A stretch of DNA of 64,000 bases from a candidate division WOR-3 bacterium (GTDB lineage Bacteria; Hydrothermota; Tepidihabitantia; Tepidihabitantales; Tepidihabitantaceae): contig CBFGIT010000014.1 in assembly GCA_965648905.1 (NCBI GenBank), positions 14,066-78,065 on the forward strand, in the 5' to 3' direction. This document shows, piece after piece, positions 1 through 64,000 of this stretch; position 1 is the first letter of the stretch, and every line of letters begins with the position of its first letter. The notes below the pieces were generated by a model. That model was given only the letters and a program-made list of their open reading frames with translations, searched no databases and had not been told where the DNA came from. The position numbers were made by a program, and so were the translations under genes.

Positions 1-2333
1 GAACTCGTGTAGACGTTCGTGCCTTCGCAACTGACATTGCAGAAAACGGTGAAGGTCGCTGCTTGAGCACCGAAGTTACGGACCGTGGCCGCGGGCACGG
101 CATCGGCCGAGGTATCCATGACCCCGGTCGGCGCGGTGACGGCAGTGACGCCCACGTCAACTGCCCCGACGCCGAAGTTCACTCGGACCGTGTCGTTGCT
201 TCGCACCTGGTCGGTTGCGAGGTAGGTGAAGCAGGTGGCAGTGTAGCTGCCCGAGACTGCGGTCCAGCTCGGGAAAGTCACCGCGGTGTCGGCGCCGAGC
301 GGAAGCCCATTGGGCAGGTTGATTGACTGGGAGTAGACCGAGCCGATTCGGAACTGAATGGCGCACGGCTCGCGCAGGGTTCCCAAGTTGCGCACGGTTG
401 CCTCAGGAGTCACCGGTCCGGGCAGAATCTGGCCCACCGGCCGGACAATTGCCCGCGCGCTGTAATCGTGAACGTTGACCGTGACTGAGCCGGTCTGCCG
501 GTTGTTGTCCGGGACCCGGTCATTGTCGAGCATCACTGAGCACCGGGTGGCATAGGTGCCGCGCGCCCGGGCAACCCATTGGGCGAAGCTGACCGTGTCA
601 ACTGCGCCCGGGGCAAGGTCGGTGACGCGCTGGGTGTCACTGTAGGTGCCGATGGCGAACAGGACGTCGAACGTGTCGTTTTCCGAACCAAGGTTCTGGA
701 CCACGGCGCGCGGTGTGACAGTCGCGCCTGAGTCGTAAGCGCCGCTTGGCCCGACTATCGCGGTGACCGCGGCATCCACGACCCGGACGTCCACCGACCC
801 GCTCAGGGTGTCGTTGACCGTGACCAGGTCGCTGGTCATGATCGTCGAACACCGGGTCGCGAAGGTGCCGCGGCCGGGCGGATCCCAGTTTGCGAAGGTA
901 ACGGTCCGGAACGCGCCGGGCGCAAGGCTGGCGACACTCTGGGTGTTAGAGTAGCCGCCCTGTATGTCGAACCGCACTTGGAAACTCGCGGTGTCGGTCC
1001 CTTCGTTCTTGACCTGAACCTGAGGCGCAATCGGGACCCCAGAGTCAACCTTCCCGATTGGTGAAAGGATGACCGTCGGAAGGGCATCCCACACCCTTAC
1101 TCGCACTGAACCAGTCTTCTTGTTGTTGGTCTGGTCCCAGTCATTGCCCAGGCGGGTACTGCAGGAAGTGACATAGGTTCCGCGAGGTTGCTGGGTCGGG
1201 GTCCAGTTGCCAAAGGTGATTGTGCCGGTTGCGCCCGGGTCAAGGGTCGAGGATGTGACCGTACTCGTATATGGCGTACCAACGATAATGAAACGCGTGC
1301 TGATGGAGGTGCGGACGGAACTCAGGTTGCGGACTATCGCCCGCGGCTGGACCGTCGTACCAGAATCGACCGGGTCCCAGGGGAAGAGGATCGAATCCAC
1401 TTGTGCATTCATGACTCGGCAGAAGACCGACGAGTTCATTGTGTCGTTCCACGGTCGCTGGTCGCCCGTGCAGTTGACCGAGCACCGTACCGGCCAGGTG
1501 CCTCTGGGCCAGGCACTGTAGGTTGGAAACAGGACACGCGTCTTCGCGCCGGCAGCCAGATTCGAGACCGTTGCCGTGTTGTCGTAGAATGTACCGATAC
1601 GCATGCGCACCGTGAAGGTCTGGCTCGCAGAACTGTGGTTCTGAACCGTGCAGGCCGGCTGGACGTTGCTGACGACCGAGTCCAGGGTTGTGCTGTAGTT
1701 GGGATAGACCCAGCGGACGTCGACGTCGGTTGTCGCCGTGCCGGTGTCCGAGACAAAGGCCCGAATCAGCCAGTCGCCTGGCAACTCAGCCGGCAGGGGT
1801 GTGCGGAACCGATGTTGGTCGTATGACGAGTCTATCCAGTTGGTAGTCGAGCTGAACTGGGCGTTGTCGATTCCCATGCGGGGCCGGGTGTTGACAAACG
1901 GGAGAGTATCGTTATAGATGAAGACAAAGAAGCCGCCGCTGGTGACGCGGATATCGAAGCTCCCGACATAAACCTTGACCCAGCCGGTGGCCGAGGCCCG
2001 GCAGGCGGTGTCGAGGAGCACAGTCCCCGGACTGCCGCCGGCTCCATTGTCGCGATAGATCATCAGCCGGAACGGATTTTCACCTGAAGTGCCGTTGTTG
2101 AAGCTGACCGTGTCAATCCGAATCGGGCCGGTGGGAATGAACTTCATGCCGGCTCCCTGCCGGTAGTTGTCCCAGTTCCAACTGACTGCCCGGTTGCCGT
2201 CGTCGTGGTACATCCAGCGGTCGTCAAGCCCGATCTCAGACCCGGGTCTGGTTTCCTCGGTCACCGGCGCGGCCGCGCCGAACGCGACCGCACAGAGAGC
2301 GAGGGTTACGACAAGCGATGCAGCTTTGTGCAT
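1..2333 (-). CDS. Secreted multi-CARDB (Ig-like) repeat protein, 3' end truncated by the window edge
   Basis: Absent from the ORF track because no stop lies in the window. My translation from the ATG at 2333 (GGAGG SD at 2338-2342) gives a signal peptide MHKAASLVVTLALCAVAFG, then about 6 repeats of D-x-x-V-x-x-I-x-x-P...V-x-P-x-A-x-V-x-N-x-G...F-x-x-W...C-S-T...D...ND, open to base 1. Paralogous in repeat pattern to 5315-9067. Confidence 0.9.
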   Translation of the reverse strand, partial: MHKAASLVVTLALCAVAFGAAAPVTEETRPGSEIGLDDRWMYHDDGNRAVSWNWDNYRQGAGMKFIPTGPIRIDTVSFNNGTSGENPFRLMIYRDNGAGGSPGTVLLDTACRASATGWVKVYVGSFDIRVTSGGFFVFIYNDTLPFVNTRPRMGIDNAQFSSTTNWIDSSYDQHRFRTPLPAELPGDWLIRAFVSDTGTATTDVDVRWVYPNYSTTLDSVVSNVQPACTVQNHSSASQTFTVRMRIGTFYDNTATVSNLAAGAKTRVLFPTYSAWPRGTWPVRCSVNCTGDQRPWNDTMNSSVFCRVMNAQVDSILFPWDPVDSGTTVQPRAIVRNLSSVRTSISTRFIIVGTPYTSTVTSSTLDPGATGTITFGNWTPTQQPRGTYVTSCSTRLGNDWDQTNNKKTGSVRVRVWDALPTVILSPIGKVDSGVPIAPQVQVKNEGTDTASFQVRFDIQGGYSNTQSVASLAPGAFRTVTFANWDPPGRGTFATRCSTIMTSDLVTVNDTLSGSVDVRVVDAAVTAIVGPSGAYDSGATVTPRAVVQNLGSENDTFDVLFAIGTYSDTQRVTDLAPGAVDTVSFAQWVARARGTYATRCSVMLDNDRVPDNNRQTGSVTVNVHDYSARAIVRPVGQILPGPVTPEATVRNLGTLREPCAIQFRIGSVYSQSINLPNGLPLGADTAVTFPSWTAVSGSYTATCFTYLATDQVRSNDTVRVNFGVGAVDVGVTAVTAPTGVMDTSADAVPAATVRNFGAQAATFTVFCNVSCEGTNVYTS

Positions 2334-2547
2334 GATGCCTCCTTACTTTGGTCTTGTCAGACTGTCAGCTTGGGTGGTAAGCCATCTCTTCTCGATTCTT
2401 CACGGCCCCGGTCCACCCCGGACCAAGCCTGTACCCACAGAAGCAGGGTCCAAGCGGGGCCGTGGATTCTATGCCCGGTAGAATCCCCCGGCACAATGAA
2501 CACGTAGCGCGCCGCCGGGCGCGTGACCCATACGACGCTGCGTCTTA

Positions 2548-2575
2548 ATTATAGGCAGATGCGCCGCAAAGTCAA
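2548..2575 (-). promoter_or_regulatory. Sigma70-type promoter TTGACT-N16-TATAAT for the CARDB gene (about 210-nt leader)
   Basis: Near-consensus -35/-10 hexamers on the minus strand. Confidence 0.7.
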
Positions 2576-2611
2576 ACAGAACCGGAGGGTCGGCCCGACA
2601 CCGTTCTGCGG

Positions 2612-3538
2612 TTAGGCCGGCCGGCCGGCCGGAATCGGCACGAACGCGGGCCGCCGTCTAAAAGAGTCAACCAGCTTGCGGCCGAAGGGTAGAAATGCTT
2701 CACAACCTTTTACCCGTCGTCTGAAGACCTGGGCTTCAAACTCATCCGCGGCCAGGTGGTTGACAAGTCGGTCAAGACCGGCTGAGGTAAGCCAGTAGTT
2801 GCCGTTGCCGATGACAATCAGGCCGCGGCGCACCCAATTGTAGATGGTGCGCTCGTCCTTGCTCAGCTTGACGTAAGTGTCGAAGTTATCAACCGGTTTC
2901 AGCGAATCCGAGTCGAGGACAAAGGCGATGAGCACGAGCGGGAAGGTCTTGATGATTATCTTGAAGCTCGGGGGGAATCCCCGGTTCGCGGGCAGAACTT
3001 CAACGCCGGTGATGTTGTCCGGGCTGAGTAGTCGGTCGATGTCGAACTCGGGCGTGAAGCCGAGTCGGTTGCCGATGACACCGATGCCGACGTTCTGGAG
3101 TTCGACGTTGCGGTCGGCCGGCTTCATCAGCCGCATCATGCGGATCTTGAAGAAGGCAGTCTCCTGAAGTGCAAGCAGTTCGCGGAAGATGGTATAGGTC
3201 ATGATTGACGCCACGCCCATCCGTCGGTAGTCCTGTTTGACGGCGATGTCCCAGAGGCAGATGCCTTTGCCGGGCGGGTCGCGTTCGACAAAGGCCCGGC
3301 CAATCTGTTTGCCGTCGAGCGCGACGTAGGCGTTGGCCTTGGTCTCGAGGATTTCAGTGGTCAGTTCGAGCTGGCGGCCAGCCAGTCCGCCGTCACGCAC
3401 CAGAATGTGGGTGTGGTCGAGCCAGTCGAAGCGCGGCCCGATGCGACCCGGAATCCAGACAAACGGGATTTTGGGTCCCAAGTGGCGGCGAAGTGAGGAC
3501 GCAAGTGGACCAATGAGAGGCCAGTTATGGATTGCCAT
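2612..3538 (-). CDS. Hypothetical protein with a GNAT-like acetyltransferase segment
   Basis: 308-aa ORF; ICLWDIAVKQDYRRMGVAS matches GNAT motif A. Starts 4 nt after the TPR gene stop. Confidence 0.7.
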   Translation of the reverse strand: MAIHNWPLIGPLASSLRRHLGPKIPFVWIPGRIGPRFDWLDHTHILVRDGGLAGRQLELTTEILETKANAYVALDGKQIGRAFVERDPPGKGICLWDIAVKQDYRRMGVASIMTYTIFRELLALQETAFFKIRMMRLMKPADRNVELQNVGIGVIGNRLGFTPEFDIDRLLSPDNITGVEVLPANRGFPPSFKIIIKTFPLVLIAFVLDSDSLKPVDNFDTYVKLSKDERTIYNWVRRGLIVIGNGNYWLTSAGLDRLVNHLAADEFEAQVFRRRVKGCEAFLPFGRKLVDSFRRRPAFVPIPAGRPA

Positions 3539-3541
3539 CTC

Positions 3542-5077
3542 TTACCGCATCAGGCAGGGGTTGAGGGTTACAGCCCGCTCCAGAGCCTGGACCGCTTTCT
3601 GGACCATCCCTTTGTCGCGGTAGGCGATGCCGAGGTTGTGCCAGGCACCGAAGTGGCGTGGGTTGAGTTGGACTGCTTTGCGGTAGCAACTGATTGAACC
3701 GTCGAGGTCGTGTTTCTCGTAGTAAGCGCGCCCCATGTTGTAGCGGGCCGGCGCAAAGCCAGGTTCGATCCGGCAGACCTCGCGGTAGGCGGCAATCGCT
3801 TGGTCGTACTGGCGTTGTTCGAGCAGCAGGTTGCCGAGGTTGAAACGGGCCTGATAGTAGTCAGGTCTGATGGCGGTCGCCCGCTCAAAAGCGGCCTGTG
3901 CCTTGGCCGGGCTGTCCATGTTCGCATAGGCGAGTCCGAGGTTGTTGGCGGCCTCGGCATAGTCGGGTCTCAGCTCAAGTGCCCGTTTGAATGCCCCGAT
4001 TGCCTTGGGCCAGTGCTTCATCATTGCGTAGGCGTTGCCTTCGCAGTACCATGCTTCAGCCAGGTCCGGAGCGATGGCGTGAGCCTTGTGCAGTGCCTTG
4101 ATTGCCTCGCGCGGTGCTTCCCGCCGCAGGTGGCACATCGCGATGCTCACATATACACCAGACGAATCGGGCCGGAGCGCGAGTGAACGCTGGTACAGCT
4201 CGATCGCCTTGTCCCAGCGGCTCTGGGCAAACAGATAGGTTCCGAGGCTGGCGTAGTACAGGGCAGTGAGATCGCGTCGGTCGAGTCGCTCGCCCGCGGT
4301 GGTCGACGCGAGCGAGAGTGGTGCTGGGTCGAGCAGCTCCCAGCAGACGAGCCGGCCGCAGACGTCCACCTCAAGACGCAGGATATCGTTTCTGGTCAGA
4401 TAGCCGACCCGGAACCCCAACCGATTGATGATGATGGAGTCGAGGATTGCCAGACCCAGCGAGTTACCGGCGCCGGCACGGCTGTCGGCATAGCTGTCAA
4501 TGACCTGGGTGAGTAGGAAGTCGGGTGAGACACGGCCGGGCTTCAAGGCCCAGAGCGAGCGTCGAACCTCAAGCAGCAGCCCGAGCTGGGCGTCGAACCC
4601 GCGCTCGCCTGAGCGGACGCGGGCCAAGTGGCTCAAAGCCAGAAGAATCGGGGCGGAACCGACCACCCGGGTCCAGACGGAGTCGAGTTTGTGCGCGTAG
4701 GAGAGAATGCTGTCCGGGGCGTGAATGCCTGATGCACTGAGCAGGCCAAATGCCAGCGCCGTTGCGGTGTCGAACTCACGTTCAATCTCATCCATTGCCG
4801 CGACCAGCCGTTCGGCCGAGGCGGCGATGCGCCGTGGCTGAAAGTCCGAGCAGGCGAGGATTTCAGCGAACCGTTCGGCAAGCGACCCAGGCAAGATGCC
4901 CTGCGCACGGCGGGTCAAGTTGTCGTGTTGAGTGGTACTCAGGACGAGTTCGCCGGCCTGCTCCTGTTTGAGCTGGGCTTCGGCGCGGCGCCGGCTGGCC
5001 TCAAGCGCACGCGCCAAGGCGCTCGGTTCAGACGCGCCCCGGGCGTTGTTTTGGGCAGAGCTGTCTAGCCGTTCCAT
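3542..5077 (-). CDS. TPR-repeat protein with an N-terminal SirB1/transglutaminase-core-like region
   Basis: About 7 TPR repeats (e.g. AEAWYCEGNAYAMMKHWPKAIGAFKRALELRPDY); FLLTQVID...GNSLGLAILDSIIINRLG resembles SirB1. Confidence 0.85.
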   Translation of the reverse strand: MERLDSSAQNNARGASEPSALARALEASRRRAEAQLKQEQAGELVLSTTQHDNLTRRAQGILPGSLAERFAEILACSDFQPRRIAASAERLVAAMDEIEREFDTATALAFGLLSASGIHAPDSILSYAHKLDSVWTRVVGSAPILLALSHLARVRSGERGFDAQLGLLLEVRRSLWALKPGRVSPDFLLTQVIDSYADSRAGAGNSLGLAILDSIIINRLGFRVGYLTRNDILRLEVDVCGRLVCWELLDPAPLSLASTTAGERLDRRDLTALYYASLGTYLFAQSRWDKAIELYQRSLALRPDSSGVYVSIAMCHLRREAPREAIKALHKAHAIAPDLAEAWYCEGNAYAMMKHWPKAIGAFKRALELRPDYAEAANNLGLAYANMDSPAKAQAAFERATAIRPDYYQARFNLGNLLLEQRQYDQAIAAYREVCRIEPGFAPARYNMGRAYYEKHDLDGSISCYRKAVQLNPRHFGAWHNLGIAYRDKGMVQKAVQALERAVTLNPCLMR

Positions 5078-5116
5078 TGGCTTCCCTGATTACTTCGAAT
5101 TGTCCTTCCCTTAATA

Positions 5117-5144
5117 ATTGTATCCGAGGCCGCGCCGAAGTCAA
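5117..5144 (-). promoter_or_regulatory. Sigma70-type promoter TTGACT-N16-TACAAT for the TPR gene
   Basis: Near-consensus hexamers upstream of the start at 5077. Confidence 0.6.
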
Positions 5145-5237
5145 AAGAAGGCGAACAGAGGGGCGTGAGGCCGCCTTCCGAATGGCAGAGACCGAGCGGC
5201 AGGCGTTCTGACGCGCTGAGTGGGTCTTGACACTCAT

Positions 5238-5266
5238 TTGACAGCGGGCGAAGTCTCTGCTATAAT
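5238..5266 (+). promoter_or_regulatory. Consensus sigma70 promoter TTGACA-N17-TATAAT with extended -10 TG
   Basis: Perfect consensus, followed by SD GGAGGAG before the ATG at 5315. Confidence 0.8.
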
Positions 5267-5314
5267 TAGCGCGCTGAGACTTCAGGTCCCGGAAGGACCT
5301 GGGGAGGAGTAACA

Positions 5315-8300
5315 ATGCGCAGAGAGAAAGTGGTGGCGACAGCTTTGCTGCTGTCGGCCGTCGCCGTTCTTGGTGCGTCGGTCGGTCAGCATCGCGGTTC
5401 GCCCGGTTACAGCACGTCAACGCTCTGGGGTCTGGGCGGGCTGTTTGGGAGGTGGACCCCGGCGGACGAGGTAGTTTCACTTCGCACCGAATGCTCGAAG
5501 ACGTTCGACAATCACGACGGCACCTACTCGCTCGTGCTGAGCGGTCCGGTTCATCGTCTGGGGCGGACCGGCGAGTGGGAGGAGTTCCCGGTGCCGGAAT
5601 CGAGCTACGGAACCGATTCGTACGACACGGTACGCATCGGCACCAACCCCGGCTATGACCCGATTATCTGGGCCGCCGGGTACCCCTATTTCCGGGTGCA
5701 GTTCATCTATTTGAGCTCGGAACTGCAGTTCAACGGCCACATCGTGGGTCTGGGGTTCTATGGCGATGGCCAGGCCGTGGGCGGGGACACCATCAATCGC
5801 GCCCGGCACTGGCTCAAGGACGTGGGCTACAGCACGTTCGGCTCCGATAACTGGGATGACCCGGGCACACCGGTCTGGGGTGAGGGCACGCTGTACCTGC
5901 CCGAGGATAGCAACTGGGTCAGACTTCCCCTGCAGCAGTCGTACACGCATATTCACGGCAACAATCTGCTTGTCTCCTACTGGCACAAGGACGGCACCGT
6001 CGAGCGCGCCCAGTGGTATCGTTTCCACGAGCTGAACGCAGACCGGGGCAAGCGGGGCCGCGACAATACCGATTCGATTCCAACCATGATTCGAATTCGC
6101 ACCCGCCCCAACATCGAAATCGTCTACATTCCCATCTACCCGGACATGCAGACTGTCTCAGTCCTCGGACCGAAGGACACGGTCGTCTCCGGGCAGACCT
6201 ATACGCCTCAGGCCGTGGTGCGCAACAATGGTCCAGTTCCAGCGGTCCGCTTTGACGTGAAGCTTGACATCAGCGGCGGCTACAGCAAGACGCGGTCGTA
6301 TGCTGACTGGCCGGTCAGTTCCCAGCAGACCCTCAGCTTCGACAACTGGACTGCTTCGAATCTGGGCATTTTTTCGACTCGCTGCTCGGTCCGGCTCAAC
6401 TACGACTCGGTGGCGACAAACAACAAGGTCGAGGTCGATGGTCTTGTGCGGCGGCTCGATGTTCAGGTAGTCGACCTGATTGCACCGCCGGCCGAGGTTG
6501 ACTCAGGTCAGGAGTGCATGCCGAGTGCCAAGGTCAGAAATAACGGGAATACCACCGTCAGTTTCGACGTGCGCTACATTGTCCAGGGTGGCTATGTCCG
6601 CACGCAGACTGTGGACGCACTCGCACCGGAAGAGGAGCGAGTGGTCGTGTTTGACCCGTGGACCGCGGCCACGCGCGGGGCGCTGACGGCGCGGTGCACC
6701 ACGATGCTGGCCGGCGACCAGAATCAGTCGAACAACCGTCTCTCCCGCAGCGTATTCGTGCGCGTGTTCGATGTCGTGCCGGTCGTCATTACCGCACCCC
6801 CGCCTTTGGTGGACTCGGGCCAGTTGCTCGCGCCGCTGGCGGTCGTGCGTAACAACGGTAACACGACTGCGAGTTTCGGTGTACGGTTCGACATCGAGGA
6901 CGGCTACTCCGATACCCGAAGCGTGAACCTGGGGCCAGGAGCACAGACCTCGGTTCTGTTTGCCGGGTGGACTGCTTCGAGACGGGGTACTCTTGTGACC
7001 CGTTGCACAACCATGTTCACCGGCGACATGGTCAACGGCAATGACAATCTGAATGGCTCGGTCACGATTGCAGTTCACGACGTCGGGATTTCGAGCGTAG
7101 TTACACCCTGCGGGCAGATTCCCTGTGGTTTGGTGATACCCGAAGTACGTCTGAGCAACAACGGCACAACCCGGAAACCCGTAGATGTCACGTTGTCAAT
7201 CACTGCCAACCCGCCGTACTTCCGGCAGGTCCACTGCCCGGACGGGTTGCCGACGGGCGAGGACACGGTGGTGACCTTCCCGGAATGGCTGGCGCTGCCC
7301 GGCAGTTACGTGCTCCGTTGCTCGACGTTCATGGAGCGGGACCAGGTCAGCACGAACGACACGGTCAGCATGGCTCTGGAGGTCAGGACGGTGGACGTCG
7401 CGGTGATGGCGATTGTCGCGCCCGCGGGTCAGATTGAGACCGCCATGGTCATCAGGCCGACGGCCCGGGTCGCCAATCTCGGGGGGCAGGCGGCAACCTT
7501 TGAGGTCTGGTTCCGGATTGACTCGATGGGCGAGCCGGTCTACTCCCGTAACATGCTCGTCAAGGACCTGGTCCAAGGAGGGGAGACGCTGCTGTTGTTC
7601 GATACCTGGCCGAAGCCGCATCGGTACGGGATGTATGCGACTTCATGTTCGGTCTACGTCGTCAACGACCAGCAGCCGGGCAACGACCGGTTAACCGGCT
7701 GGTTCTTTGTGGTCAAACACGCGCAGCGTTACGGCTGGCGCAGCCGGACCGACATTCCGGCGCTGCCATCGAACCGACCCGCGGGCAAGGGCGCCTGGCT
7801 TGCCTTTGACCCGCAGACCGAGCTCGTCTACGGGGCCAAGGGGAACAAGTCCCGCGAGGTGCATTCCTACGACCCGGACGCAGACAACTGGAAGCAGCTC
7901 AGCCCGGTCCCGACCGGCCGCGAGGGCAAGCCTTTCGGCAAGGGCGCGGTTGCCTGCGGCGACGGGCAGGGGATGATATATGTGACCAAGGGCGGCAACA
8001 CCAGCGGCTTCTGGCGCTACAGTACAACAACCGATTCCTGGCAACAGCTTGCCGACGTTCCGCTCGGCACGACTCGACTGAAGGTCAAGGAGGGTTCGGG
8101 GCTGGTCTTCACCGACGCGAACCGGGCTGAGGAATCGAGGGATCCTGAAGACAGTGGGCTGCTCGACGGGCGGTCGCATGGTCTTGGCGTTCCGACCGCG
8201 GCACCCGGATTCGTCTATCTGCTCAAAGGCCAGAAGGGTGACTTCCTCCGATACAATACGCTTAGCGACTCATGGGAGGCCGGTCTTACCCCGGCACCCA

Positions 8301-9067
8301 GTCAGGCCGGCAGATGGGCGGCCGGTTCCTGGCTGGTGTCCGACCGCGCCGCGAACATCTTTGCACACAAGGCCAAGGGGCACATGCTGTATCGGTATGA
8401 CGTCGATGCCAATGTCTGGTTGGAGATGGCGAGCGGCATGCCACTCTTAAGTCGCTGGACCGGAAAGGCGAAGAAGTCCAAGGATGGCGGCTGCGCGGCG
8501 TGGCTCGACCAGTCGGTGTACTGCCTGAAGGGCGGCAACACCCAGGAGTTCTGGGAGTACCGGCCGGCGAAAGACTCCTGGTACGAGCTCGACACGATGC
8601 CGTCGGTCGGGACATCGGCCAGGCGCAAGCGGGTCAAGGCAGGCGCGGCCATGGTCGGTCTGCGCGGACTGATCTATGCCCTGAAAGGCAACAAGACTAC
8701 CGAGTTCTGGATGTATGTGTTTCCACCTGAGAGCCTGAGCGCACTCGGTCCAGCGCGGCACGACGGGGTTGCAGCCGGCAGTCGGAATCCAGAACGCGGA
8801 GTGCAGAGCGCCGAGTGCGGGTTCAGTGTCGGGCCGAACCCGCCGGCCAGCGGTATCGTACGGGTCAGCTACCGGCTGGCCGGCCCTGAGAAGGTGACGG
8901 TGCAGGTTCTTGATCCGGCCGGTCGCGTGTACTTGCGGCAGACCCGGTCGCTGGGGCAGCTCGGCAGCTTCGACGTTGACCTGCGCGGTCTGGGGGCAGG
9001 AGTCTGTTTGATCCAGATGCGTTCTTCGAGCGGCACAAGCACTGCCAAACTGGTCCTGCAGCGCTAG
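5315..9067 (+). CDS. Secreted protein: CARDB repeats + Kelch-like beta-propeller + T9SS/FlgD-like C-terminal domain
   Basis: Signal peptide; about 5 CARDB-like repeats; propeller repeats KGGNTQEFW/KGNKTTEFW; C-terminal PNP...V-x-D-x-x-GR...GAGVCLI...KLVLQR. Confidence 0.9.
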   Translation: MRREKVVATALLLSAVAVLGASVGQHRGSPGYSTSTLWGLGGLFGRWTPADEVVSLRTECSKTFDNHDGTYSLVLSGPVHRLGRTGEWEEFPVPESSYGTDSYDTVRIGTNPGYDPIIWAAGYPYFRVQFIYLSSELQFNGHIVGLGFYGDGQAVGGDTINRARHWLKDVGYSTFGSDNWDDPGTPVWGEGTLYLPEDSNWVRLPLQQSYTHIHGNNLLVSYWHKDGTVERAQWYRFHELNADRGKRGRDNTDSIPTMIRIRTRPNIEIVYIPIYPDMQTVSVLGPKDTVVSGQTYTPQAVVRNNGPVPAVRFDVKLDISGGYSKTRSYADWPVSSQQTLSFDNWTASNLGIFSTRCSVRLNYDSVATNNKVEVDGLVRRLDVQVVDLIAPPAEVDSGQECMPSAKVRNNGNTTVSFDVRYIVQGGYVRTQTVDALAPEEERVVVFDPWTAATRGALTARCTTMLAGDQNQSNNRLSRSVFVRVFDVVPVVITAPPPLVDSGQLLAPLAVVRNNGNTTASFGVRFDIEDGYSDTRSVNLGPGAQTSVLFAGWTASRRGTLVTRCTTMFTGDMVNGNDNLNGSVTIAVHDVGISSVVTPCGQIPCGLVIPEVRLSNNGTTRKPVDVTLSITANPPYFRQVHCPDGLPTGEDTVVTFPEWLALPGSYVLRCSTFMERDQVSTNDTVSMALEVRTVDVAVMAIVAPAGQIETAMVIRPTARVANLGGQAATFEVWFRIDSMGEPVYSRNMLVKDLVQGGETLLLFDTWPKPHRYGMYATSCSVYVVNDQQPGNDRLTGWFFVVKHAQRYGWRSRTDIPALPSNRPAGKGAWLAFDPQTELVYGAKGNKSREVHSYDPDADNWKQLSPVPTGREGKPFGKGAVACGDGQGMIYVTKGGNTSGFWRYSTTTDSWQQLADVPLGTTRLKVKEGSGLVFTDANRAEESRDPEDSGLLDGRSHGLGVPTAAPGFVYLLKGQKGDFLRYNTLSDSWEAGLTPAPSQAGRWAAGSWLVSDRAANIFAHKAKGHMLYRYDVDANVWLEMASGMPLLSRWTGKAKKSKDGGCAAWLDQSVYCLKGGNTQEFWEYRPAKDSWYELDTMPSVGTSARRKRVKAGAAMVGLRGLIYALKGNKTTEFWMYVFPPESLSALGPARHDGVAAGSRNPERGVQSAECGFSVGPNPPASGIVRVSYRLAGPEKVTVQVLDPAGRVYLRQTRSLGQLGSFDVDLRGLGAGVCLIQMRSSSGTSTAKLVLQR

Positions 9068-9076
9068 ACTCCGAAG

Positions 9077-9107
9077 GCGGGGACACGATGACGAATCGTG
9101 TCCCCGC
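9077..9107 (+). terminator. 13-bp perfect hairpin, probable terminator
   Basis: GCGGGGACACGAT-gacga-ATCGTGTCCCCGC, 10 nt after the stop; no strong U-tract. Confidence 0.6.
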
Positions 9108-9302
9108 TGCCGGCGCAGCGGTGAACAAACTTCTGTCGCGCCGGGCGTGTGTTCGTTGCCCAAGGGTTCCTTGAGGTCTCCAAGACTTGAGATTGACAAT
9201 CGCTGCCGAACGACTAAGCTTGATGACAGGCGCGGACGGAGCCAGCCCTGCTGGCCGACGCGCAGGCAGAAAAGCAACAAAAAAGCCATGGAGGAGGCAC
9301 CC

Positions 9303-11423
9303 ATGAAGAAGAGCATCATGGTGATTGCCCTGATGCTTGTCGCCGGGCTGGCTTTGGCCGCCCGCGGCCCGGCGCAGCTACCGAGTCCGGAAATGCCGGG
9401 CGGCCCTGAGCTGTCGGTGCGCCGGGGCGAGGTTGTGCTTGAGCCGTGGGCCGGGCAACTCGAACCGGTGGACAATCCGGACGAGACCCTGCGCTACGAC
9501 GGCGGCAACTACAACGGCATCGGATTGACGCGCGGCGGCACTTATCGTGGAGCGGTCCGCTTCACGCCCGTGGCGACCTGCACGGTCAAGGCGATTCTAT
9601 TCTATCAGCGCGACGCATCCCAGAACGAATACGTGTTCGTGTTTGCCGAAGACAACGATACCAACCCGGGTGGAATCCTCGATTCCGCACCCTATACCGG
9701 CAGCGGCTCGATGCAGTGGAAGCGCATCAACCTGCCTAATCGGCCGGTGGTGATGGCGGGCAGCGACTTCTGGGCCTGCGTACGTGTCACCCACGACTCG
9801 GGCGCGTTTCCACTGGGAACCGATTCCGGGCCGATGGTGCCGAACCGCGGCGGGTTCATCTCGACCGGCGCGGGCTGGCGCCAGTTGCTCGGTTCGGGTC
9901 TTAACTACAACTGGAACGTGCGGGCGATTGTCGCGGGCGTCCCGGGACAGGCGAATGACGTCGGCGTCACCCGAGTGCTCTCTCCGGCAACGTCGGTGCC
10001 GCCTGGCACGTATCAGCCCAAGGCGCGGATTGTCAACTTCGGCACCACGCCGGTGAGCAATATTCCGGTGACCTGCTGGATAGACTCAGCCGGACAGCAC
10101 ATCTATGACCAGAGCACGAGTTTCACCGGCCCGCTTCAGCCCGGCGGCCGGACCGAGGTTACCTTTCCGAACTGGGTAACCGGGCCGGCCCGCAACACGT
10201 ACACGGTCCGGATGTTCACGAGCCTGAGCGGGGACCCGGTACCGGCCAATGATACGGCCACGCAGGTAACGAACACCGTGTCAGTTCTGCCGTTTGCTGA
10301 CCATGACACCGGCAACTGCCGATTGACTGTGACCTGCTTCGGTGCGATCGGTCATGATGTTCCGTCGGACGCGGGCAGCGGGTTCAAGTGGCCCAAGACC
10401 AGCGCGGACTGGCTGTACTTCGGCTCGCTCGCGATTTCCAACTCCCCGGACTACGTTGTTGATCACTACTACTCAAACCCGCCCACGAATCCGCCGAACA
10501 ATGACTTCCGGCCGGTGGACAGCGTCGCGCCGGTTGTACCGCCCGTGCATGCAGACCAGCATTTCCGGGCCTCGTACTCGGACGCTTCGCATCCGACCCC
10601 GAAGGGCATCAAGGTGACTCAGAACAGCTACGCAACCGCCATGCCCTACTACAAGAACAGCGTGGTGATGGTTTTCGACATCGAAAACCAGGGGTCGGCT
10701 CCGGTCAACGGCCTGTATGCCGGGACCTTCACTGACTTCGACATGGGCACGAGCAACCAGGTGACCACGGTTGCGGACACGGTGCGGCGGATTGTGGTAA
10801 TGCGTCAGTCAACGACGGCGAATCCGTCGATCGGCGTCAAGATTCTGGAGCCCGAGTCATGGCGGAATCTGACTTCGATTGACCACAACATCTGGGTCTA
10901 CCCGGACTCCTGCGTCACCGACAACCAGAAACACCGTTTCCTGAGCGGAGCGATTGTCAACCGGAATTCTAACCGGGCGTTCGATTGGTCAACGGTGACC
11001 TCAGTTGGGCCGTTTGACCTGGGTGTCGGTGAGACTTATCGGTTCGCCGTGGCACTCTGCGGTGGCACGAGCGAGGCGGATTGCCGCGCCAATGCCGACA
11101 GCGTCCAGTCGTGGTACGACCGCGGCATGCCGGTCGGACTGGTAGAGAACCTCGCGCCGGCCAAGACCGGTGCGGTGGTCACGGTCGGTCCGAGTCTGTT
11201 CCGACGAAGGACGTCCATTGACTACGTCTGCCGCAGCGCGGGCAACCTGACGGTCGAAGCCTACGACGCGGCCGGACGACTGGTGGACCGGCAGACCCTG
11301 GCGGTGCGGCCTGGAGCCGGACGCTACGTCTGGCAGCCGGGCACCCTGGCCGCAGGAATCTACTTCCTCAACGTCAGGACGCCGGACAGCGAAAGCCTAA
11401 CCAAGGTCCTGCTCGTCGAGTAG
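9303..11423 (+). CDS. Secreted CARDB-containing protein with a T9SS-like C-terminal domain
   Basis: Start reassigned to the ATG at 9303 (GGAGGAGG SD; signal peptide MKKSIMVIALMLVAGLALA). One CARDB repeat; ends YDAAGRLV...AGIYF...KVLLVE. Confidence 0.88.
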   Translation: MKKSIMVIALMLVAGLALAARGPAQLPSPEMPGGPELSVRRGEVVLEPWAGQLEPVDNPDETLRYDGGNYNGIGLTRGGTYRGAVRFTPVATCTVKAILFYQRDASQNEYVFVFAEDNDTNPGGILDSAPYTGSGSMQWKRINLPNRPVVMAGSDFWACVRVTHDSGAFPLGTDSGPMVPNRGGFISTGAGWRQLLGSGLNYNWNVRAIVAGVPGQANDVGVTRVLSPATSVPPGTYQPKARIVNFGTTPVSNIPVTCWIDSAGQHIYDQSTSFTGPLQPGGRTEVTFPNWVTGPARNTYTVRMFTSLSGDPVPANDTATQVTNTVSVLPFADHDTGNCRLTVTCFGAIGHDVPSDAGSGFKWPKTSADWLYFGSLAISNSPDYVVDHYYSNPPTNPPNNDFRPVDSVAPVVPPVHADQHFRASYSDASHPTPKGIKVTQNSYATAMPYYKNSVVMVFDIENQGSAPVNGLYAGTFTDFDMGTSNQVTTVADTVRRIVVMRQSTTANPSIGVKILEPESWRNLTSIDHNIWVYPDSCVTDNQKHRFLSGAIVNRNSNRAFDWSTVTSVGPFDLGVGETYRFAVALCGGTSEADCRANADSVQSWYDRGMPVGLVENLAPAKTGAVVTVGPSLFRRRTSIDYVCRSAGNLTVEAYDAAGRLVDRQTLAVRPGAGRYVWQPGTLAAGIYFLNVRTPDSESLTKVLLVE

Positions 11424-11445
11424 CTCATTTCGTTGCGCAGTTCAA

Positions 11446-11471
11446 CGGGGCGCCCGTTTGCGGGCGCCCCG
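11446..11471. terminator. Hairpin between convergent genes (bidirectional terminator)
   Basis: CGGGGCGCCCG-tttg-CGGGCGCCCCG. Confidence 0.7.
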
Positions 11472-11506
11472 GATGTTGAATTGGCAGCGCGGTCGGAACC
11501 TGGGAG

Positions 11507-12181
11507 CTAGCGAAGCGAGTCGGCGATGATAAGGACGTGCGGCATCGTCCAGCCGGATTCGAGGCCCTTCTCGTCCCGGGCTTGAGCCTGGATGAGATAC
11601 TCGCCGGGCAGAGTCCAAGCATGGGTGAAGGTAGCTTCGGTGTTCTCAGGTATCAGGTCGCTCCAGGCAGTTGTATCGCCGTCACCCCAGTCCGTCCGGT
11701 AGCGGATGCGGTCGCGATTCGGGTCGGTTGTGACGGTGGTGAAGCTGTAGACCGAGTCAACCAGACCGGAGTCCGGACCAGCCGGCGTGGTCGGCGTACC
11801 CGGTGCGAGGTTGACCGTATCTTCAATCGTGATCTCGTGCCAGTTGGACCAGAGCGAGAGCGCACTCTTCTTGTCCCGGGCTCGAGCCGAGACCTTGTAT
11901 TCGCGCGCCGTCGCCCAGATATGCTCGAGCGTGACGGTGTCGCCCGAGCGGAACGGCTCAGTCCAGTCCGCGGTGTCGCCGTCGTCCCAGTCCACTCGCA
12001 CCGACACCGGGTCGAAGTCAGGGTCGCGGGCGGTGACCTTGAAGCGACAGGGCGTGCCCACCCGGCTGAGACTCGGTCCTGATGGCGGCGGCGGCGTGTC
12101 GGGGTGGAGGTTCCGGGCGCAGCCAGCCGCAAGGAACAGACTCACCGCCGACAGAAGCAGAGAGCATCTCCTGCACGTCAT
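11507..12181 (-). CDS. Lipoprotein with two PKD-like domains
   Basis: Lipobox LAAGC; two repeats of DPD/N-x-D...DW-G/D-DGDT-x-x-W...H-x-W...Y...ARD. Confidence 0.85.
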   Translation of the reverse strand: MTCRRCSLLLSAVSLFLAAGCARNLHPDTPPPPSGPSLSRVGTPCRFKVTARDPDFDPVSVRVDWDDGDTADWTEPFRSGDTVTLEHIWATAREYKVSARARDKKSALSLWSNWHEITIEDTVNLAPGTPTTPAGPDSGLVDSVYSFTTVTTDPNRDRIRYRTDWGDGDTTAWSDLIPENTEATFTHAWTLPGEYLIQAQARDEKGLESGWTMPHVLIIADSLR

Positions 12182-12276
12182 GAAAATATGCTAGGCGGTG
12201 GGGCCGGGAAGTCAAGTCCAGCCGCTTCTTCTGACCATCGGCTTGACTGGGGAACGAGGTTTGTCTAAAGTGGGAT

Positions 12277-14570
<2,294 letters not shown>

Positions 14571-14589
14571 ATCGACCGCACCGAAGCAC

Positions 14590-14613
14590 GACCGCCCCGG
14601 TAACGGGGCGGTC
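14590..14613. terminator. GNRA-capped hairpin between gyrB and pilC
   Basis: GACCGCCCCG-gtaa-CGGGGCGGTC. Confidence 0.7.
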
Positions 14614-14630
14614 AATGCTGTTGCGGGTAG

Positions 14631-15869
14631 CTATCTTACGCCGTAGCCGCCGCCCTGGCCGAAGCTGGTGAGAATTGACATGTAAGGCATGATAATGGCG
14701 ATAATCAGGAAGATGGCGCCGATGCCCATCATTCCGATCATCACCGGTTCGATCATGCCGGTCAGGTTCTTGACCGCGTATTCAACTTCGCTGTCGTAGT
14801 AGTCGGAGACCTGCTTGAGCATGTCATCCAAGGCTCCCGACTCCTCGCCGGTCGCCACCATCTGGACGACCATTGCCGGGAACACGCCGATTTCCCGCAT
14901 CGGAGCGGCAAGCCCGCGTCCCCGGCGTACGCTCTCGGCCAGCTTCTCCACGGCACCAGCCATGTAGACGTTGCCGACGGTCTTCGAGACGAGGCCCAGG
15001 CTACGCAGAATCGGCAGCCCGGTACGGTCGAGGGTCTCGAACATTCGGGCGAACCGCGATAGAGCCATCTTGTAGATGATCGGCCCGAAGATGGGAATCC
15101 GAAACTTGAGTCGGTCCCACCAGAGCCGGCCGGCCGGGGTCCGGATGAACAGGTAGAAGAGGACGGCTACGCCCGCAGCGAGGAGGGCGATGACGTACCA
15201 GAACTTGCTCATGAAGTCGGTTACGGCAATCAGGATTTGGGTTGGCAGCGGCATCTTGCCGCCGACCGTGGTCAGCAGTTGGGTGAACTTGGGCAAGACA
15301 AACGTCGCCAGTACGATAACGGCGACGACGAAGCCGACCATGAGGATGATTGGGTAGCGCATCGCCGAGCCGACGTCGGATTTGAGCTTGCGTTCGTGCT
15401 CAAGGAGCATGACCAGCCGGTCGAGGATGTCGTCAAGTACACCGCCCGTCTCTCCGGCCCAGATCGAGTTGACGTAGAGCTCGCCGAACACGCGCGGGTG
15501 TTTGGCCATGGCGGCGGACAGGGCCGCACCGCCCATCAGGTCCTTGCGGATCATGTCCAGTGCCTTGGACAAAGGCTTGGACTTGGTCTGGGCCTGGAGC
15601 GCGCCGATAGCCGAGAGCATCGGCAGACCGGCACGGTGCAGGGTGACGAACTGGCGGGTGAAGTTGATCAGGTCAACCGGCTTCACCCGTTCAAAGAAAC
15701 GGGCGAAGTCGACTCCCACCCCGCCACCGGCTTTCTGCTCGCGGATGGTGATTGGCACATAGCCGAGGGTATCGAGCTTATCGACAACTCCGGCGAGGTC
15801 GGTTCCCTCGAGTGTGCCGGAGATTATCTGGCCTTCTTTGTCCCGGACCTTGTATTGAAAAAGTGGCAT
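14631..15869 (-). CDS. pilC: Type IV pilus/T2SS platform protein PilC/GspF
   Basis: F-x-Y-K-x-R-D-x-x-G, FTRQF-x-TL-x-x-AGLP, GETGGVLD, AMRYP, GEESGALD, IEP motifs. Confidence 0.93.
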   Translation of the reverse strand: MPLFQYKVRDKEGQIISGTLEGTDLAGVVDKLDTLGYVPITIREQKAGGGVGVDFARFFERVKPVDLINFTRQFVTLHRAGLPMLSAIGALQAQTKSKPLSKALDMIRKDLMGGAALSAAMAKHPRVFGELYVNSIWAGETGGVLDDILDRLVMLLEHERKLKSDVGSAMRYPIILMVGFVVAVIVLATFVLPKFTQLLTTVGGKMPLPTQILIAVTDFMSKFWYVIALLAAGVAVLFYLFIRTPAGRLWWDRLKFRIPIFGPIIYKMALSRFARMFETLDRTGLPILRSLGLVSKTVGNVYMAGAVEKLAESVRRGRGLAAPMREIGVFPAMVVQMVATGEESGALDDMLKQVSDYYDSEVEYAVKNLTGMIEPVMIGMMGIGAIFLIIAIIMPYMSILTSFGQGGGYGVR

Positions 15870-15893
15870 TGGTCTTTTTCTCCTCGGGGTTCG

Positions 15894-17486
15894 CTACTCG
15901 ACCTTTTCGGCTTCGTCCATGACTTCCTCAATGGTTGTGACGCCATCCACGACTTTCTGGATGCCGTCCTCCCAGAGGGTCTTCATGCCGTACTCACGGG
16001 CCAGAGCACGTATCGCACTCGTGGGTGGCCGCGTCACGACAAGCTCGCGGATGCGGTCGTTCATCTTCAAGACTTCGAAAATGCCGATTCGGCCTTGATA
16101 ACCGGTGTTACGGCAGCGGTCGCAGCCCCGGCCTCGGTAGAACTTCGTTCCCGCGGGCAGTTCCAGCTCCTCAAGCAGCTTGGCGGGCGGGTCGTACGGT
16201 TCCTTGCACTTGCCGCAGATCTTGCGCACGAGCCGCTGCGCCACCGTGCCTTCGGTCGCAGACGCGACCAGGAAGGGTTCGATGCCCATGTCGATGAGAC
16301 GCGTAATGGTGCCGGGCGCGTCGTTGGTGTGGATTGTTGAGAAGACGAGCTGGCCGGTCAGGGCCGCCCGAATCGCTACACCCGCGGTCTCACCGTCACG
16401 AATCTCGCCGATCATGATAACGTCCGGGTCCTGGCGCAGGATGTGCTTCAATCCCAGGAGGTACGTGTAGCCAGCCTTTTCGTTGACCTGGGACTGACAG
16501 ATTTTGTCCATGTCGTATTCGACCGGGTCCTCGATGGTGATGATGTTCTTGTCGCCAGACCGGATTTCACCGAGGATTGCGTAGACGGTCGTAGACTTGC
16601 CCGAGCCGGTCGGCCCAGTGACCAGGAGCACGCCGTGCGGTTTGGCGATCATTTCCCGCATCACCGTGGCCGAGTCTCCCATCAGTCCGAGTTCGTCAAG
16701 GGAGAGTAGGCGCATCCGGTCGAGGATACGCATGACTACAGTCTCGCCGTAGGTCGTCGGGAAGGTGGAGACGCGGAAGTCGATTTCGCGGCCGTCCACC
16801 AGAGCACCATAACGGCCGTCCTGCGGCACGCGCTTCTCGGCGATGTTCATGCGCGACATGATCTTGATACGGGAGACGACGGCGAGCTGCAAGGCCTTCT
16901 TCGGTGAGACGATAGGGTGGAGAATACCGTCAATCCGGAACCGGACGGTAAGGCCTTCGCGGGTTGGCTCGATGTGAATATCGGAAGCGCGTTCGCGCAC
17001 GGCGCGGATAATCATCTGGTTGACCCAGCGGACTACCGGGGCTTCGGACGCCAGCTCTTCGAGCTTGGTCGGCGAGACCCCCTGCTCCGCGGCAGCACCC
17101 TCTTCTTCGTCGGGCAGGTCGTCGAGGCTGGTCATGTCCGGTTCGTCCGGGATGTCGGGCTGCTGGGGTGTCGTATAGTACTGGTTGAGCGCCTGAAAGA
17201 AGTCGAGTTCACGGCAGACCATCGGTTCGACCTCCATGCCGGTCATGCGTCGCACCTCGTCGAGAATGAATATCTGCCCCGGGTCGACCAGGGCGACGGC
17301 CAAGGTGTTGCCGGAGCGAAAGAGCGGGATCAGTTTATTGCTGCGCATGAACGGTTCCGGGAACATCTGCAGTACCTCGGAATCGACCCGGAAGTTGGTC
17401 AGGTCGACAAACGGTACGCCGTACTTCTGTTCCAGAGCCGTGCCGGTATCTTCGGCCGGCGTTTGTTGTTGCTGTTCATCTGCCAT
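15894..17486 (-). CDS. pilB: Type IV pilus/T2SS assembly ATPase PilB/GspE
   Basis: ASDIHIEP, RVPQDGR, Walker A GPTGSGKSTT, TIEDPVEY, LRQDPDVIMIGEIRD, tetracysteine CGKC...CDRC. Confidence 0.93.
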   Translation of the reverse strand: MADEQQQQTPAEDTGTALEQKYGVPFVDLTNFRVDSEVLQMFPEPFMRSNKLIPLFRSGNTLAVALVDPGQIFILDEVRRMTGMEVEPMVCRELDFFQALNQYYTTPQQPDIPDEPDMTSLDDLPDEEEGAAAEQGVSPTKLEELASEAPVVRWVNQMIIRAVRERASDIHIEPTREGLTVRFRIDGILHPIVSPKKALQLAVVSRIKIMSRMNIAEKRVPQDGRYGALVDGREIDFRVSTFPTTYGETVVMRILDRMRLLSLDELGLMGDSATVMREMIAKPHGVLLVTGPTGSGKSTTVYAILGEIRSGDKNIITIEDPVEYDMDKICQSQVNEKAGYTYLLGLKHILRQDPDVIMIGEIRDGETAGVAIRAALTGQLVFSTIHTNDAPGTITRLIDMGIEPFLVASATEGTVAQRLVRKICGKCKEPYDPPAKLLEELELPAGTKFYRGRGCDRCRNTGYQGRIGIFEVLKMNDRIRELVVTRPPTSAIRALAREYGMKTLWEDGIQKVVDGVTTIEEVMDEAEKVE

Positions 17487-17583
17487 CTCAAACCTCCTTA
17501 ATGCCGACAGCCAGGACCGGCGGCATTGCGCCTGGCCGGACCGGACCTGTCAGCGGAGAGCATCGGCGCCCTCATGGTGCATC

Positions 17584-17613
17584 ATTATACCCTGCCCGCT
17601 AGGCCCATGTCAA
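17584..17613 (-). promoter_or_regulatory. Sigma70 promoter TTGACA-N18-TATAAT for pilB-pilC
   Basis: Perfect hexamers on the minus strand. Confidence 0.7.
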
Positions 17614-17820
17614 CGTGTGCGCAATCAGGGGGTAGTGTCAGCGTCGGTTCGTGTTCGTCGCGGGACCGTCCGGTCCAACGTCGGGCGTGGCACGTCACAG
17701 GCACGCGACCGGTTCACGGGCCGTCTTCTGGCTGGCGCGGTCGTAAGATGGTGGCGGTCCGGTCCGGCTCCGGGGCGACACAAGGATTGACAGCTCGTGC
17801 TCCGGCTCCTATCATAACTC

Positions 17821-20097
17821 TTGGACCATCAAACAACCCAGACCGTGGGCCGCACCGGCGGTCCCCTGGTCCGGCCTAGCCAAGGAGGCAAGTTGCCGCG
17901 TCCGACAGTTGCTGCCGCGTTTTTTGTGCTGATGCTCGGGGTCTCGACCGGGGACGCTGAGTTGCATCGACTCGGGCTGATTCGTGAGGACCTGACCAGG
18001 ATAGCGCCTGAGCGTGAGGTGAAAGTCGTTCTTCCGGTCCCAGGAGCTGGTTCTTTCCGCGACCGGCCGCGCGTGGACCTGACTGATGAGATGCCCCCGG
18101 TCGGCAATCAGGGTGCTCAAGGTTCGTGTGCGGCCTGGGCCATCGCCTACTATCACCGGACCCAGCTTGAGTATCGTGAGCGGCGCTGGAACCTGGCCGA
18201 CCCTCGACACCAGTTCAGCCCGGCGTTCACCTACAACCAGGTGAACGGCGGCGCGGACCGCGGGTCCGGGTTTGGTGACAATATGCCGCTTATCTGCGAC
18301 CAGGGTTGCGCAAGCCTGTATGACTTTCCCTACGACCAGTACAACTGCACCCGCTGGCCTTCAGAGTCGGCCTATGCCCGGGCGATTCCGTTCCGGACCA
18401 AGGACTGGAGCTGGGCGCACGTCTATGACACTTCGGGTATCAATCGCATCAAGCAATTGCTGGTCAACGGCAGTACCGCAACGCTCGGAATCGACGTCTG
18501 GGGCAACTTCGACGAAATCAGACGATTCAACAACACGTACTGCGTGGCCGACAAGATGGGGTCGAATCGGGGCGGTCATCTGGTTACGTTCGTCGGCTAC
18601 GATGACTCGATGGTCACCAACGACGGGCCCGGTGCGTTCAAGATGGTGAACTCCTGGGGAGCAGGTTGGGGTGCGCAGGGATACTTCTGGATGTCCTACG
18701 AGGCAGTCATGGACTGGGACTTGAGCCATCAGGCATTCGGCTGGCTGGTGGATACCGTCGGGTACGAGCCTAAGCTCCTGGCCCGGGTGCAGATTGAGCA
18801 TCCAACCCGGGACAGAGTCGGCATTCAATTCACGGTCGGGCCGCGCTTCAACGCGTTCTGGATAAAGGATTTCCGGCAGTGGCGAAGGGTCGCGGTTGAG
18901 CAACCGTTTCCGGCCAACAAGATGGTCTTCGACCTGACCGAGGCCGCGGACTTCATCACCAGTCGGCGAACTGACTCGGTCTATTTCTGTACTAACGACA
19001 GCCGCCGCGACAACCAGACCGGGACGGTTCTGTATTCCTCGGTGCAGCATCTGGATTGGGGCACCGAGTTCACCTCAAACGCGACACCGGTGCCGATTCC
19101 TGACGACGGCTCCACGGCCGAAGTTGGCATGAGAATTCTCGAACTTGACCGCGACGTCTCCTGTACCTGGGTCTTTGAGCCATCGGGCAGGGTCGAACCG
19201 GAGAGTTCCTGTGTTCCCCGGGTCGAGGTGAGGAGCTTCGGTGCCGAGCCGGCCACATTTGCGGTCGGACTGGCGATCGGCAGCGGCTACTACGATACGG
19301 CGTGGGTGACCGGGCTGGTTCGCACCCGGGCCGAGACACTGAGCTTCATGCCCTGGGTCGCAGCACCGCGCTGCACGGTTGCGGTCAGGTGCTCGACGAT
19401 GCTGGCCGGAGACCAGTATCCTGACAATGACCGTAACCTGGTTCAGGCTTTTTCCCGTTACACTGACGCCGCGGTCGTCAGTATCACGGCACCGGGCGAT
19501 ACGGTCGATTCGGGCATCGTGGTCCGGCCTCAGGTGCGCGTCCGCAACAACGGGACTCAGACCGAGAGTTTCCTCGTGACGTTCATGATTCCGGATGAGG
19601 GTTATCAACGCACCGCCCGCGCCACGGTTCCGGCTGACACCGAGATGCTGGTTCTGTTTACGCCTTGGACGCCGGCAGGCCTCGGCAGTCACCTGATGCG
19701 CTGCACCTTGGAGATGGCCGGCGACATGGAGCCGAGCAATGACTCGTTAGTCGGTACGGTTTTTGTTCGATCCGGTTCCGGAGTGGGTGAGGCTTCGTTC
19801 GCGGAACAGACTGGTCTGTCCAGACCGGTCTCGACCGTGTGCGCTGGGCGATTCGTTGCGGCGCTGGCCGTCCCCCCAAACACCCATGCCAAGCTGACGG
19901 TCTTTGACGTTTCAGGAGTGCGCGTGCGGCAGGTTTCCTTAGTCAGCGGCGGCGTCAGGTACTGCGAGATGGTCTGGGACGGCAGAGATGACAACGGAGT
20001 CTTGGTCCCACCGGGCGCGTATCTGTGTCAATTGGAGGCTGGTCAGATAAGCTCGACGGTCAAGCTGGTCCTTTGCGCGGCGTCCGCCGGTCGCTAG
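17821..20097 (+). CDS. Secreted papain-family (C1) cysteine protease with CARDB repeats and a FlgD/T9SS-like C-terminus
   Basis: NQGAQGSCAAWA (catalytic Cys), GGHLVTFVGY (His), NSWG (Asn); two CARDB repeats; WDGRDDNG...GAYLC...KLVL. Exact start uncertain. Confidence 0.92.
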   Translation: MDHQTTQTVGRTGGPLVRPSQGGKLPRPTVAAAFFVLMLGVSTGDAELHRLGLIREDLTRIAPEREVKVVLPVPGAGSFRDRPRVDLTDEMPPVGNQGAQGSCAAWAIAYYHRTQLEYRERRWNLADPRHQFSPAFTYNQVNGGADRGSGFGDNMPLICDQGCASLYDFPYDQYNCTRWPSESAYARAIPFRTKDWSWAHVYDTSGINRIKQLLVNGSTATLGIDVWGNFDEIRRFNNTYCVADKMGSNRGGHLVTFVGYDDSMVTNDGPGAFKMVNSWGAGWGAQGYFWMSYEAVMDWDLSHQAFGWLVDTVGYEPKLLARVQIEHPTRDRVGIQFTVGPRFNAFWIKDFRQWRRVAVEQPFPANKMVFDLTEAADFITSRRTDSVYFCTNDSRRDNQTGTVLYSSVQHLDWGTEFTSNATPVPIPDDGSTAEVGMRILELDRDVSCTWVFEPSGRVEPESSCVPRVEVRSFGAEPATFAVGLAIGSGYYDTAWVTGLVRTRAETLSFMPWVAAPRCTVAVRCSTMLAGDQYPDNDRNLVQAFSRYTDAAVVSITAPGDTVDSGIVVRPQVRVRNNGTQTESFLVTFMIPDEGYQRTARATVPADTEMLVLFTPWTPAGLGSHLMRCTLEMAGDMEPSNDSLVGTVFVRSGSGVGEASFAEQTGLSRPVSTVCAGRFVAALAVPPNTHAKLTVFDVSGVRVRQVSLVSGGVRYCEMVWDGRDDNGVLVPPGAYLCQLEAGQISSTVKLVLCAASAGR

Positions 20098-20172
20098 CTA
20101 CTGCTCGCCGTTCGCCGCCCGCCCGGCGACGGTGGCTTGACTTTGCTCGGGGCCGGTCTACACTTACCGCCG

Positions 20173-21327
20173 ATGTGGTCAGTCGTCGTCACTTTGATTG
20201 GCGTGTTGTCGGTTCAAGGTGACCTGAAGATGGTCATTGAGCCGGCGGTCTATCCGTCGACTGAAAGCACGGCGATTCTGGAACTGGCCTATGAAATACC
20301 CCATACTTCCCTCGCATTCACGCGCGATGGTGTGTCGTACGTGGCCCGGTACCGTGCAGTAGTTCAGATCGCGGACCGGCGTGGCAACGTGCTCGCGGGA
20401 GATGTCTGGGACCGGGAGGTGCGGGTTGACGGCTATGACCGGACCGTGGCGCGGGACTCGGCAGAGCAAGGAGTAATTCGGCTGCCGTTCGGTCTGGGCG
20501 GAAGAAGCGGCCGGGTTGACTTTTCGGACCGGACCAGCGAACGCCGAGGCCGGGCCGAGTTCGGGGTTGAAGTTCCGCGGGCGGGGTTGGTGCTGAGGCT
20601 GTTCAAGTCCGGTCAGGAATTTGCTTCGCGGAAGTACGGAGCAGAAGATACAATTGAGGCAGTGGCTCAGGCGTCGGCGCCGCTCGAGAGCTGCCGGTTT
20701 GCGTTGCTGGACAACAGCCGGGTTGTCGCCGAGACGACGGCCCGGTTTGATGAAGAGCGGGTGGCGCGTTTTGCGTATTCGATTCCCGACAGCACGGGGG
20801 TGGTGCGACTGGGCGGGAACTCGTATGTGATTGAGGCATCGGCCCGAAATGGGAATGAGCGACTTGCCGTCCGGGTCGGTCTGAGGGTGGACGTGCCGTT
20901 CTATTTGAACGACGAGGCCTGGCTGGAGAGAGTGGAGCGGCTGCTGTACGTTGCGAGCGCGAGTGAGATGGCACGGCTGAGGGCAGTTCCCAGGGCAGTG
21001 CGGAAGCAGGCTTGGCAGGGTTTCTGGAAATCCAAGGACCAGACCCCGACGACCGAGCGGAACGAGCGCGAGGAGGAGTACTTTGAGCGGATTGCCTATG
21101 CCGAAGAGCACTTCGGTCACGGTGACCGGGGCTACAAGAGCGACCGGGCCCGGGTGTATGTGCGCTGCGGGCCGCCGGACCAGATAGAGAGCCGGCCATT
21201 TGAGCTTGACTCGCCGGCTTATGAGATATGGCAATATTTCCGCCCGAATCGTCGGTTCGTGTTCGTAGACCGTTTCGGCACGGGCGAGATGAGGCTGCAG
21301 AATCCGGGGATGCTCGATGACCTGTAG
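20173..21327 (+). CDS. GWxTD domain-containing protein
   Basis: FW...D-x-TP-x-T-x-x-NE-x-x-EEYF-x-RI-x-YA...GYKSDRARVYVRCGPPD. Start set at ATG 20173, just after a promoter. Confidence 0.85.
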   Translation: MWSVVVTLIGVLSVQGDLKMVIEPAVYPSTESTAILELAYEIPHTSLAFTRDGVSYVARYRAVVQIADRRGNVLAGDVWDREVRVDGYDRTVARDSAEQGVIRLPFGLGGRSGRVDFSDRTSERRGRAEFGVEVPRAGLVLRLFKSGQEFASRKYGAEDTIEAVAQASAPLESCRFALLDNSRVVAETTARFDEERVARFAYSIPDSTGVVRLGGNSYVIEASARNGNERLAVRVGLRVDVPFYLNDEAWLERVERLLYVASASEMARLRAVPRAVRKQAWQGFWKSKDQTPTTERNEREEEYFERIAYAEEHFGHGDRGYKSDRARVYVRCGPPDQIESRPFELDSPAYEIWQYFRPNRRFVFVDRFGTGEMRLQNPGMLDDL

Positions 21328-22597
21328 TCTGGTCGGGGTCGCGCTGGTTTTCCTGTCGGCGATTGATTTCAGCGTGGACTGGGCCGCGTTCCGGGCCGGA
21401 CCGGAGTCGAGTCGAGTTGAGTTCTTCTACGGGATTCCGTATGACCAGTTGTTGTACACACAGACCGACTCGGGAATCAACGCCCGGTTTGCTGTGCAGA
21501 TGGAGCTGAGCGGTATCGGCACGAGTTTCCGGGAACAGGGGACCATCAGGAAGCGGGCACGGCTGACCTCGTTCCGGGAGGCCGAGCGGGTGCGGCGGTC
21601 TTTCGTGGACGGGTTCAGCGTGGTTGCGCCGCCAGGCCGGTACCGGTTCCGTATCGCTGTTGCCGAGTCAACGGCCAGTGGGGTGAACCAGGGCATGCGT
21701 GAGGACAGCATCGAGGTTCCCGGGTTTGCCGGCGGCCTGACTTTGAGTTCGTTGCAGCTCGGAGCGAGTCTGACGACCGACACGGTAACGGGTGCCGTTT
21801 CGGTGATTCCGAGTCCGGGTCTCAGGTTCGGTATCGGCGGCAACGACGCAGTCTACGTCTATTTCGAAGGCTATGGTCTGAGCCTGGACACGAACCAGTA
21901 TCGGATTGACGTCGCCGTGCTGAGGCCCGGGTCGGATGACACACTGGTGCGGGGCGGGCCGCTGTTCCGTCCCAAGGCCGGGGCTGACGTCGCCACCGCC
22001 CTGGGCGTCAGCCTGGAGGCGGTCGGGCCGGGGCCGTGCGTGCTGGCGCTTTCTTTGGCCGACCTTGCCACTGGACAGCGCGTTGGCGGAACGAAACGTT
22101 TTGTCGTCGGCGAGGGGGCGGCCGGCCCGGGGTTCCGCGTCAGTCTTGACAGTTTGACCGGGCGCGAGCGACGGTACTATCGCGAGGTCGAATTCATTGC
22201 GACACCCGGGGAGCTTAAGTACTATGCGGCGCTGTCGGATTCGGGCAAAGAGGCGTGGCTGGCCCGGTTCTGGGCCCGGCACAATCTGACCGAGTATGCC
22301 CGGAGGATGGAGACAGCAGAAGAGCGATACCGGCGTCAGCGGACGCCGGGCGTGAAGACCGACCGGGGGCGGGTTTACGTCAAGTACGGCGAACCTGATG
22401 CGGTCGAGCAGAAGGTCATCGAGACCGACGCCCGGTCGCGCGAGTACTGGCACTACTACGGGACCGGGTACACGTTCGTGTTCATCGATATCCGGGGCGA
22501 CGGCGACTTCCGTCTTGCCTGGACAAACAGCAAAGATGAACCGCGAACCGGCCTTGAGGACTACCTGCTGCCGGCCGAGCAGGAGCAGTTTCGGTGA
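21317..22597 (+). CDS. GWxTD domain-containing protein (second paralog)
   Basis: RFW...GVKTDRGRVYVKYGEPD...EYWHY...FVFID. Confidence 0.85.
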   Translation: MTCSLVGVALVFLSAIDFSVDWAAFRAGPESSRVEFFYGIPYDQLLYTQTDSGINARFAVQMELSGIGTSFREQGTIRKRARLTSFREAERVRRSFVDGFSVVAPPGRYRFRIAVAESTASGVNQGMREDSIEVPGFAGGLTLSSLQLGASLTTDTVTGAVSVIPSPGLRFGIGGNDAVYVYFEGYGLSLDTNQYRIDVAVLRPGSDDTLVRGGPLFRPKAGADVATALGVSLEAVGPGPCVLALSLADLATGQRVGGTKRFVVGEGAAGPGFRVSLDSLTGRERRYYREVEFIATPGELKYYAALSDSGKEAWLARFWARHNLTEYARRMETAEERYRRQRTPGVKTDRGRVYVKYGEPDAVEQKVIETDARSREYWHYYGTGYTFVFIDIRGDGDFRLAWTNSKDEPRTGLEDYLLPAEQEQFR

Positions 22598-22621
22598 ACG
22601 GCCAGCGATGAGCGACGAGAG

Positions 22622-23443
22622 ATGAGTGCGGCAGAACGGGTGGCGCGGGTTGAGTTTCACCCGCTCAAAGTCGAGCCCTGCTTCGTCCCTGACGGGATGG
22701 AACTCGACGTGGGTGAAATGGTGGTTGTCCGGGATGATGACGGGGAAGACGCCGGGTTCGTGGTTGGTCTGACCGACACGGACGAGGGGCAGCACCGAAT
22801 TCTGCGTCGAGCCAGTGATGAGGAACGTCTGCGCCGGCGTGAGCTTGAGCGCGAGGACGAACGTGCTGCTGCGGCGCTTGAGCAGGTCGGGTCGGAGCTG
22901 GCGATGGATCTGCGAGTGATCGGTGCACACTGGCGTTTTGATCGACGAAAGGTCTTCCTGTATTTTGCGTCCGAAGCACGGATTGACGTCCGGCATCTGC
23001 AGCGGGCGGCTGCCGCGGCAATCGGAGCCCGGGTAGCACTGAGGCAGGTCGGGGTCAGAGACCATGCGCGGCTGCTAGGCGGGCTGGGGAGCTGCGGCCG
23101 TGAGGTGTGTTGTCGTCGGTTCATCCGCGAGCTGAAGCCGATTGCCCTGCGGATGGCACGGCAGCAGAGTCTTTTTGTTGAGTCGGGCAAGATCTCCGGG
23201 TTGTGCGGGAAGTTGCTGTGCTGTTTGGGATTCGAGGATGAGGCGTACCAGGAGTGGCTGAAGGAGATGCCCAGAGTGGGCGATACGGTGCTCACCGGCC
23301 GAGGGCCGTGCGTGGTCGTCGGGGTGGATACGGCCAAGCGCCGGCTGAATCTGAAGGACGCAAGTGGCGCTGATGAGACGGTTGCGCTGGAGGAACTGGG
23401 CCGGGAGAGGGGACAGAGCGCGCAGGGCGCAGACCGAGGTTAG
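22622..23443 (+). CDS. PSP1 C-terminal domain protein (RicT/YaaT-like Fe-S regulatory subunit)
   Basis: RQVGVRD-x-A-x-x-x-GGLG-x-CGREVCC...KISGLCGKLLCCL-x-FE. Confidence 0.9.
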   Translation: MSAAERVARVEFHPLKVEPCFVPDGMELDVGEMVVVRDDDGEDAGFVVGLTDTDEGQHRILRRASDEERLRRRELEREDERAAAALEQVGSELAMDLRVIGAHWRFDRRKVFLYFASEARIDVRHLQRAAAAAIGARVALRQVGVRDHARLLGGLGSCGREVCCRRFIRELKPIALRMARQQSLFVESGKISGLCGKLLCCLGFEDEAYQEWLKEMPRVGDTVLTGRGPCVVVGVDTAKRRLNLKDASGADETVALEELGRERGQSAQGADRG

Positions 23444-23465
23444 AACGCAGGTGTCGAGATGCAAG

Positions 23466-24755
23466 ATGTACGAGAGCGAGAGGCGAGCGGTGAGCGGCGT
23501 GACTGAGCAGGTGGCACTGCGAGAGCGGATTGACGCGACACTGCTGGAACGAATGGTTGAACAGGGCAAGGTCGTGTTGCTTGGTTCGCGCAGGCATGGC
23601 ATCGCGCCGGTGGCGGTGGGAAAGGGAACCAGAGTGAAGGTCAACGCCAATATCGGAACGTCACCTGACGTTGGCGACCTGGCACAGGAGCTTGCCAAGT
23701 TGAAGGTTGCGGTCGAGGCAGGGGCGGATGCGGTTATGGACCTGTCCGTAGGCCCGGACACGGATGAGGTGAGGCGGGCAGTGATTGCCGAAGCGAAGGT
23801 TCCGGTCGGCACCGTGCCGATCTACCAGGTTGCGCTCGACAGCCGGAAACAAGGCCGGTCGTTTGTCGAGACGAGCCGACGTGAGGTCCTGGCGGGCGTG
23901 GAGAAGCACCTGGCTGACGGCGTTGATTTCATCACGGTCCATTGCGGCATCAACCTGAGGAACGTTCCGGCATTGGCTCGGGCCGGACGACTGTGTGGCG
24001 TGGTCAGTCGCGGCGGCTCGATGACCATTGAGTGGATGCGGCATAATCGGCAGGAGAACCCATTGTACGAGTGCTATGACGAGGTCCTGGCAATGGCCCG
24101 GGAGTACGGGGCAGCCTTGTCGCTCGGTGACGGACTGAGACCCGGCGCGCTGGCCGACGCTACCGACGAAGCTCAGATTGCCGAGCTTCTGACCATCGGC
24201 GAACTGGTGATGCGGGCGCGTGATGCAGGCGTGGCGGCGATTGTCGAGGGGCCGGGGCACGTGCCGCTTGACCAGATTGAGGCGAACGTCGTGCTTGAGA
24301 AGCGGGTCTGCGACGAGGCACCGTTCTATCTGCTCGGTCCGCTGGTCACCGACGTGGCCTGCGGCTACGACCACATCAGCGGTGCAATCGGCGGCGCCCT
24401 GGCTGCGTTCTATGGCGCCGATTTCCTCTGTTACGTCACGCCGACCGAGCATCTTGCGCTACCCGGGGTCGCCGACGTGCGGGCCGGTGTTATCGCATCG
24501 CGGATCGCGGCCCACGCCGCCGACGTTGCCCGGCGTCATCCGGGTGCGCTCGACTGGGACCGTCGGGTGTCGGCGGCACGGGCAGCACTGGACTGGGACG
24601 CGATGATCGCCGGTTCGATTGACCCGGCGCGTGCCCGAGAGGTGTTTGGCGCAGCCCGCTCGCGCACTGAAGGGGCCTGCACGATGTGCGGTGAATTCTG
24701 CGCGATTAGAAGAATGAAGACCGACAAGACAAGACAGGAGCAAACTGATGGTTAA
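23466..24755 (+). CDS. thiC: Phosphomethylpyrimidine synthase ThiC (short form; a BzaA/B/F-type paralog is not excluded)
   Basis: KVNANIGTS, GADAVMDLS, GTVPIYQ, VSRGGS, SLGDGLRPG, EGPGHVP, GYDHI, CTMCGEFC. Start uncertain. Confidence 0.9.
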   Translation: MYESERRAVSGVTEQVALRERIDATLLERMVEQGKVVLLGSRRHGIAPVAVGKGTRVKVNANIGTSPDVGDLAQELAKLKVAVEAGADAVMDLSVGPDTDEVRRAVIAEAKVPVGTVPIYQVALDSRKQGRSFVETSRREVLAGVEKHLADGVDFITVHCGINLRNVPALARAGRLCGVVSRGGSMTIEWMRHNRQENPLYECYDEVLAMAREYGAALSLGDGLRPGALADATDEAQIAELLTIGELVMRARDAGVAAIVEGPGHVPLDQIEANVVLEKRVCDEAPFYLLGPLVTDVACGYDHISGAIGGALAAFYGADFLCYVTPTEHLALPGVADVRAGVIASRIAAHAADVARRHPGALDWDRRVSAARAALDWDAMIAGSIDPARAREVFGAARSRTEGACTMCGEFCAIRRMKTDKTRQEQTDG

Positions 24756-25845
24756 GCCGAAGTACCGACTGCATACACCCGGACCGGTTGACGTGCCCGC
24801 CCCGGTCCTCAACGAGATGGCAAGCGCACTGGTCTATCATCGTGAAGCATCGTTCACCACGATTTTCGAATCAGTGACCCGGGGGCTGCAGAAGATGCTG
24901 CTGACCAAGAGCGAGGTGCACGTGCTGACCGCATCAGGCACCGGTGCGATGGAAGCGGCAGTGTGTAATCTCGTGAGTCCGGGCGACAAGGTTGTGGTTG
25001 TGACTGCCGGTAAATTCGGCGAGCGGTGGCGCGAGCTGAGCCTGCGCTGGGGAGCGTTTGTCGACGAGATCAACCAACCCTACGGGCGTTCGGTCGCACC
25101 CGAGGAGCTCGAACGCAAGCTCCGTGCTAACGAGTCGGCCCGGGTTGTTCTGACGACCTTGACTGAGACCTCGACCGGCGCGTTGAGTGATGTGAAGGCC
25201 TACGGCGATGTGTGCCACCGGTTGAACCGCGTCCTGGTGGTTGATGCGATTGCCGGTCTGGCCGCAGACGAGCTGCGGATGGACGAATGGCACATCGACG
25301 TGGTCGTCGGCGGGAGCCAGAAGGGCCCGGCCGTGCCGCCGGGGCTGTCGTTCATCGCCGTCAGCCCGCGGGCGGCAGAGGTTGTGGACCGGGCCAAAGG
25401 GCCGAGGTTCTACTTTGACCTGCGGACTTCGCGACGCTTCAAGGAGAAAGGTCAGACGCCGTGGACACCGGCAATATCCATCTTCTATGCTCTTGACTGC
25501 GCACTCAAGCGCCTGCACAAGGCCGGCATGGCGCGCTGCTGGAAAGAACACAAGGCCGCTGCCGATCTGGTCAGGGGCAAGGTCGCTGAGCTTGGTCTGA
25601 CCCTGTTTCCAGAGCGTCCATCAAACGCCCTGACCGTGATACGCATGCCCGAGGGCGTTGACGGCACCAAGGTTGTCGAGTACTGCAAGAAGCGGGACAA
25701 GATTCTTCTGGCCAACGGCCAGGCAGAGATGCGCGGCAAGGTCGTCCGAATCGGGCACATGGGTCCGGTCAAGCCGGCTGAGCTGTCCCGAGTCTTTGAT
25801 GCCTTCAAGAGGGCCTACCGCGCAACCGCTGGTCGCGCGAAGTAA
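24748..25845 (+). CDS. Class V PLP aminotransferase (alanine-glyoxylate/serine-pyruvate family)
   Basis: TPGP, SGTGAMEAA, GKFGERW, ETSTG, VDAI, GSQKG-x-x-x-PPGL, RIGHMG. Confidence 0.93.
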   Translation: MVKPKYRLHTPGPVDVPAPVLNEMASALVYHREASFTTIFESVTRGLQKMLLTKSEVHVLTASGTGAMEAAVCNLVSPGDKVVVVTAGKFGERWRELSLRWGAFVDEINQPYGRSVAPEELERKLRANESARVVLTTLTETSTGALSDVKAYGDVCHRLNRVLVVDAIAGLAADELRMDEWHIDVVVGGSQKGPAVPPGLSFIAVSPRAAEVVDRAKGPRFYFDLRTSRRFKEKGQTPWTPAISIFYALDCALKRLHKAGMARCWKEHKAAADLVRGKVAELGLTLFPERPSNALTVIRMPEGVDGTKVVEYCKKRDKILLANGQAEMRGKVVRIGHMGPVKPAELSRVFDAFKRAYRATAGRAK

Positions 25846-25960
25846 AGCTCGCTCAGCCAAGAGGTTGGCCGATTTCGGTCCACTCAGTCCGAAGTTGTCG
25901 CAGTTGCTGGCTGTAAGTCTAACTCGTTGCTCGTCAGTATGTTAGTGTGGTCTAGCTATT

Positions 25961-25976
25961 CGGCACGGGTTGTGCA
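25961..25976 (+). promoter_or_regulatory. Putative sigma54 (-24/-12) promoter with an upstream IHF-like site at 25920-25944
   Basis: CGGCACG-GGTT-GTGCA versus consensus TGGCACG-N4-TTGCW; upstream TAACTCGTTG-N5-CAGTATGTTA. Confidence 0.5.
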
Positions 25977-25998
25977 GAATGGAAGCTGGGAGAATAAC

Positions 25999-26184
25999 AT
26001 GCGATTGCCACCTCTGCGTCTTTCGGCCGTGTTTGCTGGTGGGCTGGCCCTGATACTGCTTGGCATGGCAGCGAGCCTCAGTCTCAGGCCAGGAGAAGCG
26101 GTTGTGCCGCTTTTCTCAGTAGTCGGTACGCTGGTGATGATGACCGCGGGCGGTCCGGGCCGCGGGCCTGGAGTCCCGCACTGA
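25999..26184 (+). CDS. Small (61-aa) two-helix membrane protein
   Basis: ATG with GGGAG SD downstream of the sigma54-like promoter; two hydrophobic stretches. Confidence 0.5.
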   Translation: MRLPPLRLSAVFAGGLALILLGMAASLSLRPGEAVVPLFSVVGTLVMMTAGGPGRGPGVPH

Positions 26185-26185
26185 A

Positions 26186-26785
26186 CTAGCCCCCTTCCTC
26201 ACCCGGCAGCCGGAACCGCACCATCTTGCGCAAGAAGACCGTCACGTAGTTGACGAACGATACCACAATCAAGAGCCCGACCGAGTAGTCAACCAGCGAC
26301 TTATAGCGGAGCAGCGCCGGCAATTCAAGCGTATAGTAGACAATCGTCAGGGCGAAGGCGGTGCCGGTAATCTTGCCGAGGACATCCGAGGAGACGAAGG
26401 AACCTCTTGTCTTCATGATGACTACACTGCCGGCGAGGATAAGGAGGTCGCGGAGAATAACGGCCGCGGCGAGGGCGATGGGCAGGTCCCGGACATACAC
26501 CAGGCAGACCAGTACCGTGCCGACCCAGACTTTGTCCACCAGGTGGTCGAGTACGCGGCCGAGGTTCGAGACCTGGTCAAGGCGTCGCGCAAGCCAGCCG
26601 TCGAGTGCGTCGGTAATCCAGGACAGGCCCATCACCGCGACGGCAACCACGCCCTGGCGACGGAAAATGAGCAGCAGGACGATGGGCAGCAGCAGAATCC
26701 GCGAGAGGCTGAGGAGGTTGGGGACGGTGATGAGTCGGGCCGCGCCCGAGGGTTGGCTGCGGCTCGGCTCGACCGGGCTGGTCAT
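26186..26785 (-). CDS. CDP-alcohol phosphatidyltransferase (PgsA/cardiolipin synthase-like)
   Basis: TVPNLLSLSR, TDALDGWLARR...G-x-x-LD-x-x-x-DK. Confidence 0.92.
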   Translation of the reverse strand: MTSPVEPSRSQPSGAARLITVPNLLSLSRILLLPIVLLLIFRRQGVVAVAVMGLSWITDALDGWLARRLDQVSNLGRVLDHLVDKVWVGTVLVCLVYVRDLPIALAAAVILRDLLILAGSVVIMKTRGSFVSSDVLGKITGTAFALTIVYYTLELPALLRYKSLVDYSVGLLIVVSFVNYVTVFLRKMVRFRLPGEEGG

Positions 26786-28464
26786 GACCGGCGTTCTCTG
26801 AGCATTTCGCGGGCGTGAGCCAGGGTGGCGCGGGTGACCGTTGCTCCACCGGCCATGCGCGCCAGTTCGAGCACGCGCGATTCGTCATCGAGTTCGCGCA
26901 CCTGAGTTCGGGTGCGCCCGGCTCGAGTTGTCTTCTCGACCAGGAAATGTCGGGATGCGTAGCGGGCAATCTGGGGGAGGTGGGTGATGCAGATGACCTG
27001 GTGGGTCTGGCTGAGTCGGGCGAGTCTTGAGCCAACCGCGTCGGCAATACGACCGCCGATGCCGGTGTCGAGTTCGTCGAAGACAAGGGTGGGTACCGGG
27101 TCGGCGTTGGTGAGGACGGTCTTGAGCGCAAGCATGATGCGCGACAACTCCCCGCCCGAAGCGACCTTGCGCAGGGGGCGCGGTTCTTCTCCGGGGTTTG
27201 CCGAGAAGAGGAACTCGGCTGTGTCCCAGCCCCGTTCGGTCAGCGCAGGAGCGGCCTGGTCGTCAGATCCGGACTGGATATTCATAAGCAGCTTCGCGGA
27301 AGCAAGCCCGACCGCGGCGAGTTCTTCGTGGGTCTGGGATTCGAGTCGGGAGCGGCTGCGCAGGCGCTGGCGCGAGAGTCTGCGGGCACGGGCAAACAGG
27401 TCGGTCTGGAGTTCCTCGACCTGAGCAGCGATGGTCTGGCGGCGGTCGCTGTCAGTGGCGAGGGTGTCGAGTTCGGCCCGGAGTCGCTGAGCAAGCGCCG
27501 GGAGTTCAGCCGCACTGACGCCGTACTTGCGTTCGAGCTTCGCAATCTGGAATAGACGCGCGTTGACTTCGTCAAGGCGCTGGGCCGAGTAGTCGAGTGT
27601 TTCACAATAGGCTGCGAGCTGGCGGGAGGTGTCGTTGATGGTCTCCCGGGCCTGGGTAAGACGGGCGCAGTGCTCGGTGAGGCGTTCGTCAATGCGACAG
27701 AGCTGGGTGAGGGCCTTTTCCGCCGCGGCGGTGAGGTCGTGCGCCGAGACCTCGCCCTCGGTGAGAAGCTGTCCGATTTCGTGGGCCAGGGCGTGGCGGC
27801 GTTCGGCAGTTTCGAGTAGCTTGCGTTCCTGCTCGAGCGCGGTTGGTTCCTCGGGGTTGACCGCGGCGTCAGAGAGTTCTCTTGCCTGGAACTCGGTCAG
27901 TTCGCGGCGTCGCCGACGTTCGGCCAGTTCCTGGTCAAGTTCAGCGAGCTCGGCCCGGAGTCGTTCACAGACGCGGAATCGTTCACTGAACTGGTTACGT
28001 TCCTCGGTAAGGCCGGCATAGGCGTCGAGGATGTCGAGGTGGACGTCGGGTTTGAGCAGGTACTGGTGCTGGTGCTGGCCGTGCAGGTCAACCAGTTGGT
28101 CGCCCAAGTGTTCAATGGTGGTGAGGGTGAGACTTGAGTCATTGGCGTAGCACGCACCTCGACCGGCTCGCTCGACCCGGCGCTTGAGAATCAGTTCCGG
28201 CTCGTCTTTGATGTCGATGCCAAGGGAACGGCAGTACTCAACCACTTCCGGGCTGAGGGTGATTCGTGCTTCAATCTGGGCCGAGTCGGCGCCGGTCCTG
28301 ATTGTGTCGGGGTCAGAACGTCCGCCCAGCAGCAGCGAGAGCGCACCGACGACGATCGACTTGCCGGCACCGGTCTCACCGGTCAGGACCGTCAGCCCTG
28401 GGCCGAACGCGAGCCGCAGCGACTCAATGAGCGCGAAGTCTCTGATGCTCAGTTCGGTCAGCAT
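26782..28464 (-). CDS. recN: DNA repair protein RecN
   Basis: LTGETGAGKS, DLHGQHQHQ, ASGGELSRIMLALK, FDELDTGIGG, ITHLPQIA. Confidence 0.97.
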   Translation of the reverse strand: MLTELSIRDFALIESLRLAFGPGLTVLTGETGAGKSIVVGALSLLLGGRSDPDTIRTGADSAQIEARITLSPEVVEYCRSLGIDIKDEPELILKRRVERAGRGACYANDSSLTLTTIEHLGDQLVDLHGQHQHQYLLKPDVHLDILDAYAGLTEERNQFSERFRVCERLRAELAELDQELAERRRRRELTEFQARELSDAAVNPEEPTALEQERKLLETAERRHALAHEIGQLLTEGEVSAHDLTAAAEKALTQLCRIDERLTEHCARLTQARETINDTSRQLAAYCETLDYSAQRLDEVNARLFQIAKLERKYGVSAAELPALAQRLRAELDTLATDSDRRQTIAAQVEELQTDLFARARRLSRQRLRSRSRLESQTHEELAAVGLASAKLLMNIQSGSDDQAAPALTERGWDTAEFLFSANPGEEPRPLRKVASGGELSRIMLALKTVLTNADPVPTLVFDELDTGIGGRIADAVGSRLARLSQTHQVICITHLPQIARYASRHFLVEKTTRAGRTRTQVRELDDESRVLELARMAGGATVTRATLAHAREMLRERRS

Positions 28465-28466
28465 GG

Positions 28467-29276
28467 CTAGCGGCGGCTCCCGGTCCAGTTCAGTTTCTCG
28501 CGCATGATGCGAAAGAAATCCTTCCGCCGCGGAACCACGAGCCGGACCGTGAAACCGGCACGGGTGAGCAGGACCCGGTGTCCGGGTTTGACGCGCCAGC
28601 GTTCCTGGCCGTCGAGGTTGAGAATCGCGCAGTCGGAGCGCGGGCTGAGCTCGAGCTCGACCCGGGTGTCGGCGGGCAGGAGCAACGGCCGGGCACCAAG
28701 CGCATGGGGCGAGAGCGGAGTCAAGAGAATCGCTTCCATCGTCGGCAGGACAACCGGTCCGCCGGCAGCCAGCGAGTACGCGGTTGAACCGGTGGGCGTG
28801 GCGATGACGACGCCATCGCCGACGAACTTGGTCACGAACATGCCGTCAGCCCAGGCCGTGATGTCAATGACGCGGTTGTCCGGACCCATGTTGACGGCGC
28901 AGTCGTTCAGGCAGTATCCGGTTCGGCGCCCGTAGCGGCAACGCAACAGCATGCGTTGGGTCTCGGCATGGCGGGACCGGGCAAAGTCGCGGACGCCGGC
29001 ACGGGCCTCACGGACTGAGAACAGGGTCAGAAACCCGAGCCCGCCCATGTTTACCCCCATGATGGGTACGGACCGACCCCGGACCAATCGGACGGCACGG
29101 AGCAGAGTGCCGTCACCACCCAGGGCCATGACGAGGTCGCATGAAGGGCTGACTGATTGCGCCCGGCGGCCGAGCACTGTCGGATGGTGGCCCAGGGTCT
29201 TGAGCCAGCCTGTGAACTCGGGTACGAACCTCGCGGCCGGCGGCTTGTTCTGGTTGACGACAAGGGCGATTCTCAT
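28467..29276 (-). CDS. nadK: NAD kinase
   Basis: GGDGTLL, GLGFL, LND, DG-x-x-x-ATPTGSTAYSLAAGGP. Confidence 0.96.
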   Translation of the reverse strand: MRIALVVNQNKPPAARFVPEFTGWLKTLGHHPTVLGRRAQSVSPSCDLVMALGGDGTLLRAVRLVRGRSVPIMGVNMGGLGFLTLFSVREARAGVRDFARSRHAETQRMLLRCRYGRRTGYCLNDCAVNMGPDNRVIDITAWADGMFVTKFVGDGVVIATPTGSTAYSLAAGGPVVLPTMEAILLTPLSPHALGARPLLLPADTRVELELSPRSDCAILNLDGQERWRVKPGHRVLLTRAGFTVRLVVPRRKDFFRIMREKLNWTGSRR

Positions 29277-30148
29277 GCGGTGTGCTCCAGTTGAAGGAAT
29301 CCGTAGCGGACTCGCCCGGCAAGGTCGCGTTCGATTTCGACGGCGGGCGACGAGCGGCGCAGGAAACGGCCGTGCGTCGAGTCGACTTCGAGCGCCAGCA
29401 GACCACCCGGGGCGAGGAGTGCAGGACCATGGTCGAGCAGCATCCTGACAATACTAGTGCCTTCTGGCCCGCCATCAAGGGCGAGAGCGGGCTCGTGTTC
29501 GCGAACCCGAGGCCCGAGTCGGGCAAGCCGGCTGCTGGGAATGTAGGGCGGATTGGAGATGAGCAGGTCGATTCGGCTCCGATAGCGGGCAAAGAGCTGA
29601 CCGGTCAGGGAGGCTGTCCGGACAAACCGGATGCGGGACAGGACCCGGAGCCGCCGGGCATTGTGCCGCGCAACCACGAGCGCTCTGGCTGAGCAGTCCG
29701 CGGCCAGTACCCTCATGCCTGGCCACAACCGGCAGAGCGCGATGGCGATGCAGCCCGAACCCGTGCCGAAGTCAAGGGCCAGCAGTCTGGAGCCCGGCCG
29801 GGTGCTTCTTCGTCGACGCAGTCGGTCGATCGCACGCACGACCAGTTCCTCGGTCTCAGGACGTGGAATCAGAACATGGCGGTTCACAGCCAATTCGAAG
29901 TCGAGGAAGGGGGCCTTGCCGCAGGCGTACTGCACCGGCTCGCCACGCCTGACCTTCGTCACGCACTCTCGGAAACGGGACCGGAGTCCGGCCGGTACCA
30001 TGGCGTTCTCGTACAGCACGTGCCGGGTCACGCCGAGCAGGCTCATCAGCAGGAACTCGGCATCAGGGCGTGCTATTGTCCGGCTGGCTGCGCAGAGGAG
30101 GTCTGATACTCGGACCGAAGCGCCGCGAGAGCGGGTCACCGCACTCAA
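29273..30148 (-). CDS. prmC: Release factor glutamine methyltransferase
   Basis: GEPVQY, VLIPRPETE, DFGTGSGCIA, SNPPYI, ALDGG; follows prfA with a GTGA overlap. Confidence 0.96.
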   Translation of the reverse strand: MSAVTRSRGASVRVSDLLCAASRTIARPDAEFLLMSLLGVTRHVLYENAMVPAGLRSRFRECVTKVRRGEPVQYACGKAPFLDFELAVNRHVLIPRPETEELVVRAIDRLRRRRSTRPGSRLLALDFGTGSGCIAIALCRLWPGMRVLAADCSARALVVARHNARRLRVLSRIRFVRTASLTGQLFARYRSRIDLLISNPPYIPSSRLARLGPRVREHEPALALDGGPEGTSIVRMLLDHGPALLAPGGLLALEVDSTHGRFLRRSSPAVEIERDLAGRVRYGFLQLEHTA

Positions 30149-31221
30149 GTCTGGAGCTCGGCCTCGGCCTGCTCCAGTGCTGCGAACAGCTCGTCCAGTT
30201 TGCCGTCCATGACCGACGTGAGGTCGTGCACGGAGAAGCCGATGCGGTGGTCGGTCACCCGGTTCTGCGGAAAGTTGTAGGTACGGATTTTCTCACTCCG
30301 GTCGCCCGAGCCAATCTGGCGGCGCCGCGTCGAGTCGGTCTTGTTCCGCTCGGCTTCGCGCTGGGCTGCCAGCAGCCGGGCAGCAAGGACCTTCATCGCC
30401 TTGGCCTTGTTGCGGCCTTGAGACCGCTCGTCCTGACACTGAACCGTGATGCCGGTGGGCAGGTGGGTGATGCGAACCGCGGAGTCGGTCACGTTGACGT
30501 GCTGGCCGCCGTGACCACCGGCCCGGAAGACATCAATCCGCAGGTCGTCAGGGTTGATTCTCAGCTCGACCTCTTCGGGCTGGAGCAGGACTGCCACTGT
30601 GACGGTTGACGTGTGAATCCGACCCGAGGCCTCGGTCGCGGGGACGCGCTGCACCCGGTGGACGCCGCTCTCGAACCGGAAGAAACGGTATGGTTCGTCG
30701 CCTTCGACCGCAAAGATGACTTCCTTGTAGCCCTTCAGTTCACTCGGGCGCGAGTCCATTACTTCGACCTTCAGGTCGTGTTCCTCGGCAAACCGTGAAT
30801 ACATCCGAAACAGCTCGCCGGCAAACAGCGCCGACTCCTGGCCGCCGGCCGCGGCCCGGATTTCGACGATGCAGCTCTTATCCCAATCCGGGGAGCGGGG
30901 CCGGAGAGCTTCTTCGAGTCGCGCGGCCAGTTGCTCGAGTTTCCGGTTCAACTCGGCCAGTTCCTGTTCGGCCAGAGCCTTGAGCTCAGAGTCGTCGGCC
31001 GCGGCGAGCATTTCGGCCGCACCAGTTGCCTCCCGTTCAAGCTGCTCGTACTGCTCAAGCAGCGTGATGCTGGCGTGGAGGTGACGATAATCGCGCGTCA
31101 CCTGCTTGAGCCGGGCGACGTCAGCCGTCACTTTGGGGTCGGACAACTGGGACTCGAGCTCGGACAGTTGCTTGAGCAGGGGCTCGAACCGTCGGCGGAA
31201 AGCGTCGGCAGGTATGGGCAT
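30145..31221 (-). CDS. prfA: Peptide chain release factor 1
   Basis: RF1-specific PxT motif (QRVPATE), GGQ motif, RTYNFPQNRVTDHR. No SD before ATG 31221 (see finding). Confidence 0.97.
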   Translation of the reverse strand: MPIPADAFRRRFEPLLKQLSELESQLSDPKVTADVARLKQVTRDYRHLHASITLLEQYEQLEREATGAAEMLAAADDSELKALAEQELAELNRKLEQLAARLEEALRPRSPDWDKSCIVEIRAAAGGQESALFAGELFRMYSRFAEEHDLKVEVMDSRPSELKGYKEVIFAVEGDEPYRFFRFESGVHRVQRVPATEASGRIHTSTVTVAVLLQPEEVELRINPDDLRIDVFRAGGHGGQHVNVTDSAVRITHLPTGITVQCQDERSQGRNKAKAMKVLAARLLAAQREAERNKTDSTRRRQIGSGDRSEKIRTYNFPQNRVTDHRIGFSVHDLTSVMDGKLDELFAALEQAEAELQT

Positions 31222-31245
31222 CAGTGGTTCGGTTGCGCGACCAGG

Positions 31246-31308
31246 CTAGTGGAACGAAGAACGCGGTCGGGAAGACAGGCAGGTCCGGCAGGCAGCAACG
31301 ATGAGCAC
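31246..31308 (-). CDS. Candidate leaderless upstream ORF (20 aa + UAG), in frame with prfA
   Basis: GTG 5 nt after the -10 box of TTGACT-N16-CATAAT; MLIVAACRTCLSSRPRSSFH-TAG; 8 further sense codons lead in frame into the prfA ATG. Confidence 0.5.
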   Translation of the reverse strand: MLIVAACRTCLSSRPRSSFH

Positions 31309-31430
31309 AGGTCATTATGCAGGTATCGGGGCGGCAGTCAAGTGCGGTTCCGTGGTTGGGCCCGGGCTGATTCCGGACGCGCTTCACGGCCGGCTTGACT
31401 TTTGCTGCCGGTGAGCTAACTTGAGCAGGC

Positions 31431-32600
31431 ATGGATGAACTGAGACTTCGCTACGGCACGAACCCGCACCAGACCACGGCCCGCGCATTCGTCACCGAAG
31501 GCAAGCTGCCGTTCGAGGTACTGAACGGCCAGCCCGGTTACATCAACCTGCTTGATGCCCTCAATTCGTGGCAACTGGTCCGGGAACTGAAAGAGCTGAC
31601 CGGCCTGAGCGCGGCAGCATCGTTCAAGCATACCAGTCCGGTCGGTGCGGCCATCGGCCAGCCGCTTTCCGAAGAACTGGCCGAATCATGTCTTGTAAGC
31701 GGCATGGAATTGTCGCCGCTCGCCTGTGCCTATGCTCGGGCCCGCGGGGCAGACCGGATGTCGTCGTTCGGAGACTGGGCAGCGTTCAGCGACCCGGTGG
31801 ACGAGTCCAGCGCCCGGCTGCTGGCCCGTGAGGTATCAGACGGGTGTGTTGCGCCCGGTTACGAGCCGGCCGCACTCGAGATTCTCAAAGGCAAGAAGAG
31901 CAGCAACTACCCGATTATCAAGATGGACCCGGACTTCGAGCCCGGGCCAAGAGAGCTGCGTCAGGTTTTCGGGGTCTCGCTCGAACAGGACAGAAACGCC
32001 GCGCGCATCACCGCAGCGTTGCTCGAGAAGGTCGTCACGCACAAGAAAGTGATTCCCGATTCGGCCCGAACCGACATGCTTATCGCGACTCTGGTTCTGA
32101 AGTACACCCAGTCCAACTCGGTCTGTCTGGCATACGATGGCCAGGTCATCGGCTCGGGTGCGGGTCAGCAGTCGAGGATTCACTGCACCAGAATCGCCTG
32201 TGCCAAGGCGGACAAGTGGCTGCTGCGACTGCACCCGCGCGTACGCGGCCTTCAGTTCAAGAAGGACGTTACCCGGGTCCAGAAGTCGAACGCGGTTGAC
32301 CTGTTTCTTGAGGAAGATGCGACCGAAGAGGAACTGGCAGCCTGGCGGTTGAACTTCGCATCAGTACCCGAGCGGCTCACCCGAGAGGAAAAGCAGGCCT
32401 GGATTGCCAGGTTCACAGGCGTGGCGCTGAGCTCGGATGCTTTCATTCCGTTTCGTGACAACATCGACCGGGCCGCGCGTTCGGGCGTGGGCTATGTGGT
32501 TCAGACCGGAGGCTCAAGCCGGGACGAGGGAGTCATTCGAGCTGCGGACGAGTACGGCATGGTCATGGTCCTTACCGGTCTGCGGCTGTTTCTTCACTGA
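31431..32600 (+). CDS. purH: AICAR transformylase (PurH C-terminal type lacking the N-terminal IMP cyclohydrolase domain)
   Basis: Starts at LRYGTNPHQ; GYINLLDA, SFKHTSP, KYTQSNSV, GAGQQSRIHC, SSDAFIPFRD, RLFLH. Confidence 0.9.
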   Translation: MDELRLRYGTNPHQTTARAFVTEGKLPFEVLNGQPGYINLLDALNSWQLVRELKELTGLSAAASFKHTSPVGAAIGQPLSEELAESCLVSGMELSPLACAYARARGADRMSSFGDWAAFSDPVDESSARLLAREVSDGCVAPGYEPAALEILKGKKSSNYPIIKMDPDFEPGPRELRQVFGVSLEQDRNAARITAALLEKVVTHKKVIPDSARTDMLIATLVLKYTQSNSVCLAYDGQVIGSGAGQQSRIHCTRIACAKADKWLLRLHPRVRGLQFKKDVTRVQKSNAVDLFLEEDATEEELAAWRLNFASVPERLTREEKQAWIARFTGVALSSDAFIPFRDNIDRAARSGVGYVVQTGGSSRDEGVIRAADEYGMVMVLTGLRLFLH

Positions 32601-33498
32601 CCGCGGCCGGTTCGACATGGACAACGATGCCGGTGATGTCCGGCATCTCGTTCCTGAGCTGCGACTCGACCTGAGACGCGATGTCGTGCCCCTGGCGGAC
32701 CGTGAGCGCCGGGTCAACCTCGACGTGGACGTCCATTTCAATCATGCCGCCGGCGCCCGAATGACGGGCCCGGAAGGCATGAAGTCCGAGAACGCCCGGA
32801 ATCGCGGCGACCGCGGCACGCATCCGCTCGACGTCGGCCGGGGCCGGAGCCCGGTCGGACAGTTTCTGGAGCGATTCGCGGACGACCCGGATGCCGATGA
32901 TGACGAGGAACGCGGCGAGTACGACCGCGGTGACGTGGTCAAGAAAGGCCCAGCGATCGCCACCGACGAGAGCCCCGGCAATGCCGACGGCGGCTGCGAC
33001 CGAGGAAAAGGCATCGGAGCGGTGGTGCCAGGCGTTGGCCAGCACCGCGGGATTGCCGTAGCGCCGACCGACCGCGCGCGTCCACCAGTACAGGCTCTCC
33101 TTGAACACAATCGAGACGACCGCGGCCCAGAACGGCAGCCAGCCTCGGATTGCGCCGTGCTTCCTGCCCAAGGAGACAATCGACTCAATGCCTACAAACA
33201 GCGCGGCGGCGACCAGCAGCAGCCCGACAAACAGGGTGATAATCGACTCGTAACGCGAATGCCCGTAGTGGTGGTCGGCATCAGCCGGCCGCTTGGCCGC
33301 GGCGATACCCCAGAGCACGACAAAGTCACTGGCAAGGTCTGAGGCGCTGTGCAGGCCATCGGCGATGATGGCGCTCGAACCGGCGGCCAGCCCGACCAGG
33401 ACCTTGCCGGTGGCGAGGAACAGATTGACCACCAGTCCGAACAGCGTCACCCTGCGCTCCTCGCGCAACTGACCGGCGGTCGCAGACTCGTTCGGCAC
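32572..33498 (-). CDS. Cation diffusion facilitator family transporter
   Basis: ADGLHSASD, PAD-x-x-H-x-YGH-x-R-x-E, ANAWHHRSD, C-terminal dimerisation domain. Start moved to GTG 33498 because the track ATG lies inside the -10 box. Confidence 0.93.
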   Translation of the reverse strand: MPNESATAGQLREERRVTLFGLVVNLFLATGKVLVGLAAGSSAIIADGLHSASDLASDFVVLWGIAAAKRPADADHHYGHSRYESIITLFVGLLLVAAALFVGIESIVSLGRKHGAIRGWLPFWAAVVSIVFKESLYWWTRAVGRRYGNPAVLANAWHHRSDAFSSVAAAVGIAGALVGGDRWAFLDHVTAVVLAAFLVIIGIRVVRESLQKLSDRAPAPADVERMRAAVAAIPGVLGLHAFRARHSGAGGMIEMDVHVEVDPALTVRQGHDIASQVESQLRNEMPDITGIVVHVEPAAVSEETAADR

Positions 33499-33544
33499 GA
33501 CCACAAGCATATTGACCGACAGCGGCCAGTCAAGCCGGGCTGAT

Positions 33545-34140
33545 TGGGCAGACAGACGGACGGACGGAACGCAAGGGAGTCCGACGTGCGCGTACTCTGG
33601 AGTCTGGATGGGATAGTTCCGGGGAAGTGGAGCTTGTGCGGAGACTCGTTAGTGGAGATGCTGGTTGGGGCCTTGGAGGGGGCGAACCCGGCGCTCGGGC
33701 TAATCGGCGGATGCTCGTCAGGTCGGATACGTCCGGGCATGTGTGGGCGAGCTTTGCTCGGACCAATGGTCGTGATTTTGGGGATGTTCGTGGTCGTGCC
33801 TTTGGAAATGCCGGTGGTCATGCCTGCTGAAGTGCTGACAGGAATGACGCTGGCTGTGCTAGCGGTCGTGCTGTGTGGAATCAGGAGAGCAGTGACGACC
33901 GGCGTTCCTGGGATTGTGCCAGCCGCAATTCAGAGCGAGTCGCCAGCAGGCTGTACGTCGGCAATTCCGCCCGACATGTCTTGATGATTGCCGAGTCAGT
34001 CACAGTCGCCAGTAACGCTGGTCGCGCCAACTGTAATGACAACGGGAATGCATCGGGGAACTGCCCACCGGGCGAGCCAGAGTTAGGTTCGTCGGGGCGG
34101 GTTGTGCGTGTAACTTTCTGAGAACTATTGCGTTAGCCGC
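33545..34140. repeat. Degenerate 12-nt-periodic intergenic element, copy 1
   Basis: Units such as GGTCGTGATTTT/GGTCGTGCCTTT/GGTCATGCCTGC/GGTCGTGCTGTG; homologous to 52420-53200. Boundaries approximate. Confidence 0.6.
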
Positions 34141-34380
34141 AGTTTGCTGGCTGGTTGGTACGGGTCGCTTGATTGACCGACCTGCCGGCTTCGGAATCGT
34201 GCCGTCTCGAGTCCGGTCCTGCTGAGGTTGAAGGTATTGGTCCGTTTGAGCCCGGGCTGCCAGACTTGACCTGAGCCCACCGCCGACTAGGATAGTGCGC
34301 CAGATGCAAACGTTCCAGCAGCATGCCGGTCAGGCGGCAGAGTCCGCTTCGGTTGGTCTTGCGCGTATTGAGGAGCAGGC

Positions 34381-35748
34381 GTGACTGAAGCTGACAGCGC
34401 AGGGCCGCTTGTCCTGGTCGTGGATGATGACCCCGAAGTCAGGAAGCTGCTTTCGTATCTGCTGAAGTTCGATGGTATGAACGTTGTCCCGGCAGCCACG
34501 GGCAAAGAGGCGCTCGACCTGCTCAGCACCCGGGATTTCAGTCTGGCATTTCTCGACTATCAGTTGCCTGATACCGACGGGCTCAAGGTGCTCGCCGCGG
34601 CTCTGAAGGCGAAGCCAGCGCTGCCCGTTATCATGATGTCGGGGTTCGGCACAATCAAGCTGGCGGTTCAGGCGACCAAGCAGGGAGCCTACGACTTCAT
34701 CGAGAAGCCGCTTGACACCGACCGGGTGGTGATGACCATGCGCCACGCGCTCGAACGTCAGCATCTTCAGCGTGAGGTTGCCACCCTGCGGGCAGTGTGC
34801 CGCTCCCAGTACGAGATGGTCGGCAATTCGACGGCAATGCAGCGGCTCCAGGAGATGATTGACCGGATTGCACCGTCTCGGGCCAGCGTGCTGATACTCG
34901 GCGAGAGCGGCGCAGGCAAGGAGCTGGCCGCGCGTGCTATCCACGACCGGAGTTCGGTTAAGTCCGGGCCGTTCGTGCGGATCAACTGCGCGGCAATTCC
35001 CCAGGAGTTGATTGAGAGCGAGCTGTTCGGCCATGAGAAGGGCGCGTTCACCGGCGCGGTTGCCCAGAAGCCGGGTAAGCTCGAACTGGCCGACTCGGGC
35101 ACGGTGTTTCTCGACGAAGTCGGGGACATGAGTCTCTATGTCCAGGCCAAGCTGCTTCGGTTCCTGCAGGAAGGCGAGTTCGAACACGTCGGCGGGACCA
35201 AGACGATCAAGGTTGACGTCAGGACCCTTGCCGCCACGAACAAGAACCTGGTTGAGGAAATCAGCCGACAGCGTTTCCGGGAGGACCTGTACTACCGGTT
35301 GAACGTCGTGACCCTGGAGGTGCCACCGCTGCGCGAGCGCAGAGAGGACATCCCGGTGCTGGCTGAGTACTTCCTTGCCCGCTATTGCGAGGAACATGCG
35401 GTTCCACTCAAGAGTCTGACCAGCGATGGTCTGGCTTTGCTTGCGGCTCAGAGCTGGCCGGGCAATATCCGCGAGTTTGCCAATGTCATCCAGCGCTCGG
35501 TTGTGCTCGTGCCCGGCCCGAACATCTCAGCCCAGGACATCGAGCCGCTGCTTATCACCCGAACCGGCGAAGGGCAGACGAGCAGGGCGCTGAAGGCCGC
35601 ACGCGACGAGTTTGAACGGCGTCACATTACGTCGGTGCTTACCGAGTGTCGTGGCAGCGTCACCGAAGCTGCGCGTGTGCTAGAAGTCGAACGTACCAGT
35701 CTGTATCGTATCGCTGAGCGGCTCGGGCTGAAGCTCGAAGCCCGCTAG
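34381..35748 (+). CDS. Sigma54-dependent response regulator (NtrC/NtrX family: REC-AAA+-Fis HTH)
   Basis: LVVDDD...FLDYQLPD, GESGAGKE, ESELFGHEKGAFTGA, FLDEVGDM, FREDLYYRLNV, WPGNIRE, C-terminal HTH. Confidence 0.96.
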   Translation: MTEADSAGPLVLVVDDDPEVRKLLSYLLKFDGMNVVPAATGKEALDLLSTRDFSLAFLDYQLPDTDGLKVLAAALKAKPALPVIMMSGFGTIKLAVQATKQGAYDFIEKPLDTDRVVMTMRHALERQHLQREVATLRAVCRSQYEMVGNSTAMQRLQEMIDRIAPSRASVLILGESGAGKELAARAIHDRSSVKSGPFVRINCAAIPQELIESELFGHEKGAFTGAVAQKPGKLELADSGTVFLDEVGDMSLYVQAKLLRFLQEGEFEHVGGTKTIKVDVRTLAATNKNLVEEISRQRFREDLYYRLNVVTLEVPPLRERREDIPVLAEYFLARYCEEHAVPLKSLTSDGLALLAAQSWPGNIREFANVIQRSVVLVPGPNISAQDIEPLLITRTGEGQTSRALKAARDEFERRHITSVLTECRGSVTEAARVLEVERTSLYRIAERLGLKLEAR

Positions 35749-35765
35749 ATTTCCACCACAAAGAG

Positions 35766-35913
35766 CGTAGCCGAACGGCGACGCGGATGTTGTCAGACTA
35801 CGACACCTGTCGTTGCTATCTGTTGCCAGCTCGGTCGGGCTAACCTGTAAATCTCGATAGTATGTAAGTTACATTCATCGGTAAGCCTGGTACCCGATGG
35901 CACGTGGTCTGCA
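35766..35913 (+). promoter_or_regulatory. Sigma54 promoter with tandem enhancer-like palindromes and an IHF-like AT-rich site
   Basis: TGGCACG-TGGT-CTGCA at 35898-35913; CGTAG-N8-CGACG (35766-35783) and TGTTG-N8-CGACA (35788-35805); TGTAA-N18-TTACA between them. Confidence 0.6.
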
Positions 35914-36028
35914 CTTCTCAAGTCATGACTCTAATGCAGACCAATATCTCAGACCACTCCGGAAACTCTTATCAGAGTGCTGTGATGGTCGGACGAGTTG
36001 GTTATGACCCGGACTGCGGAGGTGCACG

Positions 36029-36505
36029 ATGACGACTCTGGTTATGGCGGTGGGCGGCGGGATTGCACTGCTCGGACTGGCGGCGGTGTCGAAGCTCTTC
36101 AAGTATGCGTTGCTTCTGGGCGTGGCCGGACTTGGTTGCTATATCGGGGTCGTGCCGAGTGCCCGGTGCAAGGTTGAGGAGCGTGTGCGCGAGTACGTGC
36201 GTCAACTGCAGGGTGTGGACCGGGTACCTGAGAGCATCTACGGTGAGGATACGGGCGACGAGGACGACGACCTGGACCCGGCGGGGGTCATTCCGGGCGA
36301 CTATGACGATGTGGACGAGGTTGCGATGGACAACATCAAGAGCGCAATCTGGCAGAGCGAAGCGGCAGAAGAGATTGTGTCCATCCTGGGCGAGGCGGAG
36401 CGGCATCCGGCCCGGCGGTTGCTGGACGTAGTGCGGGTGCTGCTCAAGGATGCGGCAGCAGATGCGAGCGGAGCGATTGATTCGGACGACTGGGATAACG
36501 ACTAG
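36029..36505 (+). CDS. Hypothetical membrane-anchored acidic protein
   Basis: GGAGG SD; two N-terminal hydrophobic segments; D/E-rich tracts. Confidence 0.7.
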   Translation: MTTLVMAVGGGIALLGLAAVSKLFKYALLLGVAGLGCYIGVVPSARCKVEERVREYVRQLQGVDRVPESIYGEDTGDEDDDLDPAGVIPGDYDDVDEVAMDNIKSAIWQSEAAEEIVSILGEAERHPARRLLDVVRVLLKDAAADASGAIDSDDWDND

Positions 36506-36520
36506 GCAGGGAACTCACCA

Positions 36521-36550
36521 GCGGGGGCGGGCAGCGATGCCCGCTCTCGC
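36521..36550 (+). terminator. Hairpin terminator
   Basis: GCGGGGGCGGGCA-gcga-TGCCCGCTCTCGC followed by AGTTTGGTT. Confidence 0.55.
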
Positions 36551-36663
36551 AGTTTGGTTGCTCGTCCGAAACCTGACGCCAAGCGCACCAACAACATGAA
36601 GGGTTCCAAACCTGTAACGGTGCTTTGTTGTGAGCTCGCGTACCGGGGTGCGCCGCCCGAGGC

Positions 36664-37182
36664 TTATGTCTTGCGGATGAAGCGGGGCCGGCTCGGTCTG
36701 AGCGGCAGTGTGAGTCGGTGGCTGAGCACAGTCATGCCGGCGCGGCAGAAGAACGCCCGCGCCACCAGGTCGAAGTCGTAGACCGAGGCCTGAATCTCGT
36801 CCGCGCCGCGCGCCTGGGCCCATTCTCTCACTTCGGCCAGGAGCCTTGTGCCGATTCCCTGGCGGCGGTGCGTGCGCCGAACCACAATGCCCCGGATGAT
36901 AATTGACCTCAAGGGTTTCTTCTGCGGATAGTCGGGCATTTCCCTGAGTCCTGCGTTGACAATGCCGATTACACGGCGGCCCAGTTCGGCAACTGCCAGG
37001 AACGTGTTCGGGTCGCGCATCAGCTCTTCGGTTCGGTCGCGGCGCCGAACTCGGCCCTGGGGCTTGCGGAACCGGTCGGGCAGATTCTCTCTGAACAGGC
37101 GGTCCATCTGCTCGGCAAGCGCGCAGATGGCGTCGAAGTCAGCCGGAACTGCAGGGCGGATGACGATACGGCGAGTCTTCAT
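36664..37182 (-). CDS. GNAT family N-acetyltransferase
   Basis: IRPAVPADF...IVVRRTHRRQGIGTRLL; ATGA overlap with the upstream gene. Confidence 0.88.
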   Translation of the reverse strand: MKTRRIVIRPAVPADFDAICALAEQMDRLFRENLPDRFRKPQGRVRRRDRTEELMRDPNTFLAVAELGRRVIGIVNAGLREMPDYPQKKPLRSIIIRGIVVRRTHRRQGIGTRLLAEVREWAQARGADEIQASVYDFDLVARAFFCRAGMTVLSHRLTLPLRPSRPRFIRKT

Positions 37183-37949
37183 CGTTCTTCTCGATGGCCG
37201 CAGGCCGGTTCTTCACCACCGAGTGTCCGGACGGTTCTTTGGATGGTTGCAAGACACAGGCCCGGCGTTCGGACAATCTCACGGCCGGAAAAGCGCAGCA
37301 CATGCCAGCCTCCGGACACGAGCCGGTTGTCGCGGGTGCGGTCGACCTCGGCTCTTGCTGGGCCGGTATGGTACAGCTCGCCGTCACATTCGACGTCAAT
37401 GTTACCGTCCCGGCAGAACAGGGCCAGGTCGAGCATGTTGCCCGGGCCATAGTCGCGGACAAAGTACTGCCGTTCAGGAGAGAGGCCGGAGCGCTTCAAC
37501 CGGGAGTAGAGTCGGTCCTCAATCGGGCTGTCGCAGAACAGGTCGTTGATTTCCTGCGCGCGCTTCAGGCGCTCCAGGGTCGTCGGGATGAAGACAATCC
37601 GGCGCAGGCGCAGGCTGGGAATCGGGTGGGGCAAGCGTTCCAGTCTGTCAATCGCCAGTCGCCAGTACTCATCAAGAGCCCGCGGGTGGCCGGGTTCGTC
37701 GGGCAGGAGGTCGATGCGTCTTGCTCTGGTGATGCGCCGCACTCGGGCCAGGTAGTTGACCGCCCATTTTTCGGCGCCGAAGGCCGCGGTCTGGTAGAAC
37801 GCAAGCCAGCGAAACCGCTCGATCCGGTCCGGTGCAGTTCGGGCCGGAATCCGGTACCAGTGTTCGTCTTGGAGCCGGTTCCAGTCTGTCCGGCGCGTGA
37901 CTACGGCGACGAGCGCGGGTGTGCTTCTGGTTACGCGCCGGCGTAGCAT
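37179..37949 (-). CDS. DUF559 (Vsr-like PD-(D/E)XK) endonuclease with an N-terminal WYRIP domain
   Basis: SPIE-x-x-L...ERQY...LDLA...IDVECDG-x-x-YH...D-x-x-RD-x-x-L-x-x-x-GW-x-VLRF. Confidence 0.85.
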   Translation of the reverse strand: MLRRRVTRSTPALVAVVTRRTDWNRLQDEHWYRIPARTAPDRIERFRWLAFYQTAAFGAEKWAVNYLARVRRITRARRIDLLPDEPGHPRALDEYWRLAIDRLERLPHPIPSLRLRRIVFIPTTLERLKRAQEINDLFCDSPIEDRLYSRLKRSGLSPERQYFVRDYGPGNMLDLALFCRDGNIDVECDGELYHTGPARAEVDRTRDNRLVSGGWHVLRFSGREIVRTPGLCLATIQRTVRTLGGEEPACGHREER

Positions 37950-38015
37950 GGGTCAGAATAGGCGGTGATTGGGCATTCGTCAAGGTCATCGGCCGCAGGC
38001 AAACAAGTGAAGCAG

Positions 38016-38041
38016 AGGGCGGCGTGATTTCACGCCGCCCT
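38016..38041 (-). terminator. Hairpin downstream of the 38063-39985 gene
   Basis: AGGGCGGCGTG-attt-CACGCCGCCCT. Confidence 0.6.
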
Positions 38042-38062
38042 TGGGTTAGTCTCGATTCCGGT

Positions 38063-39985
38063 CTAACGGGTAAGAACGAGTTTGACTTCAGACTGTTGGT
38101 CGCCTGAGCCGACACGGCAGAAGTAGATGCCCGGACTGACCAACTGGCCGAGCTGGTCGCGTCCATCCCAGGACGAGCCGGTCAGGGTGCGCACGTGGCG
38201 GCCGCTGTTGTCGAAGATGGAGAGGAGAGGGGTTGAGGTTTCAGGGAGTCGAGGGCTCAGGTCGAAGCGGACTGCAGTGGAGAACGGGTTGGGCCAGGCG
38301 CGGACTGCGGCCCGAACCACCGTTGCCGGCGTTTCGGCGATACCGCTGCTCGGGTCAGCAGTCGTGTACTTGATGGCCCGGCCGGGCACAAGCTGAGCCA
38401 TGCCCCGATGATAGCTGCCGTCAAACAGACACTGGATGGCTACGGTCATGCTCGGGTCCTGGATGCCGATGGTGCTGCTGGTGTAGTTGTTTGCCGTCAG
38501 GTACTGTACGAGCAGGACATTGTCGCCGGTCGGCGAATGGATCGTTGTGTCGTAGATGACGAGCTCGAACTTGTCCCATTGGTCGCGTGCACCGTAGTAG
38601 TGGACGCTGTCGTACTCGATGACGAAGCGGTGATTGGCCGGGTCGTGGTAGTACCAGACGCTGTTGCCGTAGGGCGGATACAGGTCGTCCCAGTTGAGAC
38701 AGACCACAGCCGGCAGGCTGGTTGTCGGCAGGGCGGTGTTGGTGTAGGAAACATTGGTCGTATAGCCGGGTGCGACCCAGCCATTGCCGCAGATGGAAAC
38801 CTGGCTGTAGGTCTGGCCGTAGTAGTTCCAGACAAACCCTGGCGGCAGGTCGACCTGTACGGTCTGGTCGTCAGACAGAGTCAGTCTGGTGCCGATGTCC
38901 CGGATTTCGACCCAGGAGAACTCAGGATGCTGAGCATACTGGATATCAACGTCGTCGTATGCCCAGTAGCGTGCGGGTTGACGCGGGCCGTCTGGAATCG
39001 GGTCGATGGCACGGAGTTCACCGACAACTACCGTGAGGTTGAGCGTGTCAACGTAGTTGCTGCCGGTAAGAAACAGTGTCAGCGGTATCGGAGTCTCAGG
39101 CTGAATCGAGGAGCTGACCTGGGCAACGTAGGCATCGCCCTGAGCGCTGCTGCCAGGTGCGATATTGCCGTAGGCAGAAGTCGAGTCGGTCAGGACAAAC
39201 CGGGCGTCACCGGAACGAAGCAGCCCGGTAACGCTGTTTGCTGCCTCATTTCCGACGTTGCGGACGGTGACAAGCAGTTCTCCGGTCTCGCCCGGGTCGA
39301 ATCGGCCGTTGCCGTTGCCGCCGGGCGGCGGGTCATTAACCGTGCGCGTGCCGAGCACGCAGTACGGGCCACTGGCATGGCTGACAAGAGTGACGTCGTC
39401 GGCGAAGACCTTCGCCCACGGCGTCCCTCAACCGCTGTAAGTGTAGCTGAAAAGCGCGACTTCAACCCGGGCAACGTCGTCCGGGTTGACGCCCTGGAGA
39501 TTCTGGCTGAGTTCCTCGGCGATATTCAGGGTGTACTCGTTCCATGAGGGGTCGGTGATTCGGCGCAGACTGAGCACGCCGGTAGGAACCCAGTTGGCAT
39601 AGGTGGAGTAGTAGTAGCGGGTTTCGCCTAGGACTGCGTCGGTGTTGTCGAGGTAGCGGACCGTGAAGCAGGCGGCAGGCCAGCACGTTGACGAGCCGCC
39701 TCCCTCTTCGAAGCTGGCCCAGAATGACAGTTCGAGCAGTACACCCGGTACGTCAACGGTCTGGCTGAGGCGCGCCCAGCCCGGGTTGTCGTACTGGTAG
39801 GTCTGGGCCTCATAGTCCGGGTCAGGATGATAGCCCGGATCGCGGCTGGCGGTGTGCGTGCCGTAGCCGCTGTCGGTATAAATCCAGCCGACGGTCAGTT
39901 CCTGTTCGAAGTCACCGTTGGTGAGCAGGTTCTGGCCGGAACTGACCGCCAGAACCAGGAGCGGAATGAACAAGAGCTTTTTCAC
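38063..39985 (-). CDS. Secreted 640-aa candidate selenoprotein (CBM4/9-like domain + Ig-like region + FlgD/T9SS C-terminus), Sec at codon 186
   Basis: Track ORFs 39428-39985 and 38063-39358 share a frame and are separated only by TGA at 39428-39430: ...SYTYSG-U-GTPWAKVFADDVTL... Signal peptide and SD on the first part; CTD (PNPF...WDGRD...GIYF...KLVLTR) on the second; SECIS-like hairpin follows the TGA. Confidence 0.8.
39392..39425 (-). promoter_or_regulatory. Bacterial SECIS-like stem-loop
   Basis: mRNA GACG-C-CGU-G-GGCGAA[GGUC]UUCGCC-G-ACG-A-CGUC; 17 nt separate the UGA from the GGUC apical loop. Confidence 0.75.
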
Positions 39986-40135
39986 AAGACCTCCTTAGCA
40001 GGTCAGGTATATTCTCGCGGCCCGGAGCTTGTTGTCAAGCTGAGAAGTGAGCCTGCGTGCTCGAGGGGCGAGCGTGAGTTGACGCGGTCCCCTGAGCCGG
40101 AGGAACACACGACGGCCTGATGCGAGCGACTGAGG

Positions 40136-40696
40136 CTATCTGACGTGGCAGCTTCCGCCGCCGTGCCTGGCGAAGTACTTCTGATGGTACTCCTCGGCGG
40201 GCCAGAAGGTCCTGGCAGGTACAATCTCCGTGACCACCGGCCGCTTGAGCCTGCCGGACTGGTCGAGCTTCTGCTTGGAGGCGAGCGCCGCGGCCTGCTG
40301 TTCAGGTGTGTGATAGAATATCGCGGACCGGTACTGGGACCCGATATCGGGACCCTGGCGGTTCTTCGTCGTCGGGTCGTGCATGTTCCAGAACACGGTG
40401 AGCAACTGGTCGTAGCTCACAACCGCTGGATCGAAGACAATCTGGACCGCTTCAGCATGGCCGGTCTTGTCGGTGCAGACCTGTTGGTAGGTCGGGTTGT
40501 CGGTGTGGCCGCCGGTGTAACCGACAGTGGTCGAGACAAGGCCTTTGACCTGGTCGAACGCGGCCTGAACTCCCCAGAAACACCCGGCCGCGAACGTTGC
40601 GGTTTCAGTCCTGTTCACAAGTTCCTCCTTGGGTATTCCCGCATCGGCGGACAGGCCCGACACGAGCAACATCAGCATCCATGCGGTCTTGAGCAT
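40136..40696 (-). CDS. msrA: Peptide-methionine (S)-S-oxide reductase with a putative signal peptide
   Basis: AGCFWG, VGYTGG, TGHAEAV, [22 protein letters not shown]-terminal CH. Confidence 0.95.
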
Positions 40697-40730
40697 TTCT
40701 TAGTTAGACGCGAGAAGTGGCTGCGGCGAA

Positions 40731-41036
40731 TCAGCCGCGCCACTGGTAGAGTTCGAGCGGAACCCGGCCGTCTCCTGAAAGCCTGATGCCTTCGGCCTCC
40801 AGGGCCCGGCGCTGAACGTCGCAGCCTGCACCGGTGAGCGATATGGCGCCTCTGCTGTTGATGACCCGGTGCCAGGGCAGGTTCTCTTTGTCTGAGAGCG
40901 ACCGGAGAACCCAGACAACCTGGCGCGTGGCGTGCGGGTCTCCGGCCATGGCCGCAATCTGGCCATAGGTCGCCACGCGGCCTTGGGGGATGCTCTTGAT
41001 GACCTTCACGACGCGGTTCACAAAGGGGTTGAGCAT
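40731..41036 (-). CDS. Alkyltransferase-like (ATL/YbaZ, MGMT family) DNA-binding protein
   Basis: IPQGRVATYGQIA...ATRQV...LPWHRVINSRG, with Trp in place of the catalytic Cys. Confidence 0.92.
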   Translation of the reverse strand: MLNPFVNRVVKVIKSIPQGRVATYGQIAAMAGDPHATRQVVWVLRSLSDKENLPWHRVINSRGAISLTGAGCDVQRRALEAEGIRLSGDGRVPLELYQWRG

Positions 41037-41141
41037 GGGTCAGGCTACGAAGTTGCGGCCGCAAGTCAAGCGCTTCAAGACAGGTTTTGACCTGCGGATA
41101 TGTCGGGATAGAATAGCGTCAGGAATCCAAAAGGAGACACC

Positions 41142-43367
41142 ATGCGGAGATTCACTATTGTTCTGTTCTGTATCTGTGCCATCGGCTTTGCCCAGCCCGA
41201 GTCATGGGACAAGGTGATGATGGCGCCCGCGGTCATGCCCATGGACATGTGCTTTCTCGCTGACGGCCAGCACGGCTGGTTTGTCGGCTCGGCCAGCGCA
41301 GGCGGGGAGGTTCTTACGGTCGTCATGGTCACACTAGACCGGGGAGAGACTTGGCGCAAGCTGCCGTTTCCGGACTCAAGCAGCACCAGTCTTGGGGGTG
41401 TGTTCTTCGTGTCGCCTGAGCGCGGCTGGGTCGTGGGCAGTTCAGGCTACATCAGTCGTACCACCGACGGCGGCATGACGTGGACGAGGCAGACCAGTCC
41501 GGCGAGCCGCAAGCTCAGCCGCGTCCACTTCGTCAGTGACCAGATCGGCTGGATTACCGGCGGCTGGAATGACGGTAGCCAGTATCTTGTGCTCAAGACC
41601 ACGAACGGAGGCACGACATGGCAGAACCTGAGCTTTGGCTCGGACTGCTACTCGTGCGAGGATATCTGGTTCGCGGATACGCTGAACGGCTGGCTTGTCG
41701 GCCAGAGCAGTTCTATCAACCCCTTCATCCAGCACACGACCGACGGCGGCACGACGTGGAGCCTTCAGAGTGCACCGATTCCTTCGGGCAATGGGCCAGT
41801 TTCGTCGGTCTGTTTCCCGACGCCAAGCATCGGTTGGGCCGTGGTTTCGAGTATCTATCAGTCGCCGTCCGGCACGATTCTGCACACGACTGACGGCGGG
41901 ACGACCTGGGGTGCGCAGGGCTCGACCGGGCTGCACTACAACTATGCCCTTGACGCACCGGATACGCTGCACGTGGCGATTCTTTCGACCCAGGTGCTGG
42001 GCAATGCGACGGGCCGTCTGGTTGTCACCACGAACGGCGGCCAGAGTTGGTCAAGCTACAGCCTGCCGACTTACAGCTACGGTTACGGATGCCAGTACCG
42101 GGGTAGCGACATCTGGGTGGCGCAGGACAATAGCCAGGTAGTGCACAGCTCGAACAGTGGCATGAGTCTGGACTGGCAGTTCTACGCACCGATGTGGCAG
42201 TCAGCAGGCTGGAGCTCGGCCCAGGACGGTTGGCTGGTGGCCGGTTCTTCGAGCGGGCCGGGGTACTGCTATCGGACGACTGATGGCGGGACAAGCTGGT
42301 CCCGTGACCGAAACGCTCCGGGCGGGGTGCAGGTGCAGTTTGTCGACTCAGACCACGGCTGGATGCTTCGAGAAGGCAACAGCGCCAGGGTCTGCAGGAC
42401 CACTGATGGCGGGCAGAACTGGGCCGAGTTCAGCGTCGGCACCAGTTCCTGGGTCGGCCGGATGTTCTTCGCCAGCGAGGATTCGGGTTGGGCCTGCGGC
42501 AGCCAGGGCACGATGCGCGTGACCACGAACGGCGGTGCAACCTGGACGGCCCAGAACCTGAATACCTCGAACTACTGCGAAGACGTGTTCATGTTCAACT
42601 CGAAGACGGGCTGGGCTGCCGGCGGGTATGGCAGCGGCAACGGCTTCATTCGGTTCACCACTGATGGCGGGGCGAACTGGCAGACTCAGAATCCGGGTGG
42701 TAGCGCACACGTCAATCGGCTGTTCTTTCTGGATGCGCAACTCGGCTGGGCCGGGTGCTATGGCGGCGAGGTCCAGAGGACGACCGACGGCGGCGCGACG
42801 TGGAGCATTGTCGGCTCAGTGCCGCACTTCTACCTGGAGGCTCTGGTCTTCACTGATGCCCAGACTGGGTGGCTGGCCGCAGGCAACGCGGGCGGGAGTC
42901 AGCCAGGCGAGGATGGCCGAGGCTTCATATACAAGACCACCAATGGCGGCATCACCTGGCAGCAGGAGTACGCCGCACCGTGGCCGCGCGGCTGGGTACA
43001 GGATATCAGTCGCCAGCCCGGCGGCCTGCTCTGGGCCTGCGGCAACCATTCAGGCCTGCTCAAGACTATGCCGCCGCAGGCAGTCGAGGAGCATCCCAGG
43101 TCAGCATCGGACGAACTGCGCCTGCGAGCGTGGCCGAGCCTTGGCAACGTGCCGGTGCAACTTGAGTTCGCATTGCCGCGCGCCGGGTCGGCGCGGCTGG
43201 CGGTCTATGATGCGGCCGGGCAACTTGTGACGAATCTCGTGCAGGGGTGCATGTCGCAAGGCCAACACTCGGTGGTTTGGGCTCCAGGGGAGGCGGCGTG
43301 CGGCGTCTACCTGTGTCGGATTGAGGCACTGGGCCAGGAGCGCACGGTCAAGGTCTGTCGCCAGTAG
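41142..43367 (+). CDS. Secreted YCF48/BNR (Asp-box) repeat beta-propeller protein with a T9SS-like CTD
   Basis: Signal peptide; more than 10 T-T-D/N-G-G-x-T-W repeats with F-x-x-x-x-x-GW; ends YDAAG...GVYLC...KVCRQ. Confidence 0.9.
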   Translation: MRRFTIVLFCICAIGFAQPESWDKVMMAPAVMPMDMCFLADGQHGWFVGSASAGGEVLTVVMVTLDRGETWRKLPFPDSSSTSLGGVFFVSPERGWVVGSSGYISRTTDGGMTWTRQTSPASRKLSRVHFVSDQIGWITGGWNDGSQYLVLKTTNGGTTWQNLSFGSDCYSCEDIWFADTLNGWLVGQSSSINPFIQHTTDGGTTWSLQSAPIPSGNGPVSSVCFPTPSIGWAVVSSIYQSPSGTILHTTDGGTTWGAQGSTGLHYNYALDAPDTLHVAILSTQVLGNATGRLVVTTNGGQSWSSYSLPTYSYGYGCQYRGSDIWVAQDNSQVVHSSNSGMSLDWQFYAPMWQSAGWSSAQDGWLVAGSSSGPGYCYRTTDGGTSWSRDRNAPGGVQVQFVDSDHGWMLREGNSARVCRTTDGGQNWAEFSVGTSSWVGRMFFASEDSGWACGSQGTMRVTTNGGATWTAQNLNTSNYCEDVFMFNSKTGWAAGGYGSGNGFIRFTTDGGANWQTQNPGGSAHVNRLFFLDAQLGWAGCYGGEVQRTTDGGATWSIVGSVPHFYLEALVFTDAQTGWLAAGNAGGSQPGEDGRGFIYKTTNGGITWQQEYAAPWPRGWVQDISRQPGGLLWACGNHSGLLKTMPPQAVEEHPRSASDELRLRAWPSLGNVPVQLEFALPRAGSARLAVYDAAGQLVTNLVQGCMSQGQHSVVWAPGEAACGVYLCRIEALGQERTVKVCRQ

Positions 43368-43674
43368 CCGGTCTTTGCTGCTCTGACCTTGGAGTGTCGG
43401 CCCAATCGGCAATCGCCGGTGTTCTTCTAGCTTCGAAATCGCAACTTCCCGTCAGTGCACTCGGACGCGACGTGATGTCCTTCTGACGGCCGTTGTCAAC
43501 AGCCTGCCGTAGCGTACCTTCTTACCGTGGGCATAGACACGGAAGCAAAGGACGGGTGGTCCTGGTGCATGAAGTGGCGGAGCAGAGAAAGCTGCGGTCT
43601 CGGAGTTGGAACGACGCGTGGTCTTGACCACGACCCTGAAGGAAGTATCATACCATTGACCAAAGGAGTTCTGC

Positions 43675-45996
43675 ATGAAGCGACTCGCTGTCTTTGTGTT
43701 CGTGGCTCTGCTTTCGGCGGCAACCGCCCGCGCGCAGGTCAGGACCAGAACCATCTACCTGCCCGACAGCCTTTCCGGCGTGCTCTCTCCCCAGTATGCG
43801 TTGTATGACCCGGCAACGGACAAGCTGTTCGTCGCGGGTAATCTCGGTCAGGCCTTGGCGGTTCTTGCTGCGGACGGGCTGGAGCGGCTCAAGCGGCTGC
43901 CAATGCCTTCATTCGTCAGAACGATGGCCCTGGACCCGGTGCGCGGCAGGGTGTACGTGCCGGTGTTCGACTCCGGCGTAGTGTTGGTCATCGACGCAGC
44001 GCGGGACAGCATCGTCAGTCGGATTCGCGTCGCCTCGGCCCCCTCGGCGATTGCGTTCAGTTCCCGTACGAACCGGATGTACGTCACGTCGCAGTTCTCA
44101 GACAGCCTTGCGGTCATCGATGCCGCAAGCATGCAGGTGGTTCGCTTCGTGCGCCTGCTGCGGCAGCAGGATGCGGTCGCGGTCAACCCGGCGGCGCACA
44201 AGGTGTACGTCTCCAGTTCGAGTCATGACTCGGTCTACGTGGTCGATGACAGCACGAATGTGCTCCTGCGTGTCGTACCGGTTACGCGTTCGCCCTGCTT
44301 CCTGCTGGCGGTGCCGGAAGAGAATAGGCTGTACTGTGCCTGCCGGGTCGCGGACCAGGTTTGCGTGCTTGACGCAACCAGCGACTCGCTCATTGCCCGT
44401 GTGCCGGTCGGGCGGACGCCGCAGTACCTATGCCACAGTCCGGCTGACAACTGTGTCTACGCGTCGAACTGGCAGGGCAGTACGGTATCGGTCATCGACA
44501 GCCGGGGCGATAGTGTGGTTGCCACGGTCGCGGTCGGCGCGAATCCGATTACCATGGTCTGTCTGCCGCCGGAGAGCACCGTGTTCTGCACCAACCGGTC
44601 ATCGAGCACGGTCAGCGTCATCGACTGCCGGAATCACCAAGTCGCAGCCACAATTCCGGTCGGCAGCGTGCCGATGGCGATGAGCTACATATCGCGTCAC
44701 AGCCGGGTGGTATCAGCGGGTGAAGACGACAGCCGGCTGGTCGAAATCGACGGCGCGACAAACCAGGTGACTAAACAGACGTTCGTCGGACTCTCGCCCT
44801 GGCACCTGCTCTGGCCCGGCACCGAAGACAAGCTCTACTGTGCTTGTCCCATGAGTGACGTCGTGGCCGTACTCGACCCGGTTCAGGGTCGGCTGCTGCG
44901 CCTGATAGATGCGCCGGGCGGGCCGGGTACGCTGCTCGCGGTTCCTGGTCGCCGGCTCTACGTTAGTTTGAAAAACTCCGGTAGTGTGGGCGTGGTCGAC
45001 CTCGCGACCGACTCGCTGGTGAGAACCTTCAGCGTAGGGCAGAATCCCTCTTTTCTCTCTTACTTGGAATCACGCAACAAGGTCTACTGCGCCAACGCCG
45101 CAGACTCAAGCGTATCGGTCATCGACCCGGACCGGGATTCGGTCCTTGCCACGCTGCGGGTCGGCTTCAACCCGGAGCCAATGGTAGCGAAATTCGGCAA
45201 GGCATACGTTGTGAACCGCGCTGCCATGCCGGGAACGGTGAGTGTGATTGACGGGGCGGGCGACTCGGTCCGGACTACGATTCAGGTCGGCCTACGGCCT
45301 CACTCCATCGCCTGGTCGGACAACTACAGCAGGGCATATGTCGTTAACGACCTGTCGAACGACGTGACCGTGATTGACGGTCGCACCGACCTCGTGCTGG
45401 CAACCGTACCGGTCGGCAGCTTTCCCTGGGCGGTCTGCTGCAACCAGGCGCAGAACAAAGTCTACGTTGCCAACCTGATGCAGGGAACGGTCTCGGTCAT
45501 CGACTGCGCCACGAACCAGGTGATACGGAACATCGCGGTCGGCGGCGGGCCACAGGTGCTGTTGTGGACCAGCAGCCTCGGCCCCAGCCTCGTCTTCTGC
45601 GTCAACGGCAGCGCGCAGACCGTGTCGGTGATCGACGGCGTAACCGACTCGGTCCTTGCTACCCTGCCCATCGGCGAGTACGCGTGCGCGCTCGAACAGA
45701 CCGGAGCCACGGTCTGCGTCGCCAACCGCAACGGCTCGACGCTTACCCTGCTTGAGAACCTGACCGGGCTCGCGGCCAGCAGCACCGGCACACAGCCCGG
45801 CCTACCCGCGACTCCCACGCTCGTGCGTTCAGACGCGGAACTCAGCCGCCTCCGGGACAACGCGGCGCTCTTCGACGTTCAAGGCCGCAGGCTGGCCGCG
45901 TCATCGTCTCCTACACCCGGCGTGTACTTCGTGCGGAGCTCGACTGGTGCTCGGCGGGAAGGGGCGCGCGTCACCAAGCTCGTCTTAACCAGGTAG
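43675..45996 (+). CDS. Secreted YVTN/YncE beta-propeller repeat protein with a T9SS-like CTD
   Basis: Repeats of K-V-Y-x-A-N...V-S-V-I-D...I-x-V-G-x-x-P; ends FDVQGRR...PGVYFV...KLVLTR. Confidence 0.9.
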   Translation: MKRLAVFVFVALLSAATARAQVRTRTIYLPDSLSGVLSPQYALYDPATDKLFVAGNLGQALAVLAADGLERLKRLPMPSFVRTMALDPVRGRVYVPVFDSGVVLVIDAARDSIVSRIRVASAPSAIAFSSRTNRMYVTSQFSDSLAVIDAASMQVVRFVRLLRQQDAVAVNPAAHKVYVSSSSHDSVYVVDDSTNVLLRVVPVTRSPCFLLAVPEENRLYCACRVADQVCVLDATSDSLIARVPVGRTPQYLCHSPADNCVYASNWQGSTVSVIDSRGDSVVATVAVGANPITMVCLPPESTVFCTNRSSSTVSVIDCRNHQVAATIPVGSVPMAMSYISRHSRVVSAGEDDSRLVEIDGATNQVTKQTFVGLSPWHLLWPGTEDKLYCACPMSDVVAVLDPVQGRLLRLIDAPGGPGTLLAVPGRRLYVSLKNSGSVGVVDLATDSLVRTFSVGQNPSFLSYLESRNKVYCANAADSSVSVIDPDRDSVLATLRVGFNPEPMVAKFGKAYVVNRAAMPGTVSVIDGAGDSVRTTIQVGLRPHSIAWSDNYSRAYVVNDLSNDVTVIDGRTDLVLATVPVGSFPWAVCCNQAQNKVYVANLMQGTVSVIDCATNQVIRNIAVGGGPQVLLWTSSLGPSLVFCVNGSAQTVSVIDGVTDSVLATLPIGEYACALEQTGATVCVANRNGSTLTLLENLTGLAASSTGTQPGLPATPTLVRSDAELSRLRDNAALFDVQGRRLAASSSPTPGVYFVRSSTGARREGARVTKLVLTR

Positions 45997-46192
45997 ACGG
46001 AATCCGACGAGACCCGACACTTGAGTGTCTGCGGTCTGTGCCCCGGCTCTGGCACGACACCGTGAATCCCGACCGGGTCGAATGCCACTGGGCCGGACCC
46101 GCAGAGCGCGGGGGCGGCAGAGCCAGTCGCGCAAGGGCAGAGTGACCGCCAGGCCGTCAAGCACAGGCTGGTCGTGGCCGGGTGCAGAATGT

Positions 46193-46318
46193 CAACACGC
46201 AGCCGGGTGGGATGCTCTGGGCCCGTGGCAGTCCACCTCTGCCGGACTGAATTGTCGGGCCAGGAGCGCACGGTCCAGGTCTGTCGGCAGTAGCCGGTCT
46301 CTGTTTCTCCGACCTTGG
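46193..46318 (+). pseudogene. Relic copy of the 3' end of gene 41142-43367
   Basis: 46231-46318 matches 43305-43392 at 72/88 nt ungapped (VHLCRTELSGQERTVQVCRQ* versus VYLCRIEALGQERTVKVCRQ*). Confidence 0.8.
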
Positions 46319-46474
46319 GGTTGACTCGGTCGAAATTGACCCAGCTACGCCGTCTGGTATAATTTTCTTAGTGTCCGTCAGTTAGGGAGGAAGCAGGAAA
46401 GGTCGTCTGTCTCGTACAGTAGATGACATATCGACAACTACCGATGTCAGCGTCGGGAATCAGAAGGGGAAGCA

Positions 46475-47194
46475 ATGCACAGAGCAGGGACAATCGTCGT
46501 CATGGTGTTGGTTGCCGCGGCTCAGGCGGCGGCGTTTTCGTTCGGAGGGGAACTTGACCTGAACTCGCGCTACGTCTGGCGCGGGGTGGCGCTGAGTCAG
46601 GGGCCGGTGGCACAACCTTCAGTCTGGTTCACACTCGGGGATTTCACGTTCACGCCGTGGGCCAATATTGTGCTCTGGGGAGAAGACGATAAGTGGCAAT
46701 TCAACGAACTGGACCTGACTCTATCCTATGAGAAAGAGTGGCTGGGGATTGAAGTGTCGCCCTCGCTTGCGTACTACTTCTACCCGAACCAGGAAGACGC
46801 GCCGTCCACCGCGGAGCTGGGGCTTGAGCTTTCGAGGTCGATTGGCCCGGTTGACGTCTCAACGAGTCATGCTGTCGACCTGCGGGCATACCGGGGTGCG
46901 TACTACGGGACGATTGGGCTGGAGTACGAACAGGAGTTGACTTCCGAGCTTGGCGCCGAGCTCTCGGTTGAAGCCGGCCTGGGCTCGGCCCGGTTCAACG
47001 AGAGCAACTTCAAAGTGAACAAGACCGCACTGAACGCAATCGGGGCAGAGGTGTCGCTGGAGTGGTCGCCGGCCGGCCTTTTCTACCTGCGACCGCACGT
47101 CAATTTGAGCGCATTGGTGGATTCGGGGCTGCGCGAAGCAGCCGAAACAGGGACACTCTTTACGGCCGGACTGGCAATCGGGAAGGAGTTCTAG
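46475..47194 (+). CDS. Putative outer-membrane beta-barrel (TorF/TIGR02001-like)
   Basis: Signal peptide; SRYVWRG-x-x-x-x-x-GP-x-x-QP; ELDL; alternating strands; C-terminal Phe. Confidence 0.75.
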   Translation: MHRAGTIVVMVLVAAAQAAAFSFGGELDLNSRYVWRGVALSQGPVAQPSVWFTLGDFTFTPWANIVLWGEDDKWQFNELDLTLSYEKEWLGIEVSPSLAYYFYPNQEDAPSTAELGLELSRSIGPVDVSTSHAVDLRAYRGAYYGTIGLEYEQELTSELGAELSVEAGLGSARFNESNFKVNKTALNAIGAEVSLEWSPAGLFYLRPHVNLSALVDSGLREAAETGTLFTAGLAIGKEF

Positions 47195-47197
47195 AAC

Positions 47198-48922
<1,725 letters not shown>

Positions 48923-48926
48923 AAGG

Positions 48927-49373
48927 ATGAACGACGAGAGCAACGGTCGGCCGGTCGAAGTCCTGTTGGTCGAGGACAACATCGGCGATGTGCGTCTGAC
49001 TCAGGAGGCGCTGCGCGAAGCCAAAGTCCACAACAACCTGAGTGTGGTCAACGATGGGGTCGAGGCGATGGCTTTTCTGCGGCGGGAAGGCAAGTATGCC
49101 GGGGCTCCACGACCAGACCTGGTGCTGCTGGACCTGAACATGCCGAGAAAGGACGGTCGAGCAGTCCTCGCCGAGGTGAAGGCCGACCCTAACCTGAGAC
49201 GGATACCGGTGGTTGTCCTGACGACATCCAAAGCCGAGGAGGACATCGTCCGCAGCTATGAGTTGCATGCCAACAGTTACGTGACCAAGCCGGTGGACTT
49301 CGAGCAGTTCATGAAGGTGGTGCAGTCAATCGAGGGTTTCTGGCTGACTGTGGTCAAGTATCCGAACAACTAG
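48927..49373 (+). CDS. Single-domain response regulator (Rcp1-like)
   Basis: LLVEDN-x-[30 protein letters not shown]; start at ATG 48927. Confidence 0.93.
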
Positions 49374-49385
49374 ACCAGAGGGGGA

Positions 49386-52300
49386 TTGTTGAGCAGCGAT
49401 TCGGTCCGAGTACTGCTGGTCGAAGACAATCCGGGTGATGCGCGGCTGCTGGCCGTGCTGCTGCAAGAGGCGGGCGGAAACGAGTTTGTTCTGACCCATG
49501 TCGAGCGGCTGGCCGATGCGGTGCAGGCGCTCAAGGCAGACAGGTTCGACGCGTTACTGCTCGACCTCTCCCTGCCTGATTCGAGCGGCATGGATACGGT
49601 GCGGACGGCCCGGGCCGCGGCCGGTCTGATACCGATTGTCGTGATGACCGGGCTCGATGATGAGCAGAAGGCGCTCGAGGCCTTGCGCTGTGGAGCCCAG
49701 GACTATCTGGTCAAGGGGCAGCACGACGGTAAGCTGCTGGTCCGGGCACTGCGCTATGCCCGGGAGCGGGCGCGAATCGAAACGGCGCTGCGCGAGAGCG
49801 AGGAGCGATTCCGCCGGTTCTTCGAGAACGACCCGGAGTACTGCTACATGGTGGCGCCTGAAGGGACGATTCTGGACGTGAACCGGTCGGCTCTGTCGGC
49901 CCTGGGCTACAGCCGCGAGGAGCTTGTCGGCCGGCCGATCAGCCATGTCTACGCTACGGAGTCAAGGGCCCGGGCCGAGGAACTGATGGCACGCTGGCGC
50001 GAAACCGGGCTCCTGGCCAATGAGAGCGTCACCGTGGTCACCAAAGGTGGCGTCTGCCTTGATGTGCTTTTGAGCATGTATGCGGTGCGCGATGACACCG
50101 GGACCGTAGTTCATTCGGTGTCGGTGCAGCGCGACATTACCGAACTCCGGCGGGCCGAAGAGCTGCTCAAGCACTCTGAGGAGCGTTACCGTTCCACGCT
50201 CGACGGAATGATGGAAGGCTGTCAGCTCATCAGCTCGGACTGGACCTATGTCTATGTCAACCCGGCAGCCGCGGCCCAGGCACGAATGCCACGCGACCAG
50301 ATGGAGGGGCGGCGGATGTCCGAAGTCTACCCGGGCATTGAGCAGACACCGCTCTACGCCGCACTCAAGGAGTGCCTGGAGCAGCGCGTGCACCGCCGAC
50401 TCGACTACGAGTGGACGTATCCGGACGGAAACAGTGCCTGGTTTGAGCTGAGTATCCAGCCGGTCGCAGACGGCCTGTTCGTGCTTTCGCTCGACATCAC
50501 GGAGCGCAAGCGATTTGAAGCGGCGCTGCGCGAGAGCGAGGAACGGTACCGGGACCTGTTCGACAATGCCAGCGATATGATCCAGAGTGTTGGGCCGGAC
50601 GGCCGGTTCCTTTACACCAATAACGCCTGGCGCAAGGCTTTGGGTTACACCGATGAAGATCTGGCGAAAATGACTCTGTTTGACGTGATGGCACCGTCGT
50701 GCCGGGAGACGTGCATCGACCGGTTCAAGGAAGTCATGAGCGGCAGGCAGATGGAGGGAGTCGAAGCGACATTCATTGCCAAAGACGGCACCGAGGTCGC
50801 GGTCGAAGGAAGCGTCAACTGCAGCTTCCGTGACGGCCGGCCGGTGGTAACGCGCGGCTTCTTCCGCAACGTCACTGAGCGGAAGCGGGCTGAGGAGGCG
50901 ATGCGGGTCGTGCAGGAGCGGCGCGAGCAACTGGAGGCAGTGGTCGGCCGCAGTCCGGCCGTGGCATTCAAGTGGCGGACCGATGACGCCCTGACCGTTG
51001 ACTTTGTCTCGGACAACGTCCGTCAGTTTGGCTACTCGCCGGAGGACTTCACGAGCGGCCGGGTCCACTACGTCGACATCCTGCACCCGCACGACCGGGC
51101 GCGGGCTCTGGACGAAGCGCGGCAGTACGTCGCGGCCGGAGTAGCGGAGTTCGTTCAGGAATACCGGATAATCACTGAAGCGGGTGACGTGCGTTGGGTT
51201 GAGGACCGGACCTGGGTGCCGCGCGAGCCGGATGGGGCCGTCCGTTACCATCAAGGCATCGTCATCGACGTCACCAGCCGGAAGCAGGCCGAGCAGGAAC
51301 TGAAGGAGAGTGAGCGTCGCTTCCGCGAAATCATGGAGAACGTTGAGCTGGCCGGCGTGACGCTCGACTTGACCGGCAACGTTACGTTCGTCAACGATTT
51401 CCTTCTCCGACTGACCGGCTGGTCAAGAGAGGAAGTGATCGGTCAGAACTGGTTTGATCGGTTCATTGCCGAGGCGGACCGGCCGGCCCGCCGGCTGCGT
51501 TTTCTGGGCCGGGTGCAAGGTGACGGTACGCCGTACCGACACGAGAACGAAGTCGTTACCCGGACCGGCGAGGTACGCACGATATCATGGAGCAGCACGT
51601 TCCTGCGTGACAACCGGGGCAGAATCAGTGGCGTGACGAGCATCGGCGAAGACGTGACTGAGGAGCGCAGAACCCGGGCCGAACTGGCCGCGAAGAACGC
51701 CGAATTACTCCAGTTGAACGAGTTCAAGAATCAGATGCTCGGCATGGCGGCCCATGACTTGCGCAACCCGCTGGCGGTCATCCACACGGCGAGCAGCTTT
51801 TTGGCCACCGATTCGTCAAAGACTCTGAGCGAGGAGAAGCGAACCGACTTCATGCACCGGATCCATGCCAACAGCGAGTTCATGGTGAAGCTGATTGACG
51901 ACCTGCTCGACGTCGCGCGGATTGAGTCGGGTAAGCTGGAACTGGAGCTTGAGCCGACCGAACTGTGCCGGTTGATTGACGACAGCCTCAGCATCAACCG
52001 GGTGCTTGCCGAGCAGAAGAATATCAAGCTGGAGTTCGCCGCGGAATGCGTCGTGCCACCGCTTCCCCTGGACCGGAACAAGATGGCCCAGGTCATCAAC
52101 AACCTGGTCACCAACGCGCTCAAGTTCTCCCAGTCGGGCACGAGTGTCCGGGTTTCGGCCGCGCGTGAGAACGGTCGGGTTGTGGTCGCGGTTGCGGACC
52201 AGGGGCAGGGGATTCCGGCCGACGAGCTTTCGAAGCTGTTCCGGCCGTTCGGCAAGACGAGCGTGCGCAGTACTGCGGGCGAGAAGAGCACCGGGCTGGG

Positions 52301-52412
52301 ACTGGCGATTTCGCGTCGGATTGTCGAGGCGCACGGTGGAAACATCTGGGCGGAGAGTGAAGTCGGACGAGGTTCGGTGTTCCGCTTCTCACTGCCGGTG
52401 GGTTCAGGTTAG
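49386..52412 (+). CDS. Hybrid REC + 5 PAS/PAC + histidine kinase
   Basis: N-terminal REC domain; five PAS units ending DITE-x-K/R-like; AAHDLRNPL; NLVTNALKF; STGLGLAI. Confidence 0.93.
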   Translation: MLSSDSVRVLLVEDNPGDARLLAVLLQEAGGNEFVLTHVERLADAVQALKADRFDALLLDLSLPDSSGMDTVRTARAAAGLIPIVVMTGLDDEQKALEALRCGAQDYLVKGQHDGKLLVRALRYARERARIETALRESEERFRRFFENDPEYCYMVAPEGTILDVNRSALSALGYSREELVGRPISHVYATESRARAEELMARWRETGLLANESVTVVTKGGVCLDVLLSMYAVRDDTGTVVHSVSVQRDITELRRAEELLKHSEERYRSTLDGMMEGCQLISSDWTYVYVNPAAAAQARMPRDQMEGRRMSEVYPGIEQTPLYAALKECLEQRVHRRLDYEWTYPDGNSAWFELSIQPVADGLFVLSLDITERKRFEAALRESEERYRDLFDNASDMIQSVGPDGRFLYTNNAWRKALGYTDEDLAKMTLFDVMAPSCRETCIDRFKEVMSGRQMEGVEATFIAKDGTEVAVEGSVNCSFRDGRPVVTRGFFRNVTERKRAEEAMRVVQERREQLEAVVGRSPAVAFKWRTDDALTVDFVSDNVRQFGYSPEDFTSGRVHYVDILHPHDRARALDEARQYVAAGVAEFVQEYRIITEAGDVRWVEDRTWVPREPDGAVRYHQGIVIDVTSRKQAEQELKESERRFREIMENVELAGVTLDLTGNVTFVNDFLLRLTGWSREEVIGQNWFDRFIAEADRPARRLRFLGRVQGDGTPYRHENEVVTRTGEVRTISWSSTFLRDNRGRISGVTSIGEDVTEERRTRAELAAKNAELLQLNEFKNQMLGMAAHDLRNPLAVIHTASSFLATDSSKTLSEEKRTDFMHRIHANSEFMVKLIDDLLDVARIESGKLELELEPTELCRLIDDSLSINRVLAEQKNIKLEFAAECVVPPLPLDRNKMAQVINNLVTNALKFSQSGTSVRVSAARENGRVVVAVADQGQGIPADELSKLFRPFGKTSVRSTAGEKSTGLGLAISRRIVEAHGGNIWAESEVGRGSVFRFSLPVGSG

Positions 52413-52419
52413 CAGGAGC

Positions 52420-53200
52420 CGCTCGGCTGCAAAGAGACGGCAGGATAACGCGGTTCCCGTAGTCGCCACAAACGTCACAACTGACTTCGGTTCCCGGCTC
52501 CAACCCCACGCCGGCTGCGGCGTCCGGCCGGACAGAACAACACCGGGGGCCAAGGTGATGTCCCATACTTCCTGACAATCGGCGGGTAGTGTGGCTGTCG
52601 ATCACGCCGACGGTGCTGCCGGGCCCGCCAAGGCGATTGCACCGGCGTATCCTAACAGCCTGCAGATTCGGTGCTGGGTGCCCAAGCTGCGCAACATCCG
52701 GGCTAAGCTGCCACAGGATGTGGCGCTGTCAGTTGCGGCTGAAGCCTACACGATCCCGAATGCCTCGACCCTCAGACAGAGTCGGGCGAGGAGACTCCGG
52801 ACCCGACCTCGAACAACAGGACCGGCAGACCATCAGACTCCGAGTAAGACCGCTGGTCGTACCTTGTGCAAGGCCGCCGGTTGCGCCCTTCGAAGTTCCG
52901 GCGGTCGCGCCGGGAAGCGGGCCGCGCAAATGCACGACTGCCGGGCCGGTCAAGATCACCAGGCGCTTGCCAGCAGCAATTCACAGCCGATTGCCGACCG
53001 GCCGGGCTTCTGCAAGGCAGAGGGACATGTCTTGACGAATGCCGAGACGAGGACATTGAACCGGGACATTGGTCAGCCCGACTGAAGCACCAAGGGAGAG
53101 CGAGCGGCAGGCGGAACTCGCGGGGTCATCGTGACAAGATAGCGCTGGTCGGATTCTGTTGGCGCAGCCCAGGCGGGTGCGGCAACGGCGTCGGGCCGGA
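52420..53200. repeat. Degenerate 12-nt-periodic intergenic element, copy 2
   Basis: 52962-53091 aligns ungapped to 33911-34040 (about 81/130 identical). Boundaries approximate. Confidence 0.6.
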
Positions 53201-53265
53201 CTTGAAGGGCAGCGGTCTTAAGCGGCTGGGCTTGACTTGGGGCCGATGGGCAATATTCTTGCCCG

Positions 53266-54462
53266 GTGATATGCGTCTACGAAGATGAGCATCTGGAGTG
53301 GCTCTCGCCGCTCGTGGAACTGCGACCGGTGTTTGACCTGCGCTGCGGCCGGTTCACTCTGCTGGAGAAACTGCGCCGGAAGTATCCGCGCGAAGAGTTC
53401 ATGCTATGGGTGCGTGATGAGCTGGCAGAGTTGACCAGAGAACTTCACCCAGGCATGGCGGTGAATGAGCCGCTTGAGGGGGGACTGGCGTTGTCGGCCC
53501 GGGTCGTGTTAGACGAGACGGTCAAGGTGTCCGGGTCTGAGGCGGTACTCGTGGCCGGAGAGAGGCCGGTTGGATTCAGAATCGGGTCACGCGCCGCGGT
53601 TGGGCTTGAGTCGGTGCGTGGGCTGGACATGGAACTGGCCGAGGAGCAGGTTCGGGCCAGAGTCGTCTGCTATCCCTGGGACCTGGTTGAGTTGAATGCG
53701 TCGGAACTGGTGCGGGAACTGCCGAGGGGGGTCGGAGCAGGCAGGAGAGAGCGACGCGGCAGGCGGGGACAGATGCAAGGAGTCGTGGTTGGGAGCAGGT
53801 CGGCGTTGCGGGTCGAATTCGGTGCCCGGGTCTGGCCCGGCGCAGTAATCAGCACTGAGACCGGGCCGGTGTTCATCGACCGGAGAGCCGCGGTTCGGCC
53901 CGGGAGTCTTGTTGAGGGACCGTGCTACGTCGGGCCGGGCACGGTGATTGACGGTGCTTTGGTACGGCCGGGATGCAGTTTCGGGCCGGAGTGCCGGATT
54001 GGCGGTGAGGTCGAGGCGACCGTGTTCCAGGGCTATGCGAACAAGCACCACGAGGGATTTGTCGGGCATTCTTATGTCGGGGAGTGGGTCAATCTGGGTG
54101 CGCTGACCACGACATCAGACCTGAAGAACACCTATGAGTCGGTGCGGGTTTTCTATCAGGCCGGCGTAGTCGACACCGGGTTAGCCAAGGTGGGTTGTTT
54201 CTTCGGCGACCATGTCAAGACTGCGATCGGGTCGCTGTTCAATTCCGGATGCCGGGTCGGTGCGTTTGCCAACTGGTTTGAGCCGGGACTCGCGCGCAAG
54301 GAGCTTGCCCCGTTTTCCTGGGGCAGACACGGCCGCTGGACCGGCGATGCGGCGGTTGCCAATGCCCGGACGGTGATGGCCCGACGGGGCGTACGCATGA
54401 GCTCGGTCTATGAGCAGGCCGTGCGCGAGCTGTACGGTCGGGTGTCGGGCAGCGACAACTAG
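53266..54462 (+). CDS. Putative sugar nucleotidyltransferase with hexapeptide repeats (GlmU-like)
   Basis: L-x-PL-x-x-x-RPVFDLRCG-x-x-TL-x-EK; GPVFID; GGEVE; NKHHEGFVGHSYVGEWVNLGA. Confidence 0.85.
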   Translation: MICVYEDEHLEWLSPLVELRPVFDLRCGRFTLLEKLRRKYPREEFMLWVRDELAELTRELHPGMAVNEPLEGGLALSARVVLDETVKVSGSEAVLVAGERPVGFRIGSRAAVGLESVRGLDMELAEEQVRARVVCYPWDLVELNASELVRELPRGVGAGRRERRGRRGQMQGVVVGSRSALRVEFGARVWPGAVISTETGPVFIDRRAAVRPGSLVEGPCYVGPGTVIDGALVRPGCSFGPECRIGGEVEATVFQGYANKHHEGFVGHSYVGEWVNLGALTTTSDLKNTYESVRVFYQAGVVDTGLAKVGCFFGDHVKTAIGSLFNSGCRVGAFANWFEPGLARKELAPFSWGRHGRWTGDAAVANARTVMARRGVRMSSVYEQAVRELYGRVSGSDN

Positions 54463-54470
54463 CGTAGCGC

Positions 54471-55487
54471 GTGCGGTTCGACATCGGGATCGACATCGGC
54501 GGGACCGGAATCAAGCTCGGCGTGGTCGACGGCCAGGGTCGGGTCGTCGAACGATGTCTACTTGCGACTCGGGCTCGGAAAGGGCCACGCCAGGCACTGG
54601 TGCGGATTAGTCAGACCGTGGCGCGGTTGCGGCAGGGACGGCGGGTACGTTCAGTCGGAGTCGGCGTCGCGGGTCTCGTGGACCACGACCAGGGCATTGT
54701 CCGGGTGCCGCCGAATCTGCCCGGCTGGAACGGGACATCGGTCAAGGACCAACTGCTGGAGCTCACCGGCCTGCCGGTTTCCTGCGGTAACGACGTCAAC
54801 GCGGTGACGCTCGGCGAGTGGCTCTACGGTGCGGGCCAGGGGTGTCAGAATCTCTTCTGTGTGACGCTCGGCACCGGAGTGGGCGGGGGTGTTGTGGCCG
54901 GTGGCCGACTGTTCCTGGGTGCGAATCATGCCGCGGGCGAGATTGGGCACACTTCCATCGATCCGACTGGACTTGAGTGTCGGTGCGGCGGGCGGGGTTG
55001 CGTCGAGCGTTATGTGGGATCAGCGCACTTCGTTGCTCGGGCCCGGGCCCGACTCCGGGCGCAGCTCAGGAAGCTGACCACGCACCGCAGCCAGACCACG
55101 CTCTTCGCTGGGCTTCAGTCAGCGGTGCCAAGCCTGATTCTGGAACTGGTGGATGGGGATACCGGCGCAGTGACGCCACGAGAGATTGGCATTGCCGCCC
55201 GACGGGGTGACCGGCTGGCTCTTGAACTGGTTGAGGAGACCGGTCGCTATCTGGGGACTGCACTGGCCAACGCAGTTGAGATTCTCGACCCAGAGCGGAT
55301 TGTCATCGGTGGCGGCATGGCTCGGCTCGGGGCTCCGTTGCTCAAGGCGGTGCGTCGGACCGTGCTGGGACGGATTCAGACTTTTCCGGGTCGCCGGCTT
55401 GAGGTCGTGCGGTCCCGGCTGGGTGGCGACGCCGGGGTTATCGGAGCAGCCTGCTTTGCCCGGGCCCGGACTAGATTTTCTCGGTGA
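54471..55487 (+). CDS. ROK family kinase (glucokinase-like)
   Basis: GIDIGGT, NDVNA, TLGTGVGGG, GEIGH, CRCGGRGCVE. Confidence 0.92.
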   Translation: MRFDIGIDIGGTGIKLGVVDGQGRVVERCLLATRARKGPRQALVRISQTVARLRQGRRVRSVGVGVAGLVDHDQGIVRVPPNLPGWNGTSVKDQLLELTGLPVSCGNDVNAVTLGEWLYGAGQGCQNLFCVTLGTGVGGGVVAGGRLFLGANHAAGEIGHTSIDPTGLECRCGGRGCVERYVGSAHFVARARARLRAQLRKLTTHRSQTTLFAGLQSAVPSLILELVDGDTGAVTPREIGIAARRGDRLALELVEETGRYLGTALANAVEILDPERIVIGGGMARLGAPLLKAVRRTVLGRIQTFPGRRLEVVRSRLGGDAGVIGAACFARARTRFSR

Positions 55488-56129
55488 GGTATTCCCAGAG
55501 GCCCTTGGATGAGACGCGTTTCTCCATGATGAAGCTGCCGTCCTGGATAAAGGGCCGGAATTCCTGGGCGTAGTAGAGCCGGCGCTGGGCCGTGTTGTGG
55601 CCATACCAGCGCTTGCCCTGTTTGTAGATGCGCTCTAGGGTCGCGTCGTAGTTGCCTTCCATGGTGCGGAATCCATACTGGAGCAGGGTGACGAGCATCG
55701 CCACGTGGCGCGGATAGGCGACGACCGAGTTAGCATGGTTCTTGCGCGCAAGACCCATGACCGTCTCAATCATGAACAGTGAGTAGTTCTGACCCCGATG
55801 CTTGGGTCGCATGTAGGCCCGGGTGAGTTCCCAGCGTTTCAGGTCCCGGCCTTCGGCGTCGTGCCAGCGCGGGTCGATCCGGTCATAGCCCATGAACTCA
55901 TCGCCGTTCTGTCGGTTGCCGATGTAGACTTCGAGGATTTCCTCGTCGCTGACCACGTCATGGTAGCGGCGGATGCAGAACCAGTGGTCGCCAACCCAGA
56001 ACTCAGGCCGGGCTCCGACGACCTTGGCCTCGGGCTTGTTCTTGATGTAGCGTTCGAGTTCGTCGAACTTGCGGCAGGGAACCGTTTCGACAATCCGGTG
56101 AACCCAGGTCAGCACGGTCTTACGGTCAA

Positions 56130-56133
<4 letters not shown>
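55471..56133 (-). CDS. Hypothetical protein, possible GNAT fold
   Basis: 220 aa, ATGA-coupled to ftsK; RAYMRPKHRGQNYS resembles GNAT motif A. Confidence 0.7.
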
Positions 56134-58730
<2,597 letters not shown>

Positions 58731-58731
58731 G

Positions 58732-59358
58732 TTACACCATGACTCTTCCGGCGAAGAGCAGGCTGAACAGCCGGACCAGCGGTTCGAGGTAGATGCTGAA
58801 CAGCGACACGCCGGTGAACTGGCCGACAAAGATGATTCCAATCAGGACAATGAAGCCGTAGCGTTCGAGCCCGGCCAGTCGCTCGGCCAGGTCGCGGGGA
58901 AGTAGATGGTAGAGCAGGCGCGAGCCGTCAAGAGGAGGAATCGGAATGAGATTGAAGAAGCAGAGAATCAGATTGAAGATGACGAAGTAGCCGGCCAGGA
59001 GGAGCGGGAAGCCGGTGACGTGTGCCAGGTCAAGGACCCGGACCACGATGCCGGCGAGCGCCGCGGTCAGCAGGTTGGAACCAGGGCCGGCCAGCGACGC
59101 GAGGGCGAGGTCGCGCGTCGGATGGCGGAAAAAGGTCGGGTTGATGGGCACGGGTCGGGCCCAACCGAACCGAAACAGGAACAGCGCGATCGTCCCGATC
59201 GGGTCGAGGTGCTTCAATGGGTTCAGAGTCAGACGGCCCATCATCCGGGCGGTCGGGTCGCCGAGAAGCCAGGCAACGTAGCCGTGGCTGAACTCGTGAA
59301 TCGTCAGGCCGAACAGGATGGCCGGCGCGGAAAGTAGAATCGTCTGAATCGGAGGCAT
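58732..59358 (-). CDS. Site-2 protease family (M50) metalloprotease
   Basis: HEFSH, GDPTA, NPLKHLDP, AGPGSN, FNLIPIPPLDG; start at ATG 59358 (TAATG overlap). Confidence 0.93.
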   Translation of the reverse strand: MPPIQTILLSAPAILFGLTIHEFSHGYVAWLLGDPTARMMGRLTLNPLKHLDPIGTIALFLFRFGWARPVPINPTFFRHPTRDLALASLAGPGSNLLTAALAGIVVRVLDLAHVTGFPLLLAGYFVIFNLILCFFNLIPIPPLDGSRLLYHLLPRDLAERLAGLERYGFIVLIGIIFVGQFTGVSLFSIYLEPLVRLFSLLFAGRVMV

Positions 59359-60644
59359 TATCCGACGTGTTTGCGGGCCAGCAGCCGACGACACAGGGAC
59401 AACTCGTCATTCCGATTCTGCACTCTGCCATCAAGTCGAGCATTGAGCAGTTGGTCAAGGACCCGACGGTAGCGTGGGCCGGGCTCAACGCCCATCTGAC
59501 GCAGGTCCTTACCGGTCAGCTCGGTCTTGACCCGGGCCAGCCGTTCAAGATAGGTTCTGATGCGGCGGGCCGATGGCTCGGGTTCAAGCACTGCGAGGAT
59601 GCGCAGTGCTGGTTCCGGGATGGGTCTGAGGAGCCGGTGGATGGTGCTGGCCCGAGAGCTGCGGACGAGGACGCTGCAGACCGATTCGAACCGGTTGAGC
59701 CAGGCGGCAGATTCCTGTTCCTCGCGTCGAATCGGGAATCGTTCACTTACGGGCAGGAAGCTGAGCCAGTAGATGAAGAGCAGGTCAGGCCCGGCGCCTT
59801 GTTGAACTAGGCGACAGAGCCCGGGCAGGAACCGTTTGGGCGCAGTCCAGCCCCAGGCCGAGCGCAGCACCTGCTCATGGACGAGCGACTCGACCATTGG
59901 CAGCACCAGCGGCTCGCGGCAGACCAGACGCAGTTCGTAGAGCACCCTTTCTGGTGTGAGCCGAGCCAGAGTCTCTTGCTGTACCGTCATACGCAGCAGT
60001 TCCAGGGTTCGCGGCTCGATGTCGAATCCCAGCCGCACCGCGAAGCGGATTGCGCGGTAGATTCGGGTCGGGTCGTCCTGAAAGCTCTGGTCGTGGAGTA
60101 CGCGAATCTGCCGTCTGGACAGGTCGCGCCGGCCATCGAGCGGGTCGATCACAAGTCCGAACGATGATGGCGTAAGGTCAAGCGCCATGGCGTTGATTGA
60201 GAAGTCGCGGCGGGCGAGGTCGGCTTCGATGTCTGCTGGTCTGACCGTCGGCAGTACCGCGGGGCGGACATAGGTTTCGGTTCGGGTCTGGTTGACGTCA
60301 AGGCGGACGCCCGCGGGCGTCGTGATGGTACCGGAAAGGAACCGGCTGTGATATACCGACTGGCCGTCGAGTTCGAGCGCAACCGCGTTAGCGAACTGAC
60401 GGGCATGAGACTCGACCGCCAAGTCCAAATCCGGGCTGCTGTGTCCGAGAATCAGGTCCCGAACCGGTCCGCCCACCAGGAACACCCGTGTGCCGAGGCG
60501 GGCGCCAATCCGGCCTAGGCGGCCGAGCAGCTCGGTATGCGGGCAACCGGCAAGCAGGCCCGGGCCGGGAGGTGCCGGTTGCGGGCTAGAAGCCCATGTT
60601 CCGGGCCGCGTCTGCTTCTTTGCCGTGCAGCTTGATCTTGCCAA
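59358..60644 (-). CDS. tRNA nucleotidyltransferase / poly(A) polymerase family
   Basis: LVGGPVRD, DLDL, RTETY, DLARRDFSINAMA, SFQDDPTRIYRAIRF. Start uncertain. Confidence 0.9.
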   Translation of the reverse strand: MARSSCTAKKQTRPGTWASSPQPAPPGPGLLAGCPHTELLGRLGRIGARLGTRVFLVGGPVRDLILGHSSPDLDLAVESHARQFANAVALELDGQSVYHSRFLSGTITTPAGVRLDVNQTRTETYVRPAVLPTVRPADIEADLARRDFSINAMALDLTPSSFGLVIDPLDGRRDLSRRQIRVLHDQSFQDDPTRIYRAIRFAVRLGFDIEPRTLELLRMTVQQETLARLTPERVLYELRLVCREPLVLPMVESLVHEQVLRSAWGWTAPKRFLPGLCRLVQQGAGPDLLFIYWLSFLPVSERFPIRREEQESAAWLNRFESVCSVLVRSSRASTIHRLLRPIPEPALRILAVLEPEPSARRIRTYLERLARVKTELTGKDLRQMGVEPGPRYRRVLDQLLNARLDGRVQNRNDELSLCRRLLARKHVG

Positions 60645-60897
60645 AGCGGTCTTCGTACTTCTTGATGTTGTCGGTCAGTGCCGTGTGCAGCAGGTAGGCA
60701 TGCTGCGGCGTCATGACGATGCGCGAGAAGACCTTGGCCTTGGGCAGGCCGGGTAGAATCCGGGCAAAGTCAATGATGAACTCCGACGCGGAATGGGCAA
60801 TCAGCACGAAATTGGAGTAGACTCCCTCAGATTCCTTTTCGCCGATTTCAATCTGAACCGGAGGTCCCTGGGGCGGTTGCGAATTTTCCTGACTCAC
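60586..60897 (-). CDS. DUF3467 family protein
   Basis: EGVYSN...HS-x-SEFIIDF...RIVMTPQH...NIKKYE-x-x-FG; SD and TTGACA-N16-TAGAAT promoter upstream. Confidence 0.88.
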   Translation of the reverse strand: MSQENSQPPQGPPVQIEIGEKESEGVYSNFVLIAHSASEFIIDFARILPGLPKAKVFSRIVMTPQHAYLLHTALTDNIKKYEDRFGKIKLHGKEADAARNMGF

Positions 60898-60939
60898 GAT
60901 GGCTCCTTTGCTACGATTCTAGAGTAGAGACTGGTTCTG

Positions 60940-62163
60940 TCAATCCGTGTCCGATTGTCGCTCGGCGCCGACCAAGCGCAGGAATCGGCGCTTGCCGACC
61001 TTCAGCACCAGGGGCCGGTCGGAGACCTGCACCAGTAAGGTCGGGTCGGTAACTCGCTGACCGTTGAGCTGGACCGCACCTTCGGCCAGCTTGCGCCGGG
61101 TCTCGCTGCGCGAGGAGAGCAGGCCGGCTGAAGTGATGATGTCGACGATGCTCAGCCCGGCCGAAGGGATCGCGAACTCAGGTATCTGGTCGGGCAGGCT
61201 CTTTTCCCGGAAGACGCGGCCGAACTCGGCGGCAGCATCTTCAGCAGCCTCGGCCGTATGGTAGATGGTGATAATGTCCCGGGCCAGTTGTTCTTTGATG
61301 TCGCGCGGATTCTCGCCCGACTTGAGCCGGTGCTCAATTGCACTGACTTCCTCAGCGCTGCGGTTCGTGCAAAGCCGGAAGTAATCGAGAATGAGCGAGT
61401 CCGGAATCGACATCAGCTTGCCGAACATTTCCCGAGGCGGCTCGGTGATGCCGACGTAGTTGCCGTACGACTTGGACATCTTCTGAACCCCGTCCAGTCC
61501 GAGAAGCAGCGGCATGGTCATTACGACCTGGGGTTCCTGGCCGAACTCGCGCTGCAGTTCGCGGCCCACGAGCAGATTCCAGTACTGGTCGGCACCGCCC
61601 AGTTCGACGTCGGCCTGAACCGCGACTGAGTCAAAGCCCTGAAAAAGCGGATAGAGCAGCTCGTGCATGTGAATCGGAATGCCTCGGTCGAGCCGGGTTC
61701 TGAAATCCTCGCGCTCGATGATCCGCGCGACCGTGTACTTCGAGGCGATGCGGATGACGTCGGCTGCCTTGAGCGGGTCAGACCATTCGGCGTTGTACCG
61801 GAATTCGCACCGGGCCGGGTCGAGGATGCGGAAGATCTGCTCTTTGTACCGCTCCATGTTCCTGCGTACGTCTTCGTCGGTGAGTTGCGGTCGGGTTCGG
61901 GACCGGCCAGACGGGTCGCCAATCCGGGCCGTGAAGTCACCGACAATCGGCACGGCCAGATGGCCGGCAGCCTGGAACTGGCGCAGTTTGCGCAACCCGA
62001 CCGCAAACCCCAAGTGGATTTCCGGGCCGGTGGCATCAATGCCGTACTTGACGCGCAGGGGCCGACCCTCGCGGCGTGACCGGGCCAGTCGGGCCTCGAG
62101 TTCAGCCGCGGTCTCGACCCGGTCGGTTCCGGCGAGCAGTTGTTCGAATACCGGGTCGGCCAC
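60940..62163 (-). CDS. tyrS: Tyrosine--tRNA ligase
   Basis: KYGIDAT-x-x-x-IHLG, GDFTARIGDPSG, ELGGADQ, KMSKS, S4 domain ending KVGKR. Start at GTG 62163. Confidence 0.96.
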   Translation of the reverse strand: MADPVFEQLLAGTDRVETAAELEARLARSRREGRPLRVKYGIDATGPEIHLGFAVGLRKLRQFQAAGHLAVPIVGDFTARIGDPSGRSRTRPQLTDEDVRRNMERYKEQIFRILDPARCEFRYNAEWSDPLKAADVIRIASKYTVARIIEREDFRTRLDRGIPIHMHELLYPLFQGFDSVAVQADVELGGADQYWNLLVGRELQREFGQEPQVVMTMPLLLGLDGVQKMSKSYGNYVGITEPPREMFGKLMSIPDSLILDYFRLCTNRSAEEVSAIEHRLKSGENPRDIKEQLARDIITIYHTAEAAEDAAAEFGRVFREKSLPDQIPEFAIPSAGLSIVDIITSAGLLSSRSETRRKLAEGAVQLNGQRVTDPTLLVQVSDRPLVLKVGKRRFLRLVGAERQSDTD

Positions 62164-62164
62164 G

Positions 62165-62647
62165 CTACATCCGGAAGCTGCCGAACTCCTCAGGGTTGAT
62201 GCTACGCATCTTGGCGCGAAGCTCGGCAAGCCGTTCTTCATCGGCCGGAGTAATGAACTGACCGGCCTTGTCCATGACTTCCTCAGCGACGTAAATCGGC
62301 ACCTCGGTGCGCAAGGCCAGTCCGACCGAATCCGATGGCCGGGCGTCGATGCTCAAGACCCGGTCTCCGGACTCGATGATTAGCTCGGCGAAATAGGTGT
62401 CATTCTCGATCTTGGTGATGATTACGCGGCGGACGTGGCCGTTCAGGCTTTCAATCAGGCGGCGCATCAGGTCCAGGGTCAGTGGTCGGGGGAATTGCGC
62501 CTTCTCCAGGGCGTAGGCAATCGCTGAGGCCTCGAGCGGCCCGATGAAAATCGGCAGCACGCGGTCGCCGTCAATCTCGCGCAGCAGTACGACCGGCGAG
62601 TTGTTGACGTTGTCTAAGAGGAGGCCTTCGACGCGGACTTCGATCAT
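62165..62647 (-). CDS. Bifunctional nuclease family protein (DUF151)
   Basis: LPIFIG-x-x-EA, RPLT-x-DL, IDARPSD. Confidence 0.92.
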   Translation of the reverse strand: MIEVRVEGLLLDNVNNSPVVLLREIDGDRVLPIFIGPLEASAIAYALEKAQFPRPLTLDLMRRLIESLNGHVRRVIITKIENDTYFAELIIESGDRVLSIDARPSDSVGLALRTEVPIYVAEEVMDKAGQFITPADEERLAELRAKMRSINPEEFGSFRM

Positions 62648-63090
62648 GCAGGTGCTTCGGCGACCCAGAGTTTGATGGTCGCCGTGACCTCATGACCGAG
62701 CTTGACCGGGACGTCATAGACTCCCGGTGCTTTGATGGGTTCGGCCAGCACGATGTCGTGCTTATCAATGACGTGGCCTTCCCGGGCCAGCAACTCGGCG
62801 ACGTCGGCGTTGGTCACTGCGCCGAATGCTCCTTCCTGGCCCATCCGGATGCTCGTCTTGACCGATACAAGCCCGAGCCGACTGGCAAGGTCGGTCAAGC
62901 GCCGGGTGATTTTCGCATCGCGGGAGGCAAGCTGGGCCTTGATGGAATCGAGCTGCTTGAGCTGGGCCGGGGTCGCGGCGAGGGCAAGCTTGCGCGGCAG
63001 CAGGTAGTTGCGGGCATAGCCGTCACGGACATTCACGACCTCGCCTCGGGCACCGAGACGTTCGATATCGGAAAGGAGAATTACCTTCAT
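62644..63090 (-). CDS. rplI: 50S ribosomal protein L9
   Basis: MKVILL...LG-x-x-GEVVNVRDGYARNYLLP; FGAVT. Confidence 0.96.
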   Translation of the reverse strand: MKVILLSDIERLGARGEVVNVRDGYARNYLLPRKLALAATPAQLKQLDSIKAQLASRDAKITRRLTDLASRLGLVSVKTSIRMGQEGAFGAVTNADVAELLAREGHVIDKHDIVLAEPIKAPGVYDVPVKLGHEVTATIKLWVAEAPA

Positions 63091-63095
63091 CGGGC

Positions 63096-63323
63096 TCAAG
63101 GGCTGTAGGGTAGCAGGGCCAGGCTCCGAGCGGTCTTGATGGCGCGGGCCAGGCGGCGCTGGTGCCGGGCGCAGACCCCGGAAACCTTGCCCGGGACAAT
63201 CTTGCCTTTTTCGGTCAGGAAGTCCTGCAGGAGCGAACTTCGGTAGTCAATGCGGGTGATGTTTTCGTCACAGAACCGGCAGGTCTTTCTGCGCGGAGCA
63301 AACCGTCGTCTCTTCATCATCAT
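63096..63323 (-). CDS. rpsR: 30S ribosomal protein S18 (Zn-binding form)
   Basis: CRFC...IDY...TEKGKI-x-P...CARHQRRLARAIK-x-AR-x-LALLP. Confidence 0.96.
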   Translation of the reverse strand: MMMKRRRFAPRRKTCRFCDENITRIDYRSSLLQDFLTEKGKIVPGKVSGVCARHQRRLARAIKTARSLALLPYSP

Positions 63324-63484
63324 ATGAGGGAAATGAGAATAGACGAAAACGGCCCGGAGTCAAGGAATGCGCTGCATCATCCGAACCGACATTGGGTCGA
63401 CCGCAGTGCGTAGGACGCGCAATGTCGAGAAGCAGAGGGCAGACGCGGCAATGGTATTCGGGTGAACCTGGCAGTTCGATCCCG

Positions 63485-64000
63485 GGTAGTGTCAAGAATT
63501 GTGTGTGAATTGCTTGGTCTTCTTGATAGGCTTGCCCCATAGCGGGCGGTCCTCCCATTGCTTGTTGGTCTTCATGAACAGCGCGTAGACCAGTCGGTCG
63601 CAGCTCGCGCCGTCCGCAAACATGCACATCGGTCGTATCCGCTTGCGCAACTCCCGGAACATCCGCTCAATCACGTTCGTCGTCCGCACTTTGATCCACA
63701 GCTCCCGTTGCTTCCGCAAAGCCTGCATGTGCGCCAGCAGTTCTTCCAGGTCTGCCTCCATACTCGCCACGGCCTTGGGTGCCGTCTCCCGCCAGTGCCC
63801 GGCCTATTGCCGGAACCGCTTGGTGGCGCCGCGATAGCTCGCCGCCAGGTAGATCCGCTTGGCTCCCTTGAGACACTCTTCCCGGTACTTCGCCGGCAGC
63901 ATGTTCGCCAGGTTCCGCAGCTTGTGCACCCAGCACCGTTGTATCGGCACGTGCCCATACACTTCCTTCACCGCCCCCAGCAGCCCTTTGCCACCGTCCA
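63485..64000 (-). mobile_element. IS256-family insertion sequence (right part), probably inactive
   Basis: Transposase motifs DGGKGL, QRCWVHKLRN, RTTNVIER-x-x-RE-x-RKR; terminal GGTAGTGTCAAGAATTGTGTGT overlapping the stop codon, as is typical of IS256. Confidence 0.88.
63492..64000 (-). pseudogene. IS256 transposase with a premature TAG at 63804-63806
   Basis: ...KRFRQ-TAG-AGHWRETAPKAV...; the frame is continuous on both sides of the stop. Confidence 0.8.

Follow-up and report, generated by a model that had tools for sequence, protein, structure and literature searches.

In Escherichia coli fdhF, UGA140 is decoded as selenocysteine (Sec) by means of a bacterial SECIS element (bSECIS) and the SelA/SelB/SelC/SelD machinery, and the product is a molybdoenzyme. 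The bSECIS consensus comprises an apical loop of 3 to 9 nt with G in the first two places, an upper stem of 4 to 16 bp, a spacer of 16 to 37 nt and an MFE of -7.5 or below (PMC13188914, legend to Fig 2). Exported selenoproteins are also known, including a TonB-dependent receptor, the Omp28-related selenoprotein with its thioredoxin-like UxxC motif (NF045500; GOS_C in Table 1 of PMC13188914), and SaoB, SaoX and SaoC of the SAO system, which are ABC substrate-binding or small CC-tail proteins from a nine-gene locus, cut at CU in databases and with clustered S/Se atoms (10.1101/2022.07.06.499078). Here, we analyzed a 64,000-nt stretch of DNA (the window) from a candidate division WOR-3 bacterium, in which a first-pass annotation had seen a secreted selenoprotein hidden in two ORFs. 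The gene resembles fdhF in having an in-frame UGA, a GGUC loop and a full machinery, and differs from it in stem sequence (here a perfect 6 bp without a bulge) and in its product, a probably exported protein with a non-enzyme-looking fold. Its probable export is a trait in common with the SAO proteins and the Omp28-related selenoprotein, but the fold is not that of the former, for which there was no NCBIfam match here, and the protein did not match NF045500 either. Since exported selenoproteins were already known, the novelty lies in the fold and the family and not in secretion.

The candidate gene is a single frame of 640 codons on the minus strand (38063..39985), as are all window features given below, with UGA186 as Sec. 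It starts with GTG at 39985, with a Shine-Dalgarno sequence, AAGGAGG (39990..39996), 4 nt ahead, and ends with TAG at 38065-38063. Under the standard code, the frame appears as two ORFs of 185 and 431 aa, separated by the in-frame TGA of codon 186 (39428..39430). As had been proposed, the frame stays open past this TGA, for 454 codons up to the TAG, and the downstream part has no evident ribosome-binding site of its own; by eye, no Shine-Dalgarno-like run was found in the 33 nt before the GTG at 39358. A sigma-70-like promoter match, TTGACA-16-GAGAAT (40011..40038), agrees with the consensus at 10/12 positions and is a consensus match only; the region held 2 promoter-type sites compared to 0.4 in shuffles. 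Past the stop, a 10-bp GC-rich hairpin (38017..38040) was read from the sequence as a putative terminator, although the terminator scan did not call it, its T-run being too weak. A contig of a separate DNA run extends across the TGA; it shows 45 differences in 1168 nt, none near the TGA among those listed, and was not counted as evidence. The neighbors in the window, msrA, a methyltransferase DNA-binding protein and a DUF559 protein, have no evident link to the gene; msrA, which lies directly upstream (40136-40696), is the Cys form without a TGA.

An alternative is that the TGA terminates translation as a true stop, with two genes or a pseudogene as the result, that it is an assembly error, or that UGA is read as Trp or Gly throughout the genome. 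The genome, 3.0 Mb in size and 99.6% complete, contains selA, selB, two selD genes (each with one TGA) and a tRNA-Sec, so that the machinery on which the first-pass annotation had made its reading depend is in place. It also has prfB, and selB itself ends in TGA; UGA is therefore still a general stop in this genome, which argues against genome-wide recoding. What speaks for a true stop is that public gene calls end there: all 120 proteins listed in a search limited to 30 to 351 aa stopped at the UGA, as did 122 of the best 150 from a length-free search, which otherwise comprised 17 read-through and 11 partial proteins. These public calls, however, use the standard code. Among 72 loci, counted as distinct copies placeable at the column after two partial matches short of it were dropped, TGA was found in 70 and TGC in one, and the other one was without Cys, in line with the earlier expectation of TGA or Cys, and not Trp, Arg or Gly, at this codon. 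All 70 TGA loci, which reach down to about 34% identity, continue in one frame for a further 106 to 969 codons (four run to the end of the sequence); two genes in different frames, which would have spoken for a true stop, were not seen. Among 150 matches listed of 263 in all, 148 had exactly one TGA, one had two and one had none.

The genome also encodes six paralogues with a stop at this column, and a more distant seventh paralogue (contig C27, L089; TGA at 1928) has Cys-Sec-Gly with a hairpin of the same type, only 27 residues past Sec and no sorting tail. Neither Trp nor Gly was conserved at the Sec column of the 17 read-through homologues, which weighs against UGA being Trp or Gly. Sorted by eye, two of these had Cys in register (P0129, and P0123 from the TGC locus L056; such homologues are rare overall), five more had Cys in the loop, one had Cys a few residues before the loop, and nine had none. 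With nine of 17 lacking it, the fold evidently works without a loop Cys.

The first-pass annotation had described a 13-bp interrupted hairpin directly 3' of the UGA (39392..39425). This hairpin does fold as 4+3+6 bp with a GGUC loop and a 17-nt spacer, but its lower seven pairs are not conserved; they hold in 105/175 cells compared to 149/150 for the upper six in 25 sequences. The conserved SECIS core is accordingly the 6-bp stem with its loop (39401..39416; loop 39410-39407), for which 419/420 cells were paired across 70 loci anchored on the loop, with compensatory changes at four of the six pairs. The predicted conservation and covariation were thus borne out for the upper 6 bp only. Pair 2 was A-U in 37 loci, G-C in 30, and C-G, U-A and G-U in one each, while pair 6 was G-C in 63, A-U in four, and U-A, C-G and G-U in one each. 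The loop read GGUC in 65/70 loci, AGUU in three and GGUU in two, and the spacer between UGA and hairpin was 17, 20 or 26 nt. On a tree built by a quick method and without the hairpin columns, pair 2 changed 10 times (10 changes on the 5' side and 9 on the 3' side). A sign test over independent pairs gave four in the same direction and none opposite (p 0.125), there being too few pairs for significance.

The hairpin also leaves its mark on the protein. A change of pair 2 affects two codons simultaneously and switches the protein between KVF and EVS, and the RVL variant stems from pair 1; in this respect, the family clearly illustrates how an mRNA hairpin can set the sequence of a protein in nature, with KVF, EVS and RVL alternating with the base pair. 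The stem Ala was encoded by GCG in 66/70 loci compared to 174/865 upstream, and the loop Val by GTC in 65/70 compared to 289/755 upstream. Both of the copies without TGA, of the 72 loci, have lost the hairpin. Applied directly, the bSECIS consensus fits the element, which has a GGUC loop, 6 bp, a 17-nt spacer and -21.2 kcal/mol, and the likeness to the fdhF SECIS noted at first pass holds up, with GGUC starting after 17 nt here and 18 nt in E. coli.

Folding energy alone was unremarkable (z of about -1.8; 7 and 13 of 200 shuffles were equally good), a point on the side of a true stop, and was rejected as evidence for a SECIS because it was not significant against shuffles. Within this genome, a loose hairpin test was passed after 368 of the 1303 TGA-ended frames of at least 250 codons, and a stricter one (GGT loop, at least 5 bp) after eight. 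A genome-wide scan for the SECIS pattern gave 139 candidates, mostly spurious among the matches listed, and the pattern alone is unspecific. The above-chance signal is the conservation and covariation across homologues, not the hairpin itself.

The homologues are labelled candidate division WOR-3. Using a single-protein search and a profile, we found the Sec domain in 107 of the 272 genomes of the phylum, and selA in 122. The domain occurred in 101 of the 122 genomes with selA compared to 6 of the 150 without; the lists were compared by hand, and this is a pattern across families of related, non-independent genomes rather than a statistical result. Five of the six genomes with the domain and without selA were checked further, of which three have selB and three a tRNA-Sec above 70 bits, while one (G171) has neither in clear form; the sixth (G203) is 76% complete. 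The profile matched 370 clusters at 50% identity, with up to 8 to 9 paralogues per genome. One locus labelled Desulfuromonadaceae sits on a 1980-nt contig and may be misbinned, and looking beyond the phylum for DNA from distant relatives gave nothing useful; cluster look-ups returned no taxon for ten distant truncated proteins. As a separate observation, three genomes from a single family (G202:C59, G204:C107, G205:C37) have a selA match broken into two pieces that keep the same frame, pointing to an insertion in SelA.

Together, the machinery, the conserved TGA, the covariation, the codon bias, the co-occurrence with selA and the in-register Cys homologues support recoding of the UGA. We therefore regard it as nearly certain that SelB would bind the 6-bp GGUC hairpin and that UGA186 would be read as Sec to give one protein of 640 aa, and we consider a true stop, an assembly error or a reassigned UGA improbable in the extreme.

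The N-terminus of the predicted protein is basic and then hydrophobic, by eye a signal peptide (about residues 1 to 17/18; 39932..39985), and most homologues have similar leaders. It is followed by the Sec domain (residues 19 to 203; 39377..39931), which AlphaFold2 models as a CBM-like jelly roll with a pLDDT of 96.7 and a galactose-binding domain-like beta-sandwich fold. In the model, the loop that holds Sec connects strands 155-165 and 172-184 (domain numbering), and the second of these, which is the last strand of the domain, lies after the UGA, just where the closing strand had been placed at first pass. A ribosome stopping at the UGA would thus release a product without the last strand and without a sorting tail; a further point against a true stop is that this strand and the sole sorting signal are encoded downstream. 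The residues N5, F8 and D178 (domain numbers), the last of them past the UGA, are invariant and E9 is nearly so. These four resemble what we take to be the structural calcium site of such CBM-type modules.

The best structural match was a phage tailspike CBM (VIA Z 15.3, 143 aligned residues, rmsd 2.3), followed by porphyran- and hyaluronan-binding modules, CBM16, CBM4, CBM61 and the Fbs1 sugar-binding domain, with VIA Z of 10 to 15, Foldseek E down to 1.5e-8 and 11 to 23% identity. These modules, CBM4/9 included, have the same beta-sandwich over the whole domain, and none of them is listed as a selenoprotein. Sequence searches were less telling: Pfam had no family for the query domain, whose sequence did not match the CBM_4_9 profile (PF02018), although 8/58 domain members did so weakly (best E 4.6e-4), and the best E in a PDB sequence search was 0.051. 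No catalytic domain was detected in Pfam and NCBIfam searches of the 640-aa protein, nor was one named by Foldseek when given the model of the whole protein (pTM 0.42).

Past the Sec domain, an Ig-like beta domain with a GNGNG-x-DPGE loop (about residues 209 to 321; 39023..39361), its strands visible in the full-length model, precedes a third, exchangeable beta domain (about residues 343 to 543; 38357..38959) recognized by homology to the tail of a C25 peptidase. The two together are 51% identical over 349 aa to the C25 peptidase tail in the same genome. Gingipain-like C25 peptidases of this genome thus have the Ig-like domain, third domain and sorting tail in common with the selenoprotein, but carry a propeptide and catalytic domain where the Sec jelly roll stands here. 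The Ig-like domain is common to many secreted proteins of the genome, the third domain is replaced by others in several homologues, and the part past the Sec domain ranges in homologues from the tail alone to more than 900 residues. Given this variable length, the Sec domain appears to be a module on exchangeable stalks.

The T9SS type A-like sorting domain at the C-terminus (38066..38308) scored 29.8 bits against TIGR04183 (cut-off 23), in agreement with the first-pass reading; the Pfam Por_Secre_tail profile gave 19.9 bits, under its cut-off of 27. The protein therefore has the two parts of a T9SS cargo, a signal peptide (called by eye) and a type A C-terminal domain. In the genome, SprA was matched above the cut-off, PorV matches were weak, and 160 frames end in a similar tail. 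Judging from these sequence features, the signal peptide and sorting domain would probably direct the protein to the surface of the cell through a T9SS-like pathway. As an observation in itself, this is a 3-Mb genome outside Bacteroidota with SprA, 160 T9SS-like tails and 27 Peptidase_C25 matches.

We next considered what Sec might do in such a domain. The first-pass annotation had suggested that it may form a selenenylsulfide with a cysteine of the TCWPAAC motif, and such a bond is still hypothetical. The only cysteines are at positions 101 and 106 before Sec186 and 209 after it; the protein has no linear CxxU or UxxC motif, and its all-beta model is no thioredoxin fold. Cys101 (in TCW; 39683..39685) is the candidate partner, being Cys in 50/70 Sec loci. 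C106 lies mid-strand and is present in 31/197 aligned rows, and C101 rather than C106 is the plausible selenenylsulfide partner as judged from the alignment. Each of the 70 Sec loci carries Cys at C101 (50 loci), immediately ahead of Sec (20 loci, three of which have both) or at most 5 residues away from it, and a further Cys recurs at position 130 in 40/70. By strand order in the model, C101, position 130 and the Sec loop probably lie at the same end of the sandwich. In distant UGA-ended representatives, Cys-Sec dominates (87/122 end in Cys), while at least 5/122 scored without any of the three tip cysteines. Switching between C101 and a Cys next to Sec takes only about two changes on the tree, and so is weak as independent support. 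Mean-field coevolution over 178 rows, few of which cover the part past Sec, gave no Sec-C101 among the top 45 pairs; the top pairs include T82-Y111 and A86-W114, which link only the first two loops.

The jelly roll would then be a scaffold presenting Sec beside Cys at one tip, the partner being C101 here and the adjacent Cys in distant members. Such a selenoprotein could also be a plain carbohydrate-binding or adhesion module, in which the binding loop is shaped by a stable structural Se-S bond in place of a disulfide, which would not survive in a reducing habitat. The top structural matches are without exception modules that bind glycans or relatives of such modules, the conserved Trp residues W84 and W114 (domain numbers) sit beside the cysteines, the stalk is common to the domain and to secreted proteases, and Cys-free versions exist. 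Still, a fold in common at 11 to 23% identity shows no function, and the retention of UGA and of a SECIS that constrains the protein in 70/72 loci, with almost no reversion to Cys, suggests that selenium chemistry matters. A glycan-binding role would also leave an operon with UxxC proteins unexplained, and we consider it unlikely.

This operon was seen when 40 loci were chosen for taxonomic spread. Nine of them contain an Omp28-like gene whose UxxC motif includes an in-frame TGA, and five of the nine also hold genes for a redoxin, DUF6029 and a membrane 4Fe-4S protein; in the other 31, as in the window, no Omp28-like neighbor is present. In the four of these with a listed gene order, the order on one strand was Sec jelly-roll genes, Omp28-like lipoprotein, redoxin, DUF6029 and 4Fe-4S, with secreted Omp28-like genes preceding the jelly-roll genes in two. 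All five operon loci belong to one family and may reflect a single ancestral operon. Relatives of the Omp28-related selenoprotein are thus operon neighbors of the jelly-roll family in some genomes; these operon neighbors scored 42 to 47 bits, and the Omp28-like proteins as a whole 22 to 47 bits, against NF045500 (Omp28_seleno; cut-off 200).

In the present genome, an Omp28-like lipoprotein gene with TGA in UxxC, followed by redoxin and DUF6029, is found on a contig other than that of the jelly-roll gene (C1 at about 118 kb, L096), and this set is the tail of the operon that holds jelly-roll genes elsewhere. A DsbD domain is also encoded. Four more TGA-split UxxC genes with T9SS-like tails (on C17/L094, C18/L095, C21 and C3), two Omp28-like and two redoxin-like, are candidates for secreted thioredoxin-fold selenoproteins. 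The picture suggests that WOR-3 selenium is heavily used in the secretome. Apart from this, one selD copy, on C4, is closely preceded by two Omp28-like genes of the Cys form (L093:5439-10669). General linkage to sel genes was rejected, being seen in 8/9 loci picked for it and in 0/40 spread loci. In six genomes picked for closeness (L076, L077, L078, L081, L084 and L085), about 12 kb at most separates the Sec genes of the jelly-roll and Omp28-like types from selA or selB, and in L076 they are directly downstream of selA.

Because the tip Cys is conserved, the operon contains UxxC proteins and partners are present in the genome, we favor a surface thiol-redox site as the function of the Sec domain, at about even chances. 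The Sec/Cys pair would cycle between selenenylsulfide and selenol/thiol at the outer end of an envelope-spanning reducing relay, which would run from a membrane 4Fe-4S protein or DsbD through a periplasmic redoxin and an outer-membrane UxxC lipoprotein to secreted UxxC thioredoxin-like proteins. It would probably serve to break disulfides in proteins taken as food, or to hold the many secreted cysteine proteases in their reduced state. A T9SS-tailed surface thioredoxin, HBP35, is known in Porphyromonas (PMC2907840). The larger proposal, that WOR-3 bacteria run an extracellular selenium redox system in which jelly-roll selenenylsulfide carriers fed by an operon-encoded relay service secreted cysteine proteases, is tentative and on the doubtful side; the genes found provide testable parts for such a relay.

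Two other uses of the tip were weighed against the surface redox site. The Sec/Cys cluster might bind a soft metal or metalloid (Cu, Zn, Hg, As), capturing it for hand-over to an outer-membrane neighbor. Cys-Sec is the commonest arrangement in distant members (the 87/122 above), with up to three further recurring Cys; CU motifs occur in SaoL, HgcA, SaoB and MbdU (PMC13188914, Table 1), and the clustered S/Se atoms of SaoB were read as a metal site (10.1101/2022.07.06.499078). In the protein studied here, however, C101 and Sec are the sole candidate ligands at the tip, the neighbors that recur have the thioredoxin fold, and the gene orders listed contain no recurring metal transporter, making metal capture unlikely. 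Alternatively, an exposed selenol might react with external sulfur species in respiration or detoxification, a form of surface selenium/polysulfide handling. A Sec/Cys enzyme does reduce polysulfide in a sulfur respirer (PMC13510729) and one WOR-3 isolate respires elemental sulfur (PMC12285271), but that isolate belongs to class Hydrothermia, and with no heme motif or cytochrome partner seen here we judge this very unlikely.

The first-pass annotation had not recognized the class as described, and within the catalogues and literature searched it does appear undescribed. NCBIfam 20.0 has no family for the Sec domain at E <= 1, Table 1 of PMC13188914 has no CBM-like or T9SS-tailed entry among its 119 selenoprotein families, and a literature search on selenoproteins in WOR-3 and on bacterial jelly-roll selenoproteins with an in-frame UGA returned no such family; Deng et al. 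2026 and BSepDB could contain it. On sequence grounds, it is a candidate selenoprotein family with strong support, absent from the catalogues that were checked, and would add a large one on a fold without a listed selenoprotein. Families with rare Cys versions may be missed by deep-Sep (PMC12013277), and the jelly-roll family would be such a case, as its Cys versions are rare and its gene calls in public databases end at the UGA.

Two further observations concern related frames. At about 78.4 kb on C1 (plus strand), a 421-codon frame and a tail-bearing 328-codon frame are joined by a TGA that lies in propeller-like sequence; the hairpin test found no hairpin there, and the pair is possibly a further selenoprotein or a broken gene. 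Finally, several large proteins (P0184, labelled Thermoplasmata, and P0193, P0199, P0210, P0253 and P0256) contain the same domain with no stop, mostly with no Cys in the loop and in one case with three copies of the domain, and are a possible source of the jelly-roll fold.
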